Virus record (IMG/VR): IMGVR_UViG_3300034777_000465
Location: 1 to 32,740 of that record
Reading direction: 5' to 3' (one strand)
Origin: a virus
Taxonomy: Duplodnaviria > Caudoviricetes
Length of the DNA stretch: 32,740 nucleotides
In this document: positions 1 through 32,740 of the stretch, piece after piece
Layout of the letters: every line of letters starts with the position of its first letter
Position numbering within the stretch: position 1 is the stretch's first letter
Program-made: the position numbers and the translations under genes
Notes under the pieces: model-generated
The model's input: only the letters and a program-made list of their open reading frames with translations
The model's database searches: none
What the model was told of the DNA's origin: nothing

Positions 1-29
1 GCACCAGTTAGGTCTGCATAACTTAGGTC
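1..29. repeat. Terminal direct repeat (left copy); circular contig overlap
   Basis: gcaccagttaggtctgcataacttaggtc at 1-29 is identical to 32712-32740. Confidence 0.9.
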
Positions 30-212
30 AGCATCACTTAGGTTAGCACCACATAGGTCAGCACCGCTTAGGTCAGCATCACTTAGGTCGGCACCATTTA
101 GGTCGGCACCATTTAGGTCAGCACCATTTAAGTCAGCACATTCACCGCCTTCCTCATCATCTAGCCATAATTTATGTTTTTCTATGATTGTGTTTAGTTC
201 TTCTTTATTCAT
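1..212 (-). CDS. Pentapeptide-repeat protein, 5' part (continues across the circular junction to 32627)
   Basis: ATG at 212: [25 protein letters not shown] followed by A(D/N)Lxx repeats ([30 protein letters not shown]...), 15-bp DNA periodicity; absent from the ORF track. Confidence 0.85.
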
Positions 213-228
213 TGTTATTGCCCCTATG

Positions 229-450
229 TTATTTGATGCGCTCATAGTTATATTGTATTTGTTTAACATGTTTTAGCCCCATGGCGCTCAGGATAGTTGG
301 GCCTGGCAGCTTTGAGGCGTTGATGGCACTAGATATTACCTGTGCTGATATACCCCACTTGCGGCCAGCAGCAGCAGGGCCGCCCAGCTCTTTAACTTCT
401 GCATTAAGCTCTTTAAGCATTTTTTTTGTACTGATAATTTCGCCTTTCAT
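229..450 (-). CDS. Cro-like HTH DNA-binding protein
   Basis: 73 aa with HTH-like [22 protein letters not shown]; divergent from the early operon; RBS gaggtg. Confidence 0.6.
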
Positions 451-474
451 ATTTCACCTCTGAGTTTATTTTCT

Positions 475-558
475 TAATAATAATCACAAAAAAGCGTTGA
501 CGCAAGCGAAAAAACGATTATAATTAGTCACAAGTTAATCAAAACGGAGATCAAAAAA
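475..558. promoter_or_regulatory. Divergent sigma70-type promoters with a palindrome over the -35 elements
   Basis: + strand TTGACG (497-502) N16 TATAAT (519-524), RBS aacggag; - strand TTGCGT N17 TATTAT; palindrome GCGT-TG-ACGC at 494-503. Confidence 0.65.
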
Positions 559-780
559 ATGGCTATATGCAGAGTTGAGCAGGAAACAAACGCCTATCTC
601 GAAAGACAATCATTGATAGATAGTATCTTTGACGCTGGCTTGTTAGATATTCGCTGCAAAGTATGTAAAGAGTCTAAACCTAATAAAGATATGGCCTTTG
701 TATTCGATCATATTGATGAAGGCTGCTGCAAAGATTGTGCTGAAATTGACCACGTAAAATCAGACTTGGGATTTGAATAA
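559..780 (+). CDS. Small protein, possible zinc finger
   Basis: CKVC...CKDC pairs; good RBS. Confidence 0.6.
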   Translation: MAICRVEQETNAYLERQSLIDSIFDAGLLDIRCKVCKESKPNKDMAFVFDHIDEGCCKDCAEIDHVKSDLGFE

Positions 781-959
781 TGAATATTAATATTGATGAT
801 GAAACTTTGGCTTTATTAAATGATTTTGAAAACGAGCTGGCAAATCCTGTAGTCAATAATGATACGGCAAACTCTTTTCAGAAAGCGAGGGTTGCCTTAC
901 TTTCAAATCTTGTGGCTAAGATTAAAACTGAGCAAATGTTAGAAAGAGTAGCATCATAA
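780..959 (+). CDS. Hypothetical protein (59 aa)
   Basis: MNINIDDETLALL...ERVAS*; TAATG coupling at both ends; below the ORF-track cutoff. Confidence 0.6.
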   Translation: MNINIDDETLALLNDFENELANPVVNNDTANSFQKARVALLSNLVAKIKTEQMLERVAS

Positions 960-1117
960 TGGAAACTCAAGAAGTATTTAACAATTGGGTAAAGGTTCGT
1001 GCATCAATGCACTTTGAGCAAGGCAATTATCAGAATGAGTATGAGGCGGGCAGCATAGAACGCGCCGTTTACGATGAAGAATGGCAACGATTAACGGAGT
1101 TAGATAACAATGAATAA
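959..1117 (+). CDS. Hypothetical protein (52 aa)
   Basis: METQEVFNNWVKVR...LDNNE*; coupled to the upstream ORF and overlapping the erf start. Confidence 0.55.
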   Translation: METQEVFNNWVKVRASMHFEQGNYQNEYEAGSIERAVYDEEWQRLTELDNNE

Positions 1118-1682
1118 ATCAGAATCAATAACAGAGTTAGCAAAAGCCTTATGCAAGGCGCAATCAGTAATGGGAGGCGCTAGCAAAGGCGCAGACAACC
1201 CATTTTTTAAATCAAAATATGCTGATTTATCGGCAGTAGTTCAAGCTATAAAAGAGCCTTTTTCTGATAACGGATTAAGCTACATTCAATTTCCTATTGA
1301 AGATAATGGGCGGATCGGTATTGAGACAACTTTAATGCACGAATCAGGTGAGTGGATAACTAACTCATTTACTGTGCAGCTCGACAAACAGAACGCGCAG
1401 GGTGCCGGGTCAGCTATTACTTATTGTCGCCGCTATGGATTGCAAGCTATTGCTGGCATCCCAAGCGAAGATGATGATGGTAATTCAGCATCTGCCCCTG
1501 TTAAGAAAATAACAGCCAGCCAGGTTAAGGAAATAAAAACCCTGCTATTAAGGGCTGAATATGGCGAAGAGGCTTTGTGTGCTGATGTTCGCATTGGCTC
1601 ACTTAAAGAATTGTCAGCAGAACGCTTTGAAGGCTGTATTGGATACCTAACAAACATGATTGCATCAAAGGAGCATGGATAA
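1110..1682 (+). CDS. erf: ERF-family single-strand annealing recombinase
   Basis: ELAKALCKAQ, NPFFKSKYADL and the GSAITYCRRYGL...EDDDG signature. Confidence 0.9.
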   Translation: MNKSESITELAKALCKAQSVMGGASKGADNPFFKSKYADLSAVVQAIKEPFSDNGLSYIQFPIEDNGRIGIETTLMHESGEWITNSFTVQLDKQNAQGAGSAITYCRRYGLQAIAGIPSEDDDGNSASAPVKKITASQVKEIKTLLLRAEYGEEALCADVRIGSLKELSAERFEGCIGYLTNMIASKEHG

Positions 1683-2368
1683 TGAATGTATTTATTGATA
1701 TTGAAACAATCCCGCAGCAGCCAGAAGCAGAAACTAAGGCTTTAATTGCTGAGACTATTACCGCACCCGCCACCATGAAGAAGAAGGAAACTATAGACGC
1801 TTGGCACAATGGCGAAGGCAAGTACGAAGGCGAAAAGGATAAAGCTATCGAGGATGTTTATCGTAAGACTTCATTTAATGGAGCTAAAGGTGAAATATGT
1901 TCTATTGCATGGTGCTTTGAGGGCGATGCAGAAGATATGTTTTCTGTAAGTAGAAAGGATGGTGATGAGGCATTTATTCTTAGCGAGTTTTTTGAAAGCA
2001 TTAGAACATTAACTAATGGTCGCCCCCCTTATTTTATTGGTCAATACATTGGCGGGTTTGATCTTAAATTTATATTCCACCGCGCTATTATTTTAGGTGT
2101 TAAGCCTCCTTTTAAAATCCCTTTTGATGGTCGACATGGTTCAAGCTTTTATTGTACACAGGCAGCATGGGCTGGCTTTGGCGGTCGAATTAGCCAAAAT
2201 AACTTATGTAAGGCTTTAGGTATTGAAGGTAAACCTGATGATATTGACGGCTCTAAAGTTTGGGATTTTTATAAGGCTGGAAAGATTAATCGTATCGAAG
2301 AATACAATCGTTATGATGTTGAAACTCAAGTAGAAATTTATAACCGTATAAACTTTATTGGAGAGTAA
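1682..2368 (+). CDS. 3'-5' exonuclease, DnaQ/PolB-exo-like (DEDD)
   Basis: FIDIET (ExoI), GFDLKFI (ExoII), EYNRYDV (ExoIII). Confidence 0.8.
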   Translation: MNVFIDIETIPQQPEAETKALIAETITAPATMKKKETIDAWHNGEGKYEGEKDKAIEDVYRKTSFNGAKGEICSIAWCFEGDAEDMFSVSRKDGDEAFILSEFFESIRTLTNGRPPYFIGQYIGGFDLKFIFHRAIILGVKPPFKIPFDGRHGSSFYCTQAAWAGFGGRISQNNLCKALGIEGKPDDIDGSKVWDFYKAGKINRIEEYNRYDVETQVEIYNRINFIGE

Positions 2369-2369
2369 A

Positions 2370-2768
<399 letters not shown>

Positions 2769-2782
2769 CGGAGATTTAAAAA

Positions 2783-3805
2783 ATGACAGAACTAAAAACA
2801 GTAACGGCTTATGATGACTTCCGCGCTAAAATCGCGGAGGTTAAGGATAATTGCAATTTCCTTCCTGATGTATCAACCGATGAGGGTTATACAAAGTCTA
2901 AGCGTGTGTCTCTTGATGTGGGCAAGATTCTTACGTCTATTGAGAAAAAAAGGGTAGAATTAAAAGCAGAATCATTGGCAGTGGGTAGGGCAATTGATCT
3001 AGAAGCTAAAACGCTTGTGGCAGAACTAGAAGAGTTTCAGCTACCACACAAAGAAGCTTATAAGGAGTTAGACAACCTTAAAAAAGAGCGCGAAGCTAAT
3101 CGAAAGGCCGAGCTAGAAGAGCGTGTTAGAGTTATTCGTGAGCTTCCAGGGTCTATGGCCGATAGTGATTCTAATGGCGTTAAGATGGCAATGGAAAGCT
3201 TACAGGTTGAAGAGTGCCTAGACTTCTATGAATACACTGAGCAAGCGTTAAAGGCTAGAGGCGCATCAAAAGAAGCGCTGGCTAAAATGTTTGCTGATAA
3301 ATTGCAGGCCGAGAAAGATGCTATTGAGCTGGCAGAGCTAAGAAAAAAACAAGCCGAACAGGAACAAAAAGAACGTGATGAGCGCATCGCTAAAGAGGCG
3401 GCAGAGAAAGCCGAGCGTGAAGCTGAAGAAGCTAAGAAGGCCGAGCTTGCAGCCGTTGAAGCAGCGGCTGAGGCAGTTAGACAGCGCGAGGCAGCCGAAA
3501 AGCAAGCAAAGATAAATGCCGAGAATGCAGAGAAGGCCCGTATTGCTGCTGAAGAAAAGGCCAAGCAGGATGCTATAGAAGCTGCCGAACAGGCTAAGCA
3601 AGAACAGATTGAGCTGCAAAAGGAAAAGGAAAAAGCTGAAAATGCAGAGCGTGAAAAGCGTGAAGCTAATAAGCGTCATATTAGTAAGATTCGAGGAGAG
3701 GCTAAAGACTCTTTAATGGCACTGGGTTTAGATGAATTAGTGGCTAAAAAGCTTGTTCTTGCTATTCACAATAGCGAGATTACTAACGTATCAATTAGTT
3801 ATTAG
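2783..3805 (+). CDS. Long coiled-coil protein (Ala/Glu/Lys-rich)
   Basis: 340 aa with heptad-like A/E/K repeats, located in the recombination module. Confidence 0.7.
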   Translation: MTELKTVTAYDDFRAKIAEVKDNCNFLPDVSTDEGYTKSKRVSLDVGKILTSIEKKRVELKAESLAVGRAIDLEAKTLVAELEEFQLPHKEAYKELDNLKKEREANRKAELEERVRVIRELPGSMADSDSNGVKMAMESLQVEECLDFYEYTEQALKARGASKEALAKMFADKLQAEKDAIELAELRKKQAEQEQKERDERIAKEAAEKAEREAEEAKKAELAAVEAAAEAVRQREAAEKQAKINAENAEKARIAAEEKAKQDAIEAAEQAKQEQIELQKEKEKAENAEREKREANKRHISKIRGEAKDSLMALGLDELVAKKLVLAIHNSEITNVSISY

Positions 3806-3813
3806 GAGTACTT

Positions 3814-4146
3814 ATGCCAAGCAAAACAAAAGAAGATGCAATGAATATGATATTGGCGGTGATAAGAGATAATCCCGGCATAACATCTAAAAAAGTTATT
3901 GATATAATCCCGGTAGCCCCAAGCACAGCTAGAGTTTGCATAACAATGCTGATTAAAAAGAAAAATATTTCAATGATAAAACGAGGCACTGAAAGACTTT
4001 TATATACGCCACAACATATTGCTGAAAACAACATAAAAGGCGAATCGCCAAAACCGCCAGCCGGTAGCTTATTAAGTCAAAAGCCTGTTAATTCTATATT
4101 GGAAAGCCAATTAAAATTTAACCAGTTATTCCAGGCAGCTCGATAA
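3814..4146 (+). CDS. Winged-helix DNA-binding protein
   Basis: ILAVIRDNPGITSKKVIDIIPVAPSTARVCITMLIKK pattern. Confidence 0.6.
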   Translation: MPSKTKEDAMNMILAVIRDNPGITSKKVIDIIPVAPSTARVCITMLIKKKNISMIKRGTERLLYTPQHIAENNIKGESPKPPAGSLLSQKPVNSILESQLKFNQLFQAAR

Positions 4147-4157
4147 GAGCATTTTGT

Positions 4158-4187
4158 GCGGCTGAGGTGAGTGGTAGCCGCTTTTTT
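4158..4187 (+). terminator. Rho-independent terminator
   Basis: gcggct...agccgc stem followed by tttttt. Confidence 0.55.
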
Positions 4188-4200
4188 ATAGGGGAAATAC

Positions 4201-4503
4201 ATGGAAATCGAAAATAGATTAAGAAAGAGAATAGAGAAAGAAGTTGAAGAAGAACTACAGAACGCGCTTTCAACATTCCATAGGCTTATTAAGCCAGAAC
4301 ATCACACAGTTCAAATTGATATAAGTAAATTCAAGTATCCAGAAATCGTTAATCTTTATGACCTGCTTTGTCATATTGTCAGTCAAAGAAAACAGGCAGT
4401 TCTAAAGCATAGGGGTGATGCAGAAATTAGAGATTTTATTAAAAAAGTAGACTCTATGCAAAGCCAAATAAATGATCTTTATGATGGGCTTGAAGATGCC
4501 TAG
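4201..4503 (+). CDS. Hypothetical protein
   Basis: 100 aa ORF with RBS aggggaa. Confidence 0.6.
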   Translation: MEIENRLRKRIEKEVEEELQNALSTFHRLIKPEHHTVQIDISKFKYPEIVNLYDLLCHIVSQRKQAVLKHRGDAEIRDFIKKVDSMQSQINDLYDGLEDA

Positions 4504-4939
4504 AGTAATACTAACCTTTGTAGGAGTAGTAAACGGCGTTAAAGCCTATGCGCCTATGGATGCTGAAGATGAGGCGGCTATAGGTGATATGACTACAATT
4601 GTCTGTGATGTAAAAGGTGAAAGGGCTAAGCGTACTACTAAGCAGAATAAGGCCATACATAAATACTGCTCGCTCTTGGCCACGGCATTTAATGACGCTG
4701 GGCTTGATATGAAGGCGGTATTAGCTGAGAAAGAGGCAGAGGTTAGCTGGTCAATGGATAGTGTTAAAGATGTTATCTGGCGGCCAATACAGCAGGCTAT
4801 GTACCCTGATAAGAAATCCACAACACAGCTGGAGACTGATGAAGTTGGAAAGGTTTATGAGCAGATAGCTAGGCATATGTCTGAGAAATTTAATATTAAT
4901 CAATCATTTCCTAACCGTTTTTTTGATTATGGTGTATAA
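4496..4939 (+). CDS. ninB: NinB/Orf-like recombination protein
   Basis: KRTTKQNKAIH motif, KDVIWRPIQ, KKSTTQL; start MPRV at 4496. Confidence 0.65.
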   Translation: MPRVILTFVGVVNGVKAYAPMDAEDEAAIGDMTTIVCDVKGERAKRTTKQNKAIHKYCSLLATAFNDAGLDMKAVLAEKEAEVSWSMDSVKDVIWRPIQQAMYPDKKSTTQLETDEVGKVYEQIARHMSEKFNINQSFPNRFFDYGV

Positions 4940-5001
4940 TGAACGGACAAGGCCAGATGATGCTGGCCCCATCCTAACCAGAACATTAAGAGAGTAATGC
5001 A

Positions 5002-5214
5002 ATGGCTACACAAGATTCTACACCAAAACCTGAGTTATTACCTTGTCCTTTTTGTGGGGCAGATGCCGCGCAATATAGTTTTATTTCCGCTGGTGATCTC
5101 CGCTACATGACATATTGCTCATCCCCTGCATCTTCTATTGGCTGTGCTGGAACTTCAACCTCAAGCAAAGAAACGCAAGAACTTGCCGATGTAAGTTGGA
5201 ATAGCCGCGCATGA
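5002..5214 (+). CDS. lar: Lar-family restriction alleviation protein
   Basis: LLPCPFCG ... C..C ... WNSRA signature. Confidence 0.7.
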   Translation: MATQDSTPKPELLPCPFCGADAAQYSFISAGDLRYMTYCSSPASSIGCAGTSTSSKETQELADVSWNSRA

Positions 5215-5510
5215 GTAGAAGATCATACACAAAAAAAGACAGACAACGAGCAGACAAATTGCGTGAACTAGGCTGTATTGTCTGCCTAAATGAGTATGGC
5301 GTTTATACTCCACCTGCTATACATCATTTAGATGGCCAAACTAAGTCAGGCTGCCACCAGCTTACTATTCCGCTATGCCCTAGACATCACCAACATAAAG
5401 ACAATAACAAGCCGCCCAGATGGTTTGCTCGGCATGGTGAATATATGCAATTTTCAGAAGCATACGGAACAGAATGGGAATTACTCAAACAGGTAAACGG
5501 ATTAATATGA
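5211..5510 (+). CDS. Ref-like HNH nuclease (recombination enhancement family)
   Basis: LGCIVC, PAIHH, TIPLCPRHH, YGTEWELL. Confidence 0.7.
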   Translation: MSRRSYTKKDRQRADKLRELGCIVCLNEYGVYTPPAIHHLDGQTKSGCHQLTIPLCPRHHQHKDNNKPPRWFARHGEYMQFSEAYGTEWELLKQVNGLI

Positions 5511-5827
5511 GAATCAACATTAAGCCCTTATCAGTCAATGAGGCATGGCAAGGCAGACGGTTTAAAACACCTAAATATAAGCATTATGAGCGTGATGTAT
5601 TGCTTCTACTTAAGCCTATGGATATTCCTGCGGGTGAGTTGGTTATTTATCTTGAGTGGGGATTTAGCAATGCCAGTTGTGATTGGGATAATCCTATAAA
5701 ACCGTTTCAAGATATTCTGCAAAAAAAATATAAGTTTGATGATAAAAGAGTAGTCGACGCTCGGATTAGAAAGGTAAAGGTTAAGAAGGGCCAAGAGTAT
5801 ATTAATTTTGATATTTACGCTTACTAA
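5507..5827 (+). CDS. rusA: RusA-like Holliday junction resolvase
   Basis: PLSVN, DWDNPIKPFQDIL, FDDKRV; ATGA overlap at 5507. Confidence 0.8.
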   Translation: MRINIKPLSVNEAWQGRRFKTPKYKHYERDVLLLLKPMDIPAGELVIYLEWGFSNASCDWDNPIKPFQDILQKKYKFDDKRVVDARIRKVKVKKGQEYINFDIYAY

Positions 5828-5840
5828 AGGAGATTGAACA

Positions 5841-6116
5841 ATGACTAAATACGCACAACTTGAAAAGGTAAAAAACGACATCAACCAGGATGTAATAAGA
5901 GAAGTAATCGCCACTGGAAAGAAAATATGCAGAATTTATTACAAGGTGATTCATGGTGTTCTGGTTATGGTTTCAATTGATAGAGTGGTTAAACCTGAAA
6001 TTGACAAAACAAAAGAAATAATCAAGCAATTGATGAAGGACAGCAAACGCAAACATAACTTTAATGATGAATTTATTTTTACCTACTCAATACCTATGCT
6101 AACGGAGGCTGTATGA
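5841..6116 (+). CDS. Hypothetical protein
   Basis: 91 aa with strong RBS aaggag. Confidence 0.6.
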   Translation: MTKYAQLEKVKNDINQDVIREVIATGKKICRIYYKVIHGVLVMVSIDRVVKPEIDKTKEIIKQLMKDSKRKHNFNDEFIFTYSIPMLTEAV

Positions 6117-6147
6117 GCACACCCGCATCAGTACTGAGTAGTACGCT

Positions 6148-6405
6148 ATGAATAAGGCAGAAATACTCGATAGCAAATTGCATGGACTTATGTGGTCTGG
6201 CAAACAATATACCCTCTGCGAATTGCACCGTATGACAGGAAGCGACAAATATATGACGCTTAAATCATTCAGAAATAGGATGGCGGAACGAAATATTATC
6301 TATAGGAAAAATGGCAATTATTATAGATGTGTGGCTGTTATAATACCTGCACCATGTGAGTTAAAAAGAAGGTTTAAAAGTTGGCTATTAAAGGCAATGC
6401 AGTAG
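6148..6405 (+). CDS. Hypothetical protein, possibly winged helix
   Basis: 85 aa basic ORF in the operon. Confidence 0.5.
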   Translation: MNKAEILDSKLHGLMWSGKQYTLCELHRMTGSDKYMTLKSFRNRMAERNIIYRKNGNYYRCVAVIIPAPCELKRRFKSWLLKAMQ

Positions 6406-6557
6406 AATGGCATAAGGCGATTATCCGGGATAAACGCGATAGAATTGCGTTAATTCGAGATATTGCGATTGAGTTTAATATGGATGCTGATTTGATTGCT
6501 GAAATCCAAGAGCATCACAACATTCAAGAAATGAAATTAAAAGAGCTGGAGAATTAA
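6381..6557 (+). CDS. Hypothetical protein (58 aa, TTG start)
   Basis: MAIKGNAVEWHKAIIRD...ELEN*, ending directly before the holin ATG; RBS gaagg. Confidence 0.45.
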   Translation: MAIKGNAVEWHKAIIRDKRDRIALIRDIAIEFNMDADLIAEIQEHHNIQEMKLKELEN

Positions 6558-6956
6558 ATGAGCTGGTTTGGAGCAGACAAAAGTATAGACGCTAGCAGCA
6601 AAGTGGTTGCAGAAGTTGGTAAAGCTATTGATGGCATTTTTACCAGCGACCAAGAAAGGCTAACGCACCAGGAGGCTATTGCTAGATTAGAAAACGCACC
6701 TCATGAGGTAATGGGCAAATTGTCCATTATTGAGGCGCAACACAGGTCAATCTTTGTGGCAGGATGGCGGCCAGCAGTGGGGTGGATATGTGCCGCTGGT
6801 ATTGGATTTGCTTTTATCGTCAACCCATTACTTGAGCGTTATACTCAGGGCAATGCCGTTGAGGTGCCATTGGATATGATTCTTGAGTTGGTTCTTGCCA
6901 TGCTTGGTATGGGTGCATTAAGAACTGTTGAAAAAGTAAAAGGTATCACTAAATAA
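6558..6956 (+). CDS. Holin, 3TM (GTA-holin) family
   Basis: SIFVAGWRPAVGWIC and MLGMGALRTVEKVKG signature. Confidence 0.8.
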   Translation: MSWFGADKSIDASSKVVAEVGKAIDGIFTSDQERLTHQEAIARLENAPHEVMGKLSIIEAQHRSIFVAGWRPAVGWICAAGIGFAFIVNPLLERYTQGNAVEVPLDMILELVLAMLGMGALRTVEKVKGITK

Positions 6957-6972
6957 AATAGGGGAAAGGAAC

Positions 6973-7167
6973 ATGAAAAACATTTTTAGTAATATTGTAA
7001 CTGCAATTCTATTATCATTATTTATATTACCGTTTGTGATTAACGGTTATAAGCTGGCTGGCTGTGATTTTGAAGCGCCTTTTAAATGCGAGGTATCCCA
7101 TGCTATTGGTGTTTTTATGCCGCCTGCGTCAATAATAACAGTCTGGTTTGATGACGATCGCAAATAA
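6973..7167 (+). CDS. Small membrane protein
   Basis: N-terminal TM segment, CDFEAPFKCE, second hydrophobic segment. Confidence 0.6.
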   Translation: MKNIFSNIVTAILLSLFILPFVINGYKLAGCDFEAPFKCEVSHAIGVFMPPASIITVWFDDDRK

Positions 7168-7190
7168 CAATCAACAAAGGGAAAAAGGCA

Positions 7191-7418
7191 ATGGATATAA
7201 CAGTAGAAGAAATGATTTTATCAGTATTAACCACGCGCTCCTATAGAACACCAGAAGCAATATGTGATGAAACGGAATACAAATATGGTAGATTTTGGAA
7301 GGTCTCAAATGTTGAAAGGCGACTGAGAGAGCTTGCAGTAAAAGGGCTAGTTACCAGCAAATCATATAAAAACACTCACAACAATAGTTCACATAGCAGA
7401 TGGAAAAGGAGCAAATAA
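7191..7418 (+). CDS. Winged-HTH-like protein
   Basis: VSNVERRLRELAVKGLV. Confidence 0.5.
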   Translation: MDITVEEMILSVLTTRSYRTPEAICDETEYKYGRFWKVSNVERRLRELAVKGLVTSKSYKNTHNNSSHSRWKRSK

Positions 7419-7598
7419 TTGTTAATTTTAACTAGAAGAATAGGCGAAAGAATCATCATAGGTGATGATATAAAAGTCACTGTATTGGGTATTAGCAACG
7501 GCCAGGTCAGAATAGGCATTGATGCTCCCAAACAATTACGAGTAGATAGAGAAGAAGTTAGAGAGCGAATCAATAAGGAGCAGGGTAATGACTTTTAG
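7419..7598 (+). CDS. csrA: CsrA/RsmA-family translational regulator
   Basis: TTG start, RBS aaggag; [59 protein letters not shown] matches the CsrA consensus; missed by the ORF track (59 aa). Confidence 0.92.
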
Positions 7599-7806
7599 GC
7601 CATTTAGGGTAAGAGAGATAAGAAACAAATATTTAAGGCGGGCAGTCATGCTCGTATTATTTATGCCTATGCTATTTGGGAATATATTTATTAACACCTG
7701 TTTTGCGCCATTTAGTCTTTTGATTAATATTTGTAATGGCTTCGTTATTCTTTGGAATAGTTTTGTTGAGGTTTGGAATATAAAAGAGGAGCAGGGTAAT
7801 GATTGA
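7588..7806 (+). CDS. Small membrane protein
   Basis: Basic N-terminus followed by a long hydrophobic stretch; flanked by a 16-bp direct repeat. Confidence 0.6.
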
Positions 7807-8218
7807 TATTGAAAAGCTAACAGCAGAGTTGAAGCGCGATGAAGGTTATCGCGACAAGGTATATACCTGTTCTGCTGGTAAATTAACTATTGGCTATGGC
7901 CACAACATAGAAGACAACCCAATCCCTGAAAAGATCGCTAATGATCTTTTAGGGCATGATATAGGGCAGGCATTAGCGAAATGTGAACGCTGGGGGTGGT
8001 TTTATCCATTATCCGATGTTCGTAAGCGCGTTATTGTTAATATGGTGTTTAATATCGGTGCTGGTGGCGTTGCTATGTTCCGTCGAATGATTGACGCTAT
8101 CGAATGTCGGGAGTTTGATAGGGCCGCCCATGAAATGCGTGACAGCCGTTGGCATTCACAGGTAGGTCAGAGAGCTGAACGTCTGGCTGTAATGATGGAA
8201 ACTAATAACGATGTATAA
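7799..8218 (+). CDS. Endolysin, T4-lysozyme-like (GH24)
   Basis: LKRDEG..YTCSAGKLTIGYGHN, NMVFNIG, SRWHSQVGQRAERL. Confidence 0.9.
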   Translation: MIDIEKLTAELKRDEGYRDKVYTCSAGKLTIGYGHNIEDNPIPEKIANDLLGHDIGQALAKCERWGWFYPLSDVRKRVIVNMVFNIGAGGVAMFRRMIDAIECREFDRAAHEMRDSRWHSQVGQRAERLAVMMETNNDV

Positions 8219-8375
8219 GCCGAAAATAATTTACAGCCCAAAAACAAAAAGTTATTACATGTGCAACGGGTCATCTGATGCACCCATGAATACTAGGGGT
8301 AATATGCTAGAATTAAAACCAGACACGCATGAACAGCGCAAGCTTATTAAGGCGACCATGAGGCTGTTAAAATAG
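8211..8375 (+). CDS. Hypothetical protein (54 aa)
   Basis: MYKPKIIYSPKTKSYY...RLLK*, overlapping the endolysin stop. Confidence 0.4.
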   Translation: MYKPKIIYSPKTKSYYMCNGSSDAPMNTRGNMLELKPDTHEQRKLIKATMRLLK

Positions 8376-8467
8376 CTAACGTGTAGCTTTGGCCGTTGAA
8401 AGGCGGTATTGAAACGGGAGCCGCTCCGTACACGTAAAGGCACTAATTAACCTATAGGGGAAATAAA

Positions 8468-8998
8468 ATGCAAAAACTAACTAAAAAACAAACAATTACT
8501 GCTGTTGTAATTGTATCAATGACGGTAGTAGCTATCGCTCTGGCTGTATTATTCGCGCCAAAAGCAGAGGCAGGAGGCGGGTATATGGGAGCATCGGGTA
8601 ACTATATCGACACACCACTTACCAATCATACAGGGGTCACTCTGCACGGTGGATATAACTTTAATGATTTTTTAGGATTAGAGGGCCGATACCTTGTTAA
8701 TTCATCAGAAGAGGGCCATCAGGGCGCATCTGTCGAAATTGATTCGCTTTATGGCATTTATCTTGTTGGCACCGTTCCTGTTACTGACTCTCTTGGTGTT
8801 TATGTTGTATTTGGTCATTCACGCGCAGAAGTGAGAGCCAGCTATTACTATGATTCTGAGACAGCAAGCGAAAGCTCAAGCTCTTTAGGATTTGGCCTTA
8901 AATATGATTTAGTGGAGGCATGGACAATCAATGCTGAATACACTGAGCTGTTTGATAACATTGACCAATTCAATGTTGGATTGAAACTTAATTTCTAA
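8468..8998 (+). CDS. Outer-membrane beta-barrel protein (OmpA-TM / Ail-Lom-like)
   Basis: Signal peptide ending AEA, GGYNFNDFLGLEGRY, GFGLKYD, alternating beta-strands, C-terminal Phe (VGLKLNF). Confidence 0.85.
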   Translation: MQKLTKKQTITAVVIVSMTVVAIALAVLFAPKAEAGGGYMGASGNYIDTPLTNHTGVTLHGGYNFNDFLGLEGRYLVNSSEEGHQGASVEIDSLYGIYLVGTVPVTDSLGVYVVFGHSRAEVRASYYYDSETASESSSSLGFGLKYDLVEAWTINAEYTELFDNIDQFNVGLKLNF

Positions 8999-9003
8999 AC
9001 AGT

Positions 9004-9043
9004 GCCCCCAGTGCCGGTTTAAGCAGTACCGGCCAGGGGCTTT
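9004..9043 (+). terminator. GC-rich stem-loop after the OMP gene
   Basis: gcccc..gccggt / accggc..ggggc with a short T tract. Confidence 0.45.
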
Positions 9044-9055
9044 CGAGGCCAAAAG

Positions 9056-9310
9056 ATGATACCCAATTACATTACTGAGTGGCTCATAGGAATAGGTGCC
9101 AGACCTATTGATTTAGTCTTTATCTTTATTCTTGTTTCAGTGCGATGGCATGACATGCGAGAGATAAAAAGATTGAGGCACATGGTCACTCAGCATGACA
9201 AACTAATATTAGTCCAAGCATGGTTATTAAAAATAAAGCTGGGCATTAATACAGTAAATGTGCATCGCACTGGTGACTATGAAATAGTCAACCCATTAAA
9301 CAATGACTGA
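9056..9310 (+). CDS. Small membrane protein
   Basis: Hydrophobic IDLVFIFILVSV segment. Confidence 0.5.
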   Translation: MIPNYITEWLIGIGARPIDLVFIFILVSVRWHDMREIKRLRHMVTQHDKLILVQAWLLKIKLGINTVNVHRTGDYEIVNPLNND

Positions 9311-9698
9311 TTTTCACAAATCAAAGGAATGGAAAAATCTATCAAAAGACTTTAAAACATTAAAGTGTGTTGATTGCGGGAAAACTGAAGATATTGAGGC
9401 AGGGCATATACTACCCGCCAGCCGCTTTAAAATGTCTCGATTATGGAAGTCTAACCTGGTGGCACAATGTCGCTCATGCAATGCAAAGCTGGGAAATAAG
9501 ATACACTGGGGATATAAAGCAATAAAATTACTGAGCATCTATGCAATGATTAAATTACTAAAATACTCAGCCAGCCTAATTATTATTTCTATCATTATTA
9601 GATTTGTTTATTTAGATATTACCCGCAATGGGTCAACCATTATAAACCAGATGGAATATGATTTATTTACTTTTATTGATTCGCTGAATCTTTCTTAA
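9303..9698 (+). CDS. HNH endonuclease with a C-terminal transmembrane segment
   Basis: CVDCG..EAGHI..NLVAQCRSCN, followed by SLIIISIIIRFVYL. Confidence 0.75.
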   Translation: MTDFHKSKEWKNLSKDFKTLKCVDCGKTEDIEAGHILPASRFKMSRLWKSNLVAQCRSCNAKLGNKIHWGYKAIKLLSIYAMIKLLKYSASLIIISIIIRFVYLDITRNGSTIINQMEYDLFTFIDSLNLS

Positions 9699-9971
9699 AT
9701 AAGCAGCTTTTCTATCATTCAGCTGATTTATATGCAGCTTTTGTGAATCGCTTAGAGTTTGTATTACTCTCAAGCGGTTGATGGCATCTTCAGCTTTTGT
9801 TATTTCATCTTCATAGTATTCTATGCGCTCAACCTTTCTAACATCAATCAACCTTTCAAAATCAGTAGCTTTTGCATACCGAGATTCTACAACACCACCA
9901 GCACTGGCTATAACAGTTAGCACAGCAGCGAGCTTTACGGACGTTGTACTTATGACATCTAATATATTCAC
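9663..9971 (-). CDS. N-terminal TM plus coiled-coil protein
   Basis: LAAVLTVIASAGG followed by a charged helical tail. Confidence 0.55.
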   Translation of the reverse strand: MNILDVISTTSVKLAAVLTVIASAGGVVESRYAKATDFERLIDVRKVERIEYYEDEITKAEDAINRLRVIQTLSDSQKLHINQLNDRKAAYLRKIQRINKSK

Positions 9972-9994
9972 AATATAACCGTCTTATTTTCTAG

Positions 9995-10375
9995 TTAAAT
10001 AATTTCTGTATTTTCATTATGTTCATCAGCTACAACTTCAGCATCAGCATCAGCTTCAGCATCAGCTTCAGCATCAGTGTTATCTTCGCTTTCTTCGTAT
10101 GATGTAGCATCACTAACATAATTTTCTGTCTTATAAAAACCTTGCTTTTCCAAATCAATACGAAAATTAATTAAAGTATTAACTGCCTCTTTAATCTGTC
10201 CTATTTCCTTCCTTAATGCAATTATTTCTTCTTCATCAATCCTTTTGATTGCATCATTTAGTTCTCTAATATCATTTTTTAGATCACTAATTTCTGTTCC
10301 AGGAAGGGCTAAAACCTGAGACTTTAGCAGCTCAACATCTTTTATTAATTCGTTTATTGCTTCGTCATCTATCAT
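9995..10375 (-). CDS. Acidic coiled-coil protein
   Basis: Heptad pattern; DAEADAEADADAE tandem repeat near 10037-10076. Confidence 0.55.
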   Translation of the reverse strand: MIDDEAINELIKDVELLKSQVLALPGTEISDLKNDIRELNDAIKRIDEEEIIALRKEIGQIKEAVNTLINFRIDLEKQGFYKTENYVSDATSYEESEDNTDAEADAEADADAEVVADEHNENTEII

Positions 10376-10411
10376 AATTTAGCACAGCCTATGTATAAAA
10401 TATTTTGATTT

Positions 10412-12898
10412 TTAAGATGTAATTAGTGTATATGAATCTGAGTTGCCATCCTTTAACTTGGATGACGATGCTGACAGATTATATACTGTAATGTTTATTC
10501 CTTTAAATGCAGCACCAGCATTACCGGAACTTCCAGTGCTACGATTTACTGTAGTATTAAAAGGAGTATAGTATTCGTTGGTATATCCGTTATTTGGTGA
10601 ATTTACAGCAAACCCGCCATCAGAACCTTTAGCATCGTAACATAGCACAGGGGTCTGGTTGGTTGGCGTATAAATAAATTCTGCCAAATCCCCATTACCA
10701 TCGCTTGAAAATGTGCCGTCAAATCCATTATTAAAGACGGAATTGCCGAAAGAAGAATATCCAATTTGTGCAGGGTACAACGCGCTAGCAGTACCGCCAG
10801 AACCGCCAGGTATACCAGAGCCGCCGCCGCCACCAGACACCGCTGCATATCTTATAGGTGGTGAATTTTGAAAAATATTACTTTCCGCCCTTGCACCACC
10901 GCCACCACCGCCAGCCGCAAATAGTTCCCCGTCTGTTGTGTATCCATCAACAACCCCATAATTCAGGTAAATAGATGTGGTGATTCCGTCTGATTGATAG
11001 CTATGATGGCCGTTTGTGCCATTATAAGAGTAGAGTTCATTTGCATCACCACCATCCCCGCCTTTTGCACTCCATTGTGTGCCTTGTGTACAAATTATTT
11101 TAATTGTTGAGCCTGAATCAAAGTTTCCAGCTCTCATCGCGTATTGGGTCGTGGAGCTTCCCATAGTCGCATTTTGTATAACAAATGTAATATCAACAGC
11201 ACCAGAAGGGGCACCAGCTCTATCATATAGATTTACATCAGAAACAACACCAGATATAAATATGGTAACAGGGCCGCCGCTTGGGTCTATCAGTGGTATA
11301 TAAGACAGTGCCTTAGCTGCATAATATCGCCCGATGCTATTTACAACGGGCTTCAGCTGTGTGATTTGTGCTGATATTCTTGCTCCGTATTCAGTGCCAT
11401 CTGGTAGCTGTGTATCTCTTGATACTATGTCAACAATGTCGCCCAAGCCAGTGCCTGCTAGCTTTCTTTCTTCAATATTAAAAGAAATTTCTTTTGGGGG
11501 GTCGGAAAATCTTTGTACAAATCTTAAGACCAACTGTGTAGCAGAACTATCAGAAATAAAACGGCATGGGTCAAATTCGTAGAGCTTGACCGAACCATAT
11601 AAGTCAGAATCTTCTTTAGCGACATCTGTATAGACTGTGTATTTTGTATAGTTTTCCTTGTCATCTGATAAGGCTTGCAAAGGTTTTTTGTGGGTAATAT
11701 AAGCTCTTGAAAATCGCTGGTTTGGGTTTGTTTTAATCTTTAGATTTTGTATATCGTTTACTTCTGACAATGTTCTGATTGCTTCTTTCCATGCACTAAC
11801 AGCCGACACTTTAACCTTTTGGGTGCTTTGATCTAGCCACATATCAACCATGTAAACTTGCAACATTTCATCAATTAAATCTATAGCCTCTGTTGGCTCT
11901 GTGATGATGCCGTATAGATGCGCACTAGATGACCATTCATCTATTTCATCGAACCATTGGGTATAATCAACATAAGAAGATAGCCCAACAGCGTCAAATA
12001 TTTCTTTGAGTGCAAGGGATAAGAATTTCTTGTTGTACATGACGCACTTCTGTACTGTGTCGCCTGCTTTGTGTTCGCCGGTATTGGTCGAATAAACCCT
12101 AGTCCCATCAGCATTAACTTTTCCGTTGCCCCTAGTTGATGTTGTAATTGTGTTGGTTGAAACTGAAACAACTGTGAATATTTCTTCACCAATCACAAAA
12201 CGATCACTAGCCGCCAAGTAAGAGCCATCACTAACGGGTATTGATGTCTGTGTGGCATTTATATCTGTCGTTAGTGTGACATCAGAAGGTGCTGGATATT
12301 GTTGCCCAAAAGCTTCTACGTCTCTCAAAGCGTCTTTGCCAGTTAATTTCAATTTTCCTTGTGATAAGTGCGCCGATTCAATGAAATAGGTGGACGTTGA
12401 TATTAGGTAATTAGTGTCATTTGTTATGCTGTAGTTATAGACCTTTAACTCTTTGCCATCCAGTATATTTCTTGCTAGCAGCTTGCCAAAAAAAGAACCT
12501 TTGTCGCTAAAATTAATTGGGCCGGGGTCGCCATCAAAGTCTTCCATTGTTAATGATATGGTTGAACGACTAGACATTCCTTTGCCCGGCTTGATTACTG
12601 GTGTTGACTCATTGGCAGAAGTGACGCATTTAAATACTTTGCTATTTAGTGGTGATTTAACAAACAAATTTAAGTAAGTTGATTCTGGCTGTATTGTTCT
12701 TTGCCCTGCTGAAGAATAAATTACTGTTGGTGCGTTTTGTGTGGCGAACCACAAATAATAACTAGTAGTGCTTTCTTCTTCACAAGTAATAGGAGTATGC
12801 CAAGTACCATCTATTCCATCTTTGGGCGTACATACGACACAAAACGGCAGTTTAAGCCTATAAACTTGGTACTGATTTTGTGAAAATTCCTCCCTCAT
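10412..12898 (-). CDS. Tail tip/hub and host-specificity protein
   Basis: 828 aa, last gene of the tail operon, Gly-rich C-terminal region (GGGGGG, GGDGG). Confidence 0.7.
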   Translation of the reverse strand: MREEFSQNQYQVYRLKLPFCVVCTPKDGIDGTWHTPITCEEESTTSYYLWFATQNAPTVIYSSAGQRTIQPESTYLNLFVKSPLNSKVFKCVTSANESTPVIKPGKGMSSRSTISLTMEDFDGDPGPINFSDKGSFFGKLLARNILDGKELKVYNYSITNDTNYLISTSTYFIESAHLSQGKLKLTGKDALRDVEAFGQQYPAPSDVTLTTDINATQTSIPVSDGSYLAASDRFVIGEEIFTVVSVSTNTITTSTRGNGKVNADGTRVYSTNTGEHKAGDTVQKCVMYNKKFLSLALKEIFDAVGLSSYVDYTQWFDEIDEWSSSAHLYGIITEPTEAIDLIDEMLQVYMVDMWLDQSTQKVKVSAVSAWKEAIRTLSEVNDIQNLKIKTNPNQRFSRAYITHKKPLQALSDDKENYTKYTVYTDVAKEDSDLYGSVKLYEFDPCRFISDSSATQLVLRFVQRFSDPPKEISFNIEERKLAGTGLGDIVDIVSRDTQLPDGTEYGARISAQITQLKPVVNSIGRYYAAKALSYIPLIDPSGGPVTIFISGVVSDVNLYDRAGAPSGAVDITFVIQNATMGSSTTQYAMRAGNFDSGSTIKIICTQGTQWSAKGGDGGDANELYSYNGTNGHHSYQSDGITTSIYLNYGVVDGYTTDGELFAAGGGGGGARAESNIFQNSPPIRYAAVSGGGGGSGIPGGSGGTASALYPAQIGYSSFGNSVFNNGFDGTFSSDGNGDLAEFIYTPTNQTPVLCYDAKGSDGGFAVNSPNNGYTNEYYTPFNTTVNRSTGSSGNAGAAFKGINITVYNLSASSSKLKDGNSDSYTLITS

Positions 12899-13647
12899 AG
12901 AATCATTCCTTTAGAGTAGGCATCAAAATTAAAACCAGAAACGCCAAGCAACCTGGTAGAACCATGCGCCTTTGTTTCTAATGGTTTAATATTAAAGCCA
13001 GCACAAGAGTGCAACGGGTCATCATCTTCTAATATATAGAATGTTGACGTAGTGGCAAAATCTAAAAAATCATAGTAATCACTATAATTAGCCATTAATT
13101 TATTAGGAATTGTTAGTCTAGATTTTATGCTTCTGCCTTGGTAAAGCGTTGCAACTGGAGAGGCGTTCAAAGATTTGGCTGTTCTTGTTTCTCTATTTGG
13201 TATTGTCCACGGGCGTTTGTATCCTGACTGTTCGCCACCATTGGGGACAGTGTAATATTCGCCCATAGCAATCTCGATTAAAGCTAAGTTACCAGTCCCG
13301 AAAATTGTAACCTCAACAGCACTAACATTAGTTAAATCAAGTTTAAAAACCATAACTTGAGAATCGTTATAACTTAAATTATTGTTTACTACAGTAGTTG
13401 TTGTGCCGCTAATATTCGCACGAATCTGGATATTATTTTTTTGTGATACATTCCCAGCAATTGCAAGATAGCCAATAGTTTGAGGCACAGAAAAGGCAAA
13501 GTAGAAATTATTAAAATTTGGCGACATAGCTGTCGTGTAAACGCTTGAATAATCACCATCAGTAATTACATTAATATCTTGCGTTGTTGATGCTGGAGAA
13601 TCTGTTAGTGTCGCTAATGGTGCGACATTGGTTTTAGAAAGAATCAC
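12895..13647 (-). CDS. Distal tail-like virion protein
   Basis: Lies between tape measure and tail tip genes; beta-rich composition. Confidence 0.55.
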   Translation of the reverse strand: MILSKTNVAPLATLTDSPASTTQDINVITDGDYSSVYTTAMSPNFNNFYFAFSVPQTIGYLAIAGNVSQKNNIQIRANISGTTTTVVNNNLSYNDSQVMVFKLDLTNVSAVEVTIFGTGNLALIEIAMGEYYTVPNGGEQSGYKRPWTIPNRETRTAKSLNASPVATLYQGRSIKSRLTIPNKLMANYSDYYDFLDFATTSTFYILEDDDPLHSCAGFNIKPLETKAHGSTRLLGVSGFNFDAYSKGMIL

Positions 13648-15518
13648 GATATAACCCCATCTTGTTCTAATTTAGCTATATTATCATAAACTATTGATGC
13701 TATAGCCTCGCCATCTATTTCAAGCGTAATATTTTGCGCTATACCGCCTGCGCCGCTTGCATCTGTTGTTTCTAAGTTGGCACCTGGTGCCTGAGCTTCT
13801 TCAGACGCGGTTGGCCCTGGGCTAGCTGTTACTGGTGGGCTATCTGGAACAGGTGCAATACCGCCTCCACCCTTAGATGCAGACAATGTGCTCGCCAACT
13901 GTACAGCCCCCATAGCTGCCGCCGCAGCAGCCCTCGAAAAAGCAGTATATGGGTCGCCATGACCTAGCTGGTGCATTACAGCGGCACCTGTTTTAGCTAC
14001 AACTATTCCTGCCTCTATTGCTTTGTTGTCATTGAATAATAATGTGTTGGCAGCCATTGCGACCGATATACCATTGTTAATATTTGTATTTTTCCGAGCC
14101 GTAAGTTTATCGTTGGCTTTGCTTTCACCTTCTGAATTTTTTATTACAAGTTTATTTTGTTTGGTGCTTTTCTTTTCTTCATCCTCGATCTGCTTCATTC
14201 TTGCTTGATGGTCTTTTGCATAGCCTTCACGCTTAGCAGTTGCCGCTTCTTGCTCTGCATAAAACTTCTCTAATATTGCTTCCTTTTCTCGCTCTATTCT
14301 TTCAATCTCTAAATCACTTGCCTCATCCCTTGCTGCTATCTCTTCATTGATAGCATCAAGTGCCGCTTGGGCACCTTCTGTGTCACCATCAAGGCCTAAA
14401 AAATCTAAGCCTTCTTGCATCTTCAGATTTGCTTCCGCAATCAATATTTGTATTTCATCTAAAATATCATTGAAAAACTCTACAGCTTGCAATCCGCCTT
14501 GCTTGAGGTGCAGGGGCATAGTCAATGAAAATTCCAGCCATTGTTTAGACAAAGTATTAATTGTCTCTGACATGTCCCCCATAAATTCATCAGTGATTTC
14601 TAAATTATCACCAAATGCAGTAGCCCATGATTCGGCAAAGGTGCCATAAAATGAATTAACTCTGTCAGTGAAAGCACCACTAGCAACCTCGTCACCGATG
14701 AGCTTCATGCCTTCCCTGCTTGCATCAATAAGATCATTAAACGTATCGGCATACTCAACAACAATATGACCCATCGTATTACCAAACGTGTCAGACAATG
14801 CTGTAAATCCATTTGCCATTTCATCAAGTTTGGCTATATCAGTTTCGGTCAGCGCATTATTATACTTGTGATAATCATCTGTTAATTCTTTAAGCTTTGC
14901 GCCGTTGTTAGTTAGTAAAGGAATTAATTTTGTGGTATCAGAAGCCAAAGCTTCAAGGGCTTGGCTAACTTCTTCTTCAGATTTTCCAGCAGCCTCCATT
15001 TGCTTCACAACTAAGCCTAATACATCAGCCCCTGCCATTCCCTTTAGTGATTCACTAAATTTTATAGTCTCATCAATGCTCATGCCCATGTGATCTGCAA
15101 AATCCTGCATGCCACCAGCCCCGGCGCCTGTCATTTCACCGATTCGCTCGGATACGTCCTTTGATATATCGCCTAGTTTTTCTAGATCAATGCCGACTGT
15201 TTTAGTGGCTGCTGAATATGCCTGCGCTCTTTCAACAGACATATTCATAAGATCAGCATTGATCTTTAAGTTTCTGGCCTGCATTGCAATAGCACCAGCC
15301 GCCGCAGTAGCCGCCGCAGTAGCCGCCGCAGTTGCTTTAGCAATGGTGAATGTAGCTTTAGCGGTGGTTTTCGCAGTATTACCTAATGCGGCAAACCCTT
15401 TGTCTAGCTTATTTGAAGCTTTGCTTGTCTTATCTAATTTTCCTTTTACTTGGTCGAGGTCTTTGACAGCATTAGCAACCTTAGCATTCAATTCCAATAC
15501 GAGTTTTTCTGTAGCCAT
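13644..15518 (-). CDS. Tail tape measure protein
   Basis: Ala-rich helical protein (MATEKLVLEL.., EKLGDISKDVSERIGE) after the tail chaperones; start at 15518 preferred. Confidence 0.85.
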   Translation of the reverse strand: MATEKLVLELNAKVANAVKDLDQVKGKLDKTSKASNKLDKGFAALGNTAKTTAKATFTIAKATAAATAAATAAAGAIAMQARNLKINADLMNMSVERAQAYSAATKTVGIDLEKLGDISKDVSERIGEMTGAGAGGMQDFADHMGMSIDETIKFSESLKGMAGADVLGLVVKQMEAAGKSEEEVSQALEALASDTTKLIPLLTNNGAKLKELTDDYHKYNNALTETDIAKLDEMANGFTALSDTFGNTMGHIVVEYADTFNDLIDASREGMKLIGDEVASGAFTDRVNSFYGTFAESWATAFGDNLEITDEFMGDMSETINTLSKQWLEFSLTMPLHLKQGGLQAVEFFNDILDEIQILIAEANLKMQEGLDFLGLDGDTEGAQAALDAINEEIAARDEASDLEIERIEREKEAILEKFYAEQEAATAKREGYAKDHQARMKQIEDEEKKSTKQNKLVIKNSEGESKANDKLTARKNTNINNGISVAMAANTLLFNDNKAIEAGIVVAKTGAAVMHQLGHGDPYTAFSRAAAAAAMGAVQLASTLSASKGGGGIAPVPDSPPVTASPGPTASEEAQAPGANLETTDASGAGGIAQNITLEIDGEAIASIVYDNIAKLEQDGVIS

Positions 15519-15520
15519 GT

Positions 15521-15733
15521 TTACACCATAAGCCAATTATAAGAAGCACCGTTTTGCAGCCGCTTATAATTCAACATGAGAGAGAGATCTTGTTTTGTTT
15601 CTAGTTTGAGGTCTAGCAGTTTGAAGCATTCGAGCAAGTCTAAGTTCCACGCCTCAGATGGCGCAATACCTACATCCTTCACCAGCTTTGTATAAAATGC
15701 CCAAAAATCAACAGTAAGAGCATCAGGGGACAT
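15521..15733 (-). CDS. Tail assembly chaperone, C-terminal (gpT-like) part, reached by -1 frameshift
   Basis: GIAPSEAWNL motif; its frame is open back to the slippery site of the upstream ORF. Confidence 0.75.
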   Translation of the reverse strand: MSPDALTVDFWAFYTKLVKDVGIAPSEAWNLDLLECFKLLDLKLETKQDLSLMLNYKRLQNGASYNWLMV

Positions 15734-15762
15734 AACTTTTATAAGCCCTTCAAATCTACAGG

Positions 15763-16143
15763 TTACTTTTTTTTTTCTGTTATTTCGTTATATATCTGCG
15801 AATACTCGCCAGCAAACTTTGCTAACACAAACGTCCACGGCTCTGATAAATCACCATCGCGATCTGTAGGCATCCAATCCACCCTAAACATTGCATCTTC
15901 TAGCTCTTCCTTGGTTATGCTTTTATCAGTAACACAATCGAATATATCCAAAGCCACCAAAAACGGTACAGCTTTTGCAATATTAGACATTTGCACAGCA
16001 ACACCCAGCTCAGCCGATTCAGCAGAGGCAATAATGGTTTCGCCAATATAATAGCCTAAAGAATGACCCTGCCGCTTTAAAAATTCCCTATGGGCGGCAA
16101 GGGTAACATTCGCTTCATATTCCTGATAACAGAGCTTTATCAT
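15763..16143 (-). CDS. Tail assembly chaperone (gpG-like)
   Basis: Between tail tube and TMP; ends EKKK on an A10-G slippery run. Confidence 0.75.
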   Translation of the reverse strand: MIKLCYQEYEANVTLAAHREFLKRQGHSLGYYIGETIIASAESAELGVAVQMSNIAKAVPFLVALDIFDCVTDKSITKEELEDAMFRVDWMPTDRDGDLSEPWTFVLAKFAGEYSQIYNEITEKKK

Positions 16144-16565
16144 GCTGTTTGCGGAGTGCGAGTCACAATGCCGCTTGAGCTAAATGTGATTGATGTCATA
16201 ACAGCATTACCGTCTGTCGGCATAGCATCGCTCATTGCATTGGGAGTAAACTTTCCAGATAAAGTTTCACCTGTTGTGCCATAGACAATAGTGTAATCAT
16301 CCTGAGTGCCGCTGTAAGCATCAGCTCTGATAGCCTCAAAATCTGTGTCGCTGTTGTAAACAATAGTGCCAGCAGCTACCACTTGTTGTGACGTAGTACT
16401 ACCATCTAACAACTCAACAAAGCCTCCTGATGATTTATTAGTAATATCAACAACTGCGCCATTGAATGTAGTTGTAAACTCACCTTGTCCTACAATTTGA
16501 GTTCCTGCACCTGTACCTTTTTTGATGACACAAGTTGTGCCCTGAATCGCGCCTGGAGTAGACAT
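16140..16565 (-). CDS. Major tail tube protein
   Basis: VDITNKSSGGFVELL..., SITFSSSG; TP901-1-like tail tube pattern. Confidence 0.8.
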   Translation of the reverse strand: MSTPGAIQGTTCVIKKGTGAGTQIVGQGEFTTTFNGAVVDITNKSSGGFVELLDGSTTSQQVVAAGTIVYNSDTDFEAIRADAYSGTQDDYTIVYGTTGETLSGKFTPNAMSDAMPTDGNAVMTSITFSSSGIVTRTPQTA

Positions 16566-16566
16566 T

Positions 16567-16998
16567 TTAGTTCCTCACATAATTAATGGTAATGGTTTTG
16601 CTCATCCAGCTTTCACTTGATGATGCTGGTGTTAATGTTGAATCTTGTATAAATACATTCTCGCCATTAGCCTCAGCTATAGCATTATTATAGAATATAT
16701 TTTGTACATCTTGTGTCAATTGTATCAGCCTTAGTGTGCCGCGTGAAATGCCGCCAGTTTTATCATTCAATGGGACATATGCAGTGATCTGGAATAATCC
16801 ATTTTCTTCGTCAAATCTATCTTTAGCCAACGAGTCTATTGTTGCTGGCATATAGTAAACAGATAGCCAAGCATCCTTTCCAGCAGGGTCATATTCCATA
16901 TTTTCAAAAGCGACATCAGTAAGGCCGATGTTTGCTATCTCTGAATTGCTTATAGCGTCCGTCAATTTATTGACTAAAGCCTGATAAGTATTAATCAT
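16567..16998 (-). CDS. Tail terminator protein
   Basis: VAFENMEYDP..WLSV..GLFQITAYVP, plus synteny. Confidence 0.65.
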   Translation of the reverse strand: MINTYQALVNKLTDAISNSEIANIGLTDVAFENMEYDPAGKDAWLSVYYMPATIDSLAKDRFDEENGLFQITAYVPLNDKTGGISRGTLRLIQLTQDVQNIFYNNAIAEANGENVFIQDSTLTPASSSESWMSKTITINYVRN

Positions 16999-17477
16999 TT
17001 TTTATTGGCCTTCTTTATTCTTGCCCTTGCTTTTCTAACGCTAATTCTTACCATGCCGAAAGGTGCCTGCCTTGAATATCCGCGCCCATTAGATAGCATT
17101 TGATATGTTGGCGGCTTGCCTTTTTTTGCTGTGTTTGTTCCTTGATTTGGCGGCTTTGGGTATCCACCATATTCAACAACATCCGCGTATGACATAGCAT
17201 TAGTAAAAAACAATCTCTTTCCTAATACATTTTTTGGCATTCTGGCAATGCTTGATAGTGAGCTGCCGCCACTTCTGCTAGGTCTTCTTTGCACACCTTT
17301 TGGAGCGCTGCTTGATAGCGTCCAGCTATTGCGCAGCCTGCCACCATCTTTAAAATGTACAGGGGTTTGCTTAACAATTGCAGTTAGTGTTTTTATATAT
17401 TCCTTTTTTATTGTCTCATTGGAGTCATCAACCATGCTGTCTATGGCTTTAATAGCGTTACCCAGCCCTTTAATCAC
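16995..17477 (-). CDS. HK97 gp10-like neck/tail completion protein
   Basis: TPV...GRLRNSW, YADVVEYG, SRQAPFGMVR. Confidence 0.75.
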   Translation of the reverse strand: MIKGLGNAIKAIDSMVDDSNETIKKEYIKTLTAIVKQTPVHFKDGGRLRNSWTLSSSAPKGVQRRPSRSGGSSLSSIARMPKNVLGKRLFFTNAMSYADVVEYGGYPKPPNQGTNTAKKGKPPTYQMLSNGRGYSRQAPFGMVRISVRKARARIKKANKK

Positions 17478-17857
17478 TTGAGCCTCACAATTAGTGTATA
17501 GGCCAAAGGAATGCCGTAAGGCGAGCTAATATCCACGCTCACAACAATGTATTCTTTGCCATCAGTAGACTCTATAACATCGCCCTGCTTAATTTCTACG
17601 CTTCCATCGCAAACCAGCTCCATATCGCCCTGCTTAATCAAATCGTTATCAATGGATGATTTATCAATGTTTTTGAAGATAGCATTTTCTAGCTCAATGC
17701 TTTCCTTGGTTTGTGTTGGCGGGTCAAAAGGATTGTTGCCACCGCCTGTAGTTGTATACCTAGCCAGGCTCAAGGTGGGAGAATCGTTCTCGCCCACGGC
17801 CATGTAAGCCTTTGCTAACCCACGGGCCACCTTAGCAGCTACACTATTGGCACCCAT
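17474..17857 (-). CDS. Head closure/stopper protein
   Basis: IDNDLIKQGD motif, plus synteny. Confidence 0.6.
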   Translation of the reverse strand: MGANSVAAKVARGLAKAYMAVGENDSPTLSLARYTTTGGGNNPFDPPTQTKESIELENAIFKNIDKSSIDNDLIKQGDMELVCDGSVEIKQGDVIESTDGKEYIVVSVDISSPYGIPLAYTLIVRLK

Positions 17858-18378
17858 TACAAGTTAGCCTCATTATAAAAAAATTCTTCTCGCTGTAATC
17901 CGCCGCTTATCATGTATGGCTGCAACCATTGAGTCACAGCAGGTACTCTTGGTGTGGTTCGTGCGGTAGAACCATCTTTGTATTCTTCAGAATAAACGCC
18001 TTGAACATCAAATTTCTTTAATTCTTGGTCACCAGCAGTCTTATTAAAATCTGCGCCCTTATGGATGGCATTAGCATATTCTAACTGCGCCCGTTGTAGG
18101 TCAACAGGGATTGAGTCAGATGCCACTAAATAGCCATTGGCGTGTACATCATAACGAGGGAATATACCCGTTTGTGCCGGGCTAACTATCGTACCTTGTA
18201 GCCTGTTTTGATAAGACCTGACTAATTGATAATATGCCTGCCTTAGCTCTGTTTCAGCATGGTTTGAACTGCTATGTATCGTTATCCCCATATCATCAGC
18301 CATAATTTCGGCATCTGCCAAACTTATAAAACTATTTGCACCGGCGACAATGCTGCCGTCTTCTACAATTAATGCCAT
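17857..18378 (-). CDS. Head-tail adaptor (DnaT-like family)
   Basis: MALIVEDGSIVAGANSFISLADA, FPR, IPVDLQRAQLE. Confidence 0.75.
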   Translation of the reverse strand: MALIVEDGSIVAGANSFISLADAEIMADDMGITIHSSSNHAETELRQAYYQLVRSYQNRLQGTIVSPAQTGIFPRYDVHANGYLVASDSIPVDLQRAQLEYANAIHKGADFNKTAGDQELKKFDVQGVYSEEYKDGSTARTTPRVPAVTQWLQPYMISGGLQREEFFYNEANL

Positions 18379-18390
18379 GTTTATTACCTA

Positions 18391-18582
18391 TTATGGGGCA
18401 GGAGCAAGGGCTAAAATACGTTTTAGCATTTCATTCCTGGTTAAATTTATTGATGAAACGCCGCCATATTCGACAATAATCTCGTCCAGCAGCTTATTTC
18501 TAGTCTTTGGCGTAATCTCATAAGGTACGGCACCAACAGAAATTAGCTCTGATATTTGGTCATATAGTTCGTTGCGTGTCAT
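18391..18582 (-). CDS. Small protein with three TRNx(L/M) helical repeats
   Basis: TRNELYDQI / TRNKLLDEI / TRNEMLKRI. Confidence 0.55.
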   Translation of the reverse strand: MTRNELYDQISELISVGAVPYEITPKTRNKLLDEIIVEYGGVSSINLTRNEMLKRILALAPAP

Positions 18583-18672
18583 TGGTTGGCCTTAGTCTGT
18601 TTTCCTAATTATATCAGCATACGCTATAAAGGCAAAAACAGCCGCTTGCATATAACAGCACTATAAATAGGC

Positions 18673-18702
18673 AAAAAAAAACCCCGCGTAAGCAGGGCTT
18701 TT
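18673..18702 (-). terminator. Rho-independent terminator after the capsid genes
   Basis: - strand gccctgc-ttac-gcggggt followed by a long T tract. Confidence 0.75.
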
Positions 18703-18714
18703 AGATTCCAGCAT

Positions 18715-18900
18715 TTAGAAAAAGCCTGATTTGCTAGCCTCTTCTTCAACCACCGGCTCTGGCGTAGCAGCCTTGGCAGCCTCAGCTTTAGGGTTCGGGT
18801 CAAACCGCGCATCAACAATAGTATAGCCTGCTTTGCGCAATTTAATCTTTTCCTTTGGCGTTATAGGATGCTTAACATATTTAACTTTTTTATCAGCCAA
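18715..18900 (-). CDS. Small head-associated protein
   Basis: TTG start with RBS ggaggtg; YVKHPITPKEK..IVDARF; follows the MCP gene. Confidence 0.6.
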   Translation of the reverse strand: MADKKVKYVKHPITPKEKIKLRKAGYTIVDARFDPNPKAEAAKAATPEPVVEEEASKSGFF

Positions 18901-18910
18901 GAATCACCTC

Positions 18911-19891
18911 CTACTGAGCAATATCAGCAACACATAAAGTACCAGCTGTGTGCTTAGTTGATGCAACGGCCAAATCCCAGTTGCTGCCTGTGAACAAAGC
19001 AGTATCTTCTGGAGAGGCTCCACCGTTGGCGATGTCCCAAGCATACCCTTTAACCTTAGTACCAAAAGAGTAGTCGGCCTGCCAAGTTGTATCAATGCGG
19101 CGGTTACCGTTTGTTGTATCAAGATTGGTAACAATATCGCTTGCACCATCAACAATAAGACCGCGATCACATAAAGACAAAACCTTAGTCTTATTAGGTG
19201 TGCCTGTTTCAGTCAATGCTGGAATGTCAGACACTACAAAAAGCTTGCCCAAAATTGACTGGACAGTGACATTGCTAGACTCAAACAATCGCTCACCGTT
19301 CTGCAAACCTTTCTCCAGCAGCTTGTGATATGCAGCGCCTGTCATTACATCAGCAACTAACTGTCCTGACATATCGCCAAACTTAGCATGGGAGCCGTTT
19401 AAGGCAGTCTGTGTTAAAGCACCAGCACCACCAGTTAGGGCAGATACATCATTAACCAATGCCGCCTGATTCTCAACAGCAGCAACACCACAACCGACAA
19501 CAGTATTGAGTTGATCGGCCAATAGCGCATCAGCAAAGCCCGCAGCAATTGCGTTAATTGCTTCTTCTGGCTGTGAAGCCAACCAGGTTAGCTGTGATGG
19601 TTCAAAGATTACAGGGCCAAAACCGCCAGCCACTTTAACACCAACAACTTCAGATTCCGCCAAAGCAGTAGCACTTTGAGAGCTGTTTGCGTTAGTGCGT
19701 ACAACTCGACGTTGTGCGCCAGCTAGTGAGCTATAAAAGGATTGGCGAGAATAGTTCCCGGAAAATTTGCCCAGTTCAAGAACAATAGCGCCGCCTGATG
19801 CAGTATTGAATTTGTCGGTCGATTGACCTAACAACTCAATAGTTCTCAGTCGGATTTGTTCGTTGTAAACCTGCATATTAGATAAAGCCAT
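18911..19891 (-). CDS. Major capsid protein
   Basis: 326 aa after the scaffold gene; KFGD, GYAWD..GGASP..L.TGSNW..KHTAG. Confidence 0.85.
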   Translation of the reverse strand: MALSNMQVYNEQIRLRTIELLGQSTDKFNTASGGAIVLELGKFSGNYSRQSFYSSLAGAQRRVVRTNANSSQSATALAESEVVGVKVAGGFGPVIFEPSQLTWLASQPEEAINAIAAGFADALLADQLNTVVGCGVAAVENQAALVNDVSALTGGAGALTQTALNGSHAKFGDMSGQLVADVMTGAAYHKLLEKGLQNGERLFESSNVTVQSILGKLFVVSDIPALTETGTPNKTKVLSLCDRGLIVDGASDIVTNLDTTNGNRRIDTTWQADYSFGTKVKGYAWDIANGGASPEDTALFTGSNWDLAVASTKHTAGTLCVADIAQ

Positions 19892-19918
19892 ATTAATTCA
19901 CCTTGGGCATCAGCCCTA

Positions 19919-20563
19919 TTAAGAAGTCAGACCGCTATCGCGGAGCCGTTTTTTGAAATCACTGTCTTTGTCGTCACTAGCGGCCTGACCACCTGGTGAA
20001 CCATTAGCCCCACTACCCTGAGTATTAGGAGCTTTGAGCATAGCCGACCATGTGGGGTCAGTTTCTGCATGTTTTAGAAAATCATTTGTATTGCTAAATT
20101 CCTTTTCGCCTGAGCGAATAGAAACTATTGCTGTGCCGTTATCGCCGTAAGTCACATCAGTTGATGCACTGAGCATCGCTTGTGCGGCTGGAGCGAAATT
20201 TTCATGCACCTTTGACAAAATGCCAAAATGGACGTCTTTCAAGTCTCGCTGTTTTAACATCTCCTTAGCAGCATTTGCTTCTGACTCAGCCTTAGCAACT
20301 AATTCAGCGCGTTCCTTTTCGCGCAATTGCTGTGCCTCGTTGTATTTGCCTTCAGCAAGTAATCTTTCTTCTTCGGCCTTAACTGCGGCCTGTCGCGCCT
20401 CTTCAGCGATCCGTTCCTTTTCAGAAACTACAGCCTTTGAGTCATTTACCTTGCCAAGCAATTCAGAATTCTTATTTTTTAAGCCCGTGATATTGTCTTC
20501 ATGGGCAGCTAAAATAGCCTGCTTCTGCTCTTCTGTTAAACCGTCAATCGTTGATAAATCCAT
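19919..20563 (-). CDS. Capsid scaffolding protein
   Basis: GLKNKNSELLG coiled coil, GSGANG tail; start MDLSTIDG at 20563 with RBS aaggtg. Confidence 0.75.
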   Translation of the reverse strand: MDLSTIDGLTEEQKQAILAAHEDNITGLKNKNSELLGKVNDSKAVVSEKERIAEEARQAAVKAEEERLLAEGKYNEAQQLREKERAELVAKAESEANAAKEMLKQRDLKDVHFGILSKVHENFAPAAQAMLSASTDVTYGDNGTAIVSIRSGEKEFSNTNDFLKHAETDPTWSAMLKAPNTQGSGANGSPGGQAASDDKDSDFKKRLRDSGLTS

Positions 20564-20603
20564 ATTTAGCACCTTATGCGTTTCGGGCCTAGCCCTGTTA
20601 TTA

Positions 20604-20660
20604 ATTATACACCTTAAAATTGTTATGACAAATATTGTCAAATAGTGGCAATTATTGTCA
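20604..20660 (-). promoter_or_regulatory. Scaffold/capsid promoter with two palindromic operator-like sites
   Basis: TTGTCA N16 TATAAT on the - strand; TGACAA-N3-TTGTCA (20626-20640) and TGGCAA-N3-TTGTCA (20646-20660). Confidence 0.6.
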
Positions 20661-21755
20661 ATTTTGTGCCCTTAGTATTTTGCCAAGAGCATTATCTTTA
20701 GCCTCAAGCTCTTTAAGAGTAAGCGGCGTAAGATTCTTTTCATCTATGGTCATTTTTGCGAATGACTCAGGGGTGATAGTTTTATTTTTTATTCCCTTTC
20801 TGAATGCCTTGCCTAGCGATGGCCCTAGCTGCTCATCTTGTGTAGCAGCGTCCAGCTTGGCAAATTCATCATAGAATATATTTTTAGAGTTGGTTTGTGT
20901 TGGCTGTAATAAACCGCTATCAGCATCACGAAAATTGCTTGGCCTGTTGCCCGCTTCTTGTTCGCCATCTTCTGCCGGGATATATGGGGATGCGCTTGAG
21001 CGGCAATTGTAATGCAGCGGCGGATAATATTGCCTTTCACTTTTCTTAAATATAGCCCCATCCCTAGATGAACATAGGCGGCTGGTGCGTGAATCAAGAA
21101 CAGATATGTGCTGCATATACTCAACAAGCGGCTCTTCTTCAAAATATACGCGCCTTGCTGTGTTGGCATAATGATTGGTTCCGGTTCTGGCTATACTCAT
21201 GGCCTCTTTTTGTGTCTTAATAATTCTATTATCCGTTTCAGTCAACACCTGGTTGGCTATAGCTCTAGTCGATACACCACCCACAAAACCATTAGCGACA
21301 ATGGCAGATATTTGTTGCGCGTTTTTGCTAGTGTAATTTGTAAGCATTTGATTGTATGAGGTATATGTGCCTTCACCCAGTTTTATAAGGCTGGTTTTCG
21401 CCGCTGTATTAACAGCAGCTTTTGTGATTACTACCGCCTCTGCATCTGGATACATTGCGCCTATTTGTTTTGATTGCCAATCTGCCTCGTATTTACCAAT
21501 AACGGCATCTTCTTTTGCCAGCTCTGTAGTGTATTCAGCAAGGTGGCGGCGTGTAATTTCATTTATATCAGATAACAGTTTCTTTCTGCGATTGGCAGTT
21601 AAGCTTTTGCCCACTTCCATATTAACGCGGTCAGTAATTTCTTTTTTCATTTCAGCTATATACGGCTTTGCATCATTGCCCAGCTTAGCTGCAATCCTTT
21701 GGATATACAGAGTGTGGGTTGCTTCAAGCGCAATCAGCTCTTCATTAGTCGCCAT
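20658..21755 (-). CDS. Minor head protein (SPP1 gp7 / Mu gpF family)
   Basis: IARTGTNH, LDSRTSRLCSSRDG, PPLHYNCRS. Confidence 0.85.
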   Translation of the reverse strand: MATNEELIALEATHTLYIQRIAAKLGNDAKPYIAEMKKEITDRVNMEVGKSLTANRRKKLLSDINEITRRHLAEYTTELAKEDAVIGKYEADWQSKQIGAMYPDAEAVVITKAAVNTAAKTSLIKLGEGTYTSYNQMLTNYTSKNAQQISAIVANGFVGGVSTRAIANQVLTETDNRIIKTQKEAMSIARTGTNHYANTARRVYFEEEPLVEYMQHISVLDSRTSRLCSSRDGAIFKKSERQYYPPLHYNCRSSASPYIPAEDGEQEAGNRPSNFRDADSGLLQPTQTNSKNIFYDEFAKLDAATQDEQLGPSLGKAFRKGIKNKTITPESFAKMTIDEKNLTPLTLKELEAKDNALGKILRAQN

Positions 21756-22003
21756 TAATGTTCTTTCACATGCTCAAACAGTTCTGGCGCATCCAGCAAA
21801 AGCCAAAAATAAACCACTGAATTAAATACCTGTGATTCCATAGCTTCTGTTATCTCGCCACTAATTTTGTCTATCATGCAGACATTATCGCCAATTTTCA
21901 TTAAATCAACCGGCCAATCACTATGACTGATACCATTGTTGCCGCAGTCATCAACAATATATTTAAGGCCGATACCACCATTTAACGGGATAACATTACT
22001 CAT
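21755..22003 (-). CDS. Hypothetical protein inserted in the head operon
   Basis: 82 aa, coupled to both neighbours. Confidence 0.55.
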   Translation of the reverse strand: MSNVIPLNGGIGLKYIVDDCGNNGISHSDWPVDLMKIGDNVCMIDKISGEITEAMESQVFNSVVYFWLLLDAPELFEHVKEH

Positions 22004-23453
22004 CTGGCTGATTCTCTAGCTGGCTGTTTAATTGACTGGTTAAATTATCTACCTGCATTCTCAATTCAGCAACAACCTCACTTTCACCGTCTGCCTCATT
22101 CTCTAATGTATCGTCTAACTCCTCGTTTGTCTTATCAGTATAGCCAGCCTTGCGCTTAACTTCGTGCAGCTCTTCTAGTGAAGCCGCCCCGCCTTGCACC
22201 ATTTGAAACATTGCCAGCACATCTTGGAATGTCATTGATTCAGTCACAAATCTATTATTCACCTTAACCAATATGCTGTCATCTGGTACGCCCATGATCT
22301 CAGCAGACCAAATAGCGCACTGAGTTAAACCCTGAGAAACATTCATAGCGATGCGCTTGAGTTGTGATGTGGCGGCATTCTTTTCCATCACCTCACCGCC
22401 CAGCGTTTTAGATGATGATTTGTCCTGCACCACTTGTGCGCCCAACATTATCATGCGCTGCTCATCCCTCAGCATTTCGCTAGCAATCGCACCGGTAGCA
22501 TCAATCTGTAATATCTCTACCCTATCGCCCTGCTCAAACATGTTTTTTCCTTTAGCACCCACATCCATACCAGAAGGGTTAAGTTCTGAGAATGACTCAT
22601 TGTCCATTGAGGTATAAACATTTGTCATGCCTTGGCCGTGATAATGCAGGTTATCTCGATTATCGCAATCCAGCATAAAATGGCCAAGATTCTGATGTGC
22701 TAGGTCAAACATTACTGGCCTATCAAATGACGGGCGATTGTTTTCTGATCCTATAAACTGGAACGGTATATAGCTCAATGTTGCGCCATTGACCATAGGC
22801 GTTATGGTTGAGCCGTATTGGTCACCATCCCTGTAGATGCTTGATGTATAAACGCCATCGCGCAGACTTAAAACGCGCTGCTGTGCTTCAAGCTTATAAA
22901 TGCCGTCATCATATTCATAGTAAGTTTCACTCAAAACCACTTGAACGAGTACGTCCTGATCTACCACATAATGCGTGATATTTTCAGCACAATAAGGGAT
23001 CCACTTGGGCAGGGCTTGGTTTGCATCAGCAATTGTTCCGCCTGTTAATGTTGGCGGGTCAACCAAAATACCTGATCTGGCCGTTATTAAAACCTCGCTA
23101 GTAATATTGTTGGCGAAATCTTGCAGGGTCGAATTTGCGCCATCTGAATTATTTTTCAAACCTTCAAGCCTATCAGGCAGCTCTATTTCGATCGGCTTTT
23201 CGGAAATCATGCCTAAATAGGTATCATGCGTAGTGCCGGTGAAGTTGGTAAACCTCCCCCGGGAAAAATAATCATGCTTTCGCTTTGATAACTCAGCACT
23301 ATTATTGGTTCGGTAATTAGGTGCAATAACACTAAAATAACCCTGATCGCTAGTTAATAATTCAACTACACCAGGTTTTCCACGAATAGCAGCCCTAATT
23401 TGTGACCATACCGGCAGTAAGTCTGTATATTGCTTATCATCTTCAAATTTCAT
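21996..23453 (-). CDS. Portal protein (DUF4055-like)
   Basis: 485 aa after TerL; RSGILVD, YIPFQFIG, DLAHQNLGH, MIMLGA. Confidence 0.85.
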   Translation of the reverse strand: MKFEDDKQYTDLLPVWSQIRAAIRGKPGVVELLTSDQGYFSVIAPNYRTNNSAELSKRKHDYFSRGRFTNFTGTTHDTYLGMISEKPIEIELPDRLEGLKNNSDGANSTLQDFANNITSEVLITARSGILVDPPTLTGGTIADANQALPKWIPYCAENITHYVVDQDVLVQVVLSETYYEYDDGIYKLEAQQRVLSLRDGVYTSSIYRDGDQYGSTITPMVNGATLSYIPFQFIGSENNRPSFDRPVMFDLAHQNLGHFMLDCDNRDNLHYHGQGMTNVYTSMDNESFSELNPSGMDVGAKGKNMFEQGDRVEILQIDATGAIASEMLRDEQRMIMLGAQVVQDKSSSKTLGGEVMEKNAATSQLKRIAMNVSQGLTQCAIWSAEIMGVPDDSILVKVNNRFVTESMTFQDVLAMFQMVQGGAASLEELHEVKRKAGYTDKTNEELDDTLENEADGESEVVAELRMQVDNLTSQLNSQLENQPDE

Positions 23454-23456
23454 AGG

Positions 23457-24809
23457 TTACCCATGTATTGCAAATCGTTTGCGATTGCGTTTTATCAAGT
23501 GGGGACATGCCGCCATAATAAAGGCATCGGCCAAATCGTGCGACTTCTGGAGCCGCTTCTTAACGTCTTTTTTAGATTCTACCATATCAAGCCCGCGTTT
23601 TGAGTAGTCCCTATGCGGCGTAGATAGCTCAACTTTTAACGCCTCAAGTTGGCTAATATCTGAGCTTATAGAAATCAATTCATTGGGGCCAAACTTCATG
23701 CCCTTAGTAACAGCATTATAGGTGTTGCGCAGCCTATCTGCTACGTCCTGCCAGGACTGAGCCTTTAGATTCTCAAATTTCTTCTTGTTGGTTATCTTGG
23801 GGCTGTATTCTCTATCGGGATTGAACACATCAGCAGCAGCATTGAATTTGTAATATTCATCCTTTTTCTTGTTTTTCAGTATAGAACCAACACCAGCACC
23901 CACGCCAATAGAATCATAGGCAAAGGTTCCACCCCCTGCAACATGGTTATAGGCTCTCAATGTTGATTCTTCTAGCTCATCTTCGCCAGCCTTCCAAGCA
24001 TCCAAATCAGTAGCTATAGCACCATTAAACCTTACAGCACAATTCCTATCTTCACCGCTATCGGCGACATCATAACCAACATGACAGTGCCCTGATAAAT
24101 CAATATTGAGTGTTATGTGTGAATCAATCGCAGCCTCAACCCATGAGCGTTTGATTATAGCTTTGTCATCATCACTTAGCGGCACCCCCCCATATATATG
24201 AGTATAGGAGTCATAATCAACTAATTTAAGCTTTGCGGCCTTGCGCTTGGCAGTGTCCGATAGAAACGGATTTTCATTGTAGTTAATAGTGCGCGTTAAT
24301 AGGTCGTCACCCAATAAAGCAGGCAACTCAGTCTCTACAAAATCACTAACAAGTCTGGGGTTATATATCAGCCAAAGCTCTGAATTTTCACCACGCAAAG
24401 TGGGGTCAATAATATCCCATTGGTCTCGGGTTAAAGCCTCGCCTTCTTCTATCCAGCATATATCTATCCCCTCAGTGCCTTTAATTTCTGAGATATTGCG
24501 GGCTATGCCGTAGAACTTGAATACTGAGCCTTGAGTGTTATGCGTGATTGTATTGTTATTAATCGTAAATTCATCTTGCCACCCTGCCTCGTATATTTTA
24601 TCAACCAGGATGGTATAAACAGAGTCAGCAATGCGGCTTTGGAACATACGCAAGCAAAGGAAATCAAGAGAATAGTTTCGGGCAAGGTAAACCGCCATAC
24701 CAGCAGCATCATGGGTTTTAGATGAAAAGCGGCCACCTTTAAGCCGCTTATACATGGATGGGGTCTGCCAGAAGTTTTTAAGATTCGGGTTTAGCTGATA
24801 CATCGGCAT
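23457..24809 (-). CDS. terL: Terminase large subunit (PBSX/SPP1-like)
   Basis: GGRFSSKT (Walker A variant), WIEEGE (Walker B), YDVAD, HDLADA nuclease motifs. Confidence 0.92.
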   Translation of the reverse strand: MPMYQLNPNLKNFWQTPSMYKRLKGGRFSSKTHDAAGMAVYLARNYSLDFLCLRMFQSRIADSVYTILVDKIYEAGWQDEFTINNNTITHNTQGSVFKFYGIARNISEIKGTEGIDICWIEEGEALTRDQWDIIDPTLRGENSELWLIYNPRLVSDFVETELPALLGDDLLTRTINYNENPFLSDTAKRKAAKLKLVDYDSYTHIYGGVPLSDDDKAIIKRSWVEAAIDSHITLNIDLSGHCHVGYDVADSGEDRNCAVRFNGAIATDLDAWKAGEDELEESTLRAYNHVAGGGTFAYDSIGVGAGVGSILKNKKKDEYYKFNAAADVFNPDREYSPKITNKKKFENLKAQSWQDVADRLRNTYNAVTKGMKFGPNELISISSDISQLEALKVELSTPHRDYSKRGLDMVESKKDVKKRLQKSHDLADAFIMAACPHLIKRNRKRFAIHG

Positions 24810-25173
24810 AAAAGTCAGCTAGACCTCTATCTGGTGTCATTGAGCCGTCAGAGCTTGTGTTATCGACAATGGTTTTATCAGAATAGCCGTGATTCGCCAG
24901 CATCAACTTGGATATATTGCTGTTTAATTGGTTTGAAAGCGAGCCATTAGTTAGCTTAACCTCTTGAACGGCGTTTAATGTATCTAACGTGTCTAAAAAT
25001 TTAGTAAATTTCTTGGCCCAATTGTAAACCGTAGCTTTTGATATGCCCAAATGCAGGGCCAAGCCTGCTGCTGTGGGTACTGTTTGTGGGTTATCGCCTT
25101 CCATATAGGTCAATAAGTAATCATCAGCCAAATCTTGTATCTGTTTGCTGTAATCTGTTGGCCTGCCCGCCAT
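24778..25173 (-). CDS. terS: Terminase small subunit
   Basis: MAGRPTDY, PTAAGLALHLGISKATVYNW, KLMLANHGYSDK. Confidence 0.85.
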   Translation of the reverse strand: MAGRPTDYSKQIQDLADDYLLTYMEGDNPQTVPTAAGLALHLGISKATVYNWAKKFTKFLDTLDTLNAVQEVKLTNGSLSNQLNSNISKLMLANHGYSDKTIVDNTSSDGSMTPDRGLADFYADVSAKPES

Positions 25174-25219
25174 ATATCATCCACCTTATGAATAATAGAA
25201 TACGCCCTAAGCGCGTTAA

Positions 25220-25543
25220 TTAGCCGCCTAATTTAGCAACTATATCCTGTAATGTACTGCCTTGCGTTTCATTATTTACAGCATCTGCTGAATATACATT
25301 CCAATTAAATGATGCCTGTACCATGTTACTACCATCTATCGCTGTTACGGTAACAAGTGATCTTTCTACAGTGCCTGTGAATGTATATGTAACAACTCCA
25401 GTATCACCGGTTTGAGTGGCCCCTGCTGGCAATCCTGTTATAAGGTAAGAAGTTGCGCCTGTCCAATTTAAACCCAGATCAATGCTACCTGTAGCATCAT
25501 TTTCTCTACTCAAATTGTTATATGGGTATATCAATTCTGGCAC
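25220..25543 (-). CDS. Ig-like (He_PIG-type) domain protein with KLGG C-terminus
   Basis: SYLITGLPAGA..TGVVTYT..VTVTA..FNWNV; GTG start with RBS aggtga. Confidence 0.65.
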   Translation of the reverse strand: MPELIYPYNNLSRENDATGSIDLGLNWTGATSYLITGLPAGATQTGDTGVVTYTFTGTVERSLVTVTAIDGSNMVQASFNWNVYSADAVNNETQGSTLQDIVAKLGG

Positions 25544-25577
25544 ATTATCACCTGCTCATAGCTGTTATAAATTGCAT

Positions 25578-26315
25578 TTAGCCGCCTAATTTAATCCCTA
25601 TATCGCGTATTTTCTTGTTTCTAGTTTCTTTGTTTACCCCTGCTGATGAGTAAACATTCCAATAAAAACTAGATTGCGCCGAGCCTGCCGAGTTAGTAGC
25701 CACTACAGTAACTAGTGATCTTTGTGCATTCCCGGTGAATGTATAGTCCACTACACCAGTATTCCCGGATTGTATTGCACCAGGCGGCAATCCATTTATT
25801 GAATAGCTTGTTGCACCATTCCAGTTAGTGCCTAAATCAATGCTGCCTGTTGCATCATCTGGTGTGCTCACATTGCCATATGGGGCTGTTAATGTTGGCC
25901 TGCCCGAAATGGGCGCAATGATAAGAGAATCAGGAAAATCTACCTCAATCTCTACGCGCTGCCCAGTCGTTATTGTTTGGGTCGCACCACTAACAATATA
26001 AAGTATGTTGCCGCCAACTGCCTGTATGGTAGCCACATCACCTGGAACAATAGTAGTCGTACCTATAACTGGGTCTATTATTTTAACTGATGTAACAGGT
26101 AAGGGGTCACTAACATTGAAAAACGTGTTCGCTTTAAAAAGTAGTCCGGCTTTTGTGCTAACACCTGAATTGCTATAAACACCCGCCAGCTCAACAGAAT
26201 CGCTATCTTCAGCAATAACGGGGTAGCCATCACCATCCGTACCATCTGATGCCTTGCCAACACTGGCTGCGCCGAAACTGTCCGTATAGGCCTCTGCAAT
26301 AACGCTATATTTCAT
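25578..26315 (-). CDS. Two-domain protein: beta-rich domain X plus Ig-like domain, KLGG C-terminus
   Basis: C-terminal half is paralogous to 25220..25543; N-terminal half is paralogous to 26319..26759. Confidence 0.65.
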   Translation of the reverse strand: MKYSVIAEAYTDSFGAASVGKASDGTDGDGYPVIAEDSDSVELAGVYSNSGVSTKAGLLFKANTFFNVSDPLPVTSVKIIDPVIGTTTIVPGDVATIQAVGGNILYIVSGATQTITTGQRVEIEVDFPDSLIIAPISGRPTLTAPYGNVSTPDDATGSIDLGTNWNGATSYSINGLPPGAIQSGNTGVVDYTFTGNAQRSLVTVVATNSAGSAQSSFYWNVYSSAGVNKETRNKKIRDIGIKLGG

Positions 26316-26318
26316 ACA

Positions 26319-26759
26319 TTAACCCGTGATAACGCCAATGACGTTATTGTTAAACTCAATCTCAAAATCCACATCATCACCACCAGCCGCAGAATATGAT
26401 GGAAAACCATAGCCATTTGCAAGTGCCAGCTTGTTAGTACCATCCGTTGTGACTGAACCAAATGCAGCAGCGGGCACAGTTATTGTGCCCTGCGCCGGGT
26501 TTGTTTTATTTGTTAAAGATATACTTTTGAATGGTACTTGCTGGCCTACTGTTGCTAGTGAGCCGTTAAAATATAGTGTAATGCTTGTAGCAGTCAAAAT
26601 AGCATAATTAAGCACAAAATCACCGTTTGTGCCTTCTAAATTGACGGGCAGACCATCAGCAGCCGCTGGCGTTGTAGGAGCGCCAAAAACTATTCCGCCA
26701 CCCAAAATAGGCACTACGCCGAAATATGTTGTAGTTAATGTGCTGCCTTTTAGCTTCAT
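26319..26759 (-). CDS. Beta-rich domain X protein, probable virion accessory
   Basis: T/G/V-rich; aligns by eye with the N-terminal half of the next gene. Confidence 0.55.
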   Translation of the reverse strand: MKLKGSTLTTTYFGVVPILGGGIVFGAPTTPAAADGLPVNLEGTNGDFVLNYAILTATSITLYFNGSLATVGQQVPFKSISLTNKTNPAQGTITVPAAAFGSVTTDGTNKLALANGYGFPSYSAAGGDDVDFEIEFNNNVIGVITG

Positions 26760-27208
26760 TCAACAATGCCCTCATTTGGCAGGGTAAAATACAAAGCCGA
26801 CTTCATAAATTCGTAAACATTGCTCCCATAGGCATCGGAAGCAGATTGTAAAATTTTATCGAAATCTCGCCCAGTTATATATTTTTCACCCGTATCAGTA
26901 AAGGCTACAAATATTTTGTTGGTGATTGATATTCCATAATGGGTTAAATTTTGAGTGTCTATGTTTAAAATATTAGCCGCAGCCTGCAAAAAGCACCCTC
27001 TGGCATCGCTAACAATTGCATTATAGGCGATGTAGGTTTCTGTCGATAATTCATAAACACCATGCTTATCCAGGTCGTTTCCAGCATTATCAAGCTCGGT
27101 GTGAGTCAACTTCAAGCTTCCAATTTTAGTGTTCTCAATAACTGTTACCAGCTTAATTGCTGTCGTTGTGACTGTATAATTTATCGGCTGATCTAATTTC
27201 AATGGCAT
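26756..27208 (-). CDS. Hypothetical protein
   Basis: 150 aa, RBS gagggg, preceded by TGTTATAAT. Confidence 0.6.
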   Translation of the reverse strand: MPLKLDQPINYTVTTTAIKLVTVIENTKIGSLKLTHTELDNAGNDLDKHGVYELSTETYIAYNAIVSDARGCFLQAAANILNIDTQNLTHYGISITNKIFVAFTDTGEKYITGRDFDKILQSASDAYGSNVYEFMKSALYFTLPNEGIVE

Positions 27209-27252
27209 TTTTTGCCCCTCATCCCCTAATTATTAGACTAATTATAACAAAT

Positions 27253-27483
27253 TTAACAGCCACGGCCACTCTGGCTATACGGTATAGGCTCTCGGTGCGG
27301 TGAAACTGTTGGCTGTATTAGATAAAAACTGCCATCGTATTTAGCAATACCAATATGCCCGCCTTTGCCATTATCAACCCAATAGGTAGGTATATCAAAA
27401 TGCCTAGCCCCTTCTTTGGATATAAAATGGCTTTTACTAACCTTGATACCATGCCTGTCTTCTACATACTGCGCTTTGCTCAT
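27253..27483 (-). CDS. Hypothetical protein, possibly from a leaderless transcript
   Basis: TATAAT lies 6 nt before the ATG; no SD. Confidence 0.5.
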   Translation of the reverse strand: MSKAQYVEDRHGIKVSKSHFISKEGARHFDIPTYWVDNGKGGHIGIAKYDGSFYLIQPTVSPHREPIPYSQSGRGC

Positions 27484-27536
27484 TAGAGCATTATATCAGC
27501 TATAGGGCATAGAACAATTATTGAGCTATTGATTGA

Positions 27537-27725
27537 TTAATGGAATAGGCGCTTTTTAAAATCACTGTTCCGCAAATCAACGGCCCTAGCAATTGCCAGC
27601 CAGTCCTCTGCCATGTAATCACACTGCTCATCAGCAATAGCTTGTTCCAATTTATCCAAATGCTGCGACAATTCCTGCCGCGTTTGTGCTAATTCAATGC
27701 CGTTGTAAATATCTTCAGTTTTCAA
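27537..27725 (-). CDS. Hypothetical protein
   Basis: 62 aa, overlaps the MTase stop. Confidence 0.5.
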   Translation of the reverse strand: MKTEDIYNGIELAQTRQELSQHLDKLEQAIADEQCDYMAEDWLAIARAVDLRNSDFKKRLFH

Positions 27726-28378
27726 AATAAGCTCTCCTGTTTGGTTTCGTTGTTGAATCGTTCCGTTGCCGCCTTATAATAATCTTCATCCAGTTCGGTG
27801 CCAACAAAGTCAAAGCCGCCGTAATGGGCTGCTATTGCGCTTGAGCCTGAGCCTAAGTGGGTATCAAGTATCTTGTCGCCTTCTTTGGCGTAGTTGCTTA
27901 ATAGCCATTCGTAGAGCTTAACGGGCTTTTGGGTTGGGTGGATGCGGATTTCTTTGTTTTTCATATCCCCCTGAATCATGCCGTTCCAAGTGTATTTCCA
28001 GATCCTTAAAGCTCTATCAAACGAGCTAAAAGCTAACTCAGCATCACTAAACTTTGTTGCGCCGTTATCCTTATCCCAAACAATCCAGCCCATTGATGGT
28101 GGCAAATAGTGGCTCATGTAGTTAGCGCCCCATACTATCTGATTCTTACTAACCCTAATCAGTTGGTCAAAATAGGATTTATCAGGTATGCGCTTATCCC
28201 AATCTTTAGCAGCAAAAGCAGTCTTATAACTTGCACCTTGACCGCTCTTTCTTTCTTCGCCTGAAAAGGTGTTAGCAGCATCAATCCCATAAGGCGGGTC
28301 AACAATAGCCAAGTCAAAAGCATTGTCATCACAGCTTTTCAGATATTCCATGCAATCACAATTTAGTAATTCAATCAT
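27722..28378 (-). CDS. Orphan DNA amino-methyltransferase (beta class, N6A/N4C)
   Basis: DPPY catalytic motif precedes HPTQKP and the DTHLGSGSS SAM-binding motif. Confidence 0.9.
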   Translation of the reverse strand: MIELLNCDCMEYLKSCDDNAFDLAIVDPPYGIDAANTFSGEERKSGQGASYKTAFAAKDWDKRIPDKSYFDQLIRVSKNQIVWGANYMSHYLPPSMGWIVWDKDNGATKFSDAELAFSSFDRALRIWKYTWNGMIQGDMKNKEIRIHPTQKPVKLYEWLLSNYAKEGDKILDTHLGSGSSAIAAHYGGFDFVGTELDEDYYKAATERFNNETKQESLF

Positions 28379-28908
28379 AATATATCCTTTAAGTTTTTTA
28401 AGTGATCGTTACCAGTTTTCTGTTTGCGCTCTTTAACGCTGCCGTCTTCAAGTTTTAATGTCCGGTTGAGAAGCCAGTGCTGATGCTGTGAGTGCCTTGG
28501 GTCACTGGGGTTGAGGTAAGCATCCGAGTTATGGCCATCAGGGCTGATTGTTTTGTTAGCCATTGCAACGAACTCAGCATAGCTTGGCGGCCAGCTATCA
28601 ATACCATTTTGCTTATTCTTGGCAATATCGCGTTCCATTGACTCAAACGCATAAGACCATTTTTCATCAGTGAGATGCTCGGTTTTACGGCACCAAAGCA
28701 TAAACGTATCTGAATACTTGCCATCAGGGTTAAGCATCTCCCCTTCCGATGAACTCCACTTGTGCCGGTAGAGTTGGGTCATTCTCGTCCATAGTGCGCT
28801 GACTAGCCTCTTCTGCCTCACACTCGGCCCAGATTCGTTTGGCTTGGTCTGCTGTTCGTTCTGTAAGGGATTGTTTTGGCTGATTAGGTCGTTGATGTGT
28901 TTGGTCAT
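28375..28908 (-). CDS. Replication accessory protein (lambda P-position, putative helicase loader)
   Basis: LWTRMTQLYRHKW..., WPPSYAEF; start MTKHINDL at 28908 with RBS aggga; follows the initiator. Confidence 0.55.
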   Translation of the reverse strand: MTKHINDLISQNNPLQNEQQTKPNESGPSVRQKRLVSALWTRMTQLYRHKWSSSEGEMLNPDGKYSDTFMLWCRKTEHLTDEKWSYAFESMERDIAKNKQNGIDSWPPSYAEFVAMANKTISPDGHNSDAYLNPSDPRHSQHQHWLLNRTLKLEDGSVKERKQKTGNDHLKNLKDIL

Positions 28909-29539
28909 TGTTATTTCCCTTTGGAGCGAATAGCCCCTGGTAATCATTCTGAATAGATTGGTCGATAATCTGCTGTTGAACTTCAAAAGCGTAATTAGTT
29001 AAAAGCTTAAATTGTTTATCTGCCGCCTTCTGACTAACCTTCTTTTTCTTTGACTTGCGATAAGCAATCCACTCATCCCATGCAGGCTGATTAATGCCGT
29101 CAGGTATTATTATTTCCTTAGTTATTGGTTTATCGTTATTAGTTATTAGTTCTTGGTTAGCTTTCTTATGGGTTATGTCTGGGTTAGCTAAATTAACCGA
29201 CTGGGTTTCTTTCCCTTTATTCTTGCGGGGTCGGCCTCCCTTCTTGCCGTTAGATCGCGCTATTTCACCTCTGTCATGGTACGCCTTTATCTCAATATCA
29301 CAACGATAAGAGTGCCAACCATCATCTTCTAAGGTGAAGAACTCGGAAAGTATTTGCTCAAATTCATTAACGTAAGAACCCAAGCGCAACCTGCGAATAA
29401 CCGGCTGGGTTTCTTTGGGTATTGGTTTCTCAGTATCGTAATAGAAGTCGATTAGACGACGATAAACAGCCTCTTCTTCAAGGGTGAGATGAACTGTGTG
29501 CAGATTAAAATCCGCAATATTAAAAGGGTAATAGTGCAT
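28730..29539 (-). CDS. Replication initiator, DUF1376/YdaU family
   Basis: MHYYPFNIADF..HLTLEEEAVYRRLIDFYY, NGKKGGRP, WDEWIAYRK, IIDQSIQNDYQGLF. Confidence 0.85.
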   Translation of the reverse strand: MHYYPFNIADFNLHTVHLTLEEEAVYRRLIDFYYDTEKPIPKETQPVIRRLRLGSYVNEFEQILSEFFTLEDDGWHSYRCDIEIKAYHDRGEIARSNGKKGGRPRKNKGKETQSVNLANPDITHKKANQELITNNDKPITKEIIIPDGINQPAWDEWIAYRKSKKKKVSQKAADKQFKLLTNYAFEVQQQIIDQSIQNDYQGLFAPKGNNNDQTHQRPNQPKQSLTERTADQAKRIWAECEAEEASQRTMDENDPTLPAQVEFIGRGDA

Positions 29540-29578
29540 TGTGTCTCGCCAGTTAATGTGGGCCAGTTGATTAAAATG

Positions 29579-29637
29579 CGCGGCAACCTAACTGGTGGAG
29601 GCTTTCAACATGGGAGCAACCCCATATCTATCCGCAA
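29579..29637 (-). ncRNA. Putative structured leader/antisense-type RNA upstream of the replication initiator
   Basis: Three-way junction: gcgg/ccgc, atatggg/cccatgt, agcct/aggtt; begins just after TGCTATAAT (29642-29650). Confidence 0.5.
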
Positions 29638-29657
29638 TTGAATTATAGCAAACCATT

Positions 29658-29810
29658 TTACTCTTTGGTAAGTTTTCTTATCTCAGCCACATAAACCTTA
29701 ATCTGCTCATGCTCTGAGGGGGTGGCGTATATGCCTCGCCGGACGTAGCCTTTATCGAGCTGACGTTGCTTGAAGGCTGCCTGCCTGGTCTTATCATCTT
29801 GAGCGCTCAT
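29658..29810 (-). CDS. Small RHH-like DNA-binding protein (50 aa)
   Basis: MSAQDDKTRQAAFKQRQLDKGYVRRGIYATPSEHEQIKVYVAEIRKLTKE; ATGA-coupled; missed by the ORF track. Confidence 0.55.
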   Translation of the reverse strand: MSAQDDKTRQAAFKQRQLDKGYVRRGIYATPSEHEQIKVYVAEIRKLTKE

Positions 29811-30076
29811 TGCTGAACACTCATTAGCTGGCGAACTTCTGGGGTGTTTTCTGGATATTCATGATTAATTATTTTTGCTTTCATGTACTCGATTTTTTTA
29901 AACCCTCCTGCTTCGTTACGTCGATATTCATTTAGGGCCAGCTCTTTTGCCCAATATTCGTTATTTGCCACCGCCTCTAAATCAATCTCATTATCTGCAC
30001 CTTCAGGCCAGATAACCACGCTCCAAAGTTTTCTAGAATAGTACATCTTTATCCCCTTATGCGCTTTCTGCGCCAT
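29807..30076 (-). CDS. Hypothetical early protein
   Basis: True start probably MYYSRK after RBS aagggg. Confidence 0.55.
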   Translation of the reverse strand: MAQKAHKGIKMYYSRKLWSVVIWPEGADNEIDLEAVANNEYWAKELALNEYRRNEAGGFKKIEYMKAKIINHEYPENTPEVRQLMSVQQ

Positions 30077-30278
30077 CTCTCATTAATTCAATTAGGTCGT
30101 CATATACTTCTGGCATCATACCCTTGTAGCCGTAATTAACCGCTGCACAAGCGGCTGAAGTATTAACCCATGCAAAGCCATCTTTAAGCCATGCCGTAGC
30201 TGATCCGAAGTCTCTATCAATATCAAGATCGGCTCCATGTTTGGCTGCTTCTTGCCTTAGTTGTTTTAGTGTTGCCAT
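30057..30278 (-). CDS. Hypothetical early protein
   Basis: 73 aa, RBS aacggag, directly under a strong promoter. Confidence 0.65.
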   Translation of the reverse strand: MATLKQLRQEAAKHGADLDIDRDFGSATAWLKDGFAWVNTSAACAAVNYGYKGMMPEVYDDLIELMRDGAESA

Positions 30279-30338
30279 TTATTTACTCCGTTTCCTTAGT
30301 TGATGTAAACATTATACACCATGTTAGCACTAACGCAA
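30279..30338 (-). promoter_or_regulatory. Leftward promoter with palindromic operator
   Basis: TTGCGT N16 TATAAT; palindrome GTTAG-N2-CTAAC at 30323-30334; leader caactaaggaaacggagt shared with repeat R1. Confidence 0.7.
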
Positions 30339-30364
30339 GGGTTATTTAATAAATCCCTATTATC

Positions 30365-30449
30365 TTAAAATAGTTATAAATAAGTGTTGCATCATTCAAA
30401 TAGTTTGTTATAATGGTTCTACCAACTAAGGAAACGGAGTTAAAAAAAA
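30365..30449 (+). repeat. Promoter/operator/RBS repeat R1
   Basis: ttaaaatagttataaataagtgTTGCATcattcaaatagtttgtTATAATggtt...aaacggagtt. Confidence 0.9.
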
Positions 30450-30695
30450 ATGAAAGACCTAATCAACCAACTTAAAGATATTGCAAAAAACAACTGCTGC
30501 GCTAGCGGGGATGCACAAGCAAGTAGTGAGCGACTGTATGTTGTTTGCTGGGATTTATCGGCAGGATTTCAATTTGATGTTTATCTGGATGGCAAGCCTG
30601 TATTTGGGCTAACTGAGCAAGCAATAGAGACCCTGCTAATTATTCACTCTTGCGCCCCCAGAGTTGGTAATGACACAAGAAGCTTGGCAGCATAA
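30450..30695 (+). CDS. Cassette ORF 1, hypothetical
   Basis: 81 aa directly after R1. Confidence 0.7.
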   Translation: MKDLINQLKDIAKNNCCASGDAQASSERLYVVCWDLSAGFQFDVYLDGKPVFGLTEQAIETLLIIHSCAPRVGNDTRSLAA

Positions 30696-30700
30696 ATTTA

Positions 30701-30784
30701 TTAAAATAGTTATAAATAAGTGTTGCATTCTTAAAATAGTTTGTTATAATGGTTCTACCAAATACGGAAACGGAGTTAAAAAAA
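30701..30784 (+). repeat. Promoter/operator/RBS repeat R2
   Basis: Near-identical to R1. Confidence 0.9.
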
Positions 30785-31126
30785 ATGAAATCATACGAAA
30801 TAAAAGACTTACCCGAAGCAGTACAACAGAAAATAAGATCAAGATTACGCGCTTTTTCTACGGTGGACGTATGGCAGAAAGCCAACGGTGAATATACCGT
30901 TAGCGCATCAACATTTCTAAGTGCTGGCCCATCCCCTAAATATATTGGCGAATATAAAGCCGAAGATGTCTTTACGATGAACGAGAGGGTTGTTAATTAT
31001 GTTAATGAATTCCGTGAATTTCCCTCCGGCCACAAGTTCAAGTACAACGGCAAAAAAGACTACAGGGCTATGCAAGGTGACTGGACAGTAGCTGAGATGG
31101 TTGACGGTAACATAGCATTTAACTAA
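30785..31126 (+). CDS. Cassette ORF 2, hypothetical (113 aa)
   Basis: Start MKSYEIK at 30785, after the repeat RBS. Confidence 0.75.
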   Translation: MKSYEIKDLPEAVQQKIRSRLRAFSTVDVWQKANGEYTVSASTFLSAGPSPKYIGEYKAEDVFTMNERVVNYVNEFREFPSGHKFKYNGKKDYRAMQGDWTVAEMVDGNIAFN

Positions 31127-31132
31127 AAATTA

Positions 31133-31188
31133 ACAGCGGCAGGGCTTAAAAACCCTGCTGCTGCAACTAAGATAACTGCAATAATTTA
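31133..31188 (+). pseudogene. Relic of the HTH gene, forming a hairpin
   Basis: Translates TAAGLKNPAAATKITA, compared with AAGLKSLAVVTQITG in the intact gene; cagcggcaggg/ccctgctgctg stem. Confidence 0.7.
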
Positions 31189-31270
31189 TTAAAATAGTTG
31201 TAAATAAGTGTTGCGTTATTAAAATAGTTTGTTATAATGGTTACACAAACTAAAAAACGGAGTAAGCATT
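31189..31270 (+). repeat. Promoter/operator/RBS repeat R3
   Basis: TTGCGT N16 TATAAT variant. Confidence 0.9.
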
Positions 31271-31459
31271 ATGAGTAGATTAGCCCCCAAAATGGTAGAA
31301 ATGGAACGCAGCGCACACTATAACCACCTAGCAGAGCAAGAACGTAGTCGAGCCATTGCTCAGTGGTTACGTGCCCACCCTGAAATTGGCGTATTGAATG
31401 GCGGTAAATTTTACAAGATAGTCGATAACGAAATGGTATTTTTAGAACCATTAAGTTAA
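31271..31459 (+). CDS. Cassette ORF 3, hypothetical
   Basis: 62 aa directly after R3. Confidence 0.7.
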   Translation: MSRLAPKMVEMERSAHYNHLAEQERSRAIAQWLRAHPEIGVLNGGKFYKIVDNEMVFLEPLS

Positions 31460-31543
31460 TTAAAATAGTTGTAAATAAGTGTTGCATCATTCAAATAGTT
31501 TTATTATAATAGTTACACCAAATACGGAAACGGAGTTAAAAAA
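31460..31543 (+). repeat. Promoter/operator/RBS repeat R4
   Basis: TTGCAT N17 TATAAT variant. Confidence 0.9.
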
Positions 31544-31696
31544 ATGAAAAAAGTAACAATAAAAACTATTGGCAGCCCAAAATACTCAAACGCTGTTGGT
31601 GGTAAAAAATATAGGGCATGTAAAGTTTATGGCGGTTATCAGGTGATTAGCAAGCGTTTTGGTTTATTCATAGATGATAGGGATGTTATGAAATGA
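31544..31696 (+). CDS. Cassette ORF 4a, basic hypothetical (50 aa)
   Basis: MKKVTIKTIGSPKY...DRDVMK*; missed by the ORF track. Confidence 0.65.
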   Translation: MKKVTIKTIGSPKYSNAVGGKKYRACKVYGGYQVISKRFGLFIDDRDVMK

Positions 31697-31875
31697 GAAA
31701 GCTAATTAAAGATGATGCAACAAAAACAAACAGCTCTGGGACACCGCTTTATTATTCAATACACGAAATTGCTGGCGCAAAAAAGCCCTTTGAAGTAAAG
31801 CTTCCAGGACAATATCCAAGAAGATATAAAAATCTTTCTTCTGCGCTGGAGTCATTTAACAAGGGGTTAAAATGA
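31693..31875 (+). CDS. Cassette ORF 4b, hypothetical
   Basis: 60 aa, ATGA-coupled to 4a. Confidence 0.6.
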   Translation: MRKLIKDDATKTNSSGTPLYYSIHEIAGAKKPFEVKLPGQYPRRYKNLSSALESFNKGLK

Positions 31876-31952
31876 CAGCATCACAACAAGCAAAAGCGGC
31901 AGGGCTTAAAAAGCCTGCTGATGCAGCTAGGCTAACTGCAACAATTTATTAA
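31872..31952 (+). pseudogene. Truncated copy of the HTH gene (26 codons)
   Basis: MTASQQAKAAGLKKPADAARLTATIY*; residues TASQQAKAAGLK are identical to the intact gene. Confidence 0.8.
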
Positions 31953-32032
31953 AATAACTTAAAATAAGTGTTGCGTTATTAAAATAGTTTGTTATAATGG
32001 TTTCACCAAATACGGAAACGGAGATAAAAATT
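31949..32032 (+). repeat. Promoter/operator/RBS repeat R5
   Basis: Core matches R3. Confidence 0.9.
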
Positions 32033-32248
32033 ATGAAACTTTCAGACATATACGGCATAGTAAATTCTGACAAAAATATTGATGTTTTATGGGCTGATGA
32101 CGGTTCACGGGTCACTAAATTTGAAGATAACCTGCCTTTAGTATGGCCCATTAATAGCAGCGTTAGCGCGTACCATGAACATATCAACGGCGGTATTGTC
32201 ATCACAAGAGAAGATGCCGCAAAAATGGGACTACACATTGAAAATTAA
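32033..32248 (+). CDS. Cassette ORF 5, acidic hypothetical (71 aa)
   Basis: Start MKLSDIY at 32033. Confidence 0.7.
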   Translation: MKLSDIYGIVNSDKNIDVLWADDGSRVTKFEDNLPLVWPINSSVSAYHEHINGGIVITREDAAKMGLHIEN

Positions 32249-32405
32249 TTTAACCGCATCACAGCAAGCAAAGGCGGCAGGGCTTAAAAGCCTTGCTGTT
32301 GTAACCCAAATAACTGGCGTATCACCGCAGACATTGATTAACTGGCATAAGCACAAGCCTGATCTGTTTAGGGTGGTTATAGCTGGATGTACTAAAGCCC
32401 CTTAG
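32238..32405 (+). CDS. Small HTH DNA-binding protein, candidate repressor of the array
   Basis: SLAVVTQITGVSPQTLINW HTH pattern; TTG start at 32238. Confidence 0.75.
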   Translation: MKINLTASQQAKAAGLKSLAVVTQITGVSPQTLINWHKHKPDLFRVVIAGCTKAP

Positions 32406-32420
32406 CTGGGGCTTTTTATT
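32394..32420. terminator. Rho-independent terminator, probably bidirectional
   Basis: aaagcccc-ttagct-ggggcttttt between convergent genes. Confidence 0.8.
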
Positions 32421-32431
32421 GGGTTATTTAA

Positions 32432-32614
32432 TCAGTACGCCAATGTCCACAAAAGCCCTGCAATCCCTATAAGCACCACCAGGATATGCACAGAAGTCAC
32501 TAACGCCTGATCGTCAATAGCCCTAAAACGCTTATACAGTTTTTTAATATCATTCCAGTGATAGCCAGTTAGAGATATTAATAGTGCTGCTATGAGTGTT
32601 GTTAGTATTTCCAT
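32432..32614 (-). CDS. Small two-TM membrane protein
   Basis: Two hydrophobic segments in 60 aa. Confidence 0.55.
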   Translation of the reverse strand: MEILTTLIAALLISLTGYHWNDIKKLYKRFRAIDDQALVTSVHILVVLIGIAGLLWTLAY

Positions 32615-32626
32615 TTTGTTTTTCCA

Positions 32627-32740
32627 TTAAAATTTAGTCTTATTTAGGTTGGCACCGCTTAGGTTGATGCCACTTAGGTTAGCACCGATCAGGCAGGCAC
32701 CAGTTAGGTCAGCACCAGTTAGGTCTGCATAACTTAGGTC
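32627..32740 (-). CDS. Pentapeptide-repeat protein, 3' part
   Basis: ...ADLTG ACLIG ANLSG INLSG ANLNKTKF*, in frame with 1..212 (98 aa after removing the 29-nt overlap). Confidence 0.85.
   Translation of the reverse strand, partial: DLSYADLTGADLTGACLIGANLSGINLSGANLNKTKF
32712..32740. repeat. Terminal direct repeat (right copy)
   Basis: Identical to 1-29. Confidence 0.9.

Follow-up and report, generated by a model that had tools for sequence, protein, structure and literature searches.

Self-targeting leader RNAs of mobile elements

The RNA family closest to the element described here is int-alpA (RF02996, listed as an sRNA), a motif that reportedly goes back to Weinberg et al. 2017 and that, judging by its name, is expected in the context of integrase and AlpA genes. 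It forms a three-way junction with CUAG, GAAAA and CU joiners and a U-rich tail; in the Rfam consensus, the loop and the tail end are complementary to each other, and its Rfam structure line contains no loop-site pairing. The main text of PMC5737381 does not name int-alpA, and loop-tail pairing may be dealt with in its supplement; the accessible parts of PMC13612085, PMC12370729 and PMC5795418 give no mechanism, and PMC2864571 is a further source, of which a table was accessible. In a literature search (mostly without subscription papers), no description of loop-site pairing in int-alpA or DUF1376 leaders was found.

In the IncI/IncB plasmids, a leader loop of repZ pairs near the initiator SD and controls the replication initiator, and the sequence of this loop would set incompatibility. 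The repZ pseudoknot with its Inc RNA is a comparison system from the I-complex plasmids (PMC10286972, accessible part). According to the accessible part of PMC4825925, IsrK of Gifsy-1 is a 5' leader RNA with short terminated and long read-through forms that pairs with its own message downstream, both in cis and trans; it activates in trans via long helices and translational coupling (orf45-anrP). The same part describes P4 CI as a leader RNA of the replication operon that is processed, pairs with two sites in its own transcript by which it is flanked, seqA (upstream) and seqC (downstream), and terminates transcription in the lysogen. Finally, C4 of P1/P7 (RF01695) has three stems and a variable loop that sets specificity, occludes a ribosome-binding site by pairing, is released by RNase P from a longer transcript and applies two loops to two-part targets (PMC5320573, accessible part).

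A branched leader directly upstream of a putative replication initiator

The window, i.e., the whole stretch of 32,740 nucleotides analyzed here, represents a virus record of 32.7 kb that is complete and carries direct terminal repeats; it occurs in marine DNA runs, with no RNA run listed as containing it, and has head, tail, lysis and recombination genes. A domain search of the whole genome revealed neither a tyrosine integrase (PF00589) nor an S24 repressor domain. The features of the locus are as follows.

28375..28908, minus strand: next gene, weakly P-like helicase loader (phrog_109, E 0.022 only)
28730..29539, minus strand: DUF1376/lambda-O-like gene, 269 aa, probable replication initiator
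29118..29159, minus strand: tandem AT-rich repeats within the initiator gene, putatively origin-like
29545..29555, minus strand: far target site, 7 bp to the loop (29555-29549), running into a weak SD-like GGCGAG (29550-29545)
29563..29568, minus strand: near target site AACTGG, complementary to the loop over 6 bp and located 12 nt downstream of the P1 core
29573..29576, minus strand: U-tract following P1, where a short leader RNA may end
29580..29635, minus strand: three-way junction (P1, UAG joiner, P2, GAAA joiner, P3), from fold, model and covariation in 36 relatives
29585..29603, minus strand: P3 hairpin, with the recognition sequence in its loop (29598-29590)
29607..29628, minus strand: P2 hairpin, whose sequence and length vary among family members
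29635-29632 paired with 29583-29580, minus strand: P1, part of the junction
29642..29671, minus strand: sigma-70-type promoter-like site with extended -10 (RNA start predicted near 29635)

The sequence, the coordinates, the two AACTGG repeats (second copy at 29549-29554, minus strand), the initiator ATG (29539, minus strand) and the DUF1376 domain given in a first-pass annotation of this DNA are all present. The product of 28730-29539 matches DUF1376 in Pfam (PF07120, E 1.6e-22) and a primosomal protein (E 3e-34) and an O-like protein (E 2.8e-19) among the PHROGs, and from these matches, it is a reasonable inference that the gene encodes a replication initiator. A fold search with this protein gave nothing significant (top rows, ORC2 and DnaD winged-helix domains at E 0.7-1.8), and a sequence search for a related solved structure returned none.

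An extended -10 box, already noticed in the first pass, precedes the leader (29571-29640, minus strand) and lies in a promoter-like site matching 10 of 12 positions, with TG (29671-29642). Since a promoter scan of 28500-31000 yielded 6 sites, close to the 5.7 expected, this match alone is no evidence. The three-way junction was recovered as drawn in that annotation, being both the minimum-energy and the centroid structure of the 65-nt RNA 29635-29571, and its stability is ordinary (z -0.57 for the leader and 0.04 for the whole region). The SD had been called weak, and with -3.5 kcal/mol, it ranks 40th among 42 elements. The U-tract consists of only U4 and was not called as a terminator.

The two matches of the window's loop (7 and 6 bp) were equaled by none of 10,000 dinucleotide shuffles of the downstream 37 nt, and the loop-complementary 7-mer occurs 8 times in the genome versus 5.2 expected. 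The near site (29563-29568) is the putative pseudoknot partner of the P3 loop. When the window transcript extends over both sites, its nested minimum-energy fold has P1 and P3 opened, and the loop is paired with the far site (0.95) and with the SD-like GAG. When the loop was held on the near site, the unpaired share of positions -14 to +3 rose from 0.45 to 0.69.

Contigs of four runs showed no variant within 29540-29637. In contigs of two runs, a 668-nt deletion places the intact leader behind a promoter near 30320, and in two further runs, another leader stands under the window's promoter. We conclude that leader and initiator behave as a single module beginning at the 5' end of the transcript. 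Within 30260-32050, the plus strand has five cassettes of promoter plus SD that are almost identical (30381, 30717, 31205, 31476 and 31965), and a sixth, related one is found near 30320 on the minus strand, each preceding a small unknown ORF; exchange at these cassettes is visible between contigs and includes the 668-nt deletion (29637-30306).

Other parts of the genome deserve mention in their own right. A weakly matched small regulator gene at 32232-32405 contains the loop-complementary 7-mer twice, 28 nt apart (32311 and 32339), and has two shortened look-alikes upstream (31100-31170 and 31874-31950) that also form hairpins. The 15-bp tandem array at both genome ends is, after removal of the 29-nt terminal overlap, a pentapeptide-repeat gene of 117 aa (minus strand, from 269 across the origin to about 32630). 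A CsrA-like RNA-binding protein is encoded at 7419-7598 (phrog_9500, E 6e-27), and an outer-membrane beta-barrel gene at 8468-8998 is a possible receptor-blocking or moron gene.

Relatives of the leader and their link to int-alpA

Upstream regions of DUF1376 relatives were collected, 35 of 127 of which matched the scaffold pattern. After removal of the window, a false match (L001) and a duplicate (L170) and addition of four leaders by eye, an alignment of 36 leaders of other DUF1376 genes was used to build model R1, which thus excludes the window. In the window genome, the leader is the best match to R1 (22.7 bits, E 1.9e-5, under a rough calibration), followed by a match of 10.5 bits. With the structure named from the 36-leader alignment and the int-alpA consensus, 15 of 19 scaffold pairs change on both sides in the 36 relatives, and the covariation score was reached in 0 of 500 shuffles. 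Both the structure and the loop-target complementarity put forward in the first pass are conserved in homologs.

Among the 214 distinct DUF1376 upstream regions listed (the window's own included), at least 55, not counting the window, bear the leader directly before the gene. R1-type leaders were also found before other genes, which we read from their sequences as a 76-aa gene ahead of the initiator, an HNH-like gene and a methylase-like gene.

An Rfam scan of the window, proposed along with the original annotation, placed no family at the leader, with int-alpA absent even at E 10 and no match to C4, c4-2 or isrK; C4 was likewise absent from 33 locus scans. It is the relatives that point to int-alpA, which was the best Rfam match (at E up to 5) in 11 of 12 leader loci and gave none in the leaderless control; its gathering cutoff of 35.8 bits was passed by relatives in 2 of 20 loci and then in 1 of 13. 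Of the int-alpA features, the window element has the three-way junction, the UAG and GAAA joiners and a U-rich tail, and it is without the CU joiner and the junction G-C pair. The integrase/AlpA gene context is not encountered either, with no PF00589 in the genome and a DUF1376 gene downstream. Because it is linked to int-alpA only via its relatives, we regard the window element as a distant relative of this family and not, by score, as a member.

Several search patterns were discarded. The loose loop-plus-two-sites pattern was too unspecific as a homolog finder (its loci gave no blastn homolog), an exact 19-mer search produced two matches, both in unrelated context, and of the 120 loci with the P1-P2 pattern, 100 were searched with R1 and gave 0 matches. 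No close relative with an altered window-type loop was found, the nearest initiator relatives carrying other upstream regions.

Two divergent window-like leaders with loops complementary to pre-start sites (L185:2890-3003 and L425:1880-2003) were missed by R1. A second branched leader type, with a long closing stem reaching the SD, precedes other DUF1376 genes, including those of the closest relatives (L378, L379, L460, L473, L143, L169, L177, L186, L178, L396, L478 and L496); in 16 loci scanned, these leaders had no Rfam match. DUF1376-group initiators may recruit RNA leaders repeatedly. As for bona fide int-alpA RNAs (L542-L580), the genes directly behind them encode proteins of 100-340 aa without Pfam matches (0 of 30), and one bacterial genome harbors two int-alpA units 700 nt apart (L578 and L580).

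The loop changes together with two downstream sites

The R1 searches contributed 101 full-length hits, to which L185 and the window were added; two truncated hits were left out. L185 failed parsing and L254 lacked a start codon, whereas L127 and L145 could be parsed by hand, and the final set comprised 65 distinct elements with 42 distinct loops. The best and second-best Watson-Crick runs of these loops averaged 6.45 and 4.81 bp with their own downstream stretch versus 4.00 and 3.21 bp with those of others, an excess that 0 of 100,000 permutations reached. A run of at least 6 bp was present in 38 of the 42 own combinations versus 7.7% of mismatched pairs, and the combined value of 11.26 for the downstream stretch compares with 6.48, i.e., background level, for the element's own 40 nt upstream. 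Loops outside the training set behaved alike (13 loops, 6.54 and 5.08 bp, 0 of 50,000 permutations), and the loop and sites of the window were mutually best partners among the 42.

The signal persisted within lineages (n = 7, p 0.0007 for the near and 0.002 for the far site; n = 20, p 1e-5 for near and far alike) and after the loops were thinned to 18 that differ by 4 edits or more (p 1e-5). One lineage has similar flanks throughout, while the loop and both sites change in concert. An outside set was obtained from 39 int-alpA matches in bacterial genomes, of which 36 were parsed (several imperfectly, and one being identical to the L239 element), giving 28 distinct loops. These bona fide int-alpA RNAs, too, match their own sites better than those of others (10.29 versus 8.41, 0 of 50,000 permutations). 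Tested one by one against their own shuffled downstream stretches, only 25 of 42 loops reached p 0.05, partly owing to many loops being anti-SD-like, so that part of the far-site match is expected from SD composition.

Chance complementarity could draw on the ordinary stability of the fold, the 8 genomic occurrences of the 7-mer (5.2 expected) and the missing Rfam match in the window, but it is contradicted by the R1 match and by the held-out, within-lineage and bona fide int-alpA tests, and we give it practically no credence. Very probably, pairing between loop and sites controls initiator expression.

Strand, genomic context and distant targets

Another way to view the three copies of the recognition sequence, one inverted and two direct, is as DNA boxes for the initiator or a small regulator, with RNA pairing being incidental. 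Indeed, G-U pairs are depleted at the ends of the loop-site duplexes (5 seen versus 12.4 expected), so the wobble signature of RNA pairing is absent there. The loop-site duplex energy is moreover lower on the opposite strand in 36 of 42 elements, which composition may explain; the folding energy is lower on that strand in 52 of 65. However, A-C mismatches at the duplex ends are at the level given by composition, which accounts for their apparent excess (37 versus 34.6 expected), unrelated box sequences stand behind near-identical scaffolds, the inverted copy is always located in the P3 loop, and the same layout occurs ahead of unrelated genes. We consider DNA boxes very improbable. In P2, 32 G-U versus 2 A-C cells were counted on the leader strand, and these cells, the promoter and the orientation of the gene all point to the leader (minus) strand.

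Antisense promoter-like sites were not more common at leader-bearing than at leaderless starts (7 of 56 versus 27 of 158, p 0.53), and the window contains one 9-of-12 site. No leader peptide was found in the window, and unrelated short ORFs were seen in 9 of 42 elements. The first-pass annotation had also raised immunity; for immunity of the lysogenic kind, lifestyle offers no backing: a tyrosine integrase was present in 1 of 16 leader-bearing versus 1 of 21 leaderless phage records and an S24 repressor domain in 0 of 16 versus 1 of 21, some of these records being fragments and L185, among the 16, having been counted by eye.

Stretches of 12 nt complementary to the window's P3 occur in the coding regions of the capsid and pentapeptide-repeat genes (shuffle p 0.013-0.02), those in the latter being three units of the repeat gene and probably due to chance. 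Distant targets were rejected as a general feature, since an excess was seen in only 1 of 10 other phages and complements of 12 nt to the window's P3 exist in an unrelated genome as well.

Site layout and a proposed translation switch

Across the family, P1 starts at the predicted transcript start. In 47 of 65 elements, a -10-like box precedes the P1 core by 10-13 nt; in 6, including the window, the distance is 7 nt. Behind P1, a U-rich tract (at least 5 T in 8 nt, within 16 nt) is kept in 37 of 42 elements, the window having 5. The near site begins 9-19 nt (median, 12) behind the P1 core, and the far site ends 0-12 nt ahead of the start codon; the predicted SD is overlapped by the far site in 29 of 42 elements and by the near site in 5. 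Pairing with the far site is shifted in register to the 5' side of the loop in 29 of 42 elements and often bulged, attains 5 bp in only 24 of 42 and is weaker than that with the near site in 28 of 42, the order being reversed in the window. Short forms keep P1 in 39 of 42 cases and leave the loop mostly free in 29 of 42; among the long forms, only 10 of 42 have the loop paired with the far site under nested folding. Like the conservation of the scaffold and the co-variation of loop and sites, the site positions are established features of the leader.

Because loop and sites change together in dozens of related elements, the leader likely is an RNA switch that would limit initiator synthesis, as far as sequence comparison can tell. 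Our preferred reading, to which we assign a probability of roughly 0.5, is that of a divergent int-alpA-like RNA with one variable loop complementary to two downstream sites of its own message, acting as a translation switch. Loop pairing with the near site would create a pseudoknot that leaves the ribosome-binding site open (translation on), while pairing with the far site would close it (translation off). A short leader RNA ending at the U-tract would carry the loop without either site, and surplus short leader could occupy the second site in trans and thereby limit initiator synthesis: with one loop and two sites per message, any extra free loop would drive the message toward off, whichever site it bound. 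We infer both the on/off assignment and this closing by the short leader. The outcome would be negative feedback on replication that depends on dose or time and is specific to phages sharing the loop; co-infecting kin might be excluded as a side effect. Of the RNA switch suggested in the first pass, the conserved structured leader and a loop co-varying with two targets at the initiator start thus hold up, and lysogenic immunity gained no support.

The main rival of this trans-feedback model is a folding timer that works in cis only: the near site pairs first, while emerging from the polymerase, and leaves the message briefly translatable, after which the loop refolds onto the far site and the message stays off, with no RNA acting in trans. 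The near site is indeed transcribed first, at a fixed distance, and the minimum-energy fold of the window's long transcript is the closed one, with the loop on the far site at 0.95. Against this, 28 of 42 elements have their stronger duplex at the near site, the closed nested fold wins in only 10 of 42, and a timer gives no reason for the diversity of loops (42 distinct in 65 elements) or for a U-tract kept in 37 of 42. We therefore find a timer doubtful.

As regards the trans component, the accessible part of PMC4825925 provides a precedent in IsrK, whose short terminated leader acts in trans on its own read-through message, and since the effect there is activation, it also counts against a repressing model. 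If the locus worked as IsrK itself does (PMC4825925, accessible part), the read-through message would be off by default and opened by the short leader in trans or by another factor, which would suit the closed fold and the weak SD predicted for the window. However, the far site overlaps the SD in 29 of 42 elements, so that a trans loop bound there would block the ribosome, and if it bound the near site instead, the cis loop would be released to do the same. Activation of this kind appears improbable to us.

Transcription attenuation in the manner of P4 CI, with pairing governing termination at or behind the leader instead of ribosome binding, would account for the U-tract that follows P1, and P4 CI does cause premature termination via two complementary sites (PMC4825925, accessible part). 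Here, however, both sites are located downstream of the U-tract, so pairing in cis cannot decide termination at that tract, and no target turned up in the 40 nt upstream; we rate attenuation as quite improbable.

Returning to the translation switch, its wider reach can be formulated only tentatively. Int-alpA-type leaders might constitute a widespread, self-contained RNA counter of phages and genomic islands, on through the near-site pseudoknot and off as free short leaders accumulate, the loop possibly serving, in phages without repressor, integrase or antisense gene, as a private key that sets the replication dose and excludes only competitors with the same key. An RNA family with only a predicted fold gains a testable mechanism and is extended to phage replication control. 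If the trans part is true, phages that seem to lack a repressor control dose and exclude kin by RNA alone, and a 100-nt module with a freely changing key of 6-9 nt would offer a compact set of orthogonal riboregulators.

Comparison with known systems

C4 and P4 CI had been named as parallels in the first-pass annotation, a role that falls to int-alpA as the closest family. In contrast to C4, the window leader sits at the predicted transcript start and uses one loop, that of P3 being the loop compared with the sites. The P4 layout, with targets on both sides, was not found: both sites of the window are downstream, in a phage without integrase. As for the IncI parallel drawn at the same time, neither a leader peptide nor evidence for a counter-transcribed antisense RNA turned up at the window leader, which differs from repZ also in having two alternative sites, one of which overlaps the SD. 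While it resembles IsrK in being a 5' leader, the window leader has two short sites, no leader ORF and no Rfam isrK match. From int-alpA, it differs in preceding a phage initiator, and int-alpA's own members show the same match of one loop to two sites. The window leader is therefore real, conserved and mechanistically suggestive, a variant of the known self-targeting leader RNAs of mobile elements.
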